Below are positions 1-64,000 of a DNA stretch of 64,000 nt, piece by piece. The position numbers were made by a program, and so were the translations under genes. The notes under the pieces were generated by a model. It did not search any database and was not told the origin of the DNA. It saw only the letters and a program-made list of their open reading frames with translations. How positions within the stretch are numbered: the stretch's first letter is position 1; every line of letters starts with the position of its first letter. Source of the stretch: Armatimonadota bacterium (GTDB lineage: Bacteria > Armatimonadota > SYMT01); contig JAWLHY010000005.1 in NCBI GenBank assembly GCA_041690135.1, positions 192,001 to 256,000 on the forward strand, written 5' to 3'.

Positions 1-181
1 CTTCCAGGAACTCGATCGCGGAACGGCTGCCGCTCAAGTTATCGAGGGAACCCGTGGAAAGGTTGTCGAAGACCCGTACCCGTACCCCGTGCGCCAGCAA
101 AGCTTCCACCAGGTGCGAGCCGATGAAACCCGCTCCGCCGGTAACCAGCGCAGTCGTACCTGCCCCGAACTCAAGACCCAT
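1..181 (-). CDS. NAD-dependent epimerase/dehydratase, 5' part (runs off window)
   Basis: Manual translation from ATG at 181: [44 protein letters not shown]; Rossmann GGAGFIG motif. Confidence 0.85.
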
Positions 182-249
182 GGATGCGTTGCCTCTGCAC
201 GGTTCTGCGCTCCTGTTCTTACTCACATCCACCGGGACTGTAGCGCGGC

Positions 250-918
250 TCAGCGGAGCTGGAGCCGGGTGCTCTTGAGGCTGTCCATGACGGTGGGAAG
301 CATCGCAGCGGCAAACTCATCCGAAAGCTTCTCGGCGCTTGCCTGGTCCTTTACGACGGGCACCAGAATCCGGACCAGGGCCCCGAGGGGCACGCCGGCC
401 TGAAACCGCTTCAGCAGTTGAACCATCTGGAACTGCACGAGGTTTCGGGTGCAGTAGCTACCGTCCGTGAAGTAGTAGGTGGCAATCAGTCGCTGCCGCT
501 TCTGGCTGAAGACGGAACGAGTGGCGGAAATGCCCTGCTCCCCTACCGGCAGCGTGTACGGGCGCTGTTCCAGGAGCTCCCACCCGCCGGCCGTCATGCA
601 GAAGCCGGGAGTATGCACCGACTTCTTGCGGTGGCCGGCAATCAAAGCCAGTTCCGCGAACCCGCCCTGGGGATTGTGGTAGCGTCGCACCAGCACCGCA
701 TCGGGTTGGAGAATATCCATTTCCCGCTGGGAAAGCTTCATCTCGGAAGTCTTCCAGCCGCGGAAAGGCATCTCGAGCTTCGCTAGGAACTTCGGCTGGT
801 CGATGGTTGCCCCTTCGATCCGGCGCCCCCAGTAGCTGCCGCCCACTACCAGCAGAAGGATGAGGTTAACGGTAAAAAGCCGGGACCCGGCCGTAGTGCC
901 ACGCGCGCGCTTGATCAT
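250..918 (-). CDS. EpsI family exosortase-associated protein
   Basis: N-terminal TM segment, [13 protein letters not shown] motif, adjacent to exosortase. Confidence 0.8.
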
Positions 919-1789
919 TCGTTTGCGTCCACGTCACCAGAGCGTAGCGGATAAGAAGCAGCCCCAGGCTGCACAGGAATACGAGCACGGGCGCCTCGTG
1001 GTCGTGCACCCAGGTGGCCAGCTCCGCACTGTGGTGAGTGCCGGCCAGGAGAACCAGGGTGAGGCGCAGTGCGTTGCAGAGGAGCGCGATCGGCACCACC
1101 GCGGCCAGCAGGAAGCCTCGCCAGCCCAGCGCCACAGGCGTGTGATAGGCGATGAGATAGCTGACGGCCAGCAGAACGAGCATGGACGTGAGCCCGCTGC
1201 ACTCCCGCGCCACGAGGATGCTGTAGACCGGGCGCTGGTTGAGGTCCGGCATCACGGCCAGGTGCACGCCGTCGCGCTGGATCGGCAAGCCGCAGATGCC
1301 TCCGAGCAGGGCCGCGTAGGAGCTACTGGTCATCTGCAGGGGGAAGGCAATGGCCTCGATCAAGGTGGTGGGCCAGGGGATCATGAATACGAGGAAGCCC
1401 AGGGGACCCACGGCCGCGTGGAAGGCCGGCTTGCCTCCGAGGTAGTAAAAGCCACCGAGCGTCATCACGATCAGCGAGAGGGGCTTCAGGAACTCCAGGT
1501 CCGCCCACACGGAAGCCATATGCGCGAGCCCGCCGAGGATCAACATCACCAGGCCCGGAGGGGCGGCCTCATCCCACCCCTGGAACTCGCCCTTGCGCAT
1601 CCAGAGCAGCGCCAGCGCGACCAGGACGATCAGGGAGCCATGGGACAGACTCTTGTCGCTCTCCCACACAGCCCAGAGCGCGGAGAGAACCGGCGCCCAG
1701 AGCACCACGCCGAGGCCGAGAAGGACGACCATGGCCGGGTTGACCGAACGCCGGGGAGCCGAATCAATGGGGGTGGTGCTCTCGCTCAC
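866..1789 (-). CDS. Exosortase (EpsH family)
   Basis: Multi-pass membrane protein; ECSGL (catalytic Cys), NALR and HD motifs. Confidence 0.88.
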   Translation of the reverse strand: MSESTTPIDSAPRRSVNPAMVVLLGLGVVLWAPVLSALWAVWESDKSLSHGSLIVLVALALLWMRKGEFQGWDEAAPPGLVMLILGGLAHMASVWADLEFLKPLSLIVMTLGGFYYLGGKPAFHAAVGPLGFLVFMIPWPTTLIEAIAFPLQMTSSSYAALLGGICGLPIQRDGVHLAVMPDLNQRPVYSILVARECSGLTSMLVLLAVSYLIAYHTPVALGWRGFLLAAVVPIALLCNALRLTLVLLAGTHHSAELATWVHDHEAPVLVFLCSLGLLLIRYALVTWTQTNDQARAWHYGRVPAFYR

Positions 1790-1871
1790 GACAGCTTTAC
1801 ATCCTTCACGGGAACGGAAAGAAGGCCCCGACCGCCCCTTTCGGCACGGTCGGGGCCGCTAAGCCTTGACA

Positions 1872-3794
1872 CTAGAACCCGCCGAAGCCATAGCCGTAGC
1901 CGGGAACGCCCATCATCATCCCGGCGAACGGGATGAGGCGCAGCGCGGATTCGAAGATCGACATCTTGCGCCGGGTCTGGTCCACCGGCGGCAGCTCGGG
2001 GATCAGGATGCGATCGCCCGGCCGGATGGTCACATTCTGGGTGGGATCTCCCGCCAGGAGCTTTTTGTAGTCGATCACTACCAAGCCCAGTTCGCGAAGA
2101 TCTTCCTCCTCGCCCTTCTTCGGCTTGATCGGCTTGACTTTCTTCGGATCGCCCAGGGCGGCCTCGGGTAGTGCTCCCTTGAACTTTCCGTTCTCGTCGT
2201 AGCGGTCACCGGGAGCCACCACGAACGTCTTCTTTTTGGCGCGTTCCGAGAACCCTTCTGCGGCGGTGATTGCGTCGAGCAGGGTCATGCTCGGCTTCAC
2301 CGGATAGGTGCCGGGCTTGCGTACGCCGCCCACGATGGCGAACCGCTTGCTGTCGTCGTTCGGGACCTGGATGATGTCGCCGGACTGAAGCTCGAACTCG
2401 ATGTCGATGGTGGAGCCGGCCTCCAGGGCGCGCTCGGAAAGGTTGATCTCCTTGACGATCTTGCCGTCGCGCTTGATGGACACGCGTCCGCGGTCGGCCT
2501 TTTCGGTGAAGCCGCCGCCTTGCGACATGATGAAGTCGAGTACACTGGTGGTCGTGCCCAGGGGGCGCTCGCCGGGGGTCTTGACTTCGCCGCGCAGCAC
2601 GGCGACGCCGAGCGGCACGAAGATCACGTCTCCGGGGAGCACTTCCAGGCTGGGATCATCGCTCCGCTTGCGGCCTTCGGCGATGGCGGCGACGTCGATG
2701 ATCGTGGTCTTGCCGTCACGAATCACCTGAACGTGACGCCGGTCCGCTTTCTCACTCAGCCCGCCCGCATCCTTGAGGATGAAGTCCCAGAGCTGCGTCT
2801 GGCCGTTCAGCTCCTTCTCCCCGGGGTTCTTCACCTCGCCGCGGATCGTCGCCAGGCCGGTGAACTTCGAGAGGACGGTAATTTCATCGCCCTCCTGGAG
2901 TTCGAAATCGTCTTTCAGACGACCGGTCCGCACGCCGCTCAGGTCGAGGATGATGGGCACGCTGCTGTTCTTGCGGCGGAGGGCGATGCGGGTGTAGTCG
3001 GCACTGTTGGTGGGGGTGGCGGAGCGCACCGCGGTGTAGGCGGTCTTCACCTCTTCCAGCGGCTTCAGCCCCGGCCGCTGGACCTCGCCATCGACGCGGA
3101 TGGAGCGGACGTTCTTCCCGGGAACGGTGATGGTGTCGCCCGCGGCGATGCCCACGTTCAGGTCCGGGTCCTTGAGGACCTCATCCAGATCAATCGTCTC
3201 CAGCTTCCCGCCGGCCTTGCGCGAAATCGTGATTCGCTTGGTGTCGGCGTTGCTGGTGGGCCCGCCGACTTCCGCGAGTACATCCAGGAGCTTGCCGCCC
3301 AGTCGCACCTTGGCCAGGCCGGGCCGGGTCACCTCGCCGTACACCAGTACCTTGCTTCCGGTCTCGCCGACGACGAAGCACTTCACTTCGAACAGCTTGA
3401 GGTACTTGCCGAGCTCCTTGGTAAGCTTCTCTTCCACCTGCTTGGCCGAGAGCCCGGATACGCGCACCTTGCCGATCATGTCCATGGCGATGTCGCCCGC
3501 CTCATCGACCCGGTAGTTGGTCGAGAGCGCAGGTTCGCCGGAAACCCGAATGGAGAGCACATCCTCGGCCTGAATCAGGTAATCGGGAGTCTTAACCGTC
3601 TTGGAAGCACCGGCTTCAGGTTTCGCATCGGGCTTGGCCTCGGTAGCTTCCTTCTTTTCGGGTGTTGCCGTGCTGACCTCTTTCTTCTGTGTTTCTCCTT
3701 CCGCCCAAGCCGAAGGAAGGCTGTGGAATGGGGAGAGTACCAGCAGGGAAAGGACAGCAGTCCAGCGGATCACTGAACATGCGCGAAATGACAT
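1872..3794 (-). CDS. Polysaccharide export protein with multiple SLBB domains (Wza-like)
   Basis: Signal peptide, DYLIQAEDVLSI Poly_export motif, repeated GEV..PG/GD.I.VP SLBB units; start chosen at ATG 3794. Confidence 0.85.
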   Translation of the reverse strand: MSFRACSVIRWTAVLSLLVLSPFHSLPSAWAEGETQKKEVSTATPEKKEATEAKPDAKPEAGASKTVKTPDYLIQAEDVLSIRVSGEPALSTNYRVDEAGDIAMDMIGKVRVSGLSAKQVEEKLTKELGKYLKLFEVKCFVVGETGSKVLVYGEVTRPGLAKVRLGGKLLDVLAEVGGPTSNADTKRITISRKAGGKLETIDLDEVLKDPDLNVGIAAGDTITVPGKNVRSIRVDGEVQRPGLKPLEEVKTAYTAVRSATPTNSADYTRIALRRKNSSVPIILDLSGVRTGRLKDDFELQEGDEITVLSKFTGLATIRGEVKNPGEKELNGQTQLWDFILKDAGGLSEKADRRHVQVIRDGKTTIIDVAAIAEGRKRSDDPSLEVLPGDVIFVPLGVAVLRGEVKTPGERPLGTTTSVLDFIMSQGGGFTEKADRGRVSIKRDGKIVKEINLSERALEAGSTIDIEFELQSGDIIQVPNDDSKRFAIVGGVRKPGTYPVKPSMTLLDAITAAEGFSERAKKKTFVVAPGDRYDENGKFKGALPEAALGDPKKVKPIKPKKGEEEDLRELGLVVIDYKKLLAGDPTQNVTIRPGDRILIPELPPVDQTRRKMSIFESALRLIPFAGMMMGVPGYGYGFGGF

Positions 3795-4635
3795 AAGAGT
3801 GCTCCTCCAAGCGCTTGACGCCCAGGCGCGCGTCGCACCCGTGCTCCGAGGGTTCAGGTGCCCGATACGGTGCGACCGTGCAAGGTAGGACTGGATGACA
3901 GATAGCGGGCAAGCACGGGGTGTCTTTCTCAATCCTTCCTTGGATGGAAATTCCTACGAATGCCGGATAGTGGGGCTACGAGGCGGCCAACGGACCTTGA
4001 CTTGCCGCCTGGTTTATTCCATATTGTACGTGGTTACGCCTGCTCCATCACCCGTTGTCCGCCAGTCGGTTGGGAAGGAGAGGCCTCCCTTACCTGCTTT
4101 AGGTGGAGACTTGAGGTCCTCATCCAATCGCCGGCAAGGTAGAGGAAATAGTCCCCGGCCGAGTCCGGTACCGCATCGCGGAGGACGATAATATCCTGGG
4201 CGGGCTGGCCACAGCAAGTCGGCCCGGAAAGGGTACGCTATCCAGTCCATCCTCCAAACGGGCGACGGATGGGCGGGCACCGGGCCTCACGCGGTGTGGT
4301 CCTCGGTAGGTAGGTGCGGCGAACACCATAATTCGAAAGAAGAGGAACCCGGCCGTCTTTCGACCGAACAAGGGGCTGAGGCCCGGTCGAGGTTCCAAGT
4401 AAGCTTCGCAGTCTGATCTACAACCTCCGTACTCCGACACACGTCGGAGAGTACAACCTTCCTTCAACAAAACGTCTGGGTCCAGCGGCCACGCGGGAAC
4501 CAGACAAGTAGACCGGTTCCTGTTTGCCCGATATAACGGCGCGCGGCTACTCGTTACGGCGGGTAAGCTGAAAATGGGCCACGGGTCTGCAATCCCTCTG
4601 GAACGCCTCTAACCAGTAGTTCAGGAGTTCGAATT

Positions 4636-5367
4636 ATGGCTGACACCTGTCCAGCCTCTACGGCAACCGAACGGGGGGCCGGCCGCCAGGCGGCGGTCGA
4701 AGCGCCCTGGGCCTCCACGCCGTTCACGGAACGCCCCGGTGCCGGGCGGGCCCCGATGTCTACTCCCTCCTCCCGAAGACAACGCGGGCCGCTACCCAGG
4801 CACCACTCCACTTCCACGGAAGTGCCGGTTGAGCCAGTCGATCGCGAGGCCCTGTTTGCCGATTTTCAACCGCTGGTGCGGCGTCTCATTCGGCAGTATG
4901 GAGAGGACGCGGAACTGCGTCAGGACCTGGCGGGGGAGATCTACTGCCGGTTCTGCACGCTGCTCGATCTTTACGACCCTACCCGGGGAATTCCGCTGCG
5001 AGCCTACCTCGTGCGAACGCTCACCGCTTCGGTCTACACCTTTACCCGCAGTCACTGGCGGCGGCAGCACCGGGAAGTGAGCCTGGATGCCAGCTTGAAG
5101 ATTCGGGAAACGGCCCAGACGGGCGACCCGAGCCGGCAATGGGACCGGGACCTGTTGACCGAGGAGGTCTTGAAGGCGCTTCCCGGCGCTATCGCGCAAC
5201 TTCCGGTCCGGCAGCGACAGGTGGTGATCTGGCGTTACTACGAGTCTCGCTCATTCGAGGATATCGCCGCGATGCTCCACGTACGCCCGGCCACGGCCCG
5301 CTCGCTGCTGCGACACGGCCTCAACAATCTGCGCCGGCAGATGGGGCGGAGTGAACTGACCTGGTAG
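4636..5367 (+). CDS. Sigma-70 family (ECF-like) RNA polymerase sigma factor
   Basis: Region 2 (YDPTRGIPLRAYL) and region 4 (LPVRQRQVV..SFEDIAAML..TARSLL); true start may be downstream (~4756-4822). Confidence 0.82.
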   Translation: MADTCPASTATERGAGRQAAVEAPWASTPFTERPGAGRAPMSTPSSRRQRGPLPRHHSTSTEVPVEPVDREALFADFQPLVRRLIRQYGEDAELRQDLAGEIYCRFCTLLDLYDPTRGIPLRAYLVRTLTASVYTFTRSHWRRQHREVSLDASLKIRETAQTGDPSRQWDRDLLTEEVLKALPGAIAQLPVRQRQVVIWRYYESRSFEDIAAMLHVRPATARSLLRHGLNNLRRQMGRSELTW

Positions 5368-5408
5368 CCACCGAAGAGCCTGCCTGGCGAGTGGGTCCGG
5401 TTTTGACA

Positions 5409-5444
5409 GCGAGGGGGTGCGTGTTTCGCGCACCCCCTCGCTTT
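5409..5444. terminator. Intrinsic terminator hairpin between convergent genes
   Basis: GCGAGGGGGTGCG...CGCACCCCCTCGC followed by TTT. Confidence 0.65.
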
Positions 5445-5478
5445 GACTTTGTGGTTCTGGCGTTGGAGGTTTTGGGCG

Positions 5479-5976
5479 TTACGCCGGAAACCTCCGGGTT
5501 GGCCGCCGCGTCCGGAGGCGTGGAGGGGTTCGTTGGACCAGTTCCTGCGTGACCCGGGCAAGAATGCCGCGGGCTTCATTCTCGGCCTCGGAGAGAGCCG
5601 CCTCCCCACCGGAGAGCCGTACCAGTGCCTGTAAGCGCTCCACCTCATGCACGTCCTGGGGGTCGGTGGTCAACTGGCGGATGGCAAAGCAGTGTCGCAG
5701 GCATTCGCGCAGGAGTTCGCGGGCGCCCCGTGGGTGGGTGGGTCTCTCCGGGGGTGTCGGTTCCGCCGTGCGCAACTCGTCGGGAACCAGGTCCAGCAGG
5801 GCTTCCTGACCCGCCTGGTGGATGGCCTGGAGAAAGAGACACCAGGCAAGCTTCTTGCGGGCACCCAGATCCGTGGGCTCGAAGGCAAGGCGGGTACGGC
5901 AAGCCGCTTCGGCCTCGGCGAGGCTCTCGAGCTGAACTGCTTTGGGAGTCTCTGCGATCTCCACCTTACACCTCAT
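5479..5976 (-). CDS. Hypothetical helical protein
   Basis: ORF starts 2 nt after the GT2 stop, consistent with co-transcription. Confidence 0.6.
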   Translation of the reverse strand: MRCKVEIAETPKAVQLESLAEAEAACRTRLAFEPTDLGARKKLAWCLFLQAIHQAGQEALLDLVPDELRTAEPTPPERPTHPRGARELLRECLRHCFAIRQLTTDPQDVHEVERLQALVRLSGGEAALSEAENEARGILARVTQELVQRTPPRLRTRRPTRRFPA

Positions 5977-5978
5977 AA

Positions 5979-7148
5979 CTAACGGGAGACACGCTCCCAG
6001 GTGACGCGCTGGGTGCGGAACAGGAAGCGGAGAAACCCGCAAAAGAGCGCGTAGTTCATCAGATAGAAGTAGCTGACAGGACGGGTCCAGCGCGGTAGCT
6101 CGCGACCAGGAACGGCGGCATACGAGCGGGCCGCCACCAGGGCTCCGGCCAACTGGGCAACCGCCGTCAACTGGAAGAACTCGTGGTCGAGCAACATCAG
6201 ATTGGCGCCCGCCGCGGCCAGGAAGAAGAACGGGACCAGCCAGCGCAGGACCTTGTGGCCCCAGTAGGCGAAGGCGACGTTCCCAAAACTCGGGAGCAAT
6301 AGACGGCAGGTAAGCCCGAGTGCCTGAAAGTTGCCCGCCCCGATGCGTACCTTGCGGATCATCTCATCCCGCGCGGAGGCGCAGGCGGGCTCAACGGCCC
6401 GCGCGGCGGGCTCGAACCGCACCTGATAACGCTGCTCTAACACGCGCATCGAGAGAACGAAGTCCTCAACGACGGTCGAAGTCGGAAGCGGACAATAGAG
6501 GTGCCGGCGCAGCGCAAAGATGCCCCCGTTACAGCCGATGAGAAATCCGAGCGCACTCTCATTCCGCTTGATCCAGCCCTCATACTTCCAGTAGAGGCCT
6601 TCACCGGAGACCCCCCCTTCCTGCTCCAGGGTGAGTTCGCCGCTGACGCAGCCCACCTGGGGCTCCTGGAAAGGGGTGACCAGTTTCCGGAGCGCATCCG
6701 GTTCGAAGAGGGTGTTGGCGTCGGAGAAGACAAGAATGTCGGCCTCGGTCCGGGTTACGAGGTCATTCAGGACGGAAATCTTGCCGCGGCGTTCCTCGAA
6801 GCAGTAGGCGTGGAGGCGGGTATCCGTGCAGGCACGAAGCAGTTCCGCGGTAGCGTCTGTCGAACCGTCTGAGCCGACAATCAATTCGAAGCGGTCCGCC
6901 GGATAGTCGAGCTGCCAGGTGTTGCGAAGTTTGGCCTGAACGACCTGCTCCTCATTGAAAGCGGCTACAACCATGGCGATCCGGGGGAGTGGCTCCGTCA
7001 TATGCGGTTGCTTTGTGCCGCGGCCGGCCGTCCGCTGTTTCAGGCGGACCCAGACCGCCAACAGGCACGGAAACCCCACGTACGTGTAACCGATCAGGCC
7101 CCACGCTACGGCAAAGATCAACACTGAGAGGAACTTCGGATCGGGCAT
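5979..7148 (-). CDS. Glycosyltransferase family 2
   Basis: AFNEE, DGSTD, FSDAN, VEDF motifs and flanking TM helices. Confidence 0.9.
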   Translation of the reverse strand: MPDPKFLSVLIFAVAWGLIGYTYVGFPCLLAVWVRLKQRTAGRGTKQPHMTEPLPRIAMVVAAFNEEQVVQAKLRNTWQLDYPADRFELIVGSDGSTDATAELLRACTDTRLHAYCFEERRGKISVLNDLVTRTEADILVFSDANTLFEPDALRKLVTPFQEPQVGCVSGELTLEQEGGVSGEGLYWKYEGWIKRNESALGFLIGCNGGIFALRRHLYCPLPTSTVVEDFVLSMRVLEQRYQVRFEPAARAVEPACASARDEMIRKVRIGAGNFQALGLTCRLLLPSFGNVAFAYWGHKVLRWLVPFFFLAAAGANLMLLDHEFFQLTAVAQLAGALVAARSYAAVPGRELPRWTRPVSYFYLMNYALFCGFLRFLFRTQRVTWERVSR

Positions 7149-7157
7149 TGATGGCGG

Positions 7158-7904
7158 TTGGAGCGGGGTGATGAAAAGGGCCGGAACCTCGCTTGGCGAC
7201 CGGGTTACCGTCTGTCAACTGCGGGCGCGCGATTCGGCGTGCAAATCACCACGGGGAAAATGCGGCATGCTTGCCCGCTCCGCCAGGTCAAGCATGCGTG
7301 GGAGCAGCAGCTTTCCCGGGAGCGAAAGGGACGAGGTGTGAGTTTGCCGAGCGACGGTGAGAGGGAGAATGAGACGGATCCAAAGCGTCGCGAGAAGCGT
7401 TATGCCGTGGTTCTGCGCAGGCTCTTTGCGTGGCTCTTAATCCCGGAACTGCTTCTTGTTCTCGGCGCATCCGCCATGGTGAGCCTGAGCCTGAAACGGC
7501 TGGCGCTCACCGGAATCGCCGCCTTCTTCTTGCTGCTGCTGGCGGCATGCCGGATCGTTCCGGAAGGCTTACTCCCCTTCCGGGGGAAGTGGCTCCGGCG
7601 GATGCTGGCGGGACTGGCGGTACTAGGCCTCGCGTACGCGGGGCCGGTCGCGCTGATCCGAAAACTCTGCACCTATAACTGGACCTTGAACCAGGTGCAA
7701 CAGGGCATCGAGCGGCTGGCTACCTACCGGCCGCAAGCCCGTCTTCCCTTCTGGCTGGCGGACGTAGACCTTCCCCGCTGGATCGCGGGGGTGCCGATTA
7801 CCTTGGTGGTAGGTCTCGGGGCATTGGTTGCGCTCCTCCAGTTCAAGCTGCTCTGGGACGACTTGGGGGAGGAGCGCAGTACCGTACCGGCTCAGGAGCT
7901 GTAA
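7158..7904 (+). CDS. Hypothetical membrane protein (start probably ~7337)
   Basis: About four hydrophobic segments in the C-terminal two-thirds. Confidence 0.55.
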   Translation: MERGDEKGRNLAWRPGYRLSTAGARFGVQITTGKMRHACPLRQVKHAWEQQLSRERKGRGVSLPSDGERENETDPKRREKRYAVVLRRLFAWLLIPELLLVLGASAMVSLSLKRLALTGIAAFFLLLLAACRIVPEGLLPFRGKWLRRMLAGLAVLGLAYAGPVALIRKLCTYNWTLNQVQQGIERLATYRPQARLPFWLADVDLPRWIAGVPITLVVGLGALVALLQFKLLWDDLGEERSTVPAQEL

Positions 7905-8275
7905 ACCGTGTCCGGATCGATTTCCCGGGAAGCGATGACGTGCAACTCGCCTTCGCCGTCCACGGCGCGGAAAAAGCAGCTGCGGTAGCCTTCGTGGCAG
8001 GCCACTCCCTCTTGCCGCACGAGGATCAGGAGGCAGTCCTTATCGCAGTCGGTGCGGATTTCCACCACGTGCTGGAAGTGACCGGAAGTTTCGCCCTTGA
8101 TCCAGTACTTCTGGCGGCTCCGGCTCCAGTAGGTGACCCGGCGCGTCTCGAGGGTGCGGTCCACCGCCGCCTGGTTCATGTAGCCGACCATCAGGACTTC
8201 GTTGTTGTCCGCATCCTGGATCACGGCGGGCAGCAGCCCGTTGGCATCATACTTGAGGGTTTCCGAAAAGCTCAT
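7892..8275 (-). CDS. hisI: Phosphoribosyl-AMP cyclohydrolase
   Basis: YWSRSR..W.KGETSGH, DCDKD, ACHEGYRSCF. Confidence 0.95.
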   Translation of the reverse strand: MSFSETLKYDANGLLPAVIQDADNNEVLMVGYMNQAAVDRTLETRRVTYWSRSRQKYWIKGETSGHFQHVVEIRTDCDKDCLLILVRQEGVACHEGYRSCFFRAVDGEGELHVIASREIDPDTVYSS

Positions 8276-8289
8276 CGAGGTACTACTCC

Positions 8290-9081
8290 CTACTCGACAA
8301 CGTGTGTTGGTTGGTGCTGGGGGTCCCACCGGACGGGGACCCCACGCTCATACAGGTAGCGCTTCATTTCCCCGATCGAGTGGATGTTGTAATGGACGAG
8401 GGAGGCCACGAGGGCTGCTTCCGCCTTGCCTTCGGTGACCCCTTCGTGGATGTGTTCCAGTGCGCCGGCTCCCCCGGAGGCAATTACGGGAATCGGCACG
8501 GCTTCGGCGATCGCGCGGGTCACCGGCAGATCGTAACCGGCCTGGGTCCCGTCGGCGTCCATACTGGTGAGCAGGATCTCGCCCGCTCCCCTTCGGTAGA
8601 CCTCTTCAGCCCACCGCACGGCATCCATCCCCGTGGGGGTTCTCCCGCCGTGGATGTATACTTCGTACGACCCGTCCTCGCGCCGCTTGGCATCGATGGC
8701 AACCACCACGCACTGGGACCCGAACCGGTCCGCGCCCGTGGTGATCAGGTCGGGGTTCTGCACGGCGCTCGTATTGATGAAGATCTTGTCCGCGCCCGTT
8801 TTGAGGATCTCGCGCATGTCCTCTACTGTCCGAATACCTCCGCCCACGGTGAAGGGGATAAAGACCTCCTCGGCCACGCGGCGGGCCACGTCCAGCATGA
8901 TGGACCGCTTTTCGTGCGAGGCCGTGATATCGAGGAAGACGATCTCGTCCGCCCCTTCCGCGTCGTAGAGGCGGGCGAGGTCCACCGGGTCGCCGGCGTC
9001 ACGCGGGTTGAGGAACCGGACGCATTTGACAACGCGGCCCTCCTTGATGTCCAGGGCGGGGATGATGCGCTTCGCAACCAT
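8290..9081 (-). CDS. hisF: Imidazole glycerol phosphate synthase cyclase subunit
   Basis: [32 protein letters not shown]. Confidence 0.96.
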
Positions 9082-9090
9082 GATGCCGGC

Positions 9091-9828
9091 CTAATTCCTT
9101 CCCTGCAGGGCCGTCAGGGCCTCGGGCAGGCGTACCGCGCCCGTGTAGAGGGCCTTCCCGACGATGACGCCCTCCACTCCCGCCGCTTCCAACTCCGCCA
9201 CCCGTGCGATATCAGCGACACTCCCCACGCCACCCGAGGCGATGACTGGAATACCCGCGGTTTCGGCCAGCCGACGGGTGCTCTCCACGCTGGGACCCGT
9301 TCCGGTTCCGTCGGTAGCGATGTCCGTGAAGATGATGCGGCGCGCACCCGCGGCCTTCATTTCGGAAGCCAGGTCGGCAGCCGTCCATTCCGTCGTCTCC
9401 CGCCAGCCTGCGGTCGCGACTTTGCCGTCGCGGGCGTCCAGCCCCAGGATGAGGCTCTCGCCAAACTCACGGAAGAGATCGCTCGCGGTCTCCGGGTTTG
9501 CCGCCGCCGCCGTACCCACGATGGCTCGACTAATGCCGGCCTCCAGTACACGCTGCACGGCTTCCCGGTTCCGTACGCCACCACCCATCTGCACCGGTAT
9601 CCGGAGGGTGCGAGCGATGCGGGCGATAATCTCCAGGTTGACGGGTTCCCCGCTACGCGCGGCATCCAGGTCGACCACGTGAAGCCGCGTGGCGCCCTCC
9701 CCTTCCCAGCGGAGCGCCATCTCCACCGGGTCCTCGCCGAAGACCGTCTCCTGGGCATAGTCTCCCTGGTAGAGGCGGACGCACTTGCCGCCCCGGATAT
9801 CGACGGCCGGGATGATTTCGAACGACAT
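9091..9828 (-). CDS. hisA: ProFAR isomerase
   Basis: IIPAVDIRGGKCVRLYQGDY, HVVDLD, TDIATDG. Confidence 0.96.
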   Translation of the reverse strand: MSFEIIPAVDIRGGKCVRLYQGDYAQETVFGEDPVEMALRWEGEGATRLHVVDLDAARSGEPVNLEIIARIARTLRIPVQMGGGVRNREAVQRVLEAGISRAIVGTAAAANPETASDLFREFGESLILGLDARDGKVATAGWRETTEWTAADLASEMKAAGARRIIFTDIATDGTGTGPSVESTRRLAETAGIPVIASGGVGSVADIARVAELEAAGVEGVIVGKALYTGAVRLPEALTALQGRN

Positions 9829-9840
9829 CAGCTTATCCTT

Positions 9841-10467
9841 TTACAGCCTGCAAAAGTTGTCGAGAATGCGCAGTCCGGCCGCCCCGCTCTTCTCCGGGTG
9901 GAACTGGGTGGCGAACAGGTTGTCGCGGCTCAGGGCGGCGCAGAATTCCAGTCCGTGGTGGCAGGTAGCGGCCACTACCTGTGGAGCTTCAGGCCGGCAG
10001 TAGTAGCTGTGGACGAAGTACACCCGCACCCCGTCGTCCAGCCCGCGGAACAGCGGGTGGTCGCCAACCGGGTGAAGCTCATTCCAGCCCATGTGCGGAA
10101 TCTTCAATTCCGGATTGCCGTCGAAATCGAAACGAACCACCCGCCCTGGGACCAGGTCGAGGCCCTGGTGGATACCGAGTTCCTCACTCTCCGAAAGCAG
10201 TAACTGCATGCCGAGGCAGATGCCCAGAAAGGGGCGACCCGTCTCCGCGAAAGCACGCACGGCGTCCGCAAGAGTGCCTTCCCCTGCCTCTCCGTGGGAA
10301 AGGTGGTCCATCGCGGCGCCGAAGGCCCCCACTCCAGGCAGGATCAAACGGTCCGCCCCGCGGATGATCGCCGGGTCGGAAGTGATCTCCGCCGGATGCC
10401 CCAGCTTTTCCAGGGCCTTCTGCACGCTGCGCAGGTTGCCCATCCCATAATCTACAATGCCGATCAT
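9841..10467 (-). CDS. hisH: IGP synthase glutamine amidotransferase subunit
   Basis: DYGMGNLRSV, GICLGMQ, QFHPEKS. Confidence 0.96.
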   Translation of the reverse strand: MIGIVDYGMGNLRSVQKALEKLGHPAEITSDPAIIRGADRLILPGVGAFGAAMDHLSHGEAGEGTLADAVRAFAETGRPFLGICLGMQLLLSESEELGIHQGLDLVPGRVVRFDFDGNPELKIPHMGWNELHPVGDHPLFRGLDDGVRVYFVHSYYCRPEAPQVVAATCHHGLEFCAALSRDNLFATQFHPEKSGAAGLRILDNFCRL

Positions 10468-10509
10468 CAGGGGATCTCTTAGCTTTGTCGCAGGAAGGGC
10501 TGACACACG

Positions 10510-10545
10510 AAAACGCCGCGGCCCTTCCCAGGATGTCCGCGGCGT
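10510..10545 (-). terminator. his operon attenuator terminator
   Basis: Minus strand ACGCCGCGG-loop-CCGCGGCGT followed by TTT, between leader ORF and hisH. Confidence 0.75.
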
Positions 10546-10591
10546 CTCGGAAATGGATCAAGGCTCATCGGCCAGACACGCGCGCGGGCAC

Positions 10592-10645
10592 TCACCGATG
10601 ATGGTGGTGTCCGGAGGCGTGATGGAACTGGAACCGAGAGAGCAT
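10592..10645 (-). CDS. hisL: His operon leader peptide MLSRFQFHHASGHHHHR
   Basis: 17-codon ORF with 6 His codons, upstream of a terminator and hisH. Confidence 0.85.
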   Translation of the reverse strand: MLSRFQFHHASGHHHHR

Positions 10646-10652
10646 CAGCAGG

Positions 10653-10661
10653 GTTATAACA
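10653..10661 (-). promoter_or_regulatory. Extended -10 promoter of his leader
   Basis: TGTTATAAC (TGnTATAAC), 7 nt before the leader ATG. Confidence 0.6.
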
Positions 10662-10677
10662 CTGCGCGGGACGGTCG

Positions 10678-11487
10678 TCAAGTCAGCCGGTCTGCGGCCC
10701 TAGAAGCACGGTGCCATCGCAGCGTCTCGGAGAGCTTCTCCGCGTCCTCGCGCGCGGCGCGTTGGAACATAGCGAGGTCGGGTCCCCAGATCATCAGGCG
10801 AGCGCCCTCATCGAGACAGCGGCGCGCATAATCGGCTCCGGCAGGCATAATACCGGCAATCTTACCCGCCATCCGGGTGGCGCGGAAGGTGCGCCGGATC
10901 GCCTCCCACACAGCGGGATGCTCGAACTCCCAGGGAACCCCCAGGGACTGCGTCAGGTCGCCGGGACCCACCAGCAGGCAATCCACTCCGGGCACGGCGG
11001 CAATGTCCGCGGCATGCTCCACGCCGCGCGCCGTTTCGATCTGGAGAATGATCAGCAGATTTTCATTGCTTGAGGCGAAGTGCTGGGCGGGAAGAACGCC
11101 GCAGTAATCCGAGCAGTAGCCCATGTAGTAGACACCCCGCTTCCCCACCGGAGCGTACCGCGCCGCTTCCACCACCTCCCGGGCCTCTTCCACGCTTTCC
11201 ACGGCGGGCACCATGATCCCGCGCACCCCGGTCTCCAGGACGGAGAGGATGTCGGCCTTGGTGGGGCCGGCGACGCGGGTCAGGGGTACGATCCCATGGG
11301 CGTCGGCGGCCCGGACGAGCGCCTCCAACTCGCGGAGAGTCATCCCCGTGTGCTCCAGGTCTGCCAGCACGTAGTCGTAGCCGGCCTCGGCGGTGATGCC
11401 GACGACGTGAGGATCGGACGAGAGCATGATCAGGCCGACGGCGACGTCGTCCCGCAGGAGCTTTTGCTTGAGGAGGTTAGCGCGCAT
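10678..11487 (-). CDS. HpcH/HpaI aldolase family protein
   Basis: DLEH, GIMVP.V, QIETARG, GPGDL motifs. Confidence 0.9.
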   Translation of the reverse strand: MRANLLKQKLLRDDVAVGLIMLSSDPHVVGITAEAGYDYVLADLEHTGMTLRELEALVRAADAHGIVPLTRVAGPTKADILSVLETGVRGIMVPAVESVEEAREVVEAARYAPVGKRGVYYMGYCSDYCGVLPAQHFASSNENLLIILQIETARGVEHAADIAAVPGVDCLLVGPGDLTQSLGVPWEFEHPAVWEAIRRTFRATRMAGKIAGIMPAGADYARRCLDEGARLMIWGPDLAMFQRAAREDAEKLSETLRWHRASRAADRLT

Positions 11488-11516
11488 GGTGGAAACGGAG
11501 CCGGGTAGAAAAGAGG

Positions 11517-11550
11517 AAACCGGACGTGATTAACGTATCACGTCCGGTTT
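11517..11550 (-). terminator. Intrinsic terminator after redoxin gene
   Basis: AAACCGGACGTGAT/ATCACGTCCGGTTT 14-bp stem followed by a pyrimidine/U-rich tail on the minus strand. Confidence 0.7.
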
Positions 11551-11582
11551 GCTTGTCGCCGAGAGAAATCCGGAGGCGATGC

Positions 11583-12086
11583 TTACTTCCGCGCGAGGGC
11601 CTGGGTGACGGCGGCGTCGAGCTGCCTGGCATCCGCCCCCTCGATCACAGCGGCCACTTTCCCGTCTTTCCCGATCACAATATTCACCGGATAGCTCTGG
11701 ACGCCGAACCGGTCGAAGACCACGCTCTTGGCATCGTGAATGATCGGAAAGGTCGCCTTGACTTCCTTGCCGAACGCCGCGGCCTCTTCCAGTTTCTCGT
11801 CCGCGCTTACCGAGACGACGGTGAAGCCCTTCTTCCCGTACTTGGCCTGCAGTTTTTGAAGATGAGGATACTCCTCATGGCAGGGCCCTCAGTAGTAGCT
11901 GAAGAAGTTCATCAGCACGACCTTGCCTTTGTACTGGCCGGAACTGACGGTCTTCCCCTGCACCGACTTCCCGCTCCACGCGGGGGCGGCTTTGCCCTTC
12001 GGCACGATATCCGCGACCGCGGCCCCCACCCCCACCGTCATCGCGACGGCGACGGCGGCGCCCAGGCGCGCCCAACCCATGCTCAT
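11583..12086 (-). CDS. TlpA/redoxin-family selenoprotein (UxxC), UGA at 11889-11891 read as Sec
   Basis: Frame continues through TGA: ..VVLMNFFSYY-U-GPCHEEYPHLQKLQAKYGKKGFTVVSV..FPIIHD..FGVQSYPVNIVIGKDGKV..RK*; hairpin ATGAGGA-GTA-TCCTCAT 10 nt after UGA. Confidence 0.88.
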
Positions 12087-12280
12087 TCCAACGATCTCCT
12101 ATTTCAATGCCGGGACGGCAATGGTATAGACTGGGGCTATTGTAACCGCCGGCAAACCGGACGTCGACCCGCGGGAGCGGGGATTGTCACTTCTCCGGAG
12201 CCTTAGCGGTAAGACCCCGGTGGAAGGGCCGGGGTGCCGCTTTTCTTGAAATACGTTCCAGCATGGGAGGAGGTCAGCCG

Positions 12281-12979
12281 GTGATTGGAACTGCGATCAA
12301 TGTGGCGACGGTAGTGGTGGGCGGCGTGGCGGGGCTGGCGATCGGGAAACGGCTGCCGCCGGCCATCCGGGAGACCGTGATGCACGTCATCGGATTGGTG
12401 ACGATCGTCCTGGGCGTCTCCATGTTCCTCAAGAGCCAGAACCCGCTGATCCTGCTGGGAAGCCTGGTGCTGGGAGGGGTGACGGGAGAGCTGATACGCA
12501 TCGAAGAGGCGATCAACCGCCTGGGGGCTTACGCGGAAAGAAAGCTCACCGGAAGCACCGAAGGCGGTGACTTCGCGCGCGGCTTCGTTACGACCAGCAT
12601 CCTGTTCTGCGTGGGACCCATGACGCTGCTCGGCTGTCTGAATGACGGTCTGCGCGGCGATTACACGTTGCTGGCGGTGAAGGCGACGCTGGATGGCATC
12701 GGAGCGGTCGCCTTTGCCTCGGCCCTGGGATGGGGAGTGCTGCTATCGGCGGGGACGGTGCTGGTGGTGCAGGGGAGCCTGACACTGGGCGCGCGGGCCC
12801 TGGAGCCGTTGATCCGGGATCCGGGGATGCAGGCGGAGCTGTTCGCGGCGGGCGGCGTGATGATGCTGGCGTTAGGGTTACGGCTGCTGGAGTTGAAGCA
12901 GATCCGGGTGGGGAATCTGCTCCCCGCGCTGCTCTACACTCCGCTCCTCGTGCTTATCGCTAGAGCCTTCGGAGGGTGA
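12281..12979 (+). CDS. DUF554 family membrane protein
   Basis: IGTAINV, LFCVGPMT.LG..DG, KATLDG. Confidence 0.9.
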   Translation: MIGTAINVATVVVGGVAGLAIGKRLPPAIRETVMHVIGLVTIVLGVSMFLKSQNPLILLGSLVLGGVTGELIRIEEAINRLGAYAERKLTGSTEGGDFARGFVTTSILFCVGPMTLLGCLNDGLRGDYTLLAVKATLDGIGAVAFASALGWGVLLSAGTVLVVQGSLTLGARALEPLIRDPGMQAELFAAGGVMMLALGLRLLELKQIRVGNLLPALLYTPLLVLIARAFGG

Positions 12980-12992
12980 TGGTTCTGGCCGG

Positions 12993-13430
12993 TCACCCCA
13001 TCAGCAAGCCGGTGACAATGCCCAGCACGGCGCCCGCGAAAACTTCGAGCGGCGTATGGCCGAGGAGTTCCTTCAGTGCTTCTCGCTCCGCGAAGGCATC
13101 CCGGATGATGGCTAGAAGCAGCAGCTCATTCAGGATGTCCGCATGCTTGCCGGCCTCTCGGCGAAGGGAGACCGCATCGTACATCACGATCAGCGCGAAC
13201 ACGCAGGCGATCGCGAAGGCGGTGGAACCCAGTCCGTCCTGCACCGCCACTCCGGAAGCGAGGCCCGTGACGAAGGCGGAGTGTGAACTGGGGAGCCCTC
13301 CCGTTTCGATCAGGCGTCTCCAGTAAAAGCGCCGCTCCAGGATGGAGAACAGCACCATCTTCAGCGTCTGAGCGATAGCCCAGGCAACAAGTGCGCTGAT
13401 GAGGGGACGGTTGGAGAGGAGGATCTGCAC
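12993..13430 (-). CDS. Divergent PAP2 family protein (DUF212)
   Basis: TGGLPSSHSA, VMYDA.S.RR.AG, LGHTPLEV. Confidence 0.9.
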   Translation of the reverse strand: MQILLSNRPLISALVAWAIAQTLKMVLFSILERRFYWRRLIETGGLPSSHSAFVTGLASGVAVQDGLGSTAFAIACVFALIVMYDAVSLRREAGKHADILNELLLLAIIRDAFAEREALKELLGHTPLEVFAGAVLGIVTGLLMG

Positions 13431-13601
13431 CAGGAGAGGAAGGAAGGTAAGCCGTCGAAAACACCGGGATTATACTTCCGGGAGCGCGCCCCGTCAACCG
13501 CACGGAGCCTTAACGGACGAAGACACGGATGTTCACGGACGGAGGGGTCTATCGCGCTCCAGTAGGTCGGCCTTGAACGAGGCGAATGGCTGAAGTGTGT
13601 A

Positions 13602-14333
13602 TTACGCGCCGCCAGCCAGCTTCTTGAAAGCTCTGCTGAGCCGCATCCTGGCATCCTCTGCCGCTTCGAGGATAATGCCCTCATCGGCCTCGCGGCCAGC
13701 TTCTTCCGCGTTGGCTCCGGAATATTCGACCGCCAGGGGCAGCGGAATGAGCACATCGGGCAGGAAGAATGCCCGGCTACCGATCCAGCCTGCTACCGTC
13801 TTGTGCTCCAGGCGCGTGGGCGCCGGTTCCGGGCGGTCCAAGTCGAGGCTGCATAACTCGGGCGACGAAACGACGTGATGTTCCCGGCAGGCGAAAGGTC
13901 GGACGGGGTATATCGTGCAGCGGCCTGCATCCAGGAAGGGACAGGGAAGACTGGCCTGCCAGTAGGACTCCTCCAGTTTGCCGCCTGCGTCCCCGTCGAT
14001 GTATCCCGCCGCTTCCTGGAAATGGGTGAGCTGTTGGGCGAGATCGGGAAGGGCAGCTACGGTCTCACGCCAGGCTGCGAGCCGGCCGTGAAATGCCTCC
14101 GCCACCTCCGGGTGAACCCGGAGGTAGGCGGCGATGCCGTGGGCCTCGAGCGGCGATACGACGACCAACTGGTGACAACAGGCAGCGCAGCCTGGTTTAC
14201 AAGTACTGGGCCGCCCTGCTGCCGCGGATTGTTCCAGCCGGACGGCGATCCGGTCATCAGCCTCCGCACGCAGGAGTTCGGCAGTCTCCTCCAGCGTCAG
14301 CGTGCTGCCGAATAGGTCCGGGTGCAAGCGCAA
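13602..14333 (-). CDS. YkgJ family cysteine cluster protein
   Basis: CKPGCAACC, CPFL..GRCTIYPVRPFACR. Confidence 0.85.
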   Translation of the reverse strand: MRLHPDLFGSTLTLEETAELLRAEADDRIAVRLEQSAAAGRPSTCKPGCAACCHQLVVVSPLEAHGIAAYLRVHPEVAEAFHGRLAAWRETVAALPDLAQQLTHFQEAAGYIDGDAGGKLEESYWQASLPCPFLDAGRCTIYPVRPFACREHHVVSSPELCSLDLDRPEPAPTRLEHKTVAGWIGSRAFFLPDVLIPLPLAVEYSGANAEEAGREADEGIILEAAEDARMRLSRAFKKLAGGA

Positions 14334-14345
14334 CCTCCCAGGAGC

Positions 14346-14879
14346 CTACGGGGTCGTTTCGTAAAGAGCTTCCAGCCAGTAGTAGCGGCCGCGGGCTTCG
14401 ATGAGACGGTCGAGCCATTCCCGGAAGTTTTCCGCAATGGGTCGCCACTCCTGCGGTTTCTCGGCGTGGATGCCGTCCAGGATGCGTCCGGTCCGCAAGT
14501 CGAAGACCAGGAAGTCTCCGGACCCGTGCACGCGCGCAAAGACCACATAGGGCTCAAGAGCATGGCCCCCGTAGAACTCGGCCTCTTCCTGTTGAAGCTC
14601 CGCAATGAGCTCGGTGGAAGTGACGCCAATTCCGTGAAGCCCGGAGTCGTTGAGGAAGAGATTGGCTCCGTTGGTCGAGCTCCAGAACTCCTTGAACTCG
14701 TCCGGCAGGGTCTTGCCGATCAACGCTTCCGCGGACGCAATCTGGGCGGCGCTGGCGGGAGGGAACAACATGACCTCGTACCAGTCGGAGGCCCCCTCTT
14801 CGGTGACCACCTGTACGCCGCCATTCCGCTGGAGGCGACGGAGACGTTCTATCTGAAGGTTTAAGGAAACAGCATTCAC
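14346..14879 (-). CDS. SMI1/KNR4 family protein
   Basis: PASAAQIASAEALIGKTLPDEFKEFW..NG, GSGDFLVFD, AENFREWL. Confidence 0.85.
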   Translation of the reverse strand: MNAVSLNLQIERLRRLQRNGGVQVVTEEGASDWYEVMLFPPASAAQIASAEALIGKTLPDEFKEFWSSTNGANLFLNDSGLHGIGVTSTELIAELQQEEAEFYGGHALEPYVVFARVHGSGDFLVFDLRTGRILDGIHAEKPQEWRPIAENFREWLDRLIEARGRYYWLEALYETTP

Positions 14880-14980
14880 CGGTGAACTCCACGGGCTCTG
14901 GCTGGGGATGGGATCACACCTGGACCCCGCAATACGGATCACCGGAGAGTTCCCCATCCTGGCGTCCGGTTCCTGCGGGG

Positions 14981-15529
14981 CTAACGCTTCTCAATACGCG
15001 CCTGGAAGGCATCCCCCTGCTTCCAGTCCCTCTTACCCAGGCCTTTTGTCGGCACCGAGCACTTTTCGGCACGGGCGTAACGGGCCGCGGCGAAGCCGGT
15101 CCGGTTGACCCCATACATGCAGTGCATGTAAACATCGCCGCTCTTGAAGGCGGAGGCTAGCACATCGGGGAGCTTTTTGTCGAGGGCGCTGATGCCCACA
15201 TACCGGAGCCCGTGCTTCTTTGCCATGGCGGCTTCGGCGTCGGGAGAGAGACGTCCCGTTTTGCCGCTCCGGTCGTCGCTGTTGGCCGGCTTGCGGAGGT
15301 CGATGAAGGTGACAGTCTTACCCCGAGCCTTGGCCGAGGACGCGAGAGCTTCCAGCGTGTCCTTGCGAGGCGCGCCACCGCGCCAGAAGCGGTTGCCGTT
15401 CAACTCGCGGACCAGATGGACATTATGCCCGGGCGGCGGGGCCGGCGCAGCTACCGCGAGCGAAGAAGAGAGGAGGAGCGCGGCCGCAAGGCTACGCGCC
15501 CAAACATAAGGGGTGCCAGTACTCTGCAT
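14981..15529 (-). CDS. Secreted protein-tyrosine/dual-specificity phosphatase-like protein
   Basis: Signal peptide, FWRGGAP, IDLR, HCMYGVNRTG (CX5R). Confidence 0.75.
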   Translation of the reverse strand: MQSTGTPYVWARSLAAALLLSSSLAVAAPAPPPGHNVHLVRELNGNRFWRGGAPRKDTLEALASSAKARGKTVTFIDLRKPANSDDRSGKTGRLSPDAEAAMAKKHGLRYVGISALDKKLPDVLASAFKSGDVYMHCMYGVNRTGFAAARYARAEKCSVPTKGLGKRDWKQGDAFQARIEKR

Positions 15530-15596
15530 GGATACGAATGCGAACGGTGGAGGGCGTATCGCGAGCCAATCCCGACAGACCGCCCTCCCCGACAGG

Positions 15597-16448
15597 TTAA
15601 CGAAGCGCCGCGGGCCGATCGTCGTCGTCTTCGCCGAGGAGTTTCTTCAGGCGAGCGATCTCCTCCTGCTCCTGCCGCTTCCGCAGTGGGTTGAAACCGC
15701 GAACCTTCTCCCGGTCATCGGGCGGAATGCGCAGGTAAGACTGCGGTTCCGGGCGGCGCTGCGGGCGGCTGAGGGCAAAGCCAACGTCGAGGCGGGGCAT
15801 CTTGCGTACGTAGATATACGCAGCCGCAGACCCGGCGAGCGCAAAGATTCCAATAATTGGGCCGAGCGGACCGTAGCTCAGGCCGAAGTAGAAGTAGACC
15901 AGCGCCACCGAAATCGCCGCCAGCATCTTCATCTTCAGCGGCAGGATTCCCCAGAAGCGGATCTCCTGTTCCGGGTCCATGGCTGCCCACGCCACCAGCA
16001 GCGCCGTGGTGGGAAGCCAGAGGCCCGCCAGCCGGAACGCCACATCAAAGATCAACGCCGCCAGGATGAAGCCCAGAACGGTGATGAAGGTAAACGAGGC
16101 AAGCAGGACGGCGAAGTTTCGCGATCCCCACGCGCGCTCCAACACTCCCCCGCACATATAGAACCAATACCCCCCGAACAGGAGGGCGACCGGGTCGGTG
16201 ATGACGATCGGGTAGGTTAACCAGGCCCAGGGTTGCAGCACCCAGCCCGGGTCGCTACGGCCTGCAATAGTGAACCGCAGCCACTCAACCAGCGGTCCCC
16301 GCAGCGGAAACGCCAGGAAGTAGAGCAGGAAGAAGGCGGCGCCGGCGATGAGGACGCCGCGCACGACCGGGATGCACTGGAGACTGAAGGGCAGCCAACC
16401 GCTGCCACCGCCTCCGCCTCAACCGCCGCCGGACATCGTTCTACGCAT
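15597..16448 (-). CDS. Rhomboid-like membrane protein; in-frame TGA at 16419-16421 near the N-terminus
   Basis: QPWAWLTYP, LERAWGSRNF, TM helices; upstream ATG 16448 with GAAAGG RBS is in frame across the TGA; alternative GTG start 16364. Confidence 0.7.
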
Positions 16449-16618
16449 TCTCGCAGCCTTTCTCGGGAGAGGGTCGCCCCGATCGCATACAGTATAGCCA
16501 TCCTGTCCCGGGCCGGCCAGTGGAAGCAAGCGGCAGGAATCCGGGCGCGGGATCAGTAATTGCCCCCTGACAACCGGTTCTACCCCAGATCGACCCGACC
16601 GAACATGGAAACTCCTCA

Positions 16619-18094
16619 ATGACCCGAAGGATCCTGACCGCCGCGCTCGCGTTGGCCGCCTTGACTGCCGTGGGAAGCGTGGCACAGCCAAAGCCGGAAT
16701 CCGCCCGTCCCAACGTGCTGTTCATTGCGGTGGATGACCTGCGACCGCAGATGGGCTGCTACGGGGACCGCCTGGCGAAGACGCCCCACATCGACCGCCT
16801 CGCCGCCCAGGGCGTGGTGTTCGACCGGGCCTATTGCCAGCAGGCCGTCTGCAGCCCCTCGCGGACCTCGCTGCTTACCGGCCGCCGTCCGGACACGACG
16901 AAGGTCTACGATCTCGATACCCCTTTCCGGAAGAACCTGCCGGAAGTGGTCACCCTTCCGCAGCATTTCAAGGCCTACGGCTACCACAGCCAGGGAATGG
17001 GCAAGATCTACCACGGCGGTCTGGACGATGCCGCTTCCTGGTCGGTGCCGCACTGGATGCCGAAGCGACCGGGATTCGGCCCGGAGGGTCAGAAGCTGCT
17101 CACCCGGCTCCGCCAGGAGGCCCGGGCCGCCGGCAAAGACCTGACCAAACGGTCGAACCAGCCGCGCGGGCTGCCCTGGGAAGCCCCGGAGGTGGAAGAC
17201 AGCGCTTTGCCCGACGGCGCGATTGCGGACCACGCCGTGGAGACCCTGCGCCAGGTAAAGGATCGCCCTTTCTTCCTGGCGGTCGGCTTCATCAAGCCGC
17301 ACCTGCCGTTCGTGGCTCCCAAGAAGTACTGGGATCTCTACTCCCGCGAGCAGTTCCGCCTGGCGGATAATCCGCACCCGCCGAAGGGCGCCCCCACTTA
17401 CTCCTTGAGCAACTGGGGCGAACTGCGCGCCTACCTGGGGATGCCGAAGCAGGGACCGGTGACGGAGGACCAGGCGCGCAGCCTGATCCACGGCTACTAT
17501 GCCAGCATGAGCTACATGGACGCCCAGGTGGGCAAGGTGCTGGCGGAGCTCGACCGGTTGGGGCTGCGCGAGAACACGATTGTGGTGCTGTGGGGCGACC
17601 ACGGCTGGGAGTTGGGCGAGCACGGGGAGTGGTGCAAGCACGAGAACTACGAGACCTCCACGCGGGCGCCGCTGATCGTCTCCGCTCCTGGCCGCAAGGC
17701 GAACGGCAAGACCAGCCGCGCCCTGGTGGAGTTCGTGGACCTCTACCCCACCCTCACTGAGCTTTGCGGTCTGCCGCTACCAGAGGGGCTGGAAGGGACG
17801 AGTTTCCAGCCGCTGCTGGAACAGGCCGACCGTCCCTGGAAGAAGGCGGCGTTCAGCCAGTATCCCCGCAACGTAGCGCGGATGGGTCGCGGCATGGGGT
17901 ATACGCTGCGGACCGACCGTTACCGCCTGGTGGAGTGGACGCTGCCCGGTAAGGATTTCCAGGAGTACGAGCTTTATGACCACCAGACGGACCCGGGGGA
18001 GAACGTCAATCTGGCGCAGCAGCCGGAGCACGCGGAGCTAGTGAAGAAGCTGGCGGAGCAGTTACACGCGGGTTGGCAGGCGGCCCGGCCATAA
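16619..18094 (+). CDS. Sulfatase (iduronate-2-sulfatase-like)
   Basis: Signal peptide, NVLFIAVDDLR, CSPSRTS FGly motif, GKIYH, GDHG. Confidence 0.93.
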   Translation: MTRRILTAALALAALTAVGSVAQPKPESARPNVLFIAVDDLRPQMGCYGDRLAKTPHIDRLAAQGVVFDRAYCQQAVCSPSRTSLLTGRRPDTTKVYDLDTPFRKNLPEVVTLPQHFKAYGYHSQGMGKIYHGGLDDAASWSVPHWMPKRPGFGPEGQKLLTRLRQEARAAGKDLTKRSNQPRGLPWEAPEVEDSALPDGAIADHAVETLRQVKDRPFFLAVGFIKPHLPFVAPKKYWDLYSREQFRLADNPHPPKGAPTYSLSNWGELRAYLGMPKQGPVTEDQARSLIHGYYASMSYMDAQVGKVLAELDRLGLRENTIVVLWGDHGWELGEHGEWCKHENYETSTRAPLIVSAPGRKANGKTSRALVEFVDLYPTLTELCGLPLPEGLEGTSFQPLLEQADRPWKKAAFSQYPRNVARMGRGMGYTLRTDRYRLVEWTLPGKDFQEYELYDHQTDPGENVNLAQQPEHAELVKKLAEQLHAGWQAARP

Positions 18095-18413
18095 TCAGCG
18101 GTGGTGTGATCGCAGTTGCCTCTCTAGCAATGGCGGGATACGGCCGCTGGCACCTTGTGCAGTGAGTATGGCGGGTGCGGTGACCGAAGTGACCTCATCC
18201 CCCGCCACCCACTTCGTGGGTACCCGGCCCACCCCCGCGGGGCGTAAACTTCTCCGACGCAGTGAAGGGGGGCTCACGGCTCAGCCCAGGGGGACGGTGG
18301 GTTTGCTCGTAAGGGTGCTTCCCACCCTATCTCCCGAGAAAGCTCACACGGCACGACGGGTGCGTGCCCAGGACGGGGCAGGCATCGGAGAGCCTCCCCT
18401 ACATTTACAGTTG

Positions 18414-18458
18414 CAATGACAATGGCTGTCCTGTTCACCAGGACAGCCATTGTCATTG
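18414..18458. repeat. Perfect 20-bp inverted repeat (possible bidirectional terminator)
   Basis: CAATGACAATGGCTGTCCTG-TTCAC-CAGGACAGCCATTGTCATTG between convergent genes. Confidence 0.8.
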
Positions 18459-18545
18459 TCTCGCTACGGGGCTGCCGATCATGGCGCCCCCGGTTATATG
18501 CGCTGACCAGCAGGGATAAGCTCCCGCCGGTCCTTTGGGATGGGG

Positions 18546-20804
18546 TTATGAGAGGCGGCGGCAGGCTTCGACGATGCCGGCCACGGTGGGAACGGCGGCG
18601 TCCTCAAGCGGGGGGCTCATCGGCACCGGGGTGTCGGCGGCGGCGAGGAGGGTCGGCGGGCCGTCGAGGTAGCTGAAGCCGGTGCGGCCGTTCTCGAACC
18701 GGTACTCCATCACCCGGCGGATGATGTCCTCGCCCACGCTGGCGCGCGGGTAGCACTCCTGCACCATCACCAGGCGCCCGGTCTTGCGGACCGATTCCGC
18801 GATGGTCTTGATGTCGAGCGGGTTGAGGGTCCGCGGGTCGATCACCTCTGCGTCGATCCCGTCCTTCTCCATGGCAGCCGCAGCGGCGAGCGCGAAGTGG
18901 ACCATGCGGCTGTAGGCGACGATCGTTACGTCTTTCCCCGGCCGCTTGATATCCGCCACGCCCAGCGGGATGAGGTACTCCTCTTCCGGCACCGGGCCCT
19001 GGACCTTGGCGTACATCTCCTTGTGCTCGATGAAAAGCACCGGGTTCTCGTCGCGTATCGAGGACTTCAGCAGGCCCTTGGCATCGTAGGGGGTGCTCGG
19101 CATCACCACGTAGAGGCCGGGGATGTGCATGAACCAGCTTTCCAGGCTTTCGCTGTGGGTGGCCGCGAAGGAGCGCCCTACCCCACCCTCCGTCCGGATC
19201 ACGCACGGGACCTTGATCTTACCGCCGAACTGGTAGCGATTGTAGGCGATGTTGTGGACGAGCTGATTGCTGGCGATGGTGATGAAGTCGATGTACATGA
19301 TCTCGGCGATGGGACGCATGTCGCGCATTGCCGCGCCGCAGGCCGCCCCGACCACCGCCGCCTCGGAGATGGCCGTATCGATGACCCGGCGTCCGCCGAA
19401 CTCCTGGAAGAGGCCGCGGGTCGCCCCGTAGGCCCCACCGTAGATCCCGATGTCTTCACCGAGCAGGATGACCCGCTCGTCCCGCTTCATTTCTTCCCGG
19501 TGGGCTTCCTGGAGGGCTTCCACCATGGGGATGATGCGCATCCCGTGCTCCGTCACCAGGGCGTCCGTTTCGGGCTTGCCGAGCCGCGGGAGCACGTTGG
19601 ACGGATCGTCGCCCGCGGTTTCGCGGAACTTCGCATAGAAGGCGGTCTCGACCGGCTTGACCTTCTTCCAGAGCGCCTGCTCTGCCTCTACTTGCCGTTT
19701 CACCTCGGACGGGTCGGGATCGACATAGACGTTGTCGAACAACTCGGAAGGATCCGGGAAGGGGCTCTCGAGCGCGAAACGCACCGATTCCTCGATGGTG
19801 GCCTTGGCCTTCGCGCGGAGGGCGTCGACCTCTTCCTGCGTGAACAGCTCGCTATCCGTCAGCCGGCGAGCAAAGATCTCGATCGGGTCCCGCTCGCGCC
19901 ACTGACGCTCTTCTTCGCGGGTGCGGTAGGCGCGGGCGTCGCTGAGGCTGTGGCCGTAGTAGCGGTAAGTCTTACACTCCACCAGCGTCGGACCGCCGCC
20001 CGACCGGGCGCGCTCGACGGCTTCCTCAATGGCGGCCTTTACGGCGAGCACGTCCTGCCCGTCCACGATGACGCCGGGCATCGGGTAGGCCGCGCCGCGG
20101 TCGGCGATGTGGGGGATCTTGGAAGCGGTGTGAAGGCCTTCCACGGAACTGGCGTTGAACGGCACGGACATGCCGTATTGGTTGTTCTCGCAGATGTAGA
20201 CAACCGGGAGGCCGTTGAAGAGCGCGGCGCCCATGTTCAGGGCCTCATGGAAGGCGCCGGTGTTGGTGGCCCCGTCGCCGAAGAAGCAGAGGACCACGCT
20301 ATCCGAGCCCCGCAGGTGCTCGGCCAGAGCGGCCCCGGTGGCGACCGGCAGGTTACCGGCCACGATGCCGGTGGCGCCCAGGTTGCCCTTCTCCACGTCC
20401 GCAATGTGCATCGAGCCGCCGCGGCCTCGACAGTAGCCGGTGGAGCGCCCGAACAACTCCGCCATCATTGCGTTCCAGTGGTCCTGCCGCTCCTCTTCGG
20501 TGGCGGCCATCAGGTTGCCCATGGCGCCGCAGTGCCCGTGGCCCCGGTGCGTGCTGGCGACGAAATCGCGCTGGGTGATGGCGGCGCAGGCCCCGGTGGG
20601 GACCGCTTCCTGCCCCGCCGACATGTGGGTGGCGCCGCGGAGCTTGCCTGCCCGGTACATGTTGTAGAGGCCGTCCTCAAACTCCCGGATCTCGCACATC
20701 GTGCGGAGATAATCCGCCAGCTCCTCTCGCGTGTACTTGCCTTGCTTGACCTTCTCGGCCAGCGAGGCGCCGGACAACTGCTCCAGTTGCGAATCGGTAA
20801 TCAT
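18546..20804 (-). CDS. Fused 2-oxoacid/acetoin dehydrogenase E1 alpha+beta
   Basis: HRGHGH, GGSMH, GDGA..N TPP motif, then GEDIG, DTAISE, HSES beta motifs. Confidence 0.9.
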   Translation of the reverse strand: MITDSQLEQLSGASLAEKVKQGKYTREELADYLRTMCEIREFEDGLYNMYRAGKLRGATHMSAGQEAVPTGACAAITQRDFVASTHRGHGHCGAMGNLMAATEEERQDHWNAMMAELFGRSTGYCRGRGGSMHIADVEKGNLGATGIVAGNLPVATGAALAEHLRGSDSVVLCFFGDGATNTGAFHEALNMGAALFNGLPVVYICENNQYGMSVPFNASSVEGLHTASKIPHIADRGAAYPMPGVIVDGQDVLAVKAAIEEAVERARSGGGPTLVECKTYRYYGHSLSDARAYRTREEERQWRERDPIEIFARRLTDSELFTQEEVDALRAKAKATIEESVRFALESPFPDPSELFDNVYVDPDPSEVKRQVEAEQALWKKVKPVETAFYAKFRETAGDDPSNVLPRLGKPETDALVTEHGMRIIPMVEALQEAHREEMKRDERVILLGEDIGIYGGAYGATRGLFQEFGGRRVIDTAISEAAVVGAACGAAMRDMRPIAEIMYIDFITIASNQLVHNIAYNRYQFGGKIKVPCVIRTEGGVGRSFAATHSESLESWFMHIPGLYVVMPSTPYDAKGLLKSSIRDENPVLFIEHKEMYAKVQGPVPEEEYLIPLGVADIKRPGKDVTIVAYSRMVHFALAAAAAMEKDGIDAEVIDPRTLNPLDIKTIAESVRKTGRLVMVQECYPRASVGEDIIRRVMEYRFENGRTGFSYLDGPPTLLAAADTPVPMSPPLEDAAVPTVAGIVEACRRLS

Positions 20805-20917
20805 GAACTGCCTCGTTCGTCGGTGGCCCCACACCCTACCGGACAATGGTACGCACGGGAAGCCAGCCAAGGGAAAGAAACGACCGGTAAAAGGGTATCC
20901 TCCGTTTTTGGAATACG

Positions 20918-21673
20918 TCAACCCGACGACCGTTCGTTGCCCGTGATGCGGTGGTCGGCGCATGCTTCCATGTAAGTCAACTCCAGCTCAACCGGCACGA
21001 CCTCACCGCCTCGCAAAAACAAGGGAAGACCCGGTATGGGCTCACCGACGCCGAATTCGCGGAGCCACAGCTCTACGTTCCAGACAGTGCGCGTGCCGGT
21101 GGGATGATAGGCGACGGCATACAGCGGGCGCCGGTCCGAAGGTGGGCGAACCTCTGGACCACTATCTACGAAGCGGGAAAGCCACTCCGCGTGGAGCGAA
21201 GCCCGCCGTTCGGTGACGAGATCCGCCACCACCACCGAGATTCCCCGCTGAAGGTAGGCCTGAATTTTGGCAGCGAACGCATGGCGCGTCTCGGGACAGT
21301 CTTTGTTGCCGGGGCTGACCAGCTCAATCGCGCCTACCAACTCGTTGCCGCCAGGGCGCCAGACGATGCGGACTTCCATTTCCGGGAGGAAAACTCCCGG
21401 AACGGCTTCATCCGGGGGAGGCGGAACATACCCTGCCCTCTCTTCGCCTGAATGCGCCGGTGCAGCGTCATAGACTGCGCGGGGCTCCCGAAGCAAAACG
21501 GCCGCGTCCGCCTCTCCGTTCGGCGCCAGTGCCGCCCGTCCGAGCGCCATGTACTCGGGCGGAAGCGTGTGGAGATTCAGCCGCCGCACGAGGGCCGCAA
21601 TCCAGGCGCTGTGGAGCGATTGCCAGGGGCACTGGACGCTGACTGGCGGTTGGAAGTGGTCGAGGACCGGCAT
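20918..21673 (-). CDS. DUF4058 family protein
   Basis: MPVLDHF.PP, IELVSPGNKD, DLVTERRASLH, LE.TY.EAC; TACAAT 6 nt before ATG suggests leaderless mRNA. Confidence 0.8.
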   Translation of the reverse strand: MPVLDHFQPPVSVQCPWQSLHSAWIAALVRRLNLHTLPPEYMALGRAALAPNGEADAAVLLREPRAVYDAAPAHSGEERAGYVPPPPDEAVPGVFLPEMEVRIVWRPGGNELVGAIELVSPGNKDCPETRHAFAAKIQAYLQRGISVVVADLVTERRASLHAEWLSRFVDSGPEVRPPSDRRPLYAVAYHPTGTRTVWNVELWLREFGVGEPIPGLPLFLRGGEVVPVELELTYMEACADHRITGNERSSG

Positions 21674-21701
21674 ACCGCTATTGTACCGGGGATGACATGA
21701 A

Positions 21702-21737
21702 AAGACCGGGCCGGGAGAGTTCTCCCGGCCCGGTCTC
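21702..21737 (-). terminator. Terminator after pdhC
   Basis: AGACCGGGCCGGGAGA/TCTCCCGGCCCGGTCT with TTTT on the minus strand. Confidence 0.75.
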
Positions 21738-21808
21738 GATTCCGTATCCCCCGCGTACGGGAGGGACTATCTGAACCAGGATGGTTGAGATAGTCCCATA
21801 GCGCGTTG

Positions 21809-21877
21809 CTCTGTCGCCCCTCCAGGGCTTTTCTGTGCCCGCGCGCGGGCACCCGTCTCTCTCCGCCCCTCCGGGCT
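21809..21877. repeat. REP-like element (CGCCCCTCCRGGGCT family), short copy
   Basis: CTCTGTCGCCCCTCCAGGGCT...CGCCCCTCCGGGCT; matches 40341-40430 and 36399-36486. Confidence 0.75.
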
Positions 21878-21890
21878 ACCGACCATTCTG

Positions 21891-23135
21891 TTAGCCGAAC
21901 AGGCTGATGGGGCTTTGCAGGAGGCGCTTGACTTCCTGCATGAACTGGGCGCCCGTGTGGCCGTCCACCAGGCGGTGATCCACGCTGATGGTGAGGCTCA
22001 TCTGCTTGCCCGGCACGACCTGGCCGTTGTCCACGATCGGCACTTCGCGGATGGTCCCCACCGCCATGATGGCGGCTTCCGGCGGGTTGATGATCGCCTG
22101 GAACTGGGCGATGTCGAACATGCCCAGGTTGGAGACGGTGAACGTGCCGCCCGAGTACTCGCTGGGCTGAAGCTGACCCTTGCGGGCGCGCTCCGCCAAC
22201 TGCCGGATCTCCGACCCCAGCGTGGAGAGGCTCTTGACGTGCGCGTCGCGAACGACCGGGACGATCAGCCCTTCATCCAGGGCGACCGCCACCCCGACGC
22301 TGACCGTGTCGGGCAAGACGATCGCTTCGCCATCGAGCTGCGAGCCGAGCTGTGGGAACTTCAACAAGGCGAGGGCGCAGGCGCGCACCACCATGTCGTT
22401 GAAGCTGATCCGCCGATCTTCATCCACGCTGGCGTTGAACTCCTTGCGGAGCCGGAAGGCGGACCGCATATCCACCTCGATGGTGAGGTAGAAGTGCGGA
22501 ATCGTCTGCTTACTCTGCTGAAGCCTTCGCGCGATGACCTTTCGCATCGTGCTCATCGGCCGGCGTTCCCCGGTAAGGGTGGACGGAACCGCGGCCGGAG
22601 GCGTGAAGGCGGGCGCCGCGGCCGGGCCTGCCGGGCGGCTGCGCAGGGCATCCTCCACGTCGGCCTCGATGATCCGACCGCCGGGGCCGGTGCCCCGGAC
22701 CCCGCTGAGGTCGATGCCGTGCTCCGCGGCCACCTTACGGGCCAGGGGGCTGGCCTTGACACGGCCACCCGCCGGCGCGGTCGGCGCCACCGGAGTCGGT
22801 TCCGGCTGGACCACGGCACCCCCCGAGTTGTCGACGGGCTGCGGTTCCGGAGTCTTCTTCTTTTCTTCCGCCGGCTTGGGGGCGGGCGCCGCGCCGCCGT
22901 CCTGGCCGCCGACGATGGCAATCGTCGCGCCGACCTGGACGGTCTGCCCTTCCTTGACGAGGATCTCGGTCAGGTCCCCTTCTACCAGCGCGGGGATCTC
23001 GATCGTAGCCTTTTCGGTTTCGATTTCAGCGACGGTTTCGCCCAGGACGAGCTTGTCACCTGGCTTCTTGAGCCAGCGGAGGATGGTACCCTCCTCCATT
23101 GCGTCGCCCATCTTCGGCATCACCAATTCCGCCAT
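21891..23135 (-). CDS. pdhC: Dihydrolipoamide acetyltransferase E2
   Basis: Lipoyl domain (ETEKA), E3-binding ASPLARK..GTGPGGRI, DHRLVDG. Confidence 0.92.
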   Translation of the reverse strand: MAELVMPKMGDAMEEGTILRWLKKPGDKLVLGETVAEIETEKATIEIPALVEGDLTEILVKEGQTVQVGATIAIVGGQDGGAAPAPKPAEEKKKTPEPQPVDNSGGAVVQPEPTPVAPTAPAGGRVKASPLARKVAAEHGIDLSGVRGTGPGGRIIEADVEDALRSRPAGPAAAPAFTPPAAVPSTLTGERRPMSTMRKVIARRLQQSKQTIPHFYLTIEVDMRSAFRLRKEFNASVDEDRRISFNDMVVRACALALLKFPQLGSQLDGEAIVLPDTVSVGVAVALDEGLIVPVVRDAHVKSLSTLGSEIRQLAERARKGQLQPSEYSGGTFTVSNLGMFDIAQFQAIINPPEAAIMAVGTIREVPIVDNGQVVPGKQMSLTISVDHRLVDGHTGAQFMQEVKRLLQSPISLFG

Positions 23136-24156
23136 AGGTCGCTCTTCCTTCTTTTGCGCCATTCCCTGAGTAGTCGACGTGCCGCGCCAGGGTGCGCCGC
23201 GCGGCTGCTACGATCTTTGCTTCATCCGGGGCCCAGATCTTCTCCAGGTTCCGGGCGTACGGCATCGGGGTGTCCTCGCCGGTAAGGGTCTCGACCGGGG
23301 CATCCAACTCGTCGAAGACGAGCTTATAGATGCGCGAGGTGATCTCGGAAGCCGCGCTGCAGGTGGGGTTCTCTTCCGTGACGACCACGGCGCGGTGCGT
23401 CTTGGCGACGGAGGCGGCGAGCCGTTCCTCGTCCATCGGCACCAGCGAGCGGAGGTCGAGCACTTCCGCCTCGATCCCCTCTTCCGCGAGGGCTTCCGCC
23501 GCCCGGAGGCACATCTGCGACATGCGGGAGTAGCTCACCAGCGTGACGTGCTTCCCTTCGCGGCGAACGACGGCCTCGCCGATCGGCACCAGGCCTTCGT
23601 CTTCCGGCACTTCGCCCTTCAGGGTGTAAAGGCCGGCGTGCTCGAGGAAGATCACCGGGTTGGGATCGCGGATCGCCGACTTCAGCAGGCCGCGGGCATC
23701 CGCGGGGGTGGAGGGCAGCACCACCTTCATCCCCGGGTGGTACATGAACCAGGCTTCCAGCGAGTGGCTGTGCTGTGCCGCCAACTGCTCGCCCTTGCCG
23801 TTAGGGGCACGGACGACCATCGAGGTGGGCAACTGGCCGCCGGACATGTAGTAGTTCTTGGCCGCGTGGTTGATGATGGCATCCAGGGCACGAATGCTGA
23901 AGTTGATGGTCATGAACTCGACCACCGGCTTCAGGCCAAGCATCGCGGCCCCAACGGCGAGGGCAGTAAACCCTTCCTCGGAAATCGGGGTATCGATAAC
24001 CCTCTTGGGCCCGAACCGGTCCAGAAGGCCTTCGGTCACCCGGAAGGTGCCCTGGTACTGCGCCACTTCTTCCCCGATGATAAAGACCTCGGGGTCGCGC
24101 TCCAGCTCTTCGGCCATCGCCTGGCGCAACGCTTCACGGAATGTAATAACAGGCAT
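23056..24156 (-). CDS. pdhB: Pyruvate dehydrogenase E1 beta
   Basis: REALRQAM, GEEVAQY.G, DTPISE, AAQHS. Confidence 0.92.
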   Translation of the reverse strand: MPVITFREALRQAMAEELERDPEVFIIGEEVAQYQGTFRVTEGLLDRFGPKRVIDTPISEEGFTALAVGAAMLGLKPVVEFMTINFSIRALDAIINHAAKNYYMSGGQLPTSMVVRAPNGKGEQLAAQHSHSLEAWFMYHPGMKVVLPSTPADARGLLKSAIRDPNPVIFLEHAGLYTLKGEVPEDEGLVPIGEAVVRREGKHVTLVSYSRMSQMCLRAAEALAEEGIEAEVLDLRSLVPMDEERLAASVAKTHRAVVVTEENPTCSAASEITSRIYKLVFDELDAPVETLTGEDTPMPYARNLEKIWAPDEAKIVAAARRTLARHVDYSGNGAKEGRATYGGIGDAEDGRRNGGGYHPPLAQEAR

Positions 24157-24254
24157 TTGTTAACCGCTATCCAGTCTAAGCGGGCCCTGCCCCGCTGATA
24201 CTACTCTTGACGCTGCAAGCCGCAGCGGCGGGGCCAACCACGCTTCGCGCCGTC

Positions 24255-25208
24255 CTAAGCCAGGATGTGCGCGTAAAGCTCCTCTTCGCCCGGGAGCGGG
24301 CTCTCCTCCGCGAAGCGAAGGCACTCTTCTACTTCGGCGTGGACTTCCTGATGGATCCGTTCCACGTCCTGTTCGGTGATGGCGCCCTGCTCCAGGAGCC
24401 ACGCCTCGACCCGGCCGATCGGGTCCCGGGTCTTCCACTTCTCCACCTCTTCCGGGGTGCGGTACTTGGCGCCGTCCGCGGCCCCGTGGCCTCGGTAGCG
24501 GTAGGTCATCACCTCGAGGAGGGCGGGCTTGCTGGTCTCGCGCACCTGGGAGATCACGCGCTCGGCGACCTCGCGAACGGTGAAGAGGTCCATGCCGTCG
24601 ACCCGCTCGCCGTGCATCTGGTATCCGGCCGCGCGCTTATACAGCTCCGGCTCGGAGGAAGAGCGGTCGACCGACGTCCCCATCGCGTACTGGTTGTTCT
24701 CGATGATGAAGACGATGGGCAGCTCCCAGAGGGCAGCCAGGTTCATTGTTTCGTGGAAGAGGCCGGTCTGGCAGGCGCCGTCGCCGAAGAAGCAGAGGCA
24801 AACCTTCTTCTCCTCGCGGTACTTCAAGCCAAACGCGAGGCCGGCACCCATTCCGATGCCGGCCCCCACGATTCCGGATCCTCCGTAGAACCCGTGCTCC
24901 TTGCTGAAAAGGTGCATCGAACCGCCCTTACCGCGGGAGCAACCGGTGACCTTGCCATACAGCTCCGCCATCGCCTCGTTGATGCCGCCGCCGCAGGCGA
25001 TGAAGTGCCCGTGATCCCGGTAGGAGTCGATCACCACGTCCCCTTTTTCGAGGACGGAGATGAGCCCACAAGCCACCGCTTCCTGACCGATGTAGAGGTG
25101 CAGGTAGCCGCCGATCTTGTTCAACTTGTAGGCGATGTCGGACCGGTCTTCAAACCGGCGGATTACCAGCATCTGCCGGTAGATCCGAAGTACTTCGTTG
25201 GTGTCCAT
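24255..25208 (-). CDS. pdhA: Pyruvate dehydrogenase E1 alpha
   Basis: GYLHLYIGQEA, YRDHGH, GKGGSMH, GDGA, TYRYRGH; start 25208 or GTG 25232. Confidence 0.93.
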   Translation of the reverse strand: MDTNEVLRIYRQMLVIRRFEDRSDIAYKLNKIGGYLHLYIGQEAVACGLISVLEKGDVVIDSYRDHGHFIACGGGINEAMAELYGKVTGCSRGKGGSMHLFSKEHGFYGGSGIVGAGIGMGAGLAFGLKYREEKKVCLCFFGDGACQTGLFHETMNLAALWELPIVFIIENNQYAMGTSVDRSSSEPELYKRAAGYQMHGERVDGMDLFTVREVAERVISQVRETSKPALLEVMTYRYRGHGAADGAKYRTPEEVEKWKTRDPIGRVEAWLLEQGAITEQDVERIHQEVHAEVEECLRFAEESPLPGEEELYAHILA

Positions 25209-25693
25209 GCGATCCTTCAGGAACCCCTTCACGGGGAGATGCGTGCGCCGCCTCGCTCCCGTGGGTCCAGTCAGAGTGAGCCGTGCCACAGTCCGGCCCG
25301 GAGACCGGCGCGCGGGTCCCTCAACAGCCGGGTTCAAAATTACCGGCAGAATAATATCAGGTTCCCGCGCGAAACAGCGAAACTTCTGTGGTAAGCCGGT
25401 GCGCCCGTTGCGTACCACGCCAATCTTAAGTCTTTCCGAGCGCTGTCCCAACCCCTTGAGGGTGTTGGGAAATTCGATCACGGGCAGTTGCACTGCCCGC
25501 AGGGCCTTCGTCCCGCAGTTGAACTGCGGGGGCCAATGGTGCAGCAGTCGTTCCGGATCATCGATATCGCCAGTTCCGGCCCCTGGTCAGGAGCGGCGCA
25601 GTGCAACCCCTACGGGCCGTATGGCTGCGCTCGAAACGTTCCGGCTGCAGTGCAACTGCAGCCGATCCTGCAGAATTCTTCAAAACCGCCCCC

Positions 25694-26152
25694 CTAGATT
25701 TCCAGGCGTTCGAAGCGGGTCTCTGTTGGGTTCAGTACGTCTCGCACCTTATCATAAGCCGCTTCCACCGCCCGCCGGCGCGCGTCCTGGGTGGTCCGTT
25801 CGGGGGTACCCGGCACGGTCAACTCCGGGCGCAGCTCGCTCATCCGCTCGTTGTAGGCCGCGTCAACCTCCGCCAGCCCCGCACCGGGCTTCACCTGGAG
25901 CAACTCGTAAGCCGCTTCCAGCGGATCGTGCTGACCGGCGGCGGTGGGCGCCGGCGGCTCCGGAAGTACGGTCGAGCCCGTGCGTGCGGTCGTGGTGGGC
26001 ACGGTGCCGGGCTCTGGGCGCACCCGCAAAGCATCTGCCAGCTCCTGGTAGGCGTCGGCCTCCGCCAGCTTCTCTTCCAGGCTGCGGAGCTGGTCTCCCG
26101 CCATCACCCAGCGCCCCTTGACGATGCGCCATACACGTTCCGGAATACTCAT
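25694..26152 (-). CDS. J-domain-like protein
   Basis: C-terminal AYELLQV.PGA.LAEVDAAY..RPE..VEAAYDKV; HPD replaced by RPE. Confidence 0.7.
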   Translation of the reverse strand: MSIPERVWRIVKGRWVMAGDQLRSLEEKLAEADAYQELADALRVRPEPGTVPTTTARTGSTVLPEPPAPTAAGQHDPLEAAYELLQVKPGAGLAEVDAAYNERMSELRPELTVPGTPERTTQDARRRAVEAAYDKVRDVLNPTETRFERLEI

Positions 26153-26365
26153 AGTCTCATCTCCCCCGCCCCATTATCACCGGGACGTGCATGGATGTCA
26201 CGTTTCAGGCGGAGTGCGAAGTCCGTCGTGACAGGGCCGCCGTCCCTTCTCCCCGGATTGAAATCCGAGGCTGACCGAAGTACCGCCCAAGGGCACCCGG
26301 CGCGGACTGTTCGGTGCGGTCCCCCTTGAGATGATGAATCGTGTGTCGGGGTATCGAAAGTCCCC

Positions 26366-28219
26366 TTAGATGCGTTTGAAGCGCTTGAGGAGTTCCTGGA
26401 AGGAGACCTCGACGGCGATGGGACATCCGTGGGGGCAGGTGGCGGGGCTGCCGGCGCGGGCGAGATCTTCGAGGAGGCGGCGGATTTCGTCGAAGCCCAT
26501 GCGGGCGCCCTTCTTGACGGCGGTTTTGCAGGCCGCGGCGGCGACGATCCGATCCGGGAGAGCGGCGCCCGCGTCGGGGGCGCCGGCCCGCTTTGCTTCG
26601 GCCAGTTCGTCCACTACCTGGCGCAGGGCACCGAGCTCCAGGCCGGGATGGATGAACTCGGGCACGCCGCGGATCACGAAGGCATCGCGGCCGAACGGTT
26701 CCAGCTCGTACCCCATCCGGGAGAGGACCGGCAGCATATCATCCACGGCGAGCGCGTCGCGGTGCGTCAACTGGATCGTGAGCGGCGACGGAAGCCGGCG
26801 GGCGACGGCCGTGCCGGTGCGCGAGGCCTCCAGGATGCGGTCGAATAGAACCCGCTCGTGCGCCAGGTGCTGGTCCACGATCACCAGACCGGTAGAGCCC
26901 TCGGCGAGGATGTAGCTGTTCCAGAGTTGCGCTACGGGACGCAGCGCGCCCACCCAGGTAGGCGTAACGGGTTCCAGGTCGGCCAGGGGCAACTGGGTAG
27001 CTTCCGGCGTGAGAGCCTGGGCCGGAAGCTCCGGGGAGGTCGTGGCGGATCCGGATACCGGAATTCCCGTTGACATTACCGGCGCCGCGCCGGGATCGGG
27101 TCCGGCAAACGGGTCATCCATATCCGAGGTGGGTGGCGGAGCCCCGGCCGGGGGCAGCCAGGAGCCGTGCTTCTGGTCTTCGGTCCGCAGCATGTGCTGG
27201 CGCGCGAGGCTCTCCGGCGGCGCCGTCCCGGTGCCCAGGGCCTGGCGGATGGCTTCGTGGACGGCCCGGTGCACTTCCCAGTCCCGCAGGAAGCGCACCT
27301 CCGCTTTGGCGGGATGGACGTTCACATCGACCAGGGCCGGGTCGATGTCGAGGTGGAGGACGGCGAACGGAAAGCGCCCGGGCCCCAGGGTGGCCCGGAA
27401 GGCTTCATCCAAGGCGTGGGACAGCGTCCGGTTGCGTACCCAGCGGCCGTTCACGAAGAAGTGCTGGGCACTGCGGGTGGGGCGGCTCACCGTGGGGCGA
27501 GAGACGTAGCCTTCCACGGCCAGCCCCGGACGGGCCAGGTTGACGGCGAGTAGCTCGCGGGCCAGGTCGTTCCCGTATAGCGTGGCGATGGTGTTGAGCG
27601 GGTCGGGGGAGCCGGGCGCGTGGATGATCTCGTCCCCCTCGGCGAGCAGGCGGAAGGCGACCCCCGGGTGGCTGAGCGCCAGCCGGGTGATGACGTCGCA
27701 GATCTGGCCGAGCTCCGTGCGGGTGGTCTTCAGGAACTTAAGGCGGGCCGGGGTGTTGAAGAAGAGGTCGCGGACGGTGAGGACAGTGCCCTCCGCCGCA
27801 CCGGCCGCCTCCAGTTCGCGGATCTCCCCCGCCTCCACTTCCAGGCGCACGCCTTCCAACTCACCGCGGGCGCGGGTGACCACCGTGAGACGGGAGACGC
27901 TGGCGACACTCGGCAGGGCCTCACCGCGGAATCCAAGGGTGCGGACGACGGCCAGATCTTCGGCGTTGGTGATCTTACTGGTGGCGTGGCGCTGCAGGGC
28001 GAGGACCGCCTCCTGGGCGGTCATCCCGCAGCCGTTGTCCGTGATCCGCATCAGGGCCTGGCCGCCCTCTTCCACCTCCACCGTGACCCGGGTCGCCCCG
28101 GCGTCCAGGGCGTTCTCCACCAACTCCTTGACCACCGAAGCGGGACGCTCCACCACCTCGCCCGCGGCGATTTTACCGGCGACGTCTTCGTCCAGGATGC
28201 GGATGCGGCAATCGGGCAT
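26366..28219 (-). CDS. mutL: DNA mismatch repair endonuclease MutL
   Basis: IAAGEVVERP, HATSK, GFRGEAL, DQHLAHER, CPHG. Confidence 0.96.
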   Translation of the reverse strand: MPDCRIRILDEDVAGKIAAGEVVERPASVVKELVENALDAGATRVTVEVEEGGQALMRITDNGCGMTAQEAVLALQRHATSKITNAEDLAVVRTLGFRGEALPSVASVSRLTVVTRARGELEGVRLEVEAGEIRELEAAGAAEGTVLTVRDLFFNTPARLKFLKTTRTELGQICDVITRLALSHPGVAFRLLAEGDEIIHAPGSPDPLNTIATLYGNDLARELLAVNLARPGLAVEGYVSRPTVSRPTRSAQHFFVNGRWVRNRTLSHALDEAFRATLGPGRFPFAVLHLDIDPALVDVNVHPAKAEVRFLRDWEVHRAVHEAIRQALGTGTAPPESLARQHMLRTEDQKHGSWLPPAGAPPPTSDMDDPFAGPDPGAAPVMSTGIPVSGSATTSPELPAQALTPEATQLPLADLEPVTPTWVGALRPVAQLWNSYILAEGSTGLVIVDQHLAHERVLFDRILEASRTGTAVARRLPSPLTIQLTHRDALAVDDMLPVLSRMGYELEPFGRDAFVIRGVPEFIHPGLELGALRQVVDELAEAKRAGAPDAGAALPDRIVAAAACKTAVKKGARMGFDEIRRLLEDLARAGSPATCPHGCPIAVEVSFQELLKRFKRI

Positions 28220-28249
28220 TCAGGTGTTCAGGCTTTCAGGTGTTCAGGC
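28219..28249. repeat. 8-mer tandem repeat (TTCAGGTG/TTCAGGCT) abutting mutL start
   Basis: ttcaggtgttcaggctttcaggtgttcaggc; similar tract at 38033-38055. Confidence 0.7.
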
Positions 28250-28293
28250 GGGTGTGCGCTGAAGTGGATGCTGACGGATTTGTCGTCTGGGTC

Positions 28294-28452
28294 CGTAATG
28301 CATAATGCGCAAGGGAACCCCTGGTTACCCTGGCGTGGCAAGGGGATTTCGCCCTTCCAGCCCATAGCATCGTGCGTATCATACACCACCGGGCGGCCCC
28401 ACCTGTAGTGGCCGCCGCGGTTCGAAATACGCATTACGCATTACGCATTACG
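28294..28452. repeat. Inverted heptamer arrays (CGTAATG)n...(CATTACG)n
   Basis: cgtaatgcataatgcg at 28294 and tacgcattacgcattacgcattacg ending 28452. Confidence 0.7.
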
Positions 28453-28500
28453 ACAACCCCACGAACGAGCGCCGCTCCTTAATTGCGAACGGCAATACTG

Positions 28501-29529
28501 TTACGAGATCCGAATCACGTACTTGATGACCTCGGTGTCCTTGACGTGGCGGAAGGCTTCGGGGGCTTCTTCCAGCGTGATTTCGTGGGTGATGTAGTCG
28601 CCCGGGCTGACGATGCCGAGCTTTACGAAGTCCATCATCGACTTGTGGGCGGCGGGTTCGTCCGGAGCGAGGCAGCCGACCCAGAAGCTGGGCGGCATAT
28701 AGCGCATGGAGAGCGGGAATTCCTGCAGGTTGTTGATGCCGTAAATGCCCATCTTGCCGTCCGTCGCCAGGAGCCGGCAGAGCTCAACGTAAAGGGAGGC
28801 ATCGCCCGTGGCCTCGATAATAAAATCGACGCCGCGCCCGCCGGTGATTTCCAATACTCGGTCGCGCAGGGAATCGCGGGTGGTATTGATGGTGTGGTCC
28901 GCGCCGAACTTGCGGGCCAGCTCCAGGCGCTCATCGCGGCGGCCGACCGAGATTACTTCCCGTACCCCGTGGAGCTTGGCCATGTGCGTGAAGCCGAGGC
29001 CCACGCCGCCGGTCCCCATGACCAGGACCGTGGATTCCCAGCGGACGCCGATGTTCCGCAGGGCGCTGTAGCACTCCTTGAGGTTGATGAGCACGGGCGC
29101 CTCGTAGGGATCGACCCAGTTCGGGATGACCTGCTGCATCGGCCAGTTGAAGTGGACGGGCATTTCGGGACGGTCCTGCTTGAGGGACTGGTAGTCGGTG
29201 ACCACGCCGAACTCGGCGAAGCTGCCGAAGAAGCAGCCGAGGCCGGGCACCTCCGCACGCGGCCGGAAGACGAGGTCCCCCTCCTTGAAGGCGGTGACCT
29301 TCTTGCCGACCTTCACCACCTCGCCCACGCCTTCGTGGCCAAGGATGCCGGGGTACTGCTGGCCGTCCAGCCAGTCCATCGGGAACCGGCCGGTGAGGAT
29401 CTGGGAGTCGGTGCTGTTGCAGATGGACGCCGCGCGGATGCGGACCAGCGCCTGGTAATCGTTGATCTCGGGCTCGGCGACGTTCTCGACGGTCGCCTTC
29501 CCCGGCTCGGGAACAATCAAGGCTTTCAT
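28501..29529 (-). CDS. Zinc-binding (MDR) dehydrogenase
   Basis: ASICNSTD, LGHEGVGEV, GTGGVG. Confidence 0.9.
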   Translation of the reverse strand: MKALIVPEPGKATVENVAEPEINDYQALVRIRAASICNSTDSQILTGRFPMDWLDGQQYPGILGHEGVGEVVKVGKKVTAFKEGDLVFRPRAEVPGLGCFFGSFAEFGVVTDYQSLKQDRPEMPVHFNWPMQQVIPNWVDPYEAPVLINLKECYSALRNIGVRWESTVLVMGTGGVGLGFTHMAKLHGVREVISVGRRDERLELARKFGADHTINTTRDSLRDRVLEITGGRGVDFIIEATGDASLYVELCRLLATDGKMGIYGINNLQEFPLSMRYMPPSFWVGCLAPDEPAAHKSMMDFVKLGIVSPGDYITHEITLEEAPEAFRHVKDTEVIKYVIRIS

Positions 29530-29635
29530 AGCGGGTGTCTCGTGAAAATCGGGGGCCTTCCAGGCCGTGTGTCAATTGGCGGGTGGGGGGTGCTAATTCC
29601 TGCCGGGTCTGCCAGGGATGGGTTCGGAAGGGGAG

Positions 29636-29972
29636 CCACAGATTTCACAGATTGGGAGGGATTGGGGACGGGAGTTGCCCACAGAAGGACGCGGAAGGGC
29701 GCGGAAAGGGGCGGACAGGGAGTCCACAGATGACGCAGCTCTACAGCCCGTATGGGATGGAAAAGATGAACGGAAAGGAGTAGCCCGCGAAGAGACTCGG
29801 ATGGGAACACGGGGGAGAGTCCACAGATGACGCAGATGGACGCAGATGGAAGAGATAAAGGGAAGTGATGGCCCGCGCCCATACGGGTTCAGGGAGAAGA
29901 TGTGGAAGGGCGCGGTGAGGGACAGTCCGCAGACGGTGCAGCCCTATAGCCCGTACAAGATGGGAAAGATGG
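29636..29972. repeat. Cluster of CCACAGAT/ACGCAGAT REP-like repeats
   Basis: GAGTCCACAGATGACGCAG at ~29720 and ~29817; imperfect ~55-bp direct repeat 29718-29770 / 29921-29972. Confidence 0.7.
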
Positions 29973-30114
29973 GGTGTGGCCCTTACAGATCTGCTCAATT
30001 CCGCGGTACTGCAGGGAAATGGGAAATCCCCTCGCCGAGCCCCACCCGAATCCGCTCTGTTTTGGGTAGACGCCCGGCGAAGGGAGTTCCGCTTACCGGT
30101 ATGGGTGTCCGCGT

Positions 30115-33100
30115 TTAGCGCCGACGGCGGCGCTTGCCGTGGGGGGTGAGGATGCCGGCTTCGTTGCTGTAGCCGGAGGCGGCGCCGGACTTGCCGGAGG
30201 CGCGGACGCGGTAGATGTAGTTCTGTCCGGCGGCCAGGCGGGTGTCCAGGTAGGCCCTCACGTTTTTGCGGACGTTGCCGACTACCTGGAAGCTGCCGTT
30301 CCCGATCTTCCGTTCGATCTGGAAGCCGGTTTCGCCGTTGCTGTTGTCTTTCCAGCGCAGGCGGGCACGACCGCCCGAGAGGACCGTCACCGTGAGTTCG
30401 GATGGTGATTCGAGGCTGTAGGTGGTGCCGGTGGTCGTGACCCGGCCCGAGTCGCCACCGCGGTTGAAGGCTTCGATCTGGTAAACGTAGGTCGTGCTCG
30501 TATCCAGACCGGTATCTTCGTGGCTCATGACGTTGGGGGCCAGGGTCGCTATAAGCTGAAGCCCGGGCACTCCGGTCCGCCCCCGAAAGAGGCGGAATCC
30601 TTCCTCGTTGTTGCTGTTGTCGGTCCAGGTGAGGCGAATGGAGGTTGTAGAGACCGGGGTGGCGGTGAATGCCGAGGGGTCCGCCGGCGCGAACGGCGGG
30701 GTGGAGGCGGCCACCCGGCTCGAGTAAGCGGAGGCTCCGGCGGCGTTCACCGCCCGGACGCGGTAGGTGTAGGTGGAGTCCGGTTGGACGGCCGTATCAG
30801 TGAAGGCCTCAGTGTTCGCTGAAGGAGTGCCGATGCGGGTGAAGGAGTACGGACCGGCGATGCCACCCGTTTTGCGCTCGATTTCGAATCCCGTTTCCGT
30901 GCTGCTGTTGTCGGACCAGGTGAGATGGACCAGATTCGGCGCCATCGCGGCGACCTGCAGATCATTCGGAGCCGCGGGAAGATTGGGAAAGGTCTCCCCT
31001 ATCGTGTCCCCCGCGTAGCTGGAATTCCCGCCGGCATTGTAGGCCTGTACCCGGTAGATGTAGAGCGTGGCCGGCCGCAGCCCGCGATCGAGGTACGTGG
31101 TGACACCGGCACCCACCACCGCCACCGAGTGAAAGGCAGTGGCCGGTGCGAAGGGATCATCTTTGCGGACGATACGGAACCCGGCTTCTCCCGTGCTGCG
31201 GTCGGTCCAGGTGAGGCGAATCTCCGTTGGTGAGACTCCTTCCGCTGTTAACTCACCGGGCGCTTCGGGCACGGGAGGCTGCGTGGTCGCCGCAACGCGA
31301 TTGGTGTAGGGAGAGCGCCCGCCGGTATTGAAAGCGGCGACTCGGTAGGTGTAGGTGGTGTTCGGGTCCAGGTCGGAGTCGCTAGTGGATTCGAAATCCG
31401 GCGGAAGTGTGCGCAGGAGCGTGAACGGTTCATTTCCGCGGCTCCGTTCCACCTCAAAGCCGGTCTCGGTATCGCTATTGTCACTCCACGTGAGGCGGAT
31501 GCGCGTCTGGGAATCTGCCGTTGCCCGAAGATCATTCGGGGTCAAAGGCGGTAGCGGGAGGGTAGTGACACACACGGGGCCGGCTTCGGGCGAATCGCCG
31601 CCGGCGTTGACGGCCCGCAGCCGATAAGCGTACTCCGTTCCGGGCGCCAAACCAGAATCCAGGTAGTGTTCAGCGCCAGTCTCGACCAGGGCGATCTGCT
31701 GGAAGGACTCATTCGCTCGGCGCCGCTCAATCCGGAATCCGGATTCGTTGGAACTGCGGTCGACCCAATGAAGGCGGACTTCCCAACTGGTGAGTGGAAA
31801 CGCGCGCAGTTCTCCAGGGGCAAGCGGCGGAAGGGGCAAGGTGCGGGCGGCGGCTCGGTTGGAATAAGGCGAAGGACCGCCTCCGTTGAGAGCACGGAGA
31901 CGATAGCTGTATTCAGTGTCGGGGATGAGGTTCTCGTCGAGGAAAGCATTAGCCGTGGGCGGCAGGGTGCGATAGGGTGCAAACCCGGCGGCGGCGATCC
32001 GGCGTTCCAGGACGAGAGAGGTGACCCCGGTTTCGGAGTTGCTCCAGGAAAGTGCGAGACTGCTCAGCGAGAGTACGGTGGCGGTGAGATCCGAGGGTGC
32101 AGCCGGCGGCAGGGGAAGCGTGGAGACGTCCAGTGAGGGCGAGTATGGGGACGGTCCGGAAGGTCCCAGTGCCCGAACACGATAGGTGTAGGCAGTACCC
32201 GGCTCGAGCCCCGAATCGCGGTACTGCGTGCCGTCGGCAACGACCAGACCTATGCGGGAGAAGCTACCCACGGCGCCAGGGCGGCGCTCAACCTCGAACC
32301 CGGATTCAATTGCGCTGGAGCCCACCCAGGTCAGCGTCAGGGCTGTCTGGGTGACGTCGGATGCCGCCAAGTCCGTGGGGGCCGCGGGCGGAGGCGAGAG
32401 GGTTGCCGTCGAAGCCGGGCTGGATGGAGCGGATTCTCCCCCGCTGTTGAAGGCGAGCAGGCGGTAGGTGTAGGTGGCGCCGGGCGTGAGCCCCAGGTCG
32501 GCAAAGTGAGTGTGGCCGGCACCGACCGTACCTGCTTCCGTATAGGGTGACAGGCTGCCGGTGTCCCCTTCCTTCCGCTCGATGCGGAAGCCGGACTCAT
32601 TGCTACTCCGGTCGCGCCAGGCGAGGTCGATGCGAGTCGTGGAGACCGCTGTTGCTTCGAACGCATCCGGGGCCGTGGGCGGATCGGGAAGCGTGGAGGC
32701 TCGTGCGATCGGCGTGTAAGGGCTGCTCCCCATAGCCCCGCGTGCCCGAACCCGGTAGTGGTACGCGGTTCCGGAAGCGAGACCGGCGCCATCGTTGTCA
32801 TCGGAAAAGGTAGCGGTATCCGGCGGCAGGATCTCCACGTCGGTAAAGCTTTCACCGTCGAGGGAACGTTGAAGCTGGAAGTCGAGTTCATCGGTGCTCT
32901 GGTCGATCCAGGTAAGCCGTACGGCGCTCTTTGACAGGGCGCGGGCTGTCAGGCCGGAGGGCGCCGCCGGGCCAATCGCGGGGCCGGCCGGCGTGGTCGC
33001 ATTGGCCGGACCTCCGAACACGGAGGCTCCCCCTCCGTTGTAAGCCCGCACCTGGTAGCCGTACGTCGTGCTTGCCACGAGGCCGGTATCGAGGTAGCTG

Positions 33101-34470
33101 GTTGCCTCGGCAGGAACGGCGGCTATTATGCCAAATACGCCCTGGGGACCGGTCTTCCGCCAGATCTCAAAACCATCTTCGTTCATTGCCGGGTCGGTCC
33201 AGTTGACCCGCATTTCGTGGGCCGATTGCGGCTGCGCGGTTACGTCGCGCGGTGCTGGGGGCGGCATTGGGACGAAGAAGGCTTCTCCCGACAGAATTGA
33301 GCGCTCCGGACGGCCCACAATGCCCCATACGCCATCGGTAGCCACGCTCGTCCCGAACCCGCCACCGCCGGTAATGTCGGAAGGGCGTAGTTGACTGACC
33401 TCACGCCACACGCCGCCTTCCCACCGGAAGACATAAGCGGCGCCCACGTCACCTTGCCCACGCGCGCCCACGATGGCGACGCCGTTGGTAATACTTACCC
33501 TTCCGCCAAAGGCTCCCTGGGAACGGAGGTCCGAAGCCACCAACCTGGTTTCGAAGACCCAGGCGTCCCCCTGACGCCGATAGACATAGGCGGCGCCGCT
33601 CCGAAAGGTACCGAATGCGCCGTGTCCGGGAGCCCCGACGATGATCGACTGACCATCCGTAGCGACGGACGCGCCGAAGCTATCGCTCGTAACGCCGTCC
33701 GGAGCCAGTAACCGGGCCTGCTCACTCCAGCCGCCACCGGAATTGACGAAGACAAACGCTGCTCCGGCATACTCTTCCGCTGCTCCATGGGCACCACGGG
33801 CGCCAATCACCACGACATCGTCCTCGGCAGATATGGCCGTGCCAAACTGATCAGAGGTGGAGTGATGCACGGGCTGCAGTGAACCCTGGGGGAACCATGT
33901 CGTTCCCTGCCGCAGGTAAACGTCGACTCGACCGTGGCTGGGTGTCGATAGCTCGCGCCCGGCGAAGAGATGATCGCCCTCTACAGCCACTCCCGTGCCC
34001 AAGCGACTGGTCTTGTCAGACAGTATCAGTCGTGCTTGTTGCGACCAGTTGCCGAACTGCCTCGTGAAGACATACACGGCCCCGATGTGGTTCGATCCGG
34101 GCGGTGAGTCCAGTGGAGCAGCTACCGCAAGTGTGTTGTCGCTGATATCCAACTGTGACGCGAACTCGGCGGAGTACGGATGATCGGCCTTCCTGAGTTT
34201 CGCCTGTTGAACCCACTGGTTGTTGTGGCGGATGTAGACGTACGCCGCAGCATCGCCTGAACCATCGGGCCAATTTGCCGACGACGTTCCAACTGCCACA
34301 GTGTCGCCTGCAATGGCAACGCATCGGCCGAAGTTGCCGGTATCAAGGTCGGGACGTTGAACGGGAGGCGGCAGCATCACGATGGTACTTGTCGTCTGCG
34401 GGATTGCGACCGATGGTAGGATCCCTACAAGGAGCAACAAGAGTGTAAGGAAAGTACGGTATGAGGACAT
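30115..34470 (-). CDS. Secreted FG-GAP beta-propeller plus 11 fibronectin type III repeats
   Basis: Signal peptide; 7 FG.sva repeats with GAAYV; 11 P.AP..L.A....i.L.W.D.S..E.GF.ieR units. Confidence 0.9.
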   Translation of the reverse strand: MSSYRTFLTLLLLLVGILPSVAIPQTTSTIVMLPPPVQRPDLDTGNFGRCVAIAGDTVAVGTSSANWPDGSGDAAAYVYIRHNNQWVQQAKLRKADHPYSAEFASQLDISDNTLAVAAPLDSPPGSNHIGAVYVFTRQFGNWSQQARLILSDKTSRLGTGVAVEGDHLFAGRELSTPSHGRVDVYLRQGTTWFPQGSLQPVHHSTSDQFGTAISAEDDVVVIGARGAHGAAEEYAGAAFVFVNSGGGWSEQARLLAPDGVTSDSFGASVATDGQSIIVGAPGHGAFGTFRSGAAYVYRRQGDAWVFETRLVASDLRSQGAFGGRVSITNGVAIVGARGQGDVGAAYVFRWEGGVWREVSQLRPSDITGGGGFGTSVATDGVWGIVGRPERSILSGEAFFVPMPPPAPRDVTAQPQSAHEMRVNWTDPAMNEDGFEIWRKTGPQGVFGIIAAVPAEATSYLDTGLVASTTYGYQVRAYNGGGASVFGGPANATTPAGPAIGPAAPSGLTARALSKSAVRLTWIDQSTDELDFQLQRSLDGESFTDVEILPPDTATFSDDNDGAGLASGTAYHYRVRARGAMGSSPYTPIARASTLPDPPTAPDAFEATAVSTTRIDLAWRDRSSNESGFRIERKEGDTGSLSPYTEAGTVGAGHTHFADLGLTPGATYTYRLLAFNSGGESAPSSPASTATLSPPPAAPTDLAASDVTQTALTLTWVGSSAIESGFEVERRPGAVGSFSRIGLVVADGTQYRDSGLEPGTAYTYRVRALGPSGPSPYSPSLDVSTLPLPPAAPSDLTATVLSLSSLALSWSNSETGVTSLVLERRIAAAGFAPYRTLPPTANAFLDENLIPDTEYSYRLRALNGGGPSPYSNRAAARTLPLPPLAPGELRAFPLTSWEVRLHWVDRSSNESGFRIERRRANESFQQIALVETGAEHYLDSGLAPGTEYAYRLRAVNAGGDSPEAGPVCVTTLPLPPLTPNDLRATADSQTRIRLTWSDNSDTETGFEVERSRGNEPFTLLRTLPPDFESTSDSDLDPNTTYTYRVAAFNTGGRSPYTNRVAATTQPPVPEAPGELTAEGVSPTEIRLTWTDRSTGEAGFRIVRKDDPFAPATAFHSVAVVGAGVTTYLDRGLRPATLYIYRVQAYNAGGNSSYAGDTIGETFPNLPAAPNDLQVAAMAPNLVHLTWSDNSSTETGFEIERKTGGIAGPYSFTRIGTPSANTEAFTDTAVQPDSTYTYRVRAVNAAGASAYSSRVAASTPPFAPADPSAFTATPVSTTSIRLTWTDNSNNEEGFRLFRGRTGVPGLQLIATLAPNVMSHEDTGLDTSTTYVYQIEAFNRGGDSGRVTTTGTTYSLESPSELTVTVLSGGRARLRWKDNSNGETGFQIERKIGNGSFQVVGNVRKNVRAYLDTRLAAGQNYIYRVRASGKSGAASGYSNEAGILTPHGKRRRRR

Positions 34471-34697
34471 CAGGGTCTACTCCGGCTGGCCAGGCAATCA
34501 GTAGGGTAACAGCCTCTTCGGTAAGCAGGCTTATAGATCCTTGCCCTGCAGGCGTAAAGCGCGAGATTGCTTTGGATTTGCCACGACGGAAATTGGGTGG
34601 CACACCGAGTCAGGGTGAGGATCCGTGGGATCGACTTTTTGCGCGGGGGGTTGGCGGGTAGATTGGGAATTGAGTGGCGAGATTGGGAGGAGAGACT

Positions 34698-35888
34698 ATG
34701 GAGCGGAACTCGGGCTGGGTGTGGCTCTTCGGCGCCGCGACCGGCGTGGCCGCGATGTATTACCTGGACCCACGGTCCGGGAGGCGCCGGCGCGCGATGC
34801 TGCGGGATAAGTTCGTACACGTGAGGCATGTCGCGGACGAGACGGTGGACCGGCTTTCGACGGAGGCGAGCAACCGGACAAAGGGCGCCGTGGCCCGGAC
34901 GCAGCGCAGGATTCTGCCGGAAGGCCCCGTGGAGGACGAGCGGCTGCAGGCGAGGGTCCGCTCCGCGCTGGGCAGGCTCACCAGGCACCCGCGCGCGATC
35001 GAGGTGGAGGCGCACGAGGGGTTCGTCACGCTGAAGGGCGAGATCCTGGCCGAGGAATTGGGGGACGTGATCACCGGAACCCGCCGGGTGCTGGGGGTGA
35101 AGCACGTGGAGAGCCTGCTGAATGCGGTCCACGATCCTTCCGGGGTGCCGTCGCTCCAGGGAGGGCGGAGCCGAGAGCGAGATTTACCGGAACAGCCGCA
35201 GGGCCAACTATCGCCGACCGGACGCGCGGTCGTGGGGGCGGTCGGCGGACTGCTGGCGTGGTGGGGTGTGAACCAGGGCGGGGCGCGGGGCGCCGGGACG
35301 GCCCTGGTGGGCGGCTTGTTGCTGGCGCGGGCGGCCACGAACGTGGAGCCGACGCGGCTGGTGACCGGCCGCCAGTCTACGACCGTGCAGAAGACGGTCG
35401 AGATCCTGGCCCCCATCGACGAGGTGTTCGCCTACTGGAGCAACTTCCGGAACTTCCCGCAGTTCATGCAGCACCTGCGCGAGGTGCGCGAGAGCGATGG
35501 GGGCATCTCCCAGTGGGTGGCGGACGGCCCGGCCGGGGTCGCCGTTTCGTGGGAAGCGGAGATCACCTCTCTCCAGCCACACCGGCGGATCGCCTGGCGC
35601 AGCCTGCCGGGGTCGACGATTCAGAATGTCGGCGAGGTGCGGTTCGAGCGAGTGGACGACCGCCACACGCGACTCCACGTGCGCATGACTTACAACCCGC
35701 CGGCGGGGGCGTTGGGTCACGTGGTGGCGACCCTCTTCGGCGCGGATCCGGGGCGGCAGTTAGACGAGGACCTGGCCCGATTCAAGGCACTGCTGGAGGA
35801 CGGCAGCGTGCAGGTGCACGGTCAGGAAGTGGCCCGGCAGGACGTGCAGCCGGACCAGGGCGGGGTACTGGGCGAATCGCAAACGTGA
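34698..35888 (+). CDS. BON + SRPBCC (polyketide cyclase-like) domain protein
   Basis: YYLDPRSGRRRRA, VTLKGEI (BON), FAYWSNFRNFPQFM..WEAEIT..IAWRS..YNPPAG. Confidence 0.88.
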   Translation: MERNSGWVWLFGAATGVAAMYYLDPRSGRRRRAMLRDKFVHVRHVADETVDRLSTEASNRTKGAVARTQRRILPEGPVEDERLQARVRSALGRLTRHPRAIEVEAHEGFVTLKGEILAEELGDVITGTRRVLGVKHVESLLNAVHDPSGVPSLQGGRSRERDLPEQPQGQLSPTGRAVVGAVGGLLAWWGVNQGGARGAGTALVGGLLLARAATNVEPTRLVTGRQSTTVQKTVEILAPIDEVFAYWSNFRNFPQFMQHLREVRESDGGISQWVADGPAGVAVSWEAEITSLQPHRRIAWRSLPGSTIQNVGEVRFERVDDRHTRLHVRMTYNPPAGALGHVVATLFGADPGRQLDEDLARFKALLEDGSVQVHGQEVARQDVQPDQGGVLGESQT

Positions 35889-35988
35889 GGCTGAGGATCC
35901 GGAGTTGGTGCTTCGGCCCGGAGCGGGGCTTGGGGCGTAGCGGCGTGAATGGACCGCTGGCTGGACGTGAAACGTGAGACGTGAGGCT

Positions 35989-36018
35989 GGGGATCAGGAA
36001 GTGAATTCCTGATCCCCA
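35989..36018. terminator. Hairpin between convergent genes
   Basis: GGGGATCAGGAA-GTGAA-TTCCTGATCCCC. Confidence 0.55.
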
Positions 36019-36101
36019 GCGTTTGTTGTCGATAGGGTCTTGGACCTGTAGAGGCAGAGGCTGGCTGCCGCCTCCGAGTGACTCAGCTGCCCAGCGACTG
36101 G

Positions 36102-36747
36102 TTATTCGGGAAGCCAATCTGGCTTAGGTTGATGACTGGAGTCGAGTTCGCTGGCATCGTAGAGGGCTTCGCCGTCGCGGATGACGGAGTTGCTTTGTTA
36201 GGGAATCATCTCCAGGAGCAGTCGGAGGATGGTGGTGGCTAACCGGACGCGGTGCCTGGTGGTCTCCGCGCCGAGGATGCGGCGGCCACGCCAGTACCAG
36301 TCGCGCGTTTCCCGGGCGGAGCCCAGCGCCTACTCGTAGAATCGAGCCCGATCGCGCCCGGTTCCGCGCAGGGCGGTTCAGTTTTCGTGGAAGCTGGGCT
36401 CTGCCGCCCTCCAGGGCTCGTTCTGTGGGCGCTCTGGATCCGGGGGTTCGCACACCCGGCTAATTCCCGGTCGCCCCTCCGGGGCTGCGAAGTGGCATTC
36501 GCCGAAAACTGAACCGCCCTGCGGTTCCGCGGGAGTAACCTTCCGAAATGTTGGCGTGGATGGAACCGGCCGCGCGGTAGAGCTGGTCTGCCACTCGCGG
36601 AGTTCGCCGGTCGCCCATCAGAAGGGTGACATCTTCCCAGGCGAGGTCTCCCAGGTAGAGCGCGTACCGATAGGCGGCCACCTTCCAAACGGAATCCGCC
36701 GTAATCTCGGCGGGCACCGTGGACAGCCACTCCTGGTAGCTCATCAT
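36102..36747 (-). pseudogene. Four-helix-bundle (23S rRNA IVP-like) protein, disrupted
   Basis: ..DQLYRAAGSIHANISEGYSRGT [MITE] GRDRARFYE*ALGSARETRDWY..; internal TAG at 36330-36332 and TAA at 36198-36200. Confidence 0.85.
36369..36521. mobile_element. 153-bp MITE with 19-bp TIRs and 10-bp target-site duplication
   Basis: TIR CAGGGCGGTTCAGTTTTCG / CGAAAACTGAACCGCCCTG; CGGTTCCGCG at 36359-36368 and 36522-36531. Confidence 0.9.
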
Positions 36748-36870
36748 CGTCGCCTCCGAATTGGGCGTTCATTACCCGGTGTCTCCAAGCTATCGCGGCC
36801 TAGGTCTGACGCCTGGGCTGCGCAAGAGCCCGGACTTGGCATGGTGCTGAAATCCATCAACTGGTTTGTT

Positions 36871-36893
36871 GCCGAGATATCTCTCGGACTCCG
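36871..36893 (-). repeat. Dispersed repeat core CGGAGTCCGAGAGATATCTCGGC (copy 1)
   Basis: Exact 23-nt match to 50024-50046 in the opposite orientation. Confidence 0.75.
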
Positions 36894-37015
36894 GGCAGGG
36901 TGCAGGCTTGTTTGCGGTTTGGCTCCGACTTGCCTTTTGGCCGCCAGTTCGGTTCCACTTCGTTGTGGGTTCAAGTTTGTTTACGGTGCTACACCAGCCT
37001 GACATGGCTCCGCCG

Positions 37016-38026
37016 TCAGTTCGGACTTACTCCCGCGACGTTCGTCCGGATGCGGTAGACCGAACCGCCGCCGGTGATGTAGAGCGTGCGCATGTCCGGG
37101 CCGCCGAAGGTGCAGTTGGTGGCGGTTTCGGGGGTGCGGATGAAGGTGACGAGTTTACCTTCGGGGGAGATCACGTAGACGCCCGTTTTCTCTTCCAGGC
37201 CGCCCGTGGCGTAGATATTCCCCTTCACATCCAGCGCCATGCCGTCGATGCCGCGGCCGGGGGCGAGATCGTAGAGCACCTTGCGCCGGGTGCCCTTGCC
37301 GTTGCGGAGGTCATAGGCAATGAGGGTGCGGGCTCCCCCATCGGCCGGGTTGTTGTCGGCGACGTAGAGGGTGCGGTTGTCTGGAGTGATCAGGATGCCG
37401 TTGGGGGTCTGCACATCGTCGATGACGCGCGTGAGGGTGCCGTCGGTCTCAATGCGGTAGATCGCCTGCTTGTCCTGCTCGAGGTCGGTCAGGGGACCGT
37501 AGCGCGGGTCCGTGAAGTAAATGCGGCCCTCGCGGTCGATGGCCAGGTCGTTCGGGCTGTTCAGCTTCTTGCCGCGGTAGCGGTCGGCCAACACGGTGAC
37601 GGTGCCGTCCTTCTCGTAGCGGGTGACGGTGCGGCCGTCCGGCGCAAGCTGGCTGTTGCAGGTGATGAGACGTCCCTGGCGGTCGAACATCATCCCGTTC
37701 GCCCCGCGGGAGCCCTGCTTCCAGACCCGCGGCGCGCCCTCCGTGGTGTAGACCAGGATCCGGTTGCGTGGCGAGTCGGAGAAGTAGACGTTCCCTGCGG
37801 CGTCCACGGCCGGACCCTCGGTGAACTGGCAGCCCTGGACGATGCGCTCCATCCGGGCATCGGGGGAGACGATGGCGGTCTCCGCGGCGACGGTGGGAGC
37901 GGTCGCGGCGGCGTTCAGCAACACGGCGGCCACGGGAAGCAGGCCGATCAGGGTGAGAGCGAATGTGCGCAACGAAGAGTCCTCCAGGACTCTGTTGTTA
38001 GCGGTCGAGGCGGAGGGGACCTGCAA
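37016..38026 (-). CDS. SMP-30/gluconolactonase family protein
   Basis: FTEGP, NSPNDL, FTDP.YG, PNGI, DGMALD..GN, TNCTFGG. Confidence 0.92.
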   Translation of the reverse strand: MQVPSASTANNRVLEDSSLRTFALTLIGLLPVAAVLLNAAATAPTVAAETAIVSPDARMERIVQGCQFTEGPAVDAAGNVYFSDSPRNRILVYTTEGAPRVWKQGSRGANGMMFDRQGRLITCNSQLAPDGRTVTRYEKDGTVTVLADRYRGKKLNSPNDLAIDREGRIYFTDPRYGPLTDLEQDKQAIYRIETDGTLTRVIDDVQTPNGILITPDNRTLYVADNNPADGGARTLIAYDLRNGKGTRRKVLYDLAPGRGIDGMALDVKGNIYATGGLEEKTGVYVISPEGKLVTFIRTPETATNCTFGGPDMRTLYITGGGSVYRIRTNVAGVSPN

Positions 38027-38131
38027 TCGAGGTCAGGTGTTCGGGTGTTCGGGTAGTCGGGTGCCAGTTGGTGGGGCCGTGGACGGATGGGAAACGGTTG
38101 GGCTCGTGTCATCCGGCCCCGCCTTCATCCG

Positions 38132-38608
38132 TCATCGTTCCCTGGTTCCTCCGGGTGGAAGGGTTTCGATGACGGAGCGAGCCCAGGCGGCGACGCGCTC
38201 CACGTAGCCCTCGACGCCGCCATTGAGAATGTCCGCCACGGTGACTGGCCACTCGGTAACCGCCCATCGGACCACGGGATCACCGGGCCGTCGGGTAATC
38301 CGCGTGGGGCCATCCGTGGCGCGCCGGATACGCTTGCGTAACTCGGGCAGCGTCACACGATCGGCCAGTATGTCCCCCACGTTCTGCCGCAGGTCGTGCA
38401 GGGCCCCGGCCGTGTAGTTCATGCCTTCCGGGTGCTGGAGAACGTAGGAGCTGACAGCGTAGAAATGCGCAATCTCACCCCTTCCGCCAGCCGTAACAGA
38501 GGGGTCCGCCGCCACCTCCTGTTCCAGGACCAGGAGTGCGTGGAAATGGTTAATGCATGGTGTTTCCGCGGCGAGTGGGGCGCCGCATTCGTGGCATTTA
38601 GAATCCAT
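38132..38608 (-). CDS. DUF5946-like protein
   Basis: CHECGA, HFYAV.SYVLQHP, VAAWARSV. Confidence 0.7.
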   Translation of the reverse strand: MDSKCHECGAPLAAETPCINHFHALLVLEQEVAADPSVTAGGRGEIAHFYAVSSYVLQHPEGMNYTAGALHDLRQNVGDILADRVTLPELRKRIRRATDGPTRITRRPGDPVVRWAVTEWPVTVADILNGGVEGYVERVAAWARSVIETLPPGGTRER

Positions 38609-39092
38609 CTTCTCTCCTGAAAGTTGCGGTAGCACCGACGGCCGGGTGTCGGGAGCCATCTCCAAATGAGGGTATGCTCTCGGATTCACAACCCAGCCGG
38701 CAGTAGCACCGTTCAACACGGCGCACCAGTCCCCGCCAGTGCGGCTCACCGATCCCAAAGTGGGTCGCCAACTGCTTCGTGGGAACACAGGCTTTCGGAA
38801 GCAGAGCCGGAGACTTTGTCCTGAGTTTAATCCATGTTGGCGAGTGGAGATGGATGCCCCGGCAGCCGCTCCCGGGGATGTGTGGGTGCCGACCGAATCG
38901 GTGAGGCATTCCAGATAAACGGGCATTCGCTCGGTGAGGGCCGTCTGCGGTCGGGACTCCGCAAGTATTCAGCGCCTTACCAGGGATCGCGGGTCGCGCA
39001 GGTTAGGCGGAAATCGCAAGCGCAGGTGTCGGCGGTGGCACCCCGCGCAGGGCGGGAGAGAAGTTCGGAACGGAGGGCATGGGAGCCGATCG

Positions 39093-39614
39093 CTAGCGAT
39101 CTCCGTCGCAGTTCCAGACGGGGGGTAGCGGGCTTCCACATTCGGGGCACTCGAAGGCTTCTTCCTTCACAAGTGCCAGTGCGTTGCAGTCCGGGCAGCG
39201 ACGGAACGTGAACGCGTGCGTGAAGCCTGCGGGTAGCTCGATCCCGGCGTTCGCCAGGGCTGCCTCGACCGCCGGCCAGGATTCCGGCTCCGGACAGTAG
39301 CCGGTGGATTGGTTGGTCACCTCCCCCACTTCCACGCCGACCCCGGTCACGCGGAAGGTCATTTCCCCGGCCGACAGAACCGGCTGCCCGCGCGCGCACT
39401 GCACGTGCTCGGAATGGCGGTCGGCGATCCAGAGATCCCCCTGGGTGTCGATGATGAAGGTGGTGACAACCTCACCGGCGCGGTCGATCGTCTGGTGGGT
39501 TTCCGCGATCCACCGATGGACGTCCGCGGGACCGTTTATCCGGACCTGGTGTGTCGGTTGCGGGTTGTTCGCAGCCAGGTGTGCCGGTCCCAGATATCGG
39601 TAGAGTCGGCGCAT
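39093..39614 (-). CDS. Conserved hypothetical protein with C-terminal zinc ribbon
   Basis: RHSEHVQCA, AGEM, NQSTGYCPE, CPDC..CPEC. Confidence 0.75.
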   Translation of the reverse strand: MRRLYRYLGPAHLAANNPQPTHQVRINGPADVHRWIAETHQTIDRAGEVVTTFIIDTQGDLWIADRHSEHVQCARGQPVLSAGEMTFRVTGVGVEVGEVTNQSTGYCPEPESWPAVEAALANAGIELPAGFTHAFTFRRCPDCNALALVKEEAFECPECGSPLPPVWNCDGDR

Positions 39615-39635
39615 TAATTCGTCAGGGCAACGATC

Positions 39636-40205
39636 CTACTTGGGTCGGTTGTCGCGGTAGCGGGAGGCTACGGGTCCGGACTGGCCCTGGTACTTGGAGC
39701 CGAGGGAAGGATGGCCGTAGGGGCGTTCGGCGGCGGCGTCCATCTGGATGAAGGAAAGCTGGGCGATCTTCATGCCGGGCCAAAGGCGGATGGGCAGAGG
39801 GGCGACGTTGCTGAGTTCCAGGGTGATCTGGCCGTTGGTCCAGCCCGGGTCGATGAAGCCGGCGGTGGCATGGATCAGGAGTCCCAGGCGGCCGAGGGAG
39901 GATTTCCCCTCGATGCGGGCCACCACGTCGTTGGGCAGGGTAAGGCGCTCGAAGGTGGTGCCCAGCACGAACTCTCCGGGGTGGAGAATAAACGGCTTGC
40001 CTTCCTCGACCTCCACGCGCTCCATCAGGTCGTCGCTGACGTGCCAGGGGTCGATGTCGGAAGTGATGTGGCGGCGGAAGGCGAGGAAGGTGCTGTCCAG
40101 CCGGACGTCGACGGAAGCCGGCTGGATGTGGCTCTCTTCCAGGGGATCGATCGCGATCCGGCCTTCGTTGAGCAGTTTTCTGATGGTACCGTCCGAAAGG
40201 ATCAT
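39636..40205 (-). CDS. dcd: dCTP deaminase
   Basis: IQPASVDVRL, EGKSSLGRLG, AGFIDPG, KYQGQ. Confidence 0.96.
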   Translation of the reverse strand: MILSDGTIRKLLNEGRIAIDPLEESHIQPASVDVRLDSTFLAFRRHITSDIDPWHVSDDLMERVEVEEGKPFILHPGEFVLGTTFERLTLPNDVVARIEGKSSLGRLGLLIHATAGFIDPGWTNGQITLELSNVAPLPIRLWPGMKIAQLSFIQMDAAAERPYGHPSLGSKYQGQSGPVASRYRDNRPK

Positions 40206-40340
40206 GCGTTTTTTCCCAGTGCCGGTGCGACCCGCGTCAGGCGGGTTGTGCCTTTTGCATTCCCGCCACAGCGCGGGTTGAGCTTTCCGATGCGAGCCCC
40301 AGTTTCCCTTGCCGGTCGTTCCGTTAGGCGACAGGGTGTA

Positions 40341-40430
40341 CTCTGTCGCCCCTCCAGGGCTCTTTCGGACTGGGCGCCCAGGACCGGGGGTTTACACCCC
40401 CGGCTATTCTCTTATCGCCCCTCCGGGGCT
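40341..40430. repeat. REP-like element (CGCCCCTCCRGGGCT family), full copy
   Basis: Two CGCCCCTCCRGGGCT motifs around CCGGGGGTTTACACCCCCGG hairpin. Confidence 0.8.
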
Positions 40431-40600
40431 ATCGAACGGTTCTGATCAGCACGGGTACAACGACAATGTCAGGCGGGGACGGAGAATCCCGCCCTACACC
40501 TGTCCGAGTTCATGCGAGTTTCCCATTCTCCAGTGCCTGTGCTCACACCTGTGCAATCCGCCGGTATTCCAGGCGAGCGTGCAGATCTCACTTGGGGTCC

Positions 40601-40624
40601 CTCTCCGTGATCTTCTCCGTGTCT
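40601..40624 (-). repeat. ACACGGAG-type repeat
   Basis: AGACACGGAGAAGATCACGGAGAG, exact match to 63162-63185. Confidence 0.75.
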
Positions 40625-40661
40625 GGGGTGCCCCCTGGGCCATCTCAATGGTCAAGTCGAG

Positions 40662-42749
40662 CTACTGGACGACCCATTTGGGTGGGGGCATGAGGTAGTT
40701 GCCTTCACCATCGATGAGGACGTTGGTGAGCTTGCCCTTGATGGGGAACCGGAAGGTGTGGTGCTCTTCCGAGATCTCGATCTCCCGGGTCTCCACGCTG
40801 TTCTCCACGTCCAGGACCACCTTCAGCCGTGCCCGGTAGGGAGGCTTCGTCTGAGTTATCATCAGCACTCCCTGGTTGAATTCCTTCGTATCCGGCTCCG
40901 TGTCGAAAGAATAGGCGAGGGCCATGCCGCCAGGGCGACCGAGCCACTGGTCGAAGAACCACTGGAGCGAACGGCCGGCTTCCCGGTCCACGATCTTGCG
41001 GAAGTCCTCGATCTTCGCCTTACCGAAACGGTATTCCGTGGCGAAAGCGCGCAGGGAACGCATGAATGCCTTATCACCGATCTCTTCTCTTAGCATGTGC
41101 AGGATGACCGCGCCCTTCTCGTAGATGGTCTGTTCAGCGGCTCCCACGTGGAGGAACGGATCGGATTCGTAGATCGCCTGGTCCCCTTTCTCCGCCAGTG
41201 CCTTGAAGTACCGGCGGCGGGCCTGGTCCACCCGCTTGCGCAAGACCCGAGAATTGCCCGTGATGGCCGCCTCGTACATCCAGGCGCTGTAGTTGGAGAA
41301 GGCCTCCGTGAGCCACGCCGCGCCCAGGCCCTGGGGGAAAACGGAGTTGCCCCACCACTGGTGCGCGATCTCGTGGGCGAGGAACTCGCGGTCCACCTTC
41401 TTCTCCTCGAAACTCTGGTCGACCAGCATCACGAAGGAAGTGGTGCCGTAGCCGCCGGGGAAGAGGGCGATCTCGGTAACTCCCAGCTTCTCATAGGGAT
41501 AGGGGCCGTACAGTTTCTCGAAGTAGCGAGTGATGGCGGCGGCCTCCTTGAGGAACGCTTTCGCCCGGCCGCGGTGCTCCGGAAAGGTGTAGCAGGTGAT
41601 CTTGAGATCGCCTCTCCCCTCCCCCACCGGCGGAACGGTGATCGATTCCTGGGTGAACCGGGCCGCGGTGAGCGAGACCATCGAGGCGAAGCGATCCGTC
41701 TCCCATTCGTAGACCACCGACTTCTCCTTCTTCTCCATCCGCTTGAGACCGCCCACGGAAACGACCGTGTAGCCTTTCGGCACCTCCACTCGCGCGCGCA
41801 CCGGGGCGCGGAAGTCCAACTCGCCGGTGGCCGGATACCACCGTGCCTCAGAGAAGAAGTACACGCTTTTGGATGACAGGAGGGCCGATCCCTCTTCCAT
41901 AATCGAGGAACCCTCCCGCCGGTACCGCACGCGGACCTCGCTTTCGCCGCCCGGCTTCAGGGGGCGGGCAGGCGTAACTGAGAACAGATCGTTCGCGTGC
42001 TGGAAGGGGGCGGGGTTGCCGTCCACCGTCACCACCAGGGGCTTGCACTCCTCGCTTAGGCTGAAGTCCAGAACCCGTACCGCCTGACCTCGGGAGCGCA
42101 CGCGGATCACGGCCGTGGCGTCGAACCGGTGCTTCTCCGGGTCGAGGTTCATGTCCAGCCCGTAATGCGTGATTTCGAACGGGCTGGGCTTGTGAGCGGC
42201 CGGCTTCGGCTTTTCGCCGGGCATGCCTTTGCTGGGAGGGGGCGGCGGCGCGGCGGGTGGCCGCATTGCGGTCCGCTGCGGCTTTGCGGGTGGGGTGTCA
42301 GCAGACTGGGGCGCGGGGGTCCCTCTTCCACCGCTGCTCGCTCTCCCGCCGCCGGAAGAGGGCGCGACCGCATTCGGATCGACCGTGGCCTCACGCTTCT
42401 GAACGCGCTTCTCGGCCGGCCTCTGCTGACGAATCTCGGCCAGCTCGCGTTCGGCGTCGGGATGTCCGGGTTGGAGCGACAACGCCTTCTCAAACAGCTC
42501 TTCGGCTTCGGCCAGGTTGCCCCGTTCCTTCTCGTCGATGCCGGCGTAATAATGCGTTTGTGCCTGTTGCTTCACCTGGCCCCGGCTCGCCGACTGATAA
42601 CTGAGGCCGGAGAGGACGATCGCCGCCGCGATGGCCGTTAGAGCCAGGGGCAGGTTCCAGCGCCGGGCCAGGGCCGGAACGAGTTTAAAGGTGTAGGCGA
42701 GAACGGCCAGCCAGACCAGAAGATTGAAAGCCAGCAAGGTGTAGAGCAT
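40662..42749 (-). CDS. Membrane-anchored TPR + M1 family aminopeptidase
   Basis: 2 TM, TPR, Pro-rich linker, HEIAHQWWG...LTEAF, YEKGA..LHMLR. Confidence 0.88.
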   Translation of the reverse strand: MLYTLLAFNLLVWLAVLAYTFKLVPALARRWNLPLALTAIAAAIVLSGLSYQSASRGQVKQQAQTHYYAGIDEKERGNLAEAEELFEKALSLQPGHPDAERELAEIRQQRPAEKRVQKREATVDPNAVAPSSGGGRASSGGRGTPAPQSADTPPAKPQRTAMRPPAAPPPPPSKGMPGEKPKPAAHKPSPFEITHYGLDMNLDPEKHRFDATAVIRVRSRGQAVRVLDFSLSEECKPLVVTVDGNPAPFQHANDLFSVTPARPLKPGGESEVRVRYRREGSSIMEEGSALLSSKSVYFFSEARWYPATGELDFRAPVRARVEVPKGYTVVSVGGLKRMEKKEKSVVYEWETDRFASMVSLTAARFTQESITVPPVGEGRGDLKITCYTFPEHRGRAKAFLKEAAAITRYFEKLYGPYPYEKLGVTEIALFPGGYGTTSFVMLVDQSFEEKKVDREFLAHEIAHQWWGNSVFPQGLGAAWLTEAFSNYSAWMYEAAITGNSRVLRKRVDQARRRYFKALAEKGDQAIYESDPFLHVGAAEQTIYEKGAVILHMLREEIGDKAFMRSLRAFATEYRFGKAKIEDFRKIVDREAGRSLQWFFDQWLGRPGGMALAYSFDTEPDTKEFNQGVLMITQTKPPYRARLKVVLDVENSVETREIEISEEHHTFRFPIKGKLTNVLIDGEGNYLMPPPKWVVQ

Positions 42750-43189
42750 GTCACCAGTTCAGAACGGATAACCCAGGTGGGTTGTTACGGGAGACGGGAG
42801 GGTCCTGGCAAGCCCTCCACATGCCCCCCGATTGGCCGGGGAGGCGTCATCTAATCGCAACGGACGAGGATACCGGGTTGTGATACTCTCCTAAGAGTTT
42901 GCCCCGCGCTAATACGCACGGACCTCTGGCCCTGGAGAGGGCTGCGGGGGAGCGGCCGCCAACTAGTTTACCGAGGCGGCAAGACGTGATAGCATCTGTT
43001 AGCTCTCTCCATGCGGGTCTACAGGTCTTCAGCCTCACCACGCTTCACCACGCCCCGTCCGGGCGGGCGCACCCCGGCGCTCGCGGCGAGAGTAAGCACA
43101 CCCAGAATTGCGTATTTCCCCATTCGGCCGCGTGCTTCCTCTTGAAGTCGAAACCTGCCCGTGAAGTGTCGTAAACCCGCGGAATCAGC

Positions 43190-45157
43190 ATGAGACGGAC
43201 CCAGACGCAAACCGAAACCCCCTCCACCCTCCTGCGCACGCAGACCACCACGCACAGCCAGTCTCTTCGGGTCGCCGTCCGACAGTCCCTGGAATCGGGA
43301 CGGGATTACCTGCTTTCCATCCAGGAGCCAGATGGGCACTGGGTAGGAGAACTGGAAGGCGATACCATCCTCGAGTCGGAGTACGTCCTCCTGCGCTATT
43401 TCATGGGCTGCCTGGATGACGACCGCCTGCGGAAGCTGGCCAACTACATCCGCAAGGTGCAGCGTCCGGAAGGGGCGTGGTCGATTTACCCGGGCGGACC
43501 GGTGGAGATCAGCTCGTCGGTCAAGGCCTACCTGGTCTTGAAGCTCGCGGGGCTCCCGATCGACCATCCGGAAATGGTGAAAGCCCGCGAAGCGATCCGG
43601 GCACATGGCGGAGTGACCGCCTGCAACACCTTCACCAAGATCTACTTGGCCATCTTCGGACAGTATGACTGGGACGGCACGCCGGTAGTTCCGCCCGAGC
43701 TACTGCTCTTTCCGAACTGGTTCTACTTCAACATCTACGAGATTTCCTCGTGGTCACGGACGATCGTGGTACCCCTGGCGATCGTTTGCGCGCATCGCCC
43801 GCACTGCCCCCTGCCGGTGAACATCGACGAGCTTTACGTGGGGCCGCGGCACGGCAAGCACCTGCGGCTGCCGTGGTCGAAGGAGACGTTCTCCTGGCGC
43901 AACTTCTTCCTCGCCATCGACCGGGGGATGCACTTCTGCGAGAAAGTTGATCTCCATCCCTGGCGCAAGCAGGCGCTCAAGGCCTGTGAAACGTGGATGG
44001 TGGAGCGGTTCCAGAAGTCGGGCGGCCTGGGGGCGATCTTTCCGCCGATCGTGAACGCGCTGATGGCGATGCGCTGTCTGGGCTATCCGGACGACCATCC
44101 GGAGGTGGTGGGTCAGTGGAAAGAGCTGGAAGCGTTCGAGATCGAGGAAGGCGATACCATGCGCCTGCAGCCGTGCGTTTCGCCGGTATGGGATACGGCC
44201 CTCTGCCTGATGGCGCTGTCGGCCGGAGGGACGGCGCCGGACGATCCGGCGATGGTCCAGGCCGGCGAGTGGTTGCTGGAGAAGCGGGTTCGCCAGAAGG
44301 GCGACTGGGCTGTCAAGCGCCCTAACGCACCGGTCGCCGGCTGGTATTTCGAGTATGCGAACGAGTACTACCCGGACATCGACGATTCCGCCGCGGTGTT
44401 GATGGCCCTGGAAGGCTGCCGGCTCCCGAACGACGACGAGAAGCACCGGATCTGCGCCCAGGCGATCGAGTGGATCTTCGCGATGCAGGGGCGAGATGGC
44501 GGCTGGGCCTCCTTCGACGTGGACAACGACCGGATGATCTTCACGCAGATCCCGTTCGCGGACCACAACGCCATGCTCGACCCGAGCACCGCCGATATTA
44601 CCGGACGCATCCTGGAGATGCTGGCCCGCTACGGATTCGATACCCGGGATGCGCGCGTGCAGAAGGCCATCGCGTACCTGAAGAAGGAACAGGAGTACGA
44701 CGGCGCGTGGTTTGGGCGCTGGGGCGTCAACTATATCTACGGGACCTGGCAGGTGTTGAAGGGTCTTTCCTGTATTGGGGAAGACATGAACCAGACGTAC
44801 ATCCGCAAAGCCGTGGAATGGCTGCGGTCCGTCCAGAACGAGGACGGCGGCTGGGGGGAAAGCTGCAACACCTACGACGACCCGTCGCTGCGGGGTCGGG
44901 GCCCAAGCACCCCATCGCAAACGGCGTGGGCGATGATGGGGCTAATGGCGGCCGGCGAGGTGAACAGCGACGCGGTGAAGCGCGGCCTCGAACACCTGCT
45001 GGAGACCCAGAAGCCCGACGGGTCGTGGGAAGACCTGTGGTACACCGGGACCGGGTTCCCGAAGGTCTTCTATCTGAAGTACCATCTCTACAGCAAATAC
45101 TTTCCGGTCTTTGCGCTGGGCATGTATGCCCGCCAGATCGAGATGATCCAGAGTTAA
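43190..45157 (+). CDS. shc: Squalene-hopene cyclase
   Basis: QW repeats, DIDDSA catalytic motif, GTGFP. Confidence 0.96.
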   Translation: MRRTQTQTETPSTLLRTQTTTHSQSLRVAVRQSLESGRDYLLSIQEPDGHWVGELEGDTILESEYVLLRYFMGCLDDDRLRKLANYIRKVQRPEGAWSIYPGGPVEISSSVKAYLVLKLAGLPIDHPEMVKAREAIRAHGGVTACNTFTKIYLAIFGQYDWDGTPVVPPELLLFPNWFYFNIYEISSWSRTIVVPLAIVCAHRPHCPLPVNIDELYVGPRHGKHLRLPWSKETFSWRNFFLAIDRGMHFCEKVDLHPWRKQALKACETWMVERFQKSGGLGAIFPPIVNALMAMRCLGYPDDHPEVVGQWKELEAFEIEEGDTMRLQPCVSPVWDTALCLMALSAGGTAPDDPAMVQAGEWLLEKRVRQKGDWAVKRPNAPVAGWYFEYANEYYPDIDDSAAVLMALEGCRLPNDDEKHRICAQAIEWIFAMQGRDGGWASFDVDNDRMIFTQIPFADHNAMLDPSTADITGRILEMLARYGFDTRDARVQKAIAYLKKEQEYDGAWFGRWGVNYIYGTWQVLKGLSCIGEDMNQTYIRKAVEWLRSVQNEDGGWGESCNTYDDPSLRGRGPSTPSQTAWAMMGLMAAGEVNSDAVKRGLEHLLETQKPDGSWEDLWYTGTGFPKVFYLKYHLYSKYFPVFALGMYARQIEMIQS

Positions 45158-45176
45158 GCTCAGAAGCGAGACTGCG

Positions 45177-46178
45177 ATGCGGTTCCCTACTCATATCACA
45201 ACGGACATGATCCAGTATCAGATGCGCATGGCCCGCGAGGGTCGCACGCGCTACCCCATGGTGCTGATGCTGGAGCCGCTCTACACCTGCAACCTGGCCT
45301 GCATCGGGTGCACGGTCGAGCGCCACACGGGCAAGCTGAAGGACCGGGTCTCGGTCGAGAAATGCCTGCAAGCGGCGGATGAGAGCGGCGCGCCGATCGT
45401 GTCCATCTGCGGTGGCGAGCCGACTGTTTACCCGGAGATCAAGCAGCTGATCGAAGGGATCATCGAGCGGAAGCGCCACATCTACCTGTGCACCAACGCC
45501 CTGATGCTCGATACGAAGATCTTCGGGGTGGTCGCGCCGCACAAGCGCCTTTCGATCAACGTCCACCTCGACGGTCTCCGCAAGACGCACGACTACGTCT
45601 GCGACCGGGAAGGCGTCTTCGACAAGGCGATCGAGATGATCAAGAAGGGCAAGCAGCTCGGCTACCACATGGTGACCAACACCACGGTGTTCAAAGAAAC
45701 GGACATCGACGAGGTGGAGAAGCTTTGCGAACTGCTGACCGGCATCGGCATCGACGGGATGCTCATCTCGCCCGGCTACGAATACGAGACGGTGCAGCGC
45801 GACATCTTCCTGGAGCGCCAGGAGACGGAAGAGAAGTTCCGGCGGGTGCTGCAGCTCAGCAAGAAGTACCGCCTGCAGTCCAGCCCCGTTTTCCTGGAGT
45901 TTGCCGCCGGCATGCGCGAGCTCCCCTGCTCCCCCTGGAGCACGGTCACCTTCACCCCCATGGGCTGGAAAGGCCCCTGCTACCTCATCGCCGGCAAGTA
46001 CTACCCCGAATGGGCCGAGTTCTGGAACGACGTGAACTGGGAGTACTGGGAGAGCCGTAAGGACGTCCGCTGCCGCAACTGCAAGATGCACAGCGGCTTC
46101 GAAGCCTCCGCCGTCCGCGCCGCCAATAAGAACCCGAAGGACCTGGTTCAACTGGCGATGTGGAACATGTTCGGATAA
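45177..46178 (+). CDS. hpnH: Adenosylhopane synthase, radical SAM
   Basis: VLMLEPLYTCNLACIGC, LCTN, C.NC.MHSGFE; follows shc. Confidence 0.93.
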   Translation: MRFPTHITTDMIQYQMRMAREGRTRYPMVLMLEPLYTCNLACIGCTVERHTGKLKDRVSVEKCLQAADESGAPIVSICGGEPTVYPEIKQLIEGIIERKRHIYLCTNALMLDTKIFGVVAPHKRLSINVHLDGLRKTHDYVCDREGVFDKAIEMIKKGKQLGYHMVTNTTVFKETDIDEVEKLCELLTGIGIDGMLISPGYEYETVQRDIFLERQETEEKFRRVLQLSKKYRLQSSPVFLEFAAGMRELPCSPWSTVTFTPMGWKGPCYLIAGKYYPEWAEFWNDVNWEYWESRKDVRCRNCKMHSGFEASAVRAANKNPKDLVQLAMWNMFG

Positions 46179-46226
46179 CCGCTCCTCCGTCTCGTCTTGA
46201 CCGCGGAGATGCAGATGGGAAAGGCC

Positions 46227-46482
46227 CGAACCGGATTCACCGCAGAGACGCAGAGGACGCTGAGCCGGCGCAGAGGGGGAAGAGAGGAAAGTCGCTTTCG
46301 GGCAGGGGATTTGCTGAATCGCCAAGGTCGGGATGCAAAGGGTATCTGACGATTAGAGGTTGGAGGAATATCCACCCCAAACGGATAGCCGGGGTAACCG
46401 AAGTTGTTGCGGGGCTTCGCTGGAACCCAGTTTCTCCCTTCTCTCTGCGTTACCTCAGCGTCCTCTGCGGCTCTGCGGTTAA
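46227..46482. repeat. ~250-bp palindrome-ended unit, copy 1
   Basis: ACCGCAGAGACGCAGAGGACGCTGAG ... CTCAGCGTCCTCTGCGGCTCTGCGGT inverted arms. Confidence 0.85.
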
Positions 46483-46507
46483 ACTGGTTCAGATACAGGA
46501 GGTGGAG

Positions 46508-46894
46508 ATGCGGACAAATGAGATCACGGAGGCGGTGATTGCCGCCGCGATTGAGGTGCATCGGACGCTGGGTCCGGGTCTTCTGGAGTCCGCATATCTT
46601 GTGTGTATGCGTCGGGAGTTGCAACTGCGTGGGGTGCCGTTCGAGCACGAGAAGCTGCTGCCAGTGACGTACAAGGGCGTGGACCTGGACTGCGGTTACC
46701 GCCTGGACCTGCTGGTAGCCGGCAAAGTGGTGGTCGAGCTGAAGTCGGTGGAAGCGCTGGACCCGGTTCACGAAGCACAGTTACTCACCTACTTGAAGCT
46801 CGGCGGTTGGAAGGTTGGACTGCTGATCAACTTCAATGTCCCCCGGCTGAAAGACGGCATCAAGCGGCGCGTCCTCGACTGGCGCGAGGATTAA
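46508..46894 (+). CDS. GxxExxY protein (PD-(D/E)xK nuclease family)
   Basis: VHRTLGPGLLESAY, YRLDLLV, VELKS, AQLLTYLK, GLLINF; GGAGG RBS. Confidence 0.95.
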   Translation: MRTNEITEAVIAAAIEVHRTLGPGLLESAYLVCMRRELQLRGVPFEHEKLLPVTYKGVDLDCGYRLDLLVAGKVVVELKSVEALDPVHEAQLLTYLKLGGWKVGLLINFNVPRLKDGIKRRVLDWRED

Positions 46895-46909
46895 GCGGCC
46901 TGGGAACAT

Positions 46910-47157
46910 CCGAATCGGATTCACCGCGGAGACGCAGAGCACGCTGAGCCGGCGCAGAGAGGGAAGAGGGGGAATTGGCCTATGGGCAGTAGGCTTGCAG
47001 CGAGATCTGGATGCAGAAGTGCACCCTAACTGGGGTTGAGGCGACATCATTCCCCGAAGGTAACTCGGGTTGCTTGAGGTTTGCGTAAGGTGCCGCACTA
47101 ACCCATTCTTTCATTCCTCTCTGCGTTACCTCAGCGTGCTCTGCGTCTCTGCGGTTA
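46910..47157. repeat. ~250-bp palindrome-ended unit, copy 2
   Basis: ACCGCGGAGACGCAGAGCACGCTGAG ... CTCAGCGTGCTCTGCGTCTCTGCGGT; direct repeat of copy 1. Confidence 0.85.
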
Positions 47158-47218
47158 GATGGTTCGGTTCGGTTCGGGTCCGCTGCGTCTCTGCGGTTAG
47201 GTGGTTCCGGTAATTCGA

Positions 47219-48217
47219 ATGGCAGTATTGGTTACAGGTGGGTCCGGATTCGTGGGGAGCCGGGTGGTGCGGAAGCTTCTCCAGCGGGGAGAAGACGTGC
47301 GCTGCCTGGTACGGAAGACCAGCCCGCGGGCCAACCTGGAGGGCCTGGGGGTGGCCCTGGTGACCGGCGACCTGCAGGATCCTGCTTCGCTGCGGGAAGC
47401 GGTGCGGGGGGTGTCGGTCGTTTATCACGTGGCCGCGGACTATCGCCTCTGGAGCAAGGACCCGCAGGAGCTGTACCGCAGCAACGTGGACGGTACGCGG
47501 AACCTGCTGGAGGCGGCGACGCAGGCCGGCTGCGAGCGGATCGTCTACTGCAGCTCGGTGGGGGCGCTGGGAATTCCGAAGGACGGCACGCCGGGCAGCG
47601 AGACCACGCCGGTGAAGCTCGAGGACATGGTAGGGCATTACAAGCGCTCCAAGTTCCTGGCCGAGCAGGAGGCGCTGCAGGCCGCGGGGCGTGGGGTGCC
47701 GGTGGTGATCGTTAACCCGAGCACGCCGGTGGGGCCGAACGACATCAAGCCGACGGAGACGGGGCGGATTATCACCCGGTTTCTGAACGGGGAGATGCCC
47801 GCTTATCTGGACACCGGTTTGAACTTGGTGGACGTGGACGACGTGGCCGAGGGCCACCTGCTGGCGGCGGAGAAGGGCCGGGTCGGCGAGAAGTACATCC
47901 TGGGCAACCGGAACATGACCCTGGCGGAGATCCTCCAGTGCCTGGCGGCTCTGACCGGAAAGCCCGCTCCCCGTGCTAGAATGCCGTATGGGTTCGTTCT
48001 GGGGGTCGCCCAGATCAACGAGTTTTTTGTGGGAACGCTTCTGAAGCGCGAGCCCGGCATCCCGGTGGAAGGGGTGCGGATGGCGCGGAAGAAGATGTTC
48101 TTCGATCCGAGCAAAGCGATCCGGGAACTGGGCCTGCCCCAAACTCCGGTTGAAGAGGCACTGGACCGGGCGATCCGCTGGTTCACGGACCACGGCTACG
48201 TCAAGGGCACGGCCTGA
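47219..48217 (+). CDS. hpnA: Hopanoid-associated sugar epimerase
   Basis: VTGGSGFVG, HVAADYRLW, YKRSK, DIKPTETG. Confidence 0.92.
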   Translation: MAVLVTGGSGFVGSRVVRKLLQRGEDVRCLVRKTSPRANLEGLGVALVTGDLQDPASLREAVRGVSVVYHVAADYRLWSKDPQELYRSNVDGTRNLLEAATQAGCERIVYCSSVGALGIPKDGTPGSETTPVKLEDMVGHYKRSKFLAEQEALQAAGRGVPVVIVNPSTPVGPNDIKPTETGRIITRFLNGEMPAYLDTGLNLVDVDDVAEGHLLAAEKGRVGEKYILGNRNMTLAEILQCLAALTGKPAPRARMPYGFVLGVAQINEFFVGTLLKREPGIPVEGVRMARKKMFFDPSKAIRELGLPQTPVEEALDRAIRWFTDHGYVKGTA

Positions 48218-48235
48218 CCACTCGAGGGAATTGCG

Positions 48236-49117
48236 ATGAAAGTCTTCCTGGCCAAAGAAGTCGGGTTTTGTTTCGGCGTGAAGCGGGCGATCAACATGAC
48301 CCGCCAGGCGCTGGCCGAGCACAACGACGTATCGATCCTGGGCGACGTCGTCCACAACCGGACCGTCACGTCCGAGCTGGAAGCGCGGGGCCTGAAGAAG
48401 GTGAACGAGCTCGACGACGTGCGCGGCGGAACGATGGTCATCCGCGCCCACGGACTGCCGCAGTTGGAGATCCAGCAGGCGCACGACCGCGGCCTGAACA
48501 TCGTCGATGCCACCTGCCCCATCGTGACGCAGGCCCAGGAAGCCGCGTTGGAGCTGGAGCGCCGGGGCTGCACCGTGGTGATCATCGGGGATCGCAACCA
48601 CGCTGAGATCAAGGGCGTGATGGGCAACCTGAAGAACCCGGCCGTGGTGGTCGATAGCCTGGAAGAGCTGCGGGAAGCGCCTCTCGACAAGCAGCGTCTG
48701 CGCAAGGTCGGGGTGATCTTCCAGACGACCCACTCCTTCGAGCTGTGCGCGCCGATCGTTACGGAGTTGATCGCCATGGCGAAGGAAGTGCAGGTCATCA
48801 ACACGATCTGCCGTCCGGTCCGCAACCGCCAGATGGATGCCGTGCAGCTCGCCGAGACGATGGATGTGATGGTGGTGGTGGGCAGCCGCTCCAGCGCCAA
48901 CACGATCGAGTTGAAGCACCTCTGCCAGAAGTACAACCCGAATACGATTCACGTGGAAGGACCGGATGAGCTGGACCCGGCGCGGTTCCAGGGGGTGGAG
49001 AACGTGGGCATCGCCTCTGGTCTTTCGACGCCGCCGGAGACCGTGGAAGCCGTGAAGGCCCGCATCATGTCGCTTGACCAGCAGGCCCCGGCCGAGCGCG
49101 AGCCGGCTCTGGTCTAA
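48236..49117 (+). CDS. ispH: 4-hydroxy-3-methylbut-2-enyl diphosphate reductase
   Basis: GFCFGV.RA, VHN, AHG, DATCP.V, QTT, NTIC, SSAN. Confidence 0.95.
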   Translation: MKVFLAKEVGFCFGVKRAINMTRQALAEHNDVSILGDVVHNRTVTSELEARGLKKVNELDDVRGGTMVIRAHGLPQLEIQQAHDRGLNIVDATCPIVTQAQEAALELERRGCTVVIIGDRNHAEIKGVMGNLKNPAVVVDSLEELREAPLDKQRLRKVGVIFQTTHSFELCAPIVTELIAMAKEVQVINTICRPVRNRQMDAVQLAETMDVMVVVGSRSSANTIELKHLCQKYNPNTIHVEGPDELDPARFQGVENVGIASGLSTPPETVEAVKARIMSLDQQAPAEREPALV

Positions 49118-49186
49118 GCTACGCTGCTATCGTCTATGGAGCGCCCTGGGAACAGCGTTTCTCGGGGCGCTCGGCTTGTACGCCCC

Positions 49187-49948
49187 ATGAAACGCATCGC
49201 TATCCTTTTTGCGGTTTCCCAGGAAATTGCACCGCTTTCAAAGCGGCTGGACGCCCGGGAGAGTGGGCCCGTTGCTCTACGCCCACACCGGGCGGTGGCC
49301 GGAAGATTAGGCAATACCGAGGTCCTACTGGCGGTGACCGGTGTTGGCGCGCGGCGCGCGGAACAGGCGGCGAGAGCGGTTGTGGAGGCCTGGCGTCCGG
49401 ACCTGCTGATCATGGCCGGAGTGGCCGGTGGTCTGGCTCCGGAGTTGCGGATCGGCGATCTCGTGGTCGCGGACCGGGTTCTCACAGCAGCCGGTGAGAA
49501 GTGCCCTCCGGTCGTTCCCACCGATTCCGGTGCTGCCCTGCGCCAGGGGGCACTGATGAGCACGGACCGGATCCTGGTCACCGCCGAGGAGAAGCGGAAG
49601 GCCTTTGCCGCGGGATGTCAAAGTGGCACGACCAGCCGAAGCGTGATGGAGTATGGGCCGCTGGCGGTGGAGATGGAGACCGCGGGAGTCATTGCGGCCG
49701 CGGAGAAGTTGGGAGTACCCTGGGCGGCTGTGCGTGCCCTCTCCGACACGGCGGAGGAGGCGCTTCCCCTGGATTTTAACCGGCTTCGGTCCGCCGACGG
49801 AGATCTTCCCACTGCCCGGGTAGCGCTCGCGGCGGTTTCCCGTCCGGCGGCGATTCCGGGCCTGATCCGGCTGGGGAAGAATACGTCTCTTGCGGCAGAA
49901 GCACTGGCCGGATTTCTGGCGGCCTGGGTGATGGATGGGGAGGCATAG
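49187..49948 (+). CDS. Nucleoside phosphorylase, HpnG-like
   Basis: GVAGGL, AVEMETA, VRALSD; last gene of hopanoid operon. Confidence 0.75.
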   Translation: MKRIAILFAVSQEIAPLSKRLDARESGPVALRPHRAVAGRLGNTEVLLAVTGVGARRAEQAARAVVEAWRPDLLIMAGVAGGLAPELRIGDLVVADRVLTAAGEKCPPVVPTDSGAALRQGALMSTDRILVTAEEKRKAFAAGCQSGTTSRSVMEYGPLAVEMETAGVIAAAEKLGVPWAAVRALSDTAEEALPLDFNRLRSADGDLPTARVALAAVSRPAAIPGLIRLGKNTSLAAEALAGFLAAWVMDGEA

Positions 49949-50023
49949 CGGTCCCAGGCGATCTTTCGTCCGGGTAGCACTATTCAGCTACCGCCAAACA
50001 GGCACAGGTGATGAATCATGCCG

Positions 50024-50046
50024 CGGAGTCCGAGAGATATCTCGGC
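50024..50046 (+). repeat. Dispersed repeat core CGGAGTCCGAGAGATATCTCGGC (copy 2)
   Basis: Exact match to the reverse complement of 36871-36893. Confidence 0.75.
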
Positions 50047-50212
50047 CAGAACTCCGCTATCGATTATCTGTATGCACTGCCCGATTTGCGCCTCTGTGCT
50101 GCCGTAGTCAGGACGGGCCACGGCCCCCGATATCTCGGGGATTCCGGGCATGGGTCATTGCGTTTGTTCGCCACCCAGACTGGGCTGGATGCAATTGCCC
50201 CGTAAGGTGAGA

Positions 50213-50250
50213 AACGAAAGCCCCGCGGCACTTGCTGCGGGGCTTTCGTT
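50213..50250. terminator. Bidirectional terminator
   Basis: AACGAAAGCCCCGCGGCA-CT-TGCTGCGGGGCTTTCGTT. Confidence 0.8.
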
Positions 50251-50275
50251 ATGGGTGGGAGGTAAGGGTCGGCCG

Positions 50276-51007
50276 TTAGTCCGGGTCGGCGGCGCGGGTG
50301 AACATGCTGGGCGTGGCCCGGTTGAGCCATTTTGCGTGGCCGTCGGCGAAGGCGCAGTTGGCGCCGTCATTGTGGCGGCGTACCAGGGCCCAGTTGGATG
50401 CACCCCAGGTGATAGGTGACGGCGACGGCGGGCTCGCGGACGGCTGGCCACTGAGGAGCGAGGCATGGTCCGGAGCATACCACCAGGCGTCCATGGTCCA
50501 GCCGTCGTAAAGCACGATGGTGCTGGCCGGCGCCTCGACGGCGGCCATCGCGGCACCCGACACTCCCCCACTCGCGTTGCCGTTGTAGTTGTAAGAAACC
50601 GGGAAAGTGGTGTACGGCATCTGGGCCTGCGTAAACTTCCGCGATGGACACTGGAATACTCCATCGTTCTTGACGTACGGATAGATGAATTCCGCCCAGA
50701 TGAAGTAGTTGGAGCTGGCCGTCTGGTTCACCGGTACGTGGACCCAGGCAGAACCGGATCCGCCCTGCCACATCCATGGGTACACCTCATCGTAGTCCTG
50801 GGTGTACATCATGACTGCGTTGCCCATCTGCTTGCAGTTGGAAAGACAGCTCGACTGGCGAGCCGCCTCCCGGGCGCGGGCAAAGACGGGGAAGAGGATG
50901 GCAGCGAGGATAGCGATGATCGCTATCACCACGAGCAACTCGATCAGTGTAAAGCCACGCCGGGGCCGCGCGGACCGGGGGCGCAAGGAAGGGAAAGAAG
51001 CGTTCAA
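50276..51007 (-). CDS. Prepilin-type N-methylation / DUF1559 (H-X9-DG) protein
   Basis: [52 protein letters not shown]; TTG start after GAAAGG. Confidence 0.92.
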
Positions 51008-51212
51008 GAGAGCCTGCCTTTCGGGCAAATAAAAGCGCGCGAAAACCGGAATGGCACCCGGGCATCTGATCCCACAGGTGCGGCACTGCACTTCCGGAAT
51101 TCGCGCGCTCAACCGCGAGCATGCACTCTTCATTTAGCGGAGCGGCTCGGGGAAGTTTGAGAACGCTTGTTGCATTGATGTTGGACTGGTGGTCGACCTT
51201 CAGTTCTTTCCG

Positions 51213-51941
51213 CTATTTCTCCCCGGAGTCTTCGGGCAGGTAGACGGGATCGAGCAGCTTCCGAATCTCCTGATCGATCTTCTGCGTGAGCCAGTCGGCT
51301 TGCTCGCGGCGGCTCATCTCCGGAGGTGCGGAAGCGGGATCGAGCGGGGGGCCGAAACGGACGCGCACTCCCCCGCGGGCGTAGCGGGGGATGCAATACG
51401 GCAGCGTGATCGTTCTTTCGGTGCCCATCAAGGCGGTGGGTACGATAGGGACGCCGGTGCGGAGGGCAATGAGCGCCAGTCCGGACTGAAGGGGCGCCAA
51501 TTTACGATGGCGGCTGACGTGTCCCTCCGGGTAGATGCAGACCGCCTCCCCCGCCTTCAACAGATTTTCCGTATGCCGGATGGCCTGGCGATCCATCACC
51601 GCCTGCACCCGCACGGGAAAAGCGAGGTGGAGCCGGGAGAGTGGGGCCAACACCGGCACCCGGAAGAGCATGTCCTTGCCCATGAACCAGCACCGCCGGG
51701 TCATCGCCAAGCCGATGGCGGGCGGGTCCGCGTAGCTGAGGTGGTTAGAGGCGATCAACACACCGCCCGTCGGCGGCACGTGTTCACGGCCTTCGACTCG
51801 CCATCCGCCCAGGAGCGTGAAGAGTGAGCGCACCAGCACCCGGGTGATGGGGAAGATGATGGGGTACAGGCGCGGGATGCGAACATCTTCCACTTCGGGA
51901 GCAGAAGCGGGAACTTTTTCGGGGGCAGAGGTATCTGTCAC
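51213..51941 (-). CDS. Lysophospholipid acyltransferase (PlsC family)
   Basis: NHLSYAD, YPEG, PIVP. Confidence 0.9.
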   Translation of the reverse strand: MTDTSAPEKVPASAPEVEDVRIPRLYPIIFPITRVLVRSLFTLLGGWRVEGREHVPPTGGVLIASNHLSYADPPAIGLAMTRRCWFMGKDMLFRVPVLAPLSRLHLAFPVRVQAVMDRQAIRHTENLLKAGEAVCIYPEGHVSRHRKLAPLQSGLALIALRTGVPIVPTALMGTERTITLPYCIPRYARGGVRVRFGPPLDPASAPPEMSRREQADWLTQKIDQEIRKLLDPVYLPEDSGEK

Positions 51942-52022
51942 GGAGAGCAGTTAGTGACGAGCGGCCTACCTTCCTCTCTTTTGGTGCTGGACGCTGCCGC
52001 GGATTGGCGGGAGATGGATCAG

Positions 52023-52150
52023 GGTTGAAGGTTGGAAGGTTGAAGGTTGAAGGTTGAAGGTTGAAGGTTGAAGGTTGCGGCGAGGTGAGAGGTGGAAGGT
52101 GCGAGGAGAAGGTCGGAGGTTGGAGGGTGAAAGGTGGAAATTGAAGGTTC
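52023..52150. repeat. (GGTTGAA)n heptamer tandem repeat
   Basis: About 7 near-perfect units 52023-52077, degenerate to ~52150. Confidence 0.85.
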
Positions 52151-52247
52151 CGCTCGGGGACCAGGGGTGAAGTTCCCGTGCGGGGATCTGGTTGGGAATA
52201 CACTGGGGGCAGGCCAGGGATGCGTTGCAAGTGGGTATTAGCAGGTA

Positions 52248-53360
52248 ATGAGACCATCCGGTAGCAATTCCGTCCAACCACGACTGCGGCGAGTTTCCCG
52301 GGGTGTGCGCGCTTTGTGGAGTGATCGGCGCGACCGCGCCGAGACGCTGGTGGTGATTCTGCTGCAGGTGCTGGGACGCCTCAGTCTGGCGGTCCTGGTG
52401 GCGTTCCTGGCGATGTACCTATTCGTCCGCATTGCGCTGGAGGTGCAGGCCGGTTCCACGCACGCCTTCGACGTGGCGGCCGTCGAGTTCTTCCAAACGC
52501 ATCGGGATCCCCTGCTCTACCGGGTGATGCGGGCGATCTCGTGGCTGGGCGAGTGGCGTCCACAGACGGCGCTAATCCTGGCGGCGCTGGGCGGTATGGC
52601 GCTGGTGAGGCGCCTCTGGCCGGACGGACTGGCACTGGTACTCTCGAGCGCCGGGGGATTGCTGTTGGTGCTGACCCTCAAGGTGCTCTTTGGGCGGCCG
52701 CGCCCGGCCGAGATGTTCGCCCACCTGGGATACGCGTTTCCCTCGGGACACTCTTTTCTGGCGGTCGCCGTGTATGGGGTGCTGGCTTACTGGGTCGCCG
52801 TCGATGCGCCCCGTTGGGCGGCGAGGCTGGCGTGGACGGTGGCGGTTATCATGATGCTTCTGATGGGCTTCAGTCGGGTTTATGTGGGTGAGCACTACCC
52901 CTCCGACGTGGCCGGCGGGTTCGCCCTGGCCGTACCCTGGCTCTGGGGCTGCCTGTCGATCCCGGCCGCGTTCCACCGTCGGGGACATCGCATGACCCTG
53001 GAGGAACGCAAGACCCTCTACCGCACCGGGCGGGAGCGCCTGCTGTCCGCGCGAGATGAGAAACCGGCGCTGCTGGCGCTCTCCGTGGCCCTGGCTCGCG
53101 ACCGGCGCGTGCCGATCCTCCGGCGGGTGGCGCTGGTCCTTTCCGCCAACTACATGGCAATGCCATTCGACCTGATTCCCGACTCCTGGGCCGGGGTGGG
53201 CAGCATCGACGACCTGGCGCTGGCGGCGACGGTACTGGCGTGGACGCTCCCCCGGCTATCCCCGGAGTTGCAGCGAGAGCACTGGAGCGGGGACGCGGAT
53301 CTCGGCGAGCTGGTTGAACGGATGTGCCAGGGGGTTCGGGAGATCTTCGGGCGTTCGTGA
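52248..53360 (+). CDS. PAP2 phosphatase fused to DUF1232-like C-terminal domain
   Basis: K..FGRPRP, FPSGH, SRVYVGEHYPSD; then Y.AMPFDLIPD..GVGSIDDL. Confidence 0.82.
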   Translation: MRPSGSNSVQPRLRRVSRGVRALWSDRRDRAETLVVILLQVLGRLSLAVLVAFLAMYLFVRIALEVQAGSTHAFDVAAVEFFQTHRDPLLYRVMRAISWLGEWRPQTALILAALGGMALVRRLWPDGLALVLSSAGGLLLVLTLKVLFGRPRPAEMFAHLGYAFPSGHSFLAVAVYGVLAYWVAVDAPRWAARLAWTVAVIMMLLMGFSRVYVGEHYPSDVAGGFALAVPWLWGCLSIPAAFHRRGHRMTLEERKTLYRTGRERLLSARDEKPALLALSVALARDRRVPILRRVALVLSANYMAMPFDLIPDSWAGVGSIDDLALAATVLAWTLPRLSPELQREHWSGDADLGELVERMCQGVREIFGRS

Positions 53361-53371
53361 ATGGAGCCGTC

Positions 53372-54502
53372 CTACTTGCGCGGACGGGCCGTGAACTTCT
53401 GGAGACGCTTCCCGTTGACCTCGGCGACGTAGAGCGCGCCGCTCTCATCGACGCAAAGTAGGTGCGGCAGGTCGAATTCTCCCGGGGCTTTGCCCAGCGC
53501 CCCCCAGTGAGCGAGGCGCTTTCCATCAAGGTCGTACAGGCTGACGGTATGGGCTCTCCCGTCCGTCACGAAGAGGCGCTGGTCCGGCGTGATGAAGAGC
53601 CCGTAGGGGTAGCCCACGTGGTTCCACTGGGTCAGGAACCGGCCTTCGGGCGTGAAGATCTGAATGCGCTGGTTCTCGCGATCCGCCACGAACACACGTC
53701 CTTGTTTATCCACCGCAATGGAGTGCGGCAGGTTGAACTCCCCCTCCCCTTTGCCTTTACGGCCCCAGGTGGAAAGGTACTTGCCCTCGCGGCTGAGAAG
53801 AACGACCCGAGCGTTTCCGTAGCCGTCGGAGATATAGACTTCGCCGCCGGCGCCGAACGCGACGTCGGTGGGACGGTTGTAGTGCGTGGCATCCGCTCCC
53901 GGCTGGTTGCGCACACCGAAGGTGGCGAGGACCTTGCCGTCGGGGCTGCACTTGACGACGCGGTGGTCGGCGCTGTCGGTCAGCCAGAGGTTCCCCTCCG
54001 GATCGAAACGGCAGCCGTGCGGGCTAGTGAACATGCCCGCCCCCCAGGAACGCCGGTAGTTCCCCTCCCGGTCGAAGACCAGCACGGGATGGGGCGCTCG
54101 CTGGAAGACGAAGACCTGACCGCGCGCGTCTATCGCCACGGCGGAGACGGCACTGACCCCATAACCGGGAGCTTCCGCCGCGCCCTTCGGCCAGCCGGGG
54201 ACGGGGGCGTAGGAATTATGGGTGGCGGCTGCTGGTGAGACGAGGGGGGAGGCAGTGAGCAGTAGGCAGAAGGCAGTGGGAAGGCGGAAGGCAGTGGGCA
54301 GAAGGCGGGGGGCAGTGGGCAGAAGGCAGTGGGCAGTGGGCAGAAGGCGGAAGGCAGTGGGCAGGCGGTGGAGGGGAGAGGGCAGTGGTGGGTGAGCGGG
54401 GCGGGACGCCTTGGGTGCGGGGCGGGACGCGTTGGGTACAGGGCGGGACGCCCTGGGTGCGGGGCGGGGGATGGATCGGATTGCCCGGAGGATGTTACTC
54501 AT
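53372..54502 (-). CDS. NHL-repeat (peptidyl-alpha-hydroxyglycine lyase-like) protein with repeat-derived N-terminus
   Basis: [34 protein letters not shown]; start uncertain. Confidence 0.85.
54250..54469. repeat. (GGCAGTG/GGCAGAA)n heptamers plus 21-mer tandem repeat
   Basis: Heptamers 54250-54390; GCGGGGCGGGACGCCTTGGGT-like x3 at 54396-54469. Confidence 0.85.
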
Positions 54503-54866
54503 GGCTGCTGCTTTCCTGGCGCGGTCGAGGGGCGTTGCCGGAAAGCCGTTTCTCGCCGGTCAGGGTGACTCCTCTTCCGATCGGTGCGCCTGGATGAGAG
54601 TACACGCCCACTCCTCCTGTTCGGGAGGGAGCGGCGGCACGATGGGGTCGGCGGTGTAGTCAATCTCCCGGCGATGGGACCGGCGTCGTAGCAGCGGTTG
54701 AAGACAAACGAAACTCGAGCGCTTTCCAGCGAAGGACCAGCGCAACCATTCCGGCCGGGCTGCGTTATGCATGATGCGGCCCTCGCAGGAGGTACCGCGC
54801 CGGGTGTCCAAGGGACGCATAGCAAGGGGCGCGGTCGGCAGTGGCCGCAAGCGGGAGATGTAGCGG

Positions 54867-55865
54867 ATGAGTGGTTTCTTCGGACGGCTGATGAACCAGT
54901 GGATCGAGGTGATCGAGTGGCTCGATCCGACGAACGACATCATGGTCTACCGGTTCCCGGTGGCCAATAACGAGATCAAGATGGGCGCCAAGCTGACGGT
55001 CCGCGAAGGGCAGGCGGCGGTGTTCATCAACGAGGGGCAGATCGCGGACGTGTTCGGGCCGGGGCTCTACACCCTTTCGACCCAGAACATGCCGATCATG
55101 ACGATGCTCCGGTCGTGGCCGCATGGGTTCAACTCGCCGTTCAAGGCGGAGGTTTACTTCGTCAGCACGCGACAGTTTCTGGACCTGAAGTGGGGCACGC
55201 CGAACCCGATCCCGATGCGGGACGCGGACTTCGGGGTGGTCCGCACCCGGGCTTTCGGCAGCTACGGGATCCGGATCACCGACCCCACCGCCTTCATTCG
55301 AGAGGTGGTCGGCACCGACGGCCTCTTCACCACGGATGAGATCACCGGGCAACTGCGGGACCTGGTCATCTCCGAGTTCACCACGGCGCTCGGCGAATTG
55401 AAGATCCCCGTGCTGGACCTGGCCTCGAACTACCGGGCTCTGTCGCAGACGATCCTGGAAACGGTGCGTCCCCACTTCACCACCTACGGTTTGGATATCA
55501 CCCGGTTCGTGATCGAGAACATCTCGGTGCCGCCGGAAGTCGAGGCGGCAATCGACAAGCGCTCCAGCATGGGGGTGGTGGGCGTCCGCGACTACGCTAC
55601 CTTTCAGACGGCGAACGCGATCGAGACCAGCGCGGGGATTCCCGGCGGCGGGGGCAGCCCGGCCGTGGACATGGCCCAGATGATGGCCGGAATGGCGATG
55701 GGCCAGAAGATGATGAAGGGGCTCGAAGGCTCCGAGCCGGAAGCGCCTGGCGGTGGAAAGTCCGTGACGGAGCGGCTCAAGGAGATCCACGAGCTGCACC
55801 AGGCAGGGATTCTCACAGAAGAAGAGTACCAGTCCAAGAAGGCCGAGTTGCTGAAGCTGCTGTAA
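54867..55865 (+). CDS. SPFH domain protein (YdjI-like) with C-terminal SHOCT
   Basis: EIKMGAKLTVREGQ.AVF, SPFKAEVYF, KWGTPNPI; LKEIHELHQAGILTEEEYQSKKAELL. Confidence 0.88.
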   Translation: MSGFFGRLMNQWIEVIEWLDPTNDIMVYRFPVANNEIKMGAKLTVREGQAAVFINEGQIADVFGPGLYTLSTQNMPIMTMLRSWPHGFNSPFKAEVYFVSTRQFLDLKWGTPNPIPMRDADFGVVRTRAFGSYGIRITDPTAFIREVVGTDGLFTTDEITGQLRDLVISEFTTALGELKIPVLDLASNYRALSQTILETVRPHFTTYGLDITRFVIENISVPPEVEAAIDKRSSMGVVGVRDYATFQTANAIETSAGIPGGGGSPAVDMAQMMAGMAMGQKMMKGLEGSEPEAPGGGKSVTERLKEIHELHQAGILTEEEYQSKKAELLKLL

Positions 55866-55868
55866 GCC

Positions 55869-57002
55869 ATGAGCGACGGAGCCCTGACAACCGGTTCGAC
55901 CCATGCGCCCGGTGAGGTCCGCAAGTTTCCCTGCAAGCAGTGCGGTGCGGGGCTGACCTTTGCCCCCGGACAGTCCGCGCTGGAGTGCCCCTACTGTGGG
56001 TTCCGGGAGGAGATTCCGACCACGCCACAGGCGATCCAGGAGTACGACCTGGAGTCGGCACTGGCCCAGGAGCCGCATGGCGAGGGCTGGGGCATCGAGC
56101 GGCGGGCGCTGCACTGCGAGAACTGCGGGGCGACCACGACCTTCCAGCCGGGGCAGGTCGCGGGCCAGTGCGCCTTCTGCGGGTCGAGCAAGGTCGTCGA
56201 ACAGGGCGCCTCACAGAACCTGATCCAGCCGGAAAGCCTCATCCCGTTCGCCGTCAAGCGGGATGAGGCCGTGGCCTGCTTCCGAAAGTGGATCGGCAGC
56301 CGCTGGTTCCGCCCCAACGATCTGAAGGAGGCGGGAAGGCTGGCGAAGATCCAGGGGGCGTACCTGCCGTTCTGGACCTACGACGCGCTCACCGTCTCCC
56401 ACTGGACCGCGGATGCCGGCTACCACTACTGGGAGACGGAGACCTACACCGAGACCGATTCCGAAGGCCGGACCCAAACCAAGACGCGGCAGGTGCAGAA
56501 GACGCGCTGGCATCCCGCCTCCGGGACCCGGCAGGACTTCTTCGATGACGAGCTGATCTGTGCGTCGACCGGCCTGCCTCCCCAGTTAATCCAGGGAATC
56601 TGCCCGTTCGACCTGAACGCCCTCGCCCCTTACGACCCGAACTACCTGGCCGGGTTTTCGGCGGAAGAGTACCAGGTAGGGTTGCGGGAAGGCTGGCACA
56701 CGGCCCAGTCCCGAATTCAGGCGAAGGTCGAGATGGCCTGCGCAGGCGACGTGCCGGGCGACACCCACCGCAACCTGCGGGTAAATACCGCTTATTACCG
56801 GATGACCTACAAGCACCTGCTGCTGCCGGTCTGGATCGCCGCCTACCTCTACAACGACAAGACTTACCGGTTCCTGGTCAACGGCCAGACGGGCAAAGCC
56901 TCGGGCGAGGCGCCGTTAAGCTGGTGGAAGATCGCCGGCCTGGTCCTGGTGATCCTCGCGGTGGCGCTGCTGATCTACTTCCTCCGGAACCAGGGCTTGT
57001 GA
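55869..57002 (+). CDS. Double zinc-ribbon membrane protein
   Basis: CxxC x4, YLPFWTYD, LLPVW, VNGQTGK, C-terminal TM. Confidence 0.85.
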   Translation: MSDGALTTGSTHAPGEVRKFPCKQCGAGLTFAPGQSALECPYCGFREEIPTTPQAIQEYDLESALAQEPHGEGWGIERRALHCENCGATTTFQPGQVAGQCAFCGSSKVVEQGASQNLIQPESLIPFAVKRDEAVACFRKWIGSRWFRPNDLKEAGRLAKIQGAYLPFWTYDALTVSHWTADAGYHYWETETYTETDSEGRTQTKTRQVQKTRWHPASGTRQDFFDDELICASTGLPPQLIQGICPFDLNALAPYDPNYLAGFSAEEYQVGLREGWHTAQSRIQAKVEMACAGDVPGDTHRNLRVNTAYYRMTYKHLLLPVWIAAYLYNDKTYRFLVNGQTGKASGEAPLSWWKIAGLVLVILAVALLIYFLRNQGL

Positions 57003-57215
57003 AAAATGGTGCTTGACGACCCCAGGCACGAGGGGTATAAAGAACGCGAACAACCCTGATCTACCGCGATCGACCGGAAGGCGAGCTGGACGGCACGTTC
57101 CTGCAATGAACGGGCCGGGCAGAACACAGGCCGGCCGCACGGATTTCGCACTGGAGCGCCAGGCGCGGCGGAGTGGCTTTAGCCCTCTTTCCGCCGGGCT
57201 CCATGAGGACTCGTG

Positions 57216-57686
57216 ATGCCCGCGTTCGTTCAACGCTTGCCGTTCGACCATGGCTCGACTTCCTCTGCCGGACACACACAGGGGCCCCGCGCCTCCCAGG
57301 TCCGCGCCGCCCTCGTGTTGGTGACCCAGGTCTCCCCCGACATTCATCCCGTACTCCAGTTCGCCGCCGCCTTTTGTGACGATGTAACGGCAGTTTACGT
57401 GGATGACGACCCCGCGGAGACGCGGCGTTTCGCGGCCCGCTGGGCGCAAAGTGGCGCGACGGCTCCCCTGGTGGTGCTGGATGGAAACCCGGAATCCCAT
57501 CTCGATCCGCTGGCCGCCTACATCGAGAACCTGGGACTGGTGGAGCGGGACGAGGTGATGGTGGTGGTCCCTGAAAAGGAATACCCCCGGGGGGTGCGCC
57601 CTTCCGGTGCGCCCGACCTCGATCTATGCGATCTCAACCGGGATTACTGTCCAATTTCCGGTTTGCCGCGAATCCCGGGTTCTTAA
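57216..57686 (+). CDS. Hypothetical protein resembling the USP-like C-terminal domain of APC transporters
   Basis: V.AVYVDDDPAET..F..RW...PLVVL...L.AYIE...VVVPE pattern. Confidence 0.55.
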   Translation: MPAFVQRLPFDHGSTSSAGHTQGPRASQVRAALVLVTQVSPDIHPVLQFAAAFCDDVTAVYVDDDPAETRRFAARWAQSGATAPLVVLDGNPESHLDPLAAYIENLGLVERDEVMVVVPEKEYPRGVRPSGAPDLDLCDLNRDYCPISGLPRIPGS

Positions 57687-57694
57687 AGTACTTG

Positions 57695-57828
57695 GTGTGG
57701 AAGTAGGTGTGTGTGGAAGTAGGTGTGTGTGGAAGTAGGAGATGAAGAAAGGCTTCTAAATTCCAGGTCACTCCCTCACCCCCTCACTACTCCAATCCCC
57801 TACCCCCATACTTCCCTACCCCCACACC
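57695..57828. repeat. (GTGTGGAAGTAGGTGT)x3 with inverted C-rich partner
   Basis: 57695-57739 tandem; CCCTACCCCCATACTTCCCTACCCCCACACC at 57798-57828. Confidence 0.8.
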
Positions 57829-57866
57829 ACAGCTTCTTTTCCACTACCCCTCCCCTGTTTGCCTGT

Positions 57867-58994
57867 CTACCGTCTTGCCGGGCGCTTCGTAGATTTTCCG
57901 AAGCGGTGGCTGTAACCAGCGAGGATGAAGTAGTCCGCGAAGGTGGCGTCTCCCTCGAAGTTGCTGAAGTCGGCCTGGCGGTTGCGCTGGGTGGCGACCG
58001 GAACCGTGATTGAGAACGTGTCGTTTCCGCGGGTGTACACGAGACCCGGCTCCACAAAAATCGAGTATCCGGGCCGCCGCCAACCGTTGCTGTCGCCGAG
58101 CACGTCGTTGGGGGGAACGCCTTCGATCCGCCCGGCCAGGACCACGCTCAAGCCGCGCGCGGTCGGCACCGGGAGCGCTACCCCCACCCGGGCCAGGTAC
58201 TGATCCGGTACCGAGTTGATCTTGAGGTGTGCCAGGTTCGCGGGAACGTTTTGTCCGAACAGGTTCACCAGGATGGAAGGGGTCCCGTTCGTGTCCCGGG
58301 GATTCATGAGGTAGGTGCCGGAAGCGAACCAGGTGGCGGTTCCCACCTGACGGAACGCCTGGAGGTCCAGGATGATCCCCCACCCCCCGTCCCCCGGTTG
58401 GATGGAAATGTCCACCGGCTTCACCTGGGGGTTCTGGCCGGTGAGGCGGGGGAAGCGGTCCTGAGCATCGTAGTTGCCGGTGGGCGCCTTAACGCCAAGT
58501 CCGAGTGAAATATTGTGCTTCGTGTGCTTGTCGCAGTCCAGCAGCCAGTAACGGGCGGTCAGCGAGACATCTCCCAGTCCACTCGCGCTCTGTACCTGCC
58601 GGGGACCTGGCGTGGGGGCGGTAGGAAGCGGAATAGACCAGCTGCCGTAAACGAGGATCGGCACGCTTAGCGTGAGGTTGAACTGGCGGTTAACTGCGTA
58701 CGTGGGAGCCAGGTCGAGGATCTGCTGTTTGTTGACCACAAACGTGCCGAGATGCTCGCGCTCCACCTGCTCCTCGGTTCCTTTGAAGTGACGATCGGAA
58801 CGGAGATGGCGATAACTGGCAAAGATCTGCCACTCGCCCGGATCGAGATAGGGGCTTTGTTGGGCGCCAAGCACGGGCGCCGTCTGTCTTGCGACCACTC
58901 AGCCCTGGGCCGCAGCGGGCCGCGAGGCCGACAGACTCGCCGCGGCGAGCAAGCCGCCCAGCAACGCCTTCACCGCGTGTTCCCGGAATCGCAT
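57867..58994 (-). CDS. Secreted beta-barrel 'transporter' family protein with in-frame UGA (probable Sec) at 58899-58901
   Basis: ATG 58994 with GGGAG RBS; signal peptide ..RPAAAQG-U-VVARQTAP continues in frame into a barrel-like ORF (GLGDVSL, GVKAPTG, IQPGDGGWG, EPGLVY). Confidence 0.8.
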
Positions 58995-59230
58995 CAGTTG
59001 ATTCTCCCGTTGTCGCACGTGCCGCCTACCCTTGCGGCGACCACGTTTACGGCAGGTTGGCTCGGGCTGGCGGCAGATCCTTGCTTGCATGGTTAAAAGG
59101 CGCTAAGTGTCGCGGCGTGGAAGGGGAACCTTAACGTCTATTAATCCGGGCGCCGCTCTTGTCGTACGAGAGCCCGCGGAACAGCGCAAAAATGTTTTGC
59201 GGACCCGTCTCAAACTTTTCCGGGTCCGGA

Positions 59231-59239
59231 TGCTATAAC
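59231..59239 (+). promoter_or_regulatory. Extended -10 promoter upstream of GS III
   Basis: TGCTATAAC ~150 nt before ATG. Confidence 0.5.
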
Positions 59240-59388
59240 CTAGTTTGGAACGGCGCGTCGGATGCGCGGTCGGTGTTGCCGCTGCTCGAGTCAACGGAGA
59301 CTTTCTGGGGGGACGCAGGTCCCGAAGTGCCAGAAGACTGCCTGTTCCCTTCGTCTACCGTTGTCGATAGAGTTAGGATCAAATTCTC

Positions 59389-61572
59389 ATGAGTGGCAGC
59401 ACGTCTCGCCTTCAGGCGATCTCCGCCGTAACGAACTACAAGCCGGTCACCTCGGCCGCCGACTTCGCGGGAATGCCGTCGGGTAAGCTGTACGGCTCCA
59501 ACGTCTTCAGCATGGCGGAGATGGAGAAGCGGCTCCCCAGGGACGTTTTCAAGTCCCTCAAGCGCACGATCGAGAAGGGTGAAAAGCTCGACATCGCCGT
59601 GGCCGACAGCGTGGCGGCCGCGATGATGGCCTGGGCGATCGAGAAGGGGGCTACGCATTACGCGCATGTGTTCTTCCCGCTGACGGGGTTGACAGCGGAG
59701 AAGCACGACAGTTTCCTCGTGCCGGACGGCCGGGGCGGTGCGCTGGCGGAGTTCTCCGGAAAGCAGTTGATCCAGGGTGAACCGGACGCTTCCAGCTTCC
59801 CCTCCGGCGGCATCCGCGCTACTTTCGAAGCCCGCGGATACACCGCCTGGGACATCACCAGCCCGGCTTACATCCTGGAGAACCCGAACGGATCCACCCT
59901 CTGTATTCCCACCGCGTTCGTATCGTGGACGGGTGAGGCGCTCGACAAGAAGACGCCGGTCCTGCGTTCGATGCAGGCCCTGAACGCCCAGGCCCAGCGG
60001 ATCCTCAAGCTGTTCGGCCACACCGACGGCGCGATGGTCAGCTCGACGGCCGGCCCCGAGCAGGAGTACTTCCTGATCGACCGCAACTTCTACTTCGCGC
60101 GGCCGGACTTGCTGAACGCGGGACGCACCCTCTTCGGCGCGAAGCCGCCCAAGGGGCAGGAGTTCGAGGACCACTACTTCGGCGCCATTCCGGAGCGGGT
60201 GCTGGCTTTCATGATGGAAGTCGAGCGGGACCTCGTTAAGCTCGGCGTACCGGTGAAGACGCGCCACAACGAAGTCGCCCCCGCCCAGTATGAGATTGCG
60301 CCGACCTTCGAAACGGCGAACGTGGCGACCGACCACCAGCAGTTGATCCAGATCACGCTGAAGCGCGTCGCCGAGAAATACGGGATGGCGTGCCTCCTGC
60401 ACGAGAAGCCGTTCGCGGGCGTGAACGGATCGGGCAAGCACGTGAACTGGTCGCTCGGCAGCGCTACCCGCGGCAACCTGCTGGATCCGGGCGATAACCC
60501 GCACGATAACGCGCAGTTCCTGGTGTTCTGCGCCGCCGTGATCCGCGCGGTCCACAAGTTCGCTCCGCTGCTCCGCGCCGTGGTGGCCCATGCGGGCAAC
60601 GACCACCGGCTGGGCGCCAACGAAGCGCCGCCCGCAATCATCTCGATCTTCCTCGGTGACCAGCTGGCGGACATCTTCGAGCAAATCAAGGCGGGTGGAG
60701 CCACGAGCTCCAAGGGCAAAGGGACTCTCACCGTGGGGGTAGACGTGCTGCCGCCCCTGCCGAAGGACGCCGGCGACCGCAACCGGACCAGTCCGTTCGC
60801 CTTCACGGGCAACCGGTTCGAGTTCCGGGCCGTGGGTTCGAACCAGTCGATCGCCGGGCCGCTGGTGGCGATGAACACGATCGTCGCCGAGTCCCTCGAC
60901 TACTGTGCCTCGCAATTGGAAGCCGCCACCGGTGGGGACCCGTCCAAGCTGAATGCGGCGGTTCAAGAGCTGCTGAAGAGCATCATCGACGAGCATGGCG
61001 CCGTGATCTTTAACGGCGACGGCTACTCGGAAGAGTGGCACCAGGAAGCGGAGCGTCGCGGGCTGCCTAACCTGAAGACCACGGTAGACGCCATTCCGGC
61101 GCTGACTTCGCCGGAGGCGCTCGACCTGTTCAATAAGTACTCGGTCCTCTCGCCTCGCGAACTGGAGAGCCGCCAGGAGATCTACCTGGAGCAGTACTGC
61201 AAGACGGTCAACGTCGAGGCGCTGCTGACCCTGAAGATGGCCCGCACGATGATCTACCCGGCCGGGGCGCGCTACCTGTCGTCGCTGGCCGAGACCTACA
61301 CCGGTCTGAAGGCGGCCGGGGTGGATGGGGATACCAGCACCCTGGAAGCGGTGAACGACCTGGTGAAGGGACTGCAGGCTGCCATCGCCAAGCTGGAGAG
61401 TGTGATGGGGCACAACGGCGCGGAATCGTCGCTCGACGAGGCGACGCATTTCGGGCGCGAGGTGCTGCCGGCGATGCTGGAGGTCCGGAAGTACGCCGAC
61501 GCCCTGGAAGGGGTCGTGCCGGACGACTTCTGGCCGCTGCCCACCTACCAGGAAATGCTGTTCATCAAGTAG
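59389..61572 (+). CDS. Glutamine synthetase type III
   Basis: [25 protein letters not shown]-like [48 protein letters not shown]. Confidence 0.96.
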
Positions 61573-61607
61573 GCTCCGGAGTCGTATACATCCGTAGTGG
61601 AGTCACC

Positions 61608-61638
61608 GCCGGGGCGCCCGAATGGGCGCCCCGGTTTG
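61608..61638 (+). terminator. Terminator after GS III
   Basis: CCGGGGCGCCC-GAAT-GGGCGCCCCGG followed by TTT. Confidence 0.7.
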
Positions 61639-61722
61639 CTGTGACCCGCTCATGAAGACCCCTCACGGTGATGGAAGTGCGATACGCTGGTTAACTGGGG
61701 AGCAGTCCCCGCAGGAGGCAGG

Positions 61723-63198
61723 ATGGTAACGATCCGCGAACAGCTCGAAACCCGCGAAAGCCCGTCGACCCACCAGAAGGCGCTCGACATCAACCTCGAC
61801 CCGGCCAAGTACGGCACGTTTGCCGAAATCGGCGCCGGACAGGAAGTGGTCCGGTGGTTCTTCCGGGCCGGAGCCGCCGCGGGCACCATCGCCAAGAGCA
61901 TCTCGGCGTACGACATGACGGTGAGCGACGCCATCTACGGCCCCTCGGAGCGGTACGTCTCCGCCGAGCGGCTGCAGAAGATGCTCGATTACGAGTACGC
62001 GCTGGAGTGCGAGCGTTTGCAGGAGAAGCGTGGCTCCAGTACGGAGTTTTTCGTTTTTGCGGACACCGTCAAAGCGCAGAGTTTTCTCGGCACTAACGAA
62101 TGCCACGGCTGGATGGGAATCAAGTACCAGACGGCCCCTAACTCCCCCACCAGCCAGATCGTGATCCACGTGCGGATGCTCGATAAGGAGGCGGTGCAGC
62201 AGCAGGAAGCACTCGGCATCATCGGCGTGAACCTGGTATACGGCGCGTTCTACCTCCATCACGATCCCGAGCAGTTGATGGAGTCGCTCCTGGACGGCCT
62301 CACCCCGGAGCGGATCGAAGTGGATATGATCCGGTTCTCGGGTCTGGGATTTGAGAACGTCGACCACCGCCTGATGAGCCTGAAGCTCGTCCACAAGGGG
62401 CTGAGTGACGCGGCGATGTTTTCCGCCTCGGGAGAGGTGCTCCAGCCCTCGGAAGTGCTCTACAAAAAGGCGCTCCTGGTGGAGCGGGGCAGCTTCCGGC
62501 CGGTTACCCACGTTAACGTGGACATGCTCGAATCGGCGCGGATGCAATTTCTCCGGGAGCCGAAGGTCCAGGGCGAAGAGGTGGTCGTGCTGATGGAGCT
62601 GACCATGCGGAACCTTCTGGCCCAGGGCGAGCTGGACTACGACGATTTCCTCGCGCGGGCAGAGGTGCTGGCGGCCACCGGCGCCACCGTCTTGATCTCC
62701 GATTTTGCGGAGTACTACCGGCTGGCGGCTTACCTCCACCGGTACACGCACAAGATGATCGGGATCGTGATGGGGATTCCCAGCCTGATCGCCCTGTGCG
62801 ACGACCAGTACTACGGCGAACTCGAAGGCGGGATCCTGGAGTCGTTCGGTCGCCTCTTCAAGCACGACCTGAAGCTGTACGCCTATCCCTGGCTGAACCA
62901 GAAGACCGGCGAGTTGGTGACGGTTCAAAAGCTGCGTGCCGCCCCCCACCTGCGGCACCTGTACGAACACCTGGTGGAGAACCGGTGCATCGAGTCGCTG
63001 GACTTCTACAACCGCGACTACCTCCACATCTTCTCGCGGGACGTGCTGTGCCTGATCCGGGACGGCGATCCCCGTTGGGAAACGATGGTCCCCGCGCCCG
63101 TGGCCGAGCGGATCAAGCAGAAGGGCTTCTTCGGTTACGGAACTTCACCACGGAGTCACGGAGACACGGAGAAGATCACGGAGAGATTGGAAAGGTAA
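61723..63198 (+). CDS. Conserved nucleotidyltransferase-like protein (nicotinate-nucleotide adenylyltransferase-related)
   Basis: YGTFAEIGAGQEV, CHGWMG, RGSFRPVT.VN (HIGH-like), WETMVP..VA..IK. Confidence 0.7.
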   Translation: MVTIREQLETRESPSTHQKALDINLDPAKYGTFAEIGAGQEVVRWFFRAGAAAGTIAKSISAYDMTVSDAIYGPSERYVSAERLQKMLDYEYALECERLQEKRGSSTEFFVFADTVKAQSFLGTNECHGWMGIKYQTAPNSPTSQIVIHVRMLDKEAVQQQEALGIIGVNLVYGAFYLHHDPEQLMESLLDGLTPERIEVDMIRFSGLGFENVDHRLMSLKLVHKGLSDAAMFSASGEVLQPSEVLYKKALLVERGSFRPVTHVNVDMLESARMQFLREPKVQGEEVVVLMELTMRNLLAQGELDYDDFLARAEVLAATGATVLISDFAEYYRLAAYLHRYTHKMIGIVMGIPSLIALCDDQYYGELEGGILESFGRLFKHDLKLYAYPWLNQKTGELVTVQKLRAAPHLRHLYEHLVENRCIESLDFYNRDYLHIFSRDVLCLIRDGDPRWETMVPAPVAERIKQKGFFGYGTSPRSHGDTEKITERLER

Positions 63199-63264
63199 CC
63201 TTCGGGGCTCCGTGTGGAAGCCTCCCCCGTGTGGAGCGACGCCAATCTCAAGTTCCGGGGCGGG

Positions 63265-63658
63265 TCACCTGTCCGAGATCCTAGCGTGGGTGGATTGAAT
63301 TCGGATCGTCAGCTCGCTCAGGTTGTGCGTCCAGAAGAGAGTCAGGCCGCGGGCCTGGGCATCCTCCAGGTTGTGGAGTTTGTAAACGCCGCTGAGGACG
63401 GCGGCCGGCACTACCTGCCGCCGTCCGAAGTCGGTGCGCCACGTTTCCGCTTTGGCCGCGGCGTCGTTGTTGAGGCGCTTGACGGAGTGGATCGCCGAGT
63501 TGGAGACTTTGCACTCGACCGGCATGACCCGGTCGTCCCAGAGGCGAATGAGGAAGTCCGCCTTTCGGGTTCCCAGGATGCTCTCCCCACAGAACTCTCC
63601 CCTACCTCCGCAGTTCACTGCGGAGCTGTTCGGTGCTCCAACGCGGCGGATCGATCAT
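63265..63658 (-). pseudogene. XamI-family restriction endonuclease remnant (internal deletion)
   Basis: N-terminus MIDPPRWSTEQL joined out of frame to GEFCGES..RKAD..ECKVSNS..SVKRLNNDAA.KA..LSGVYK..FW.H. Confidence 0.75.
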
Positions 63659-63870
63659 ACGTCCCCTCGTTCCAGTACCCTCCGGAGCGGGAACCAGGAG
63701 GCGTTCCACTTCGCGAGGTTCGAACTTCGTGATTCCGTCGGCGTAGGTGCGGCCGGACGCCTGTGAGGGTAGTCCGGGTGAGATAGGCGGCCAGGTTTCG
63801 CAGGGCACGCTCGCTCAACGGCTCCCGGGGATAGAGGCCGTGGGCGATATTGATGTGGCGGGCATCCGAA
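63655..63870 (-). pseudogene. DNA methyltransferase C-terminal remnant (frameshifted)
   Basis: ARHINIAHGLYPREPL and GRTYADGITKFEPREVERL in different frames, abutting the endonuclease ATG. Confidence 0.65.
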
Positions 63871-64000
63871 GCCCCTCGGGGCCTTCGGCCGCGAGTCGGG
63901 TCAAATAGGACCAGTGCCGTTCCGATTCCATCCGCTCGCGGCGAAGGGTGTGCGTCCCTTCCGGTCGATCCAGTTCGTCAAGGTTCGCCACCCGTCGCAG

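Follow-up and report, generated by a model that had tools for sequence, protein, structure and literature searches.

A GxxExxY nuclease gene bracketed by palindromic hairpins in a hopanoid operon: a candidate passenger cassette resembling REPINs and 23S rRNA intervening sequences

Neisserial Correia elements are small, palindrome-ended, intergenic MITEs that form hairpins when co-transcribed, and these hairpins are reported RNase III substrates; to our knowledge, they are genus-restricted and carry no dedicated small nuclease gene. The available part of the account of the Coxiella 23S rRNA intervening sequence (IVS) describes a selfish element of 428 nt, with a 28-bp terminal inverted-repeat stem and an ORF in the loop, in which tandem heptamers precede the ATG and which is excised by RNase III (PMC4990558). 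In REPIN-RAYT systems, as far as the accessible text of the reports goes, inverted doublets give rise to hairpins in extragenic space, hairpins of ssDNA or mRNA have been proposed, and repeats flank a protein gene; these systems are said to be specific to lineages and to pass on mostly by vertical descent (PMC3116915; PMC3337134; bioRxiv 10.1101/2022.05.22.493013). Here we compare with these systems a locus found in a window of 64,000 nt, the whole stretch of DNA analyzed, from an Armatimonadota bacterium (GCA_041690135.1, contig JAWLHY010000005.1, forward strand 192,001–256,000). The best reading is that it holds a selfish, palindrome-bounded cassette, REPIN-like in its population structure and built like a 23S rRNA intervening sequence.

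Profile matches and repeat coordinates agree with the initial annotation, which had placed a GxxExxY gene between hpnH and hpnA, flanked by direct copies of a hairpin unit (Table 1). The gene lies between two complete ~260-bp direct hairpin copies, nested in an older outer arm pair, and the cassette is oriented in the sense direction within the hpnH-hpnA intercistronic spacer, with SHC upstream and IspH downstream of the hpnH/hpnA block. The hpnH stop and the first half-site are 21 nt apart, as are the last half-site and the hpnA ATG. The two outer half-sites are present on opposite strands, forming the inverted pair around the block that had been claimed for them, and they pair in the whole-block fold; 13 of their 15 positions match. 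In addition, 46239–46258 is 95% complementary to 47178–47197 over 20 nt. The GGAGG upstream of the GxxExxY ATG is the putative ribosome-binding site of that gene. No promoter-like site of the cassette's own was found, and its two terminator-like matches are no more than shuffles give (1.3 ± 1.3).

Table 1. Features of the cassette and its host cistrons, in window positions
Feature	Position	Strand	Basis
hpnH (adenosyl-hopene transferase), upstream host cistron	45177–46178	+	TIGR03470, E 9.2e-110
Outer half-site a, ACCGCGGAGATGCAGAT	46200–46216	+	2 mismatches to motif
Hairpin unit 1	46226–46490	+	Fold, arm complementarity, nhmmer arm matches
Unit 1, arm A1	46228–46286		
Unit 1, interior X	~46287–46440		
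Unit 1, arm A1'	46441–46490		
GGAGG, Shine-Dalgarno-like, 5 nt before GxxExxY ATG	46498–46502	+	Read from sequence
GxxExxY gene, 128 aa	46508–46894	+	TIGR04256, PF13366
Hairpin unit 2	46910–47165	+	Fold, arm complementarity, nhmmer arm matches
Unit 2, arm A2 (shared sequence from 46910)	46923–46967		
Unit 2, interior Y	~46968–47110		
Unit 2, arm A2'	47111–47155		
Outer half-site a', ACCGCAGAGACGCAGCG on minus strand	47181–47197	-	1 mismatch to motif
hpnA, downstream host cistron	47219–48217	+	TIGR03466, E 8.1e-148, alignment starting at residue 1

The arms in the window consist of tandem RCGCAGAG octamers ending TTCACCGC. The two units share direct copies at 46226–46314/46910–46998 (89 nt, 83% identical) and 46424–46481/47100–47157 (58 nt, 86%), and each has inverted arms, at 46228–46275/46443–46490 in unit 1 (48 nt, 83% complementary) and at 46923–46967/47111–47155 in unit 2 (45 nt, 84% complementary). 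The nhmmer arm matches fall at 46235–46264(+) and 46444–46484(-) in unit 1 and at 46919–46948(+) and 47120–47160(-) in unit 2. All six matches to the motif ACCGCRGAGACGCAGAG with at most 2 mismatches lie inside 46200–47197; with at most 3 mismatches, there are 8 matches in the 64 kb versus 0.79 expected, a number reached in 0 of 100 shuffles. Both units fold as long hairpins, unit 1 at -135.7 kcal/mol (z -6.8) and unit 2 at -139.1 kcal/mol (z -7.7), and 0 of 200 shuffles of either fold as well. Two finer claims made earlier also hold. The arms show a compensatory change, GCAGAGGACGCTGAG in unit 1 and GCAGAGCACGCTGAG in unit 2, each present both in the 5' arm and in the reverse complement of the 3' arm; and the interiors are alignable but more diverged than the arms, with 79 of 136 columns identical versus 60/67 and 57/68 in the arms.

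The X-Y alignment scores 10 versus -15 ± 4.9 for shuffles, none of which (0/1000) reaches that score, and the two interiors are homologous but diverged. They are not complementary to each other (score -23). The idea that X and Y are decayed gene copies is without support, because neither interior matches any of the 123 arm loci listed (see below) and tblastn detects no GxxExxY similarity in them. In the sense-strand stems of gene-bearing cassettes, G·U-type mismatches outnumber A·C-type mismatches 23 to 6 (independent pairs only, p 0.002). This bias comes from few loci, with half of the counts from the window itself, since the gene-less hairpins between tandem genes, scored relative to the inferred transcript, give 21 versus 17, which is not significant (nor was the 23 versus 16 of an earlier, noisy alignment of gene-less hairpins). 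The same excess might also stem from a mutation bias linked to transcription, or from selection that favours a purine-rich ribosome site.

The GxxExxY protein scores well above the cut-offs of TIGR04256 (GxxExxY; E 1.3e-43, 148 bits versus 35) and PF13366 (PDDEXK_3; E 3.2e-42, 144 bits versus 22). Residues E27, D67, E77, K79, Q91, and Y95 are invariant across 53 sequences, and we take this E...D...ExK...QxxxY set to be the RecB/Cas4-type PD-(D/E)xK motif. Searching the PDB by sequence gave no match at E ≤ 1. With the AF2 model (pLDDT 93.5), the best Foldseek match is Cas4 SSO0001 (E 9e-4), and LHK-Exo, lambda exonuclease, Cas4 Pcal_0546, and Hjc are also among the best neighbours, with TM-scores to the query of at most 0.56 and 13–22% sequence identity. 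By motifs and model, the protein is a minimal RecB/Cas4-type PD-(D/E)xK nuclease of the restriction-endonuclease-like fold, with its motifs intact. It shares fold and residues with the Cas4/RecB/lambda-exonuclease domain but stands alone at 128 aa, outside any CRISPR or recombination context. A homodimer prediction with two copies scored 0.00 versus a mark of 0.42, was run without controls, and counts neither way. The family comprises 21,337 representatives at 50% identity (E ≤ 1e-3), among which two-domain fusions of an active and an inactive domain occur. In the literature searched (most subscription journals lie outside it), GxxExxY is mentioned in passing only and no function is given for PDDEXK_3, PF13366, TIGR04256, or TIGR02436; the available part of one survey lists the function of PDDEXK_3 as 'Unknown' (PMC3424549).

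Eight plasmid GxxExxY loci, picked by protein similarity only, were inspected for arms. Bracketing arms are present at four of them, which are all four with at least 44% protein identity; these arms are 25–32 nt long, 86–100% complementary, and of the same style as in the window, and their score is reached by 0 of 387 random window positions. The other four encode the most divergent proteins (33–42% identity), and have no arms (three loci) or a weak 16-nt pair (one locus). Between loci the arm sequences vary in pairs (CACAGAG/CTCTGTG, CGCGAAG/CTTCGCG, CGCAGAG/CTCTGCG). The Gemmatirosa locus repeats the hairpin-gene-hairpin layout of the window, and two Gemmatirosa megaplasmids carry at least 79 hairpin matches versus 3 GxxExxY-like places. 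The 120 nearest homologues include some whose ends overhang by 10 aa or more, and the arm is spelled out in 10 of 10 such overhangs at the N-terminus (0.1 in shuffles) and in 5 of 7 at the C-terminus (0.4 in shuffles). Two of 11 copies, L020 and L125, are frameshifted, and L020 has double (nested) arms.

Approached from the arm side, a genome scan with the arm 17-mer returned at least 123 loci in more than 10 phyla; the matches listed, to which the figures in this and the next paragraph refer, come from Cyanobacteria, Chloroflexota, Acidobacteriota, Verrucomicrobiota, Planctomycetota, Desulfobacterota, Proteobacteria, Bacteroidota, Gemmatimonadota, Armatimonadota, and Firmicutes. A downstream inverted partner at no more than 4 mismatches of 17 makes 68 of the 123 listed loci hairpins. 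The arms are built of tandem repeats of 8–9 nt (RCGCAGAG in the window, CACAGAG or CGCGAAG elsewhere) and end in TTCAC, and they enclose either a short loop without a gene, as in the great majority, or the ~125-aa GxxExxY gene. Two features lie beyond the search pattern itself: a third CGCAGAG unit occurs at 0.5–0.7 per position in 148 arms among the matches listed, and outside the 17-mer the complementarity within hairpins amounts to 0.49, versus 0.366 between them, with 0 of 200 shuffles as high as the observed value. Arm 15-mers in both orientations are absent from the literature searched, which excludes most subscription journals. The arm family is thus real, broad, and cross-phylum, and apparently undescribed.

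The association of arms with GxxExxY genes, which the initial annotation had expected at other loci, appears from both directions: alongside the four plasmid gene loci, no family other than GxxExxY recurs at three or more of the arm loci listed, whether the 109 small ORFs are assigned with Pfam or neighbours are clustered with blastp, and it adjoins the arm in 5 of 123, and the two longest-loop hairpins listed (444 and 525 nt) both contain the gene. The same scan provides grounds for a reading we regard as unlikely, in which the gene is no more than cargo. On that view the hairpins would be a generic REP-like repeat (mRNA stabilizer, insulator, or processing site) spread by another factor or by host processes, and GxxExxY would lodge there without acting on the arms. 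This suits the 118 of 123 listed loci where no GxxExxY gene lies beside the arm in the sequence covered and the divergent GxxExxY genes without arms, both of which tell against the selfish-cassette reading, and it suits the occupation of short spacers between ordinary genes by the 37 classified hairpins (21 tandem, 11 convergent, 5 divergent; 11 versus 5 is not significant). A candidate other factor could be seen at arm locus L067, beside a weak Y1_Tnp match, but this is the only such match in 109 ORFs beside arms and the only one among the 123 loci listed, and the arm there has no partner. Nor does a cargo role fit with GxxExxY as the sole recurring family beside the arms listed, or with arms that, in unrelated hosts, abut the gene precisely on either side and vary together with the cassette.

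The selfish-cassette reading draws on two of the systems introduced above. Among architectures already described, ORF-bearing 23S rRNA intervening sequences (e.g., in Coxiella and Leptospira) come closest. As far as the available IVS text allows comparison, both types span ~430–470 nt with an inverted-repeat stem (28 bp in Coxiella, 25–48 bp here) around a ~120-aa ORF, both have short tandem repeats and a purine-rich ribosome site just before the ATG, and both lie inside a host transcript, are termed selfish, and include some copies with ORF decay. However, IVSs are found in 23S rRNA helices, while these cassettes occupy spacers of mRNA operons, such as hpnH-hpnA in the window; at gathering score, Rfam 15 gave no rRNA or other family, either in the whole window or among 20 arm loci. 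With E ≤ 1 allowed for 46100–47300, the best sub-threshold match was MIR1858 (25.9 bits versus 137). The IVS cargo is the S23p four-helix bundle rather than a PD-(D/E)xK alpha/beta fold, RNase III excision is established for IVSs and only presumed by analogy for the cassettes, and the gene in the window has a hairpin on each side instead of being enclosed by a single one. The initial annotation did not consider intervening sequences and instead noted a likeness to RAYT/REPIN systems.

That likeness stands in part. As described for REPINs in the accessible reports, the arms form inverted doublets that give hairpins in extragenic space (68 of the 123 loci listed, and the window folds), they flank a protein gene (in the window and at 4 of 8 gene-first loci), hairpins of ssDNA or mRNA come into question, and gene-less hairpins far exceed the gene, as counted on the two Gemmatirosa megaplasmids only. 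What does not stand is the identity of the enzyme: the protein matches PF13366 only and is not a RAYT, with no Y1/HUH tyrosine transposase. The arms here are also tandem octamers, and they cross phyla, unlike repeats described as lineage-specific and mostly vertical.

In all 11 evaluable cassettes, the gene lies between host genes and is co-oriented with them, and the host contexts are unrelated: hpnH|hpnA, fabD|fabG, radA|FAD protein, ade|manC-like, and aminotransferase|racemase. At the fabD|fabG site, a cassette is present in Sphingomonas, while the congener S. paeninsulae has neither gene nor hairpin, so the arms and the gene came together or in quick succession; this is a further point against a cargo-only role. 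An empty-site allele of the kind anticipated earlier thus exists for a sister cassette, and neither of the refutations named beforehand (no arm-gene association elsewhere, no empty-site alleles) came about. Across phyla, GxxExxY proteins are 71–77% identical, which is not by itself evidence of horizontal transfer because HpnH is similarly identical (69–72%).

A DNA-level, transposon-like element, in which the arms would be TIRs or ssDNA hairpins recognized by the nuclease, as in IS200/IS605 or REPINs, and RNA folding would be incidental, seems to us improbable. No direct repeat is evident as a target-site duplication at the one Sphingomonas occupied/empty pair, where the flanks extend the palindrome, which also tells against the selfish-cassette reading; a known transposase fold is absent, the nearest structures being Cas4/RecB-type exo/endonucleases; and sense orientation in 11 of 11 cassettes with tight intercistronic placement points to a role of transcription. 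Such an element would nevertheless account for a terminal TTCAC that is constant while the inner octamers vary, for gene-less copies resembling MITEs or REPINs, and for nested arms (a/a' in the window and the double arms of L020), and a strand-specific ssDNA hairpin would also yield a one-strand G·T bias. Least probable, in our estimate, is a domesticated host module, no longer mobile, for example in defence, repair, or operon mRNA processing, with hairpins as its regulatory or processing signals. The intact, strongly conserved catalytic residues and the very large family (21,337 representatives) are compatible with this, and the active-plus-inactive fusions suggest an evolved function, but the unrelated host contexts, the presence or absence of the cassette between congeners, and the frameshifts in 2 of 11 copies are not what it predicts. 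Chance or assembly artefact is rejected in view of the same architecture in finished replicons, and an integron attC cassette in view of units far larger than attC sites (57–141 bp) and of flanks that are hopanoid biosynthesis genes.

We return to the selfish, palindrome-bounded cassette, and put at about an even chance that 46200–47197 is a passenger cassette, mobile now or formerly, of a cross-phylum palindrome-bounded family that works by the following steps. The cassette would be transcribed with the hopanoid operon, and within the sense transcript its arms would pair to give stems 25–48 bp long, which would probably be cut by RNase III, as in ORF-bearing 23S rRNA intervening sequences. 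Such processing could make insertion in an operon tolerable and release the cassette's own message. The GxxExxY protein may be the cutter at or next to the folded arms, as hairpin or cruciform DNA, and by analogy with the service of RAYT to REPINs, cutting at the arms would spread both gene-bearing and gene-less copies. More tentatively, we propose a cross-phylum, IVS-like class of palindrome-bounded elements that colonizes the intercistronic spacers of operons and is propagated by a minimal Cas4/RecB-type nuclease. In that case, the hairpin-gene-hairpin layout of the window and Gemmatirosa might originate when the nuclease cuts both strands where an extruded hairpin begins, with fill-in then leaving a full copy of the target hairpin to each side of the inserted gene.

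For annotation, the cassette should not be counted as part of hopanoid biosynthesis, and the arms would explain the frequent odd read-through peptides in gene calls (HRRDAEDAE..., LCVSAV...). Passenger cistrons can thus reside in operons that serve core pathways, here those for hopanoids, fatty acids, and DNA repair, and a repeat family spread over more than 10 phyla is unusual for extragenic palindromes. The link to the arms gives the GxxExxY/PDDEXK_3 family a testable role. If the proposal is correct, a non-HUH enzyme would for the first time be seen to serve a hairpin population of REPIN-like kind, and the long-puzzling rRNA intervening sequences would be linked to a general family of mobile elements tolerated in transcripts, with these cassettes as a possible bridge between them and REPIN-type elements.

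The block between hpnH and hpnA is real and belongs to a widespread family of passenger cassettes bounded by hairpins, of which we found no earlier description in the literature searched. The gene order around it is shc-hpnH-block-hpnA-ispH, followed by an HpnG-like gene scoring under its cut-off; the block itself does not belong to hopanoid biosynthesis. Profile matches (TIGR04256, E 1.3e-43; also PF13366) and a repeat search agree with the initial annotation that a GxxExxY gene is flanked here by direct copies of a unit with inverted arms. The ~260-bp unit is present once on each side of the gene, with arms of 45–48 nt and 83–84% complementarity, and both copies fold far better than shuffled sequence (z −6.8 and −7.7). 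Six motif copies occur at up to two mismatches in the 64-kb window, all inside the block; at up to three mismatches there are eight in the window, against 0.79 expected by chance (eight reached by 0/100 shuffles). The compensatory arm change noticed earlier is genuine: the units differ by a double substitution, G/C to C/G, and both retain an odd internal loop, CCGG/GTAA. Their interiors are homologous (58% identity; alignment score reached by 0/1000 shuffles) and, as first described, more diverged than the arms (84–90%). The outer half-sites do form an inverted pair around the block, pairing with one another, and the whole 1036-nt block can adopt alternative folds, one with a pair of local hairpins and the other with long-range, nested stems enclosing the gene. 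No promoter-like site was found in 45900-47500, nor any terminator-like site beyond shuffle level. The best named matches of both HpnH and the GxxExxY protein are from Armatimonadota.

Coordinates of the cassette block and of other features
Feature	Sequence	Position	Remarks
hpnH	window	45177-46178	upstream neighbour of the GxxExxY gene
Block	window	46200-47197	
Unit 1	window	46226-46490	
GxxExxY gene	window	46508-46894(+)	
Unit 2	window	46910-47165	
hpnA	window	47219-48217	downstream neighbour of the GxxExxY gene
Stop-free ORF	window	46160-46894(+)	244 aa
Acido-Lenti-1 RNA (RF01687)	window	40384-40430(+)	41.7 bits; gathering score 37
Hairpin	window	36367-36523	26-nt arms, 92%, 105 nt between
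Hairpin	window	18414-18458	perfect 20-nt stem, 5-nt loop
Tandem direct repeats	L066, Segetibacter sp.	1056-3108	overlaps L065
Y1_Tnp match	L067, uncultured Nostoc	1722-2348(-)	IS200-like, weak, partial, E 1.4e-7
GxxExxY frameshift	L020, Thermodesulfobacteriota MAG	~2310-2330	
GxxExxY frameshift	L125, Gemmatirosa plasmid 1	~1630-1660	

A stop-free ORF spans all of unit 1 and continues into the GxxExxY gene, so that automated gene calls could give the protein an N-terminal extension that spells HRRDAEDAE. Elsewhere in the 64-kb window, Acido-Lenti-1 RNA is the sole Rfam family, and two more strong hairpins are unrelated to the arms in sequence.

The arms are composed of octamers in tandem, ACCGCAGAG-ACGCAGAG-GACGCTGAG-..GCGCAGAG, with a purine-rich tail after them. 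Scanning one genome per species with a 17-mer of the arm yielded at least 123 loci (flanking DNA of 2 kb for 80 and 300 bases for 43) in more than 10 phyla, finished genomes among them. Among the 123 listed, 68 have an inverted partner downstream, with loops mostly of 18–165 nt, 6 have one just upstream, and 49 are partnerless at up to four mismatches, part of them likely chance matches. Two features outside the search pattern, a third CGCAGAG unit and a lead-in of TT[C/A], are enriched in 148 arms, and complementarity outside the pattern is 0.49 within hairpins versus 0.366 between them (observed value reached by 0/200 shuffles). The arms are the sole part shared between the listed loci, and the window unit interiors have no match elsewhere among them. 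No Rfam family fits the hairpin units in the window region and 20 arm loci searched, and no occurrence of the arm sequence was found in searchable literature.

Variants were also seen. At the Segetibacter locus a direct repeat of ~370 nt is present in five to seven tandem copies, each bearing the arm in the same orientation with no inverted partner; here the same arm is arranged in another way. At L001, L012, L034 and L116, sibling hairpins on other octamers (CGCCAAGG, CACGGAGG, CGCGAAGG) are nested in or beside CGCAGAG hairpins, and their sequences suggest a possible wider superfamily of octamer-armed palindromes. Read by eye, gene-less hairpins at L093, L098, L109, L094 and L097 end ~10–20 nt before apparent start codons of housekeeping genes, and the one at L097 is just upstream of a tRNA-like sequence. 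The Y1_Tnp match, ~200 nt from a partnerless arm, is the only RAYT-like hint among the 123 arm loci listed.

The association of arms with GxxExxY genes recurs in other genomes, in 5 of the 123 arm loci listed (L020, L054, L058, L094 and L105, where the gene abuts an arm) and in four of eight plasmid or chromid loci selected by protein similarity only. All-against-all blastp of 1171 ORFs identified GxxExxY as the only protein family beside arms in at least three of the listed loci; among 109 small ORFs by arms, Pfam matched PDDEXK_3 at 4 loci and ABC_tran at 2, and each other family, the weak Y1_Tnp match among them, once. The two longest-loop hairpins among these loci (444 and 525 nt) are exactly those with a GxxExxY gene in the loop, and their stems end within ~10 nt of its start and stop codons.

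In the gene-first sample, arms were found in Bacteroides (L124; TTCACCACAGAGG..., 30 nt, 90%), Gemmatirosa (L125; 32 nt, 100%), Bernardetia (L126; CACAGAG type, 28 nt, 86%) and Sphingomonas (L127; TTCACGCGAAGG..., 25 nt, 92%), the four loci of the eight in which protein identity to the window protein reaches 44% or more. Treponema (L128) has an unrelated 16-nt pair only, and Prevotella (L129), Fusobacteria (L131) and Persicobacter (L132) have no arms. The bracket score of the arm-bearing loci was reached by 0/387 random window positions; L125 required a longer reach of the script, and its arms were found in a separate arm search. Between these loci both arms vary in concert while the TTCAC tip is retained, and the Gemmatirosa layout is that of the window: complete hairpin, gene, second near-identical hairpin.

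Among the 120 nearest homologues, 10/10 N-terminal overhangs of at least 10 aa read H[HR]R[DG][TA]E..., the arm in frame, and at the C-terminus the opposite arm is read by 5/7 overhangs (LCASAV, SASSAPLR), versus shuffle expectations of 0.1 and 0.4, with regular expressions written after examples had been seen. Strict patterns matched 8/72 N-overhangs (0.6 expected) and 11/55 C-overhangs (4.5 expected) of 50%-identity representatives, in which more variant arm spellings are visible by eye. Longer homologues number 653, and all 120 listed (P0121–P0240) have two GxxExxY domains per ORF. In the examples read, the second domain is without the E, ExK and QxxxY residues, and the arm is often spelled out in the linker (TAEARRTQRE, TAENAEVAE); the sequences suggest that these proteins may be active-plus-dead fusions born from tandem cassettes.

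At 50% identity, the GxxExxY family comprises 21,337 representatives (E ≤ 1e-3). Across 53 aligned sequences, E27, D67, E77, K79, Q91 and Y95 do not vary, and they fit the E, D, ExK, QxxxY pattern of RecB/Cas4 nucleases. The AlphaFold model of the window protein is confident (pLDDT 93.5) and closest in the PDB to Cas4 SSO0001 (E 9e-4, TM 0.56); the other top neighbours are LHK-Exo, lambda exonuclease, Cas4 Pcal_0546 and Hjc, and all five are distant. The predicted fold indicates a nuclease of the Cas4/RecB kind, and nothing more specific.

Cassettes are hosted by unrelated housekeeping gene pairs. The GxxExxY gene is co-oriented with its neighbours in 11/11 loci with identifiable neighbours (the window, L058, L020, L054, L124–L129 and L131), which has a probability of 0.5^11 under random orientation. 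The Bacteroides cassette fits tightly, its arm beginning 1 nt past the radA stop and ending 5 nt before the next ATG. In Sphingomonas parapaucimobilis the cassette separates fabD from fabG, and in S. paeninsulae these genes are ~30 nt apart with neither GxxExxY gene nor arms between them, an empty site. Two GxxExxY copies are frameshifted. Of the two Gemmatirosa megaplasmids, one has at least 40 places matching the Gemmatirosa hairpin and 3 GxxExxY-like places (E ≤ 1e-3), and the other at least 39 and 0, respectively.

Folding of the arms in the transcript is favoured because of a sense-strand G.U bias and uniform sense orientation, and because the cassette is without its own promoter or terminator and ribosome sites lie within arms (L058). 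In gene-bearing cassettes, transition-type stem mismatches counted on the sense strand are G.U 28 versus A.C 8, or 23 versus 6 (binomial p 0.002) without the window pair that re-uses arms, and the lean has the same direction in every gene-bearing locus. Gene-less hairpins between tandem genes show no significant bias (G.U 21 versus A.C 17). A strand-specific ssDNA hairpin or mutation bias is a possible source of the sense-strand bias.

The proposed likeness to RAYT/REPIN systems holds for population structure as described in PMC3116915, in that the repeats are inverted doublets forming hairpins, they flank the gene and, on the Gemmatirosa megaplasmids, they far outnumber it, but the cassette is without the Y1 transposase that defines REPIN-RAYT. 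Its arm sequence also crosses phyla, whereas REPIN-RAYT is described as mostly vertically inherited (bioRxiv 10.1101/2022.05.22.493013). The closest published architecture in the literature searched is the ORF-bearing 23S rRNA IVS. That of Coxiella is described as a 428-nt 'selfish' element that RNase III excises; its terminal inverted repeats form a stem of 28 bp, its loop contains an ORF, and tandem heptamers precede the ATG (PMC4990558). The IVS differs in location (rRNA) and cargo (S23p), and therefore the window block is not a member of the IVS family.

What is observed here is the anatomy, the arm–gene association, the orientation, a single empty site and a single copy-number ratio. The course that we infer from them is one in which the cassette would be co-transcribed with the host operon, its stems may, by analogy, be processed as in IVSs, and the GxxExxY nuclease would drive spread by cutting the folded arms.

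Follow-up and report, generated by a model that had tools for sequence, protein, structure and literature searches.

A candidate family of outer-membrane beta-barrel selenoproteins with a predicted selenocysteine on an N-terminal arm, encoded in an Armatimonadota genome

Related barrels and described selenoproteins

The channels of the COG4313/PF13557 group (Pput2725, PDB 4rl8) and the amyloid transporter FapF (PDB 5o67) share a fold class and a detectable sequence relation with the protein considered here, and in all of them a segment precedes the first strand at the N-terminus. In the solved COG4313 channel (4rl8) the N-terminal 14 residues are found inside the lumen, and the molecules that channels of this group are believed to transport are hydrophobic or amphipathic (PMC4493636). 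The word 'cysteine' is absent from the main text of that structure paper (PMC4493636), and we saw no sign of a Cys or a selenocysteine (Sec, U) on the N-terminal segment of the COG4313 and FapF channels, whereas the family described here has an invariant Q-G-(U/C).

Selenoproteins among outer-membrane barrels have been tabulated in a 2026 review: (i) the MtrB/PioB-type proteins of the GSU2204 family (NF041027); and (ii) a TonB-dependent receptor with an FCYXU motif (NF049945) (PMC13188914), the latter also appearing in PMC12013277. In the literature we found no report of Sec in the barrel family described here, though supplementary tables might list one; the accessible text of PMC13188914, PMC9312934, PMC12013277 and the preprint 10.1101/2022.07.06.499078 contains no mention of it that we could find. 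As tabulated, NF041027 and NF049945 indicate that Sec is possible in bacterial outer-membrane barrels, but they represent different barrel families, and neither model is matched by 60 members of the Sec-barrel family.

In the YeeE/YedE thiosulfate transporters, Cys residues line the pathway and a TusA-like partner works with the transporter, while in SoxY sulfur intermediates are bound covalently to a Cys that sits on a flexible 'swinging arm'. SoxY can serve as a working analogy for a single Cys on a mobile peptide arm, although it is a soluble periplasmic protein with a C-terminal Cys and no homology to the barrel, and a covalent cargo on the barrel arm is our proposal. The YeeE/YedE family (PF04143, GUxSG) is a membrane sulfur transporter listed as a selenoprotein (PMC13188914), and its context resembles the DsrE/TusA neighbours of the Sec barrel; however, it is a helical inner-membrane family without sequence relation to the Sec protein, which is predicted to be an outer-membrane barrel. 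Exported TlpA-like or thiol-disulfide isomerase-like UxxC selenoproteins (cd02966 families; PMC13188914), one of which is encoded on the same 64-kb stretch as the barrel gene, have their UxxC redox pair within a thioredoxin fold, whereas the Sec of the barrel stands alone and outside any redox fold.

Decoding of an in-frame UGA

The barrel gene occupies positions 57867-58994 on the minus strand of the window, the 64,000-nucleotide stretch of Armatimonadota DNA analyzed here. Its frame begins at ATG 58994-58992, preceded at a spacer of 8 nt by a Shine-Dalgarno-like GGGAGA (59003-59008, minus strand, read from the sequence), and ends at the stop codon TAG at 57869-57867. The initial annotation described a signal-peptide ORF that is interrupted by TGA at 58901-58899, codon 32, after which the frame remains open for 343 codons without a signal peptide of its own; a reading-frame check confirmed the former, and inspection by eye the latter. 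Read across the TGA, the gene has 375 codons including that for Sec, and its product has 375 residues with U32.

The statement in the initial annotation that related barrels begin with AQGC, and thus have a Cys where this gene has TGA, was borne out by the homologues (e.g., AQGCIAIR in L056, L068, and P0072). Among 91 homologous loci, 88 could be resolved at the QG-x column, 72 having TGA and 16 having TGC or TGT, with no other residue represented; Gln-Gly directly precedes the column in all 88. The full-length loci of relatives have TGA in nine of eleven cases and TGC in two, and the best 80 of 461 relatives in genome contigs comprise 63 with TGA, 12 with TGC, two with TGT and three that the script left unresolved. 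Excluded from the tree and the column counts were L094 (Cys by eye, but missed by the pattern), L105 (N-terminal part not found), L033 (a fragment) and L110 (a stop following ADG). The tree implies at least nine switches between Sec and Cys, with Sec as the majority state (72/88) and the SECIS element kept.

The genome encodes selA, selB, selD and tRNA-Sec, all four scoring above curated cut-offs, the tRNA with 67.2 bits and, according to ARAGORN, the anticodon tca (UCA); selD itself contains one in-frame TGA. Moreover, selA is present in all seven relatives' genomes that hold the barrel and in all five genomes of TGA loci from contigs under other taxon labels, and the Armatimonadota genome carries a second Sec copy of the barrel gene (a paralogue, L114). 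That the host decodes Sec had initially been surmised from a UxxC redoxin at 11583-12086 of the window, which we could confirm as an exported protein of the AhpC/TSA-Redoxin family, encoded on the minus strand and containing U66 in the sequence YYUGPCH. This organism would therefore export selenoproteins. The redoxin also resembles the domain fused to the barrel in other organisms (30% identity over 88 residues, E 4e-8).

As described in the initial annotation, a SECIS-type hairpin, GGCGCC-CGUGCUU-GGCGCC (58863-58881, minus strand), starts 17 nt after the UGA and has a G at loop position 2; it falls within the codons for T-A-P-V-L-G-A. Folded as a single sequence, the hairpin does no better than chance in GC-rich DNA (z-score -0.58; 57 of 200 shuffles fold as well or better), so that support for it comes from the comparison of homologues. 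Across the family, alignment columns 20-26 pair with columns 34-40 (window 58863-58881), giving a 7-bp helix with the loop CGUGYUY. Paired cells make up 91.2% of this helix, as against 82.0% in shuffles and 23-47% when the helix is slid, and 32 of its cells carry double changes, as against 9.2 in shuffles, none of 500 shuffles reaching so high a number. Of 65 distinct TGA sequences, 59 keep every one of the six inner pairs, as against none of the 15 distinct Cys sequences; the stem's Pro codon is CCC in 60 of the 65 TGA forms and CCG in 12 of the 15 Cys forms. Mean folding energies over the 52 nt past the codon scarcely differ (TGA -15.9, Cys -14.5 kcal/mol), and it is only the register-specific helix test that tells the two kinds of loci apart. 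Five TGA loci (L026, L028, both copies of L031, and L062) have a different peptide after Sec, misfit the common helix and show other hairpins; they were retained in the helix and covariation counts. A scan of 58700-59100 against Rfam (E up to 10) returned a chance snoRNA match only.

Immediately 3' of the TGA, at 58898, lies a GTG, and the alternative in the ORF list is a protein of 343 aa, which is also the form carried by the public protein set (P0002). The TGA might accordingly be a true stop, the barrel starting at this adjoining GTG and the upstream 31-codon ORF being a leader or a chance frame, or the whole a pseudogene; the insignificance of the hairpin as a single sequence would agree with this. 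Yet the 343-aa form has no signal peptide although its fold is that of an outer-membrane barrel, and the Cys homologues, which share the signal peptide and have the QGC motif, run straight through this point. The codon after the TGA is GTC, ATC, GTT, ATT, ATA or GCA in 27 of the 72 TGA loci, so that the GTG is not a general start, and the TGA is found in 72 loci under several taxon labels, accompanied by a covarying hairpin that is absent from the Cys forms. We regard a true stop as extremely improbable. A sequencing error as the source of the TGA is excluded by its recurrence in many genomes.

These comparisons indicate that the UGA at 58899-58901 (minus strand) is almost certainly a Sec codon, the assignment resting on the TGA/Cys pairing, the conserved hairpin and the Sec machinery. 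With high confidence, 57867-58994 can be read as one continuous gene for an exported barrel, in which codon 32 would be decoded as Sec by means of SelB and the SECIS hairpin, placing U on a flexible arm.

A systematic annotation error is thereby exposed. While 31 of the best 120 database proteins have QGC, 89 lack a QGC motif in their first 90 residues, and most of these start at the column or just past it. Devoid of both the signal peptide and the reactive residue, these 89 of the 120 closest proteins therefore resemble cytoplasmic 'transporters'.

Export, arm and barrel

Residues 1-29 (MRFREHAVKALLGGLLAAASLSASRPAAA; 58908-58994, minus strand) look by eye like a Sec-type signal peptide (here in the sense of the export pathway), beginning with charged residues, followed by a hydrophobic core of 14 residues and an AxA site, and ending in AAA before QGU. 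In all 88 loci this site has small residues at both -1 (A 69, G 17, S 1, C 1) and -3 (A 69, S 8, T 5, V 3, G 3). Judged by eye, cleavage after AxA is preferred over cleavage after AQG; the predicted Sec is residue 3 of the mature chain in the former case and residue 1 in the latter.

A lipobox has the consensus [LVI][ASTVI][GAS]C. If AQG-C/U were a lipobox-like motif, the precursor would be cut directly before the Cys or Sec, this residue would be lipid-modified and the Sec forms would be seleno-lipoproteins. In favor of such processing, the Cys or Sec comes after a signal peptide in all 88 loci, with G at -1 and a small residue at -3, and the strict Q-G ahead of the Cys recalls the recognition motif of a processing enzyme. 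However, relative to the Cys or Sec, position -2 is Q in all 88 loci and position -3 is A, G, S or C, so that none of the signal-peptide ends matches the consensus, while the AxA right before the Q suits signal peptidase I. Nor is there an evident gain from Sec in a thioether-type anchor, yet Sec is found in 72 of 88 loci with its SECIS maintained. We therefore consider lipid modification very unlikely.

The arm that follows, residues 30-54 (QGUVVARQTAPVLGAQQSPYLDPGE; 58833-58907, minus strand), is conserved in the alignments and bears, besides Sec, a conserved R-Q-x-A-P-V-x-G motif. AlphaFold2 fails to place this arm of about 25 residues, whether or not the signal peptide is included: pLDDT is below 50 at residues 20-40 of the precursor model, and the first two ten-residue blocks of the mature-chain model have means of 48 and 63. 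Of the 88 proteins, 48 contain no other Cys farther than 12 residues past the column, and a Cys at +6 is rare (one of 72 Sec forms, five of 16 Cys forms), so that no resolving residue appears to be built in.

For residues 55-365 (57900-58832, minus strand), AlphaFold2, Foldseek and Pfam point to a COG4313/FapF-like beta-barrel domain, modelled with a pLDDT of about 95; the complete models with and without the signal peptide have pLDDT values of 89.7 and 92.0 and pTM values of 0.85 and 0.89, respectively. The top Foldseek matches are FapF (5o67, E 1.6e-13, TM 0.72 on the target) and 4rl8 (E 5.1e-9, TM 0.67 on the target), and a profile of the family retrieves FapF chains from the PDB with E 6.8e-10. 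PF13557 is matched with 26 bits, the cut-off being 22 bits, over residues 115-180 only. Since the match is confined to this stretch, and since the family has invariant motifs of its own (QPGDGGWG, NSVPDQY, GFRRPGY), the Sec barrel appears to form a distinct, distant subfamily. The alignment also contains invariant charged barrel residues: R62, D94, R132, K169, D195, R269, R289, E291, R307 and E315. The NCBIfam FapF model is matched weakly by 17 of 60 members, and the window's own protein has no NCBIfam match at E up to 1.

Sequence and structure prediction, then, place the protein among the exported outer-membrane beta-barrels of the PF13557/COG4313/FapF group, and the sequence and fold matches support the initial proposal of a Sec at the start of the mature chain of such a barrel rather than in a redox fold. 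Clustered at 50% identity, the family numbers 369 clusters when matches are taken up to E 1e-30, and 1516 when the limit is relaxed to 0.001. The contigs that carry it are for the most part labelled as Acidobacteriota or Armatimonadota; Planctomycetota, Gammaproteobacteria and other labels account for a few.

Gene neighborhoods and possible functions

In several homologues the barrel is fused to, or encoded beside, a redox protein. A thioredoxin-like domain with CGPC is fused to the C-terminus in P0017, P0020, P0021, P0023 and P0024, these domains matching the NCBIfam TsoB and DsbD models, and L097, P0127, P0201 and P0181 are barrel-Redoxin fusions. A gene for a CxxC redoxin with a signal peptide lies directly 3' of the barrel in L094, L100, L102, L104, L107, L112 and L113, and the CxxC motifs of the partner redoxins are of the TlpA/thioredoxin type. 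L100, L102 and L107 were rejected as fusions, as their redoxins are separate 3' genes with their own signal peptides and the ORFs had been over-extended in another frame.

Genes for DsrE and for TusA (fused to OsmC, Meth_synt_2 or a DUF455-like domain) are found beside the barrel in L047/L030, L086, L104, L112, L113 and L114, the TusA-OsmC fusions being those of L104 and L112. In the tree, the DsrE/TusA-adjacent loci form one well-supported clade, the sister of which is the gene of the window; L114, flanked by DsrE/TusA genes, is this genome's own paralogue. It is also adjoined by a gene with a weak Cu2_monoox_C-like match (33.5 bits). The loci with redoxins and those with DsrE are phylogenetically clustered.

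Clustering of neighbors revealed no universal partner gene, the commonest being a histidine kinase (12 of 89 loci); the first two 'clusters' consisted of the barrel's own overlapping-frame ORFs. The window's own copy has as neighbors a gene for a divergent glutamine synthetase III and others that match nothing in Pfam; no thioredoxin-like, DsrE or TusA gene was detected among the ORFs of window 44-64 kb.

From these associations we infer that the Sec may give the protein a reactive arm for handling a cargo of sulfur, selenium or soft metals. In the mechanism that we propose, both ends of the barrel are probably periplasmic, judging from its homology with the COG4313 channels, and the arm may enter the lumen as does the N-terminal segment of the solved COG4313 channel, a placement suggested by homology only. 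The single selenolate—a thiolate in the Cys forms—would serve as a reactive handle, binding cargo that contains sulfur or selenium reversibly through an Se-S bond as this passes the channel. Periplasmic CxxC proteins of the thioredoxin/TlpA/DsbD-gamma kind would then release the selenolate, and in one clade a DsrE/TusA sulfur relay would receive the cargo. We would give this mechanism roughly an even chance, perhaps a shade better. That Sec is the majority state, with the SECIS kept through the switches, argues for a chemically demanding job of one residue on a channel arm.

The Sec arm could instead be a ligand for soft metals (Cu(I), Hg(II), Ag, Cd, As(III)), taking up the ion in or at the channel and passing it by ligand exchange to periplasmic CxxC metal carriers, with the thioredoxin-like partners serving only to keep the selenol reduced. 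The TGA-form barrel L076/P0123 has two C-terminal HMA domains with GMTCxxC motifs fused to it (E 2.1e-30), which points to metals rather than chalcogens; the Cu2_monoox_C-like gene beside the paralogue could be read likewise, and a lone Cys or Sec without a resolving partner suits a ligand. Metal-related selenoproteins are also known from bacteria, a mercuric transport protein, the CopZ family and the SO_0444 Cu/Zn efflux family having been tabulated (PMC13188914). However, the HMA fusion occurs in one of the 87 loci searched, as against nine with CxxC redoxins and six with DsrE/TusA, and no copper, mercury or arsenic resistance operon was found among the recurrent neighbors. Furthermore, one selenolate is a weak site, and a conserved His, Met or second Cys was not seen on the arm. 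Metal binding, raised as a possibility in the initial annotation, is an alternative that we judge unlikely, though with an appreciable chance of being correct.

A peroxidase-type or sacrificial antioxidant of the outer membrane or periplasm, which would reduce, for example, organic or lipid hydroperoxides entering by a channel for hydrophobic molecules and be recycled by a thioredoxin-like partner, seems considerably less probable. It is true that the partners belong to the AhpC/TSA-Redoxin family, that TusA-OsmC fusions are close by in L104 and L112, and that hydrophobic or amphipathic molecules are thought to pass through COG4313 channels (PMC4493636). Yet the CxxC of the partners is of the TlpA/thioredoxin type and differs from the peroxiredoxin active site, a peroxidase needs no barrel, and the many invariant charged residues of the barrel suggest a specific bound ligand.

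Returning to the reactive arm as a handle for sulfur or selenium cargo, the explanation as a whole, comprising both the Sec barrel and this mechanism, is one that we slightly favor. A more far-reaching version is that the family represents the long-postulated outer-membrane activator of an insoluble or hydrophobic chalcogen, e.g., elemental sulfur or selenium. The mobile arm, with its selenolate on a channel of the type that serves hydrophobic molecules, would then open an S8 or Se ring, or bind sulfane sulfur, and ferry it in covalent form to the periplasm, where unloading by CxxC reductases would be followed by the DsrE/TusA relay. The preference for Sec (72/88) would stem from a requirement for a strong nucleophile beyond the cytoplasm. 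We put this forward as a speculative and rather doubtful possibility. The membrane proteins of elemental sulfur activation are described as lacking experimental confirmation (PMC10045233).

With the barrels described here, the bacterial selenoproteome gains a large family whose fold is not among the usual thioredoxin-like ones and which is located beyond the cytoplasm. The links of these barrels to CxxC reductases, HMA domains and DsrE/TusA make concrete hypotheses testable, including that of elemental sulfur activation at the outer membrane.

Gene layout and the codon following Q-G

The gene at 57867..58994 lies on the minus strand of the window. Its start codon, ATG at 58994, has GGGAGA eight bases upstream and opens a signal-peptide-like segment of 31 codons (MRFREHAVKALLGGLLAAASLSASRPAAAQG), Sec-type by appearance, which is followed by an in-frame TGA at 58901-58899. 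Past the TGA the same frame stays open for 343 codons, ending with TAG at 57869-57867, and 17 nt past the UGA lies the hairpin GGCGCC-CGUGCUU-GGCGCC (58881-58863, minus strand). All of these elements, including the ribosome-binding site, are present as described in the initial annotation. The codon immediately 3' of the TGA is GTG, and the entry in public protein sets (P0002) is the 343-aa form beginning at that GTG.

The neighbors of the gene are a divergent type III glutamine synthetase (59389-61572, plus strand; GSIII_N, Gln-synt_C and Gln-synt_C-ter) and genes without a Pfam match. Just past the barrel stop, at 57695-57860, there are a purine-rich tract with G-runs on the gene's strand and, at 57695-57739, a perfect tandem repeat (16-nt unit, 2.8 copies); the region downstream of the paralogue in the same genome also looks repetitive in translation.

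Using the read-through protein as the query in a six-frame search of 41 genomes, including the one holding the window (G000), we found the barrel gene in seven, G000 among them; here a second copy, on contig 3, is 56% identical to the window copy. Among the 11 full-length matches in relatives, translated through stops, A-Q-G is invariant ahead of the column, which is TGA in nine and TGC in two. For a wider sample, a pattern search was run on one genome per species and the best 80 of 461 relatives were examined: the column codon is TGA in 63 loci, TGC in 12 and TGT in two, while three were left unassigned by the script (L094, which is Cys by eye; L110, with a stop after A-D-G; and L105, without the N-terminal part). 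Both samples combined give 88 loci with the column read, partly non-independent (the tree rows are identical for L030 and L047, and for L112 and L113), comprising 72 TGA loci, with 65 distinct downstream sequences, and 16 with Cys codons. Q-G precedes the column in all 88, and no residue other than selenocysteine (Sec) or Cys was found there, in agreement with the Cys/UGA pairing that had been proposed. A tree built from the 88 proteins implies at least nine switches between Sec and Cys.

Restart of translation after the stop was considered and rejected: the next codon is GTC, ATC, GTT, ATT, ATA or GCA in 27 of the 72 TGA loci, and the stretch from the stop to the annotated starts, which vary in position, is conserved at the protein level.

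On contig 287 of a relative's genome (G002), three tandem barrel copies (L028, L031, L032) have one in-frame TGA each; in the rows of the three translated copies (L028, L031, L031b) it stands at the QG column, and both the peptide after it (QG-U-xxPKVGGAAL) and the hairpin differ. A 49%-identical match in another relative (L033; G005 contig 2, 15630-16178), which covers only barrel residues 131-317 and has stops on both sides, is probably a gene remnant.

The downstream helix and the decoding machinery

By itself, the hairpin of the window gene is unremarkable in GC-rich DNA (z = -0.58; 57 of 200 shuffles fold as well or better). A gap-free alignment of the 65 distinct TGA sequences revealed a common structure, a 7-bp helix closing the loop CGUGYUY, positioned inside the codons for x-A-P-V-(F/L/I)-G-A. 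Paired cells account for 91.2%, compared with 82.0% in column shuffles and 23-47% after sliding of the 3' arm; 32 cells are changed on both sides, compared with 9.2 in shuffles, and none of 500 shuffles reaches the observed covariation score. As several of the double changes fall at synonymous third positions (for example GCG/GGC to GCA/GGT in L072 and L083, and A-U, C-G and G-C as the outer pairs), protein conservation alone is an insufficient explanation. The decisive control was provided by the Cys forms, which code for almost the same peptide: all six inner pairs are present in 59 of 65 TGA sequences and in none of 15 Cys sequences, and the Pro codon of the stem is CCC in 60 of the former and CCG in 12 of the latter. 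One Cys form (TGC), L104 on a contig labelled Gammaproteobacteria, nevertheless keeps the CCC codon and five of the six inner pairs; because most of the hairpin persists in a gene whose closest relatives, L112 and L113, have Sec, a recent switch from Sec to Cys is suggested.

The host genome (9.1 Mb, 25 contigs) does hold the machinery to which the initial annotation had looked, selA, selB, selD and tRNA-Sec, all above curated cut-offs (tRNA-Sec: 67.2 bits; anticodon tca by ARAGORN). On contig 1, selA and selD adjoin tRNA-Sec in a cluster that is followed by tRNA-Ala (1149453-1152359); selD has one in-frame TGA, and thus would itself be a selenoprotein. Furthermore, every one of the seven genomes with a barrel in the relatives' sample has selA (as do 32 of the 41 genomes overall), and so do all five genomes behind TGA loci on otherwise-labelled contigs (Gammaproteobacteria, Thermoanaerobaculia, Planctomycetales, Verrucomicrobiia and Vicinamibacterales). 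From these comparisons of sequences, we consider it very probable that the UGA of the window gene encodes Sec.

The barrel, its N-terminal arm and its family

Four approaches agree on the fold: Pfam (PF13557, Phenol_MetA_deg, slightly above cut-off and over a short stretch only); a profile of 60 members searched against solved structures (FapF, E 6.8e-10); AlphaFold2, which gave a confident barrel for both the precursor (pLDDT 89.7, pTM 0.85) and the mature chain (pLDDT 92.0, pTM 0.89); and Foldseek, which ranked FapF (5o67, E 1.6e-13) and the COG4313 channel Pput2725 (4rl8, E 5.1e-9) ahead of FadL and OmpG. The window protein is therefore a COG4313/FapF-type outer-membrane barrel, and the export and barrel shape claimed earlier hold. 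Many of its charged or polar positions are invariant, in motifs such as QPGDGGWG, NSVPDQY and GFRRPGY.

Small residues occupy -1 and -3 before the Q in all 88 loci, a pattern compatible with a signal peptidase I cut between A-x-A and Q-G-U; as a cut after A-Q-G satisfies the rule too, Sec would be residue 3 or 1 of the mature chain, at its start as originally claimed. Since Q-G is invariant in the Cys forms too, we favor its belonging to the mature protein. That the Cys or Sec is a lipid anchor seems extremely unlikely.

About 25 residues ahead of the first strand are conserved (Q-G-U/C-[IV]-x-x-R-Q-x-A-P-V-x-G). For this arm, pLDDT is <50 at residues 20-40 of the precursor model, and averages 48 and 63 in the first two ten-residue blocks of the mature-chain model. 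The paper on the solved COG4313 channel (PMC4493636), whose main text does not use the word 'cysteine', shows the first 14 residues entering the lumen from the periplasmic side. In 48 of the 88 proteins there is no Cys past the first 12 residues after the column; a second Cys at +6 was seen in five of the 16 Cys forms and in one of the 72 Sec forms.

Clustered at 50% identity, the matches to the family profile number 1516 (E<=0.001), 885 (E<=1e-10) or 369 (E<=1e-30). Among the best 150 representatives, a strict pattern for a signal peptide and then QGC matched 62, and a further dozen or so show variants of the motif by eye. Most of the remainder start just past the column, as would be expected of a gene caller that begins after a TGA; in one, P0260, the N-terminus resembles a signal peptide but the Cys is missing. 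Of the 120 closest proteins in a larger collection, 31 contain QGC and 89 show no such motif within residues 1-90; most of the 89 start at or just past the column. Contig titles among the best 80 of 461 relatives are mostly Acidobacteriota (Thermoanaerobaculia, Vicinamibacterales, Polarisedimenticolia) and Armatimonadota, with a few Planctomycetota, Gammaproteobacteria, Verrucomicrobiia, Binatia and Bacteroidota. Five carriers (L067, L079, L085, P0005, P0045) come with the label 'Patescibacteria group' or 'Actinomycetota'; no outer membrane is expected in these groups, and mis-binning of metagenome contigs is the probable cause.

No NCBIfam model matches the window protein; among 60 members, FapF is the only barrel model matched, weakly, in 17. 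In the parts searched, a 2026 review of prokaryotic selenoproteins (PMC13188914) names two selenoproteins that are other barrels, an MtrB/PioB-type protein of the GSU2204 family and a TonB-dependent receptor of the FCYXU type, and does not contain PF13557, phenol or COG4313; the family goes unmentioned in the searched parts of a 2022 review, the deep-Sep paper and a 2022 preprint that introduces eight new families. Full-text searches of main articles revealed no link of Sec to it. Judged by sequence, the window gene is a genuine, previously unannotated selenoprotein gene representing a large, Sec-dominated outer-membrane barrel family of which no description was found in the literature searched, and the main interpretation of the initial annotation, a Sec-bearing exported barrel, stands.

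Fused domains, neighbors and candidate functions

Five close Cys-form proteins have a C-terminal thioredoxin-like domain with CGPC, matching the NCBIfam DsbD and TsoB models, and in the barrels L097, P0127, P0201 and P0181 the C-terminal domain is Redoxin/TlpA-like. One TGA-form barrel (L076 4019-5593, identical to P0123), the only HMA fusion among the loci searched, ends in two HMA domains with GMTCDHC and GMTCALC; soft metals as the cargo are a rather unlikely reading. In related barrels both chain ends face the periplasm, and if this is also the case here the fused domains would lie beside the N-terminal arm. Directly 3' of the barrel in L094, L100, L102, L104, L107, L112 and L113 is a gene for a CxxC redoxin that has a signal peptide of its own. 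There is no universal neighbor, the commonest being a histidine kinase (12 of 89 loci). The UxxC redoxin noted earlier in the window (11583-12086, minus strand) is confirmed as an exported TlpA/Redoxin-family selenoprotein, having a signal peptide and then YYUGPCH, with U66 encoded by TGA. Over 88 residues it shares 30% identity with the thioredoxin-like domain found as a fusion on other organisms' barrels. In this organism it is a candidate periplasmic partner of the barrel's Sec arm, although at a distance of 47 kb.

In one clade (eight rows, SH-aLRT 100) labelled Armatimonadota, Acidobacteriota and Gammaproteobacteria, the barrel adjoins DsrE and TusA-fusion genes, the fusion partners being OsmC, a MetE-like domain and a DUF455-like domain, and the arrangement varies between loci. 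This clade includes the Sec-form paralogue of the host (L114 9026-10102, minus strand; G000 contig 3, 54000-73000), beside which are TusA-containing genes (6418-7035 and 7542-8831), a DsrE gene (7140-7532), a weakly matching Cu2_monoox_C-like gene (10439-11836) and a Redoxin-family gene with CPIS in place of CxxC (11897-12685). The window gene is sister to the clade (support 97), and no DsrE or TusA genes were found among the ORFs of window 44-64 kb.

As a lone Se/S arm together with CxxC modules is the common thread of these fusions and neighbors, we favor the covalent or ligand-exchange handling of thiophilic cargo at the channel: a strongly nucleophilic Se or S, alone on a mobile arm, would be paired with periplasmic CxxC modules for thiol-disulfide or metal-ligand exchange. 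Sulfur or selenium species as the cargo, together with redox recycling, stand at slightly better than even, and are ranked ahead of soft metals, of a peroxidase-like guard role for Sec, which we consider very unlikely, and of the lipid anchor. In the boldest reading, the barrel would be a thiol-bearing outer-membrane protein that activates elemental sulfur; this draws on the DsrE/TusA context, confined to one clade, and on the channel type, and nothing else, and we regard it as distinctly unlikely. In the parts of the literature consulted, such a protein has long been postulated (PMC3440390), and the proteins activating elemental sulfur are stated to be still unidentified (PMC10045233).

The candidate functions of the Sec barrel are testable leads. 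The novelty lies in the protein context, where a COG4313/FapF-like channel bears one Sec at the tip of its N-terminal arm; the decoding route appears to be ordinary.
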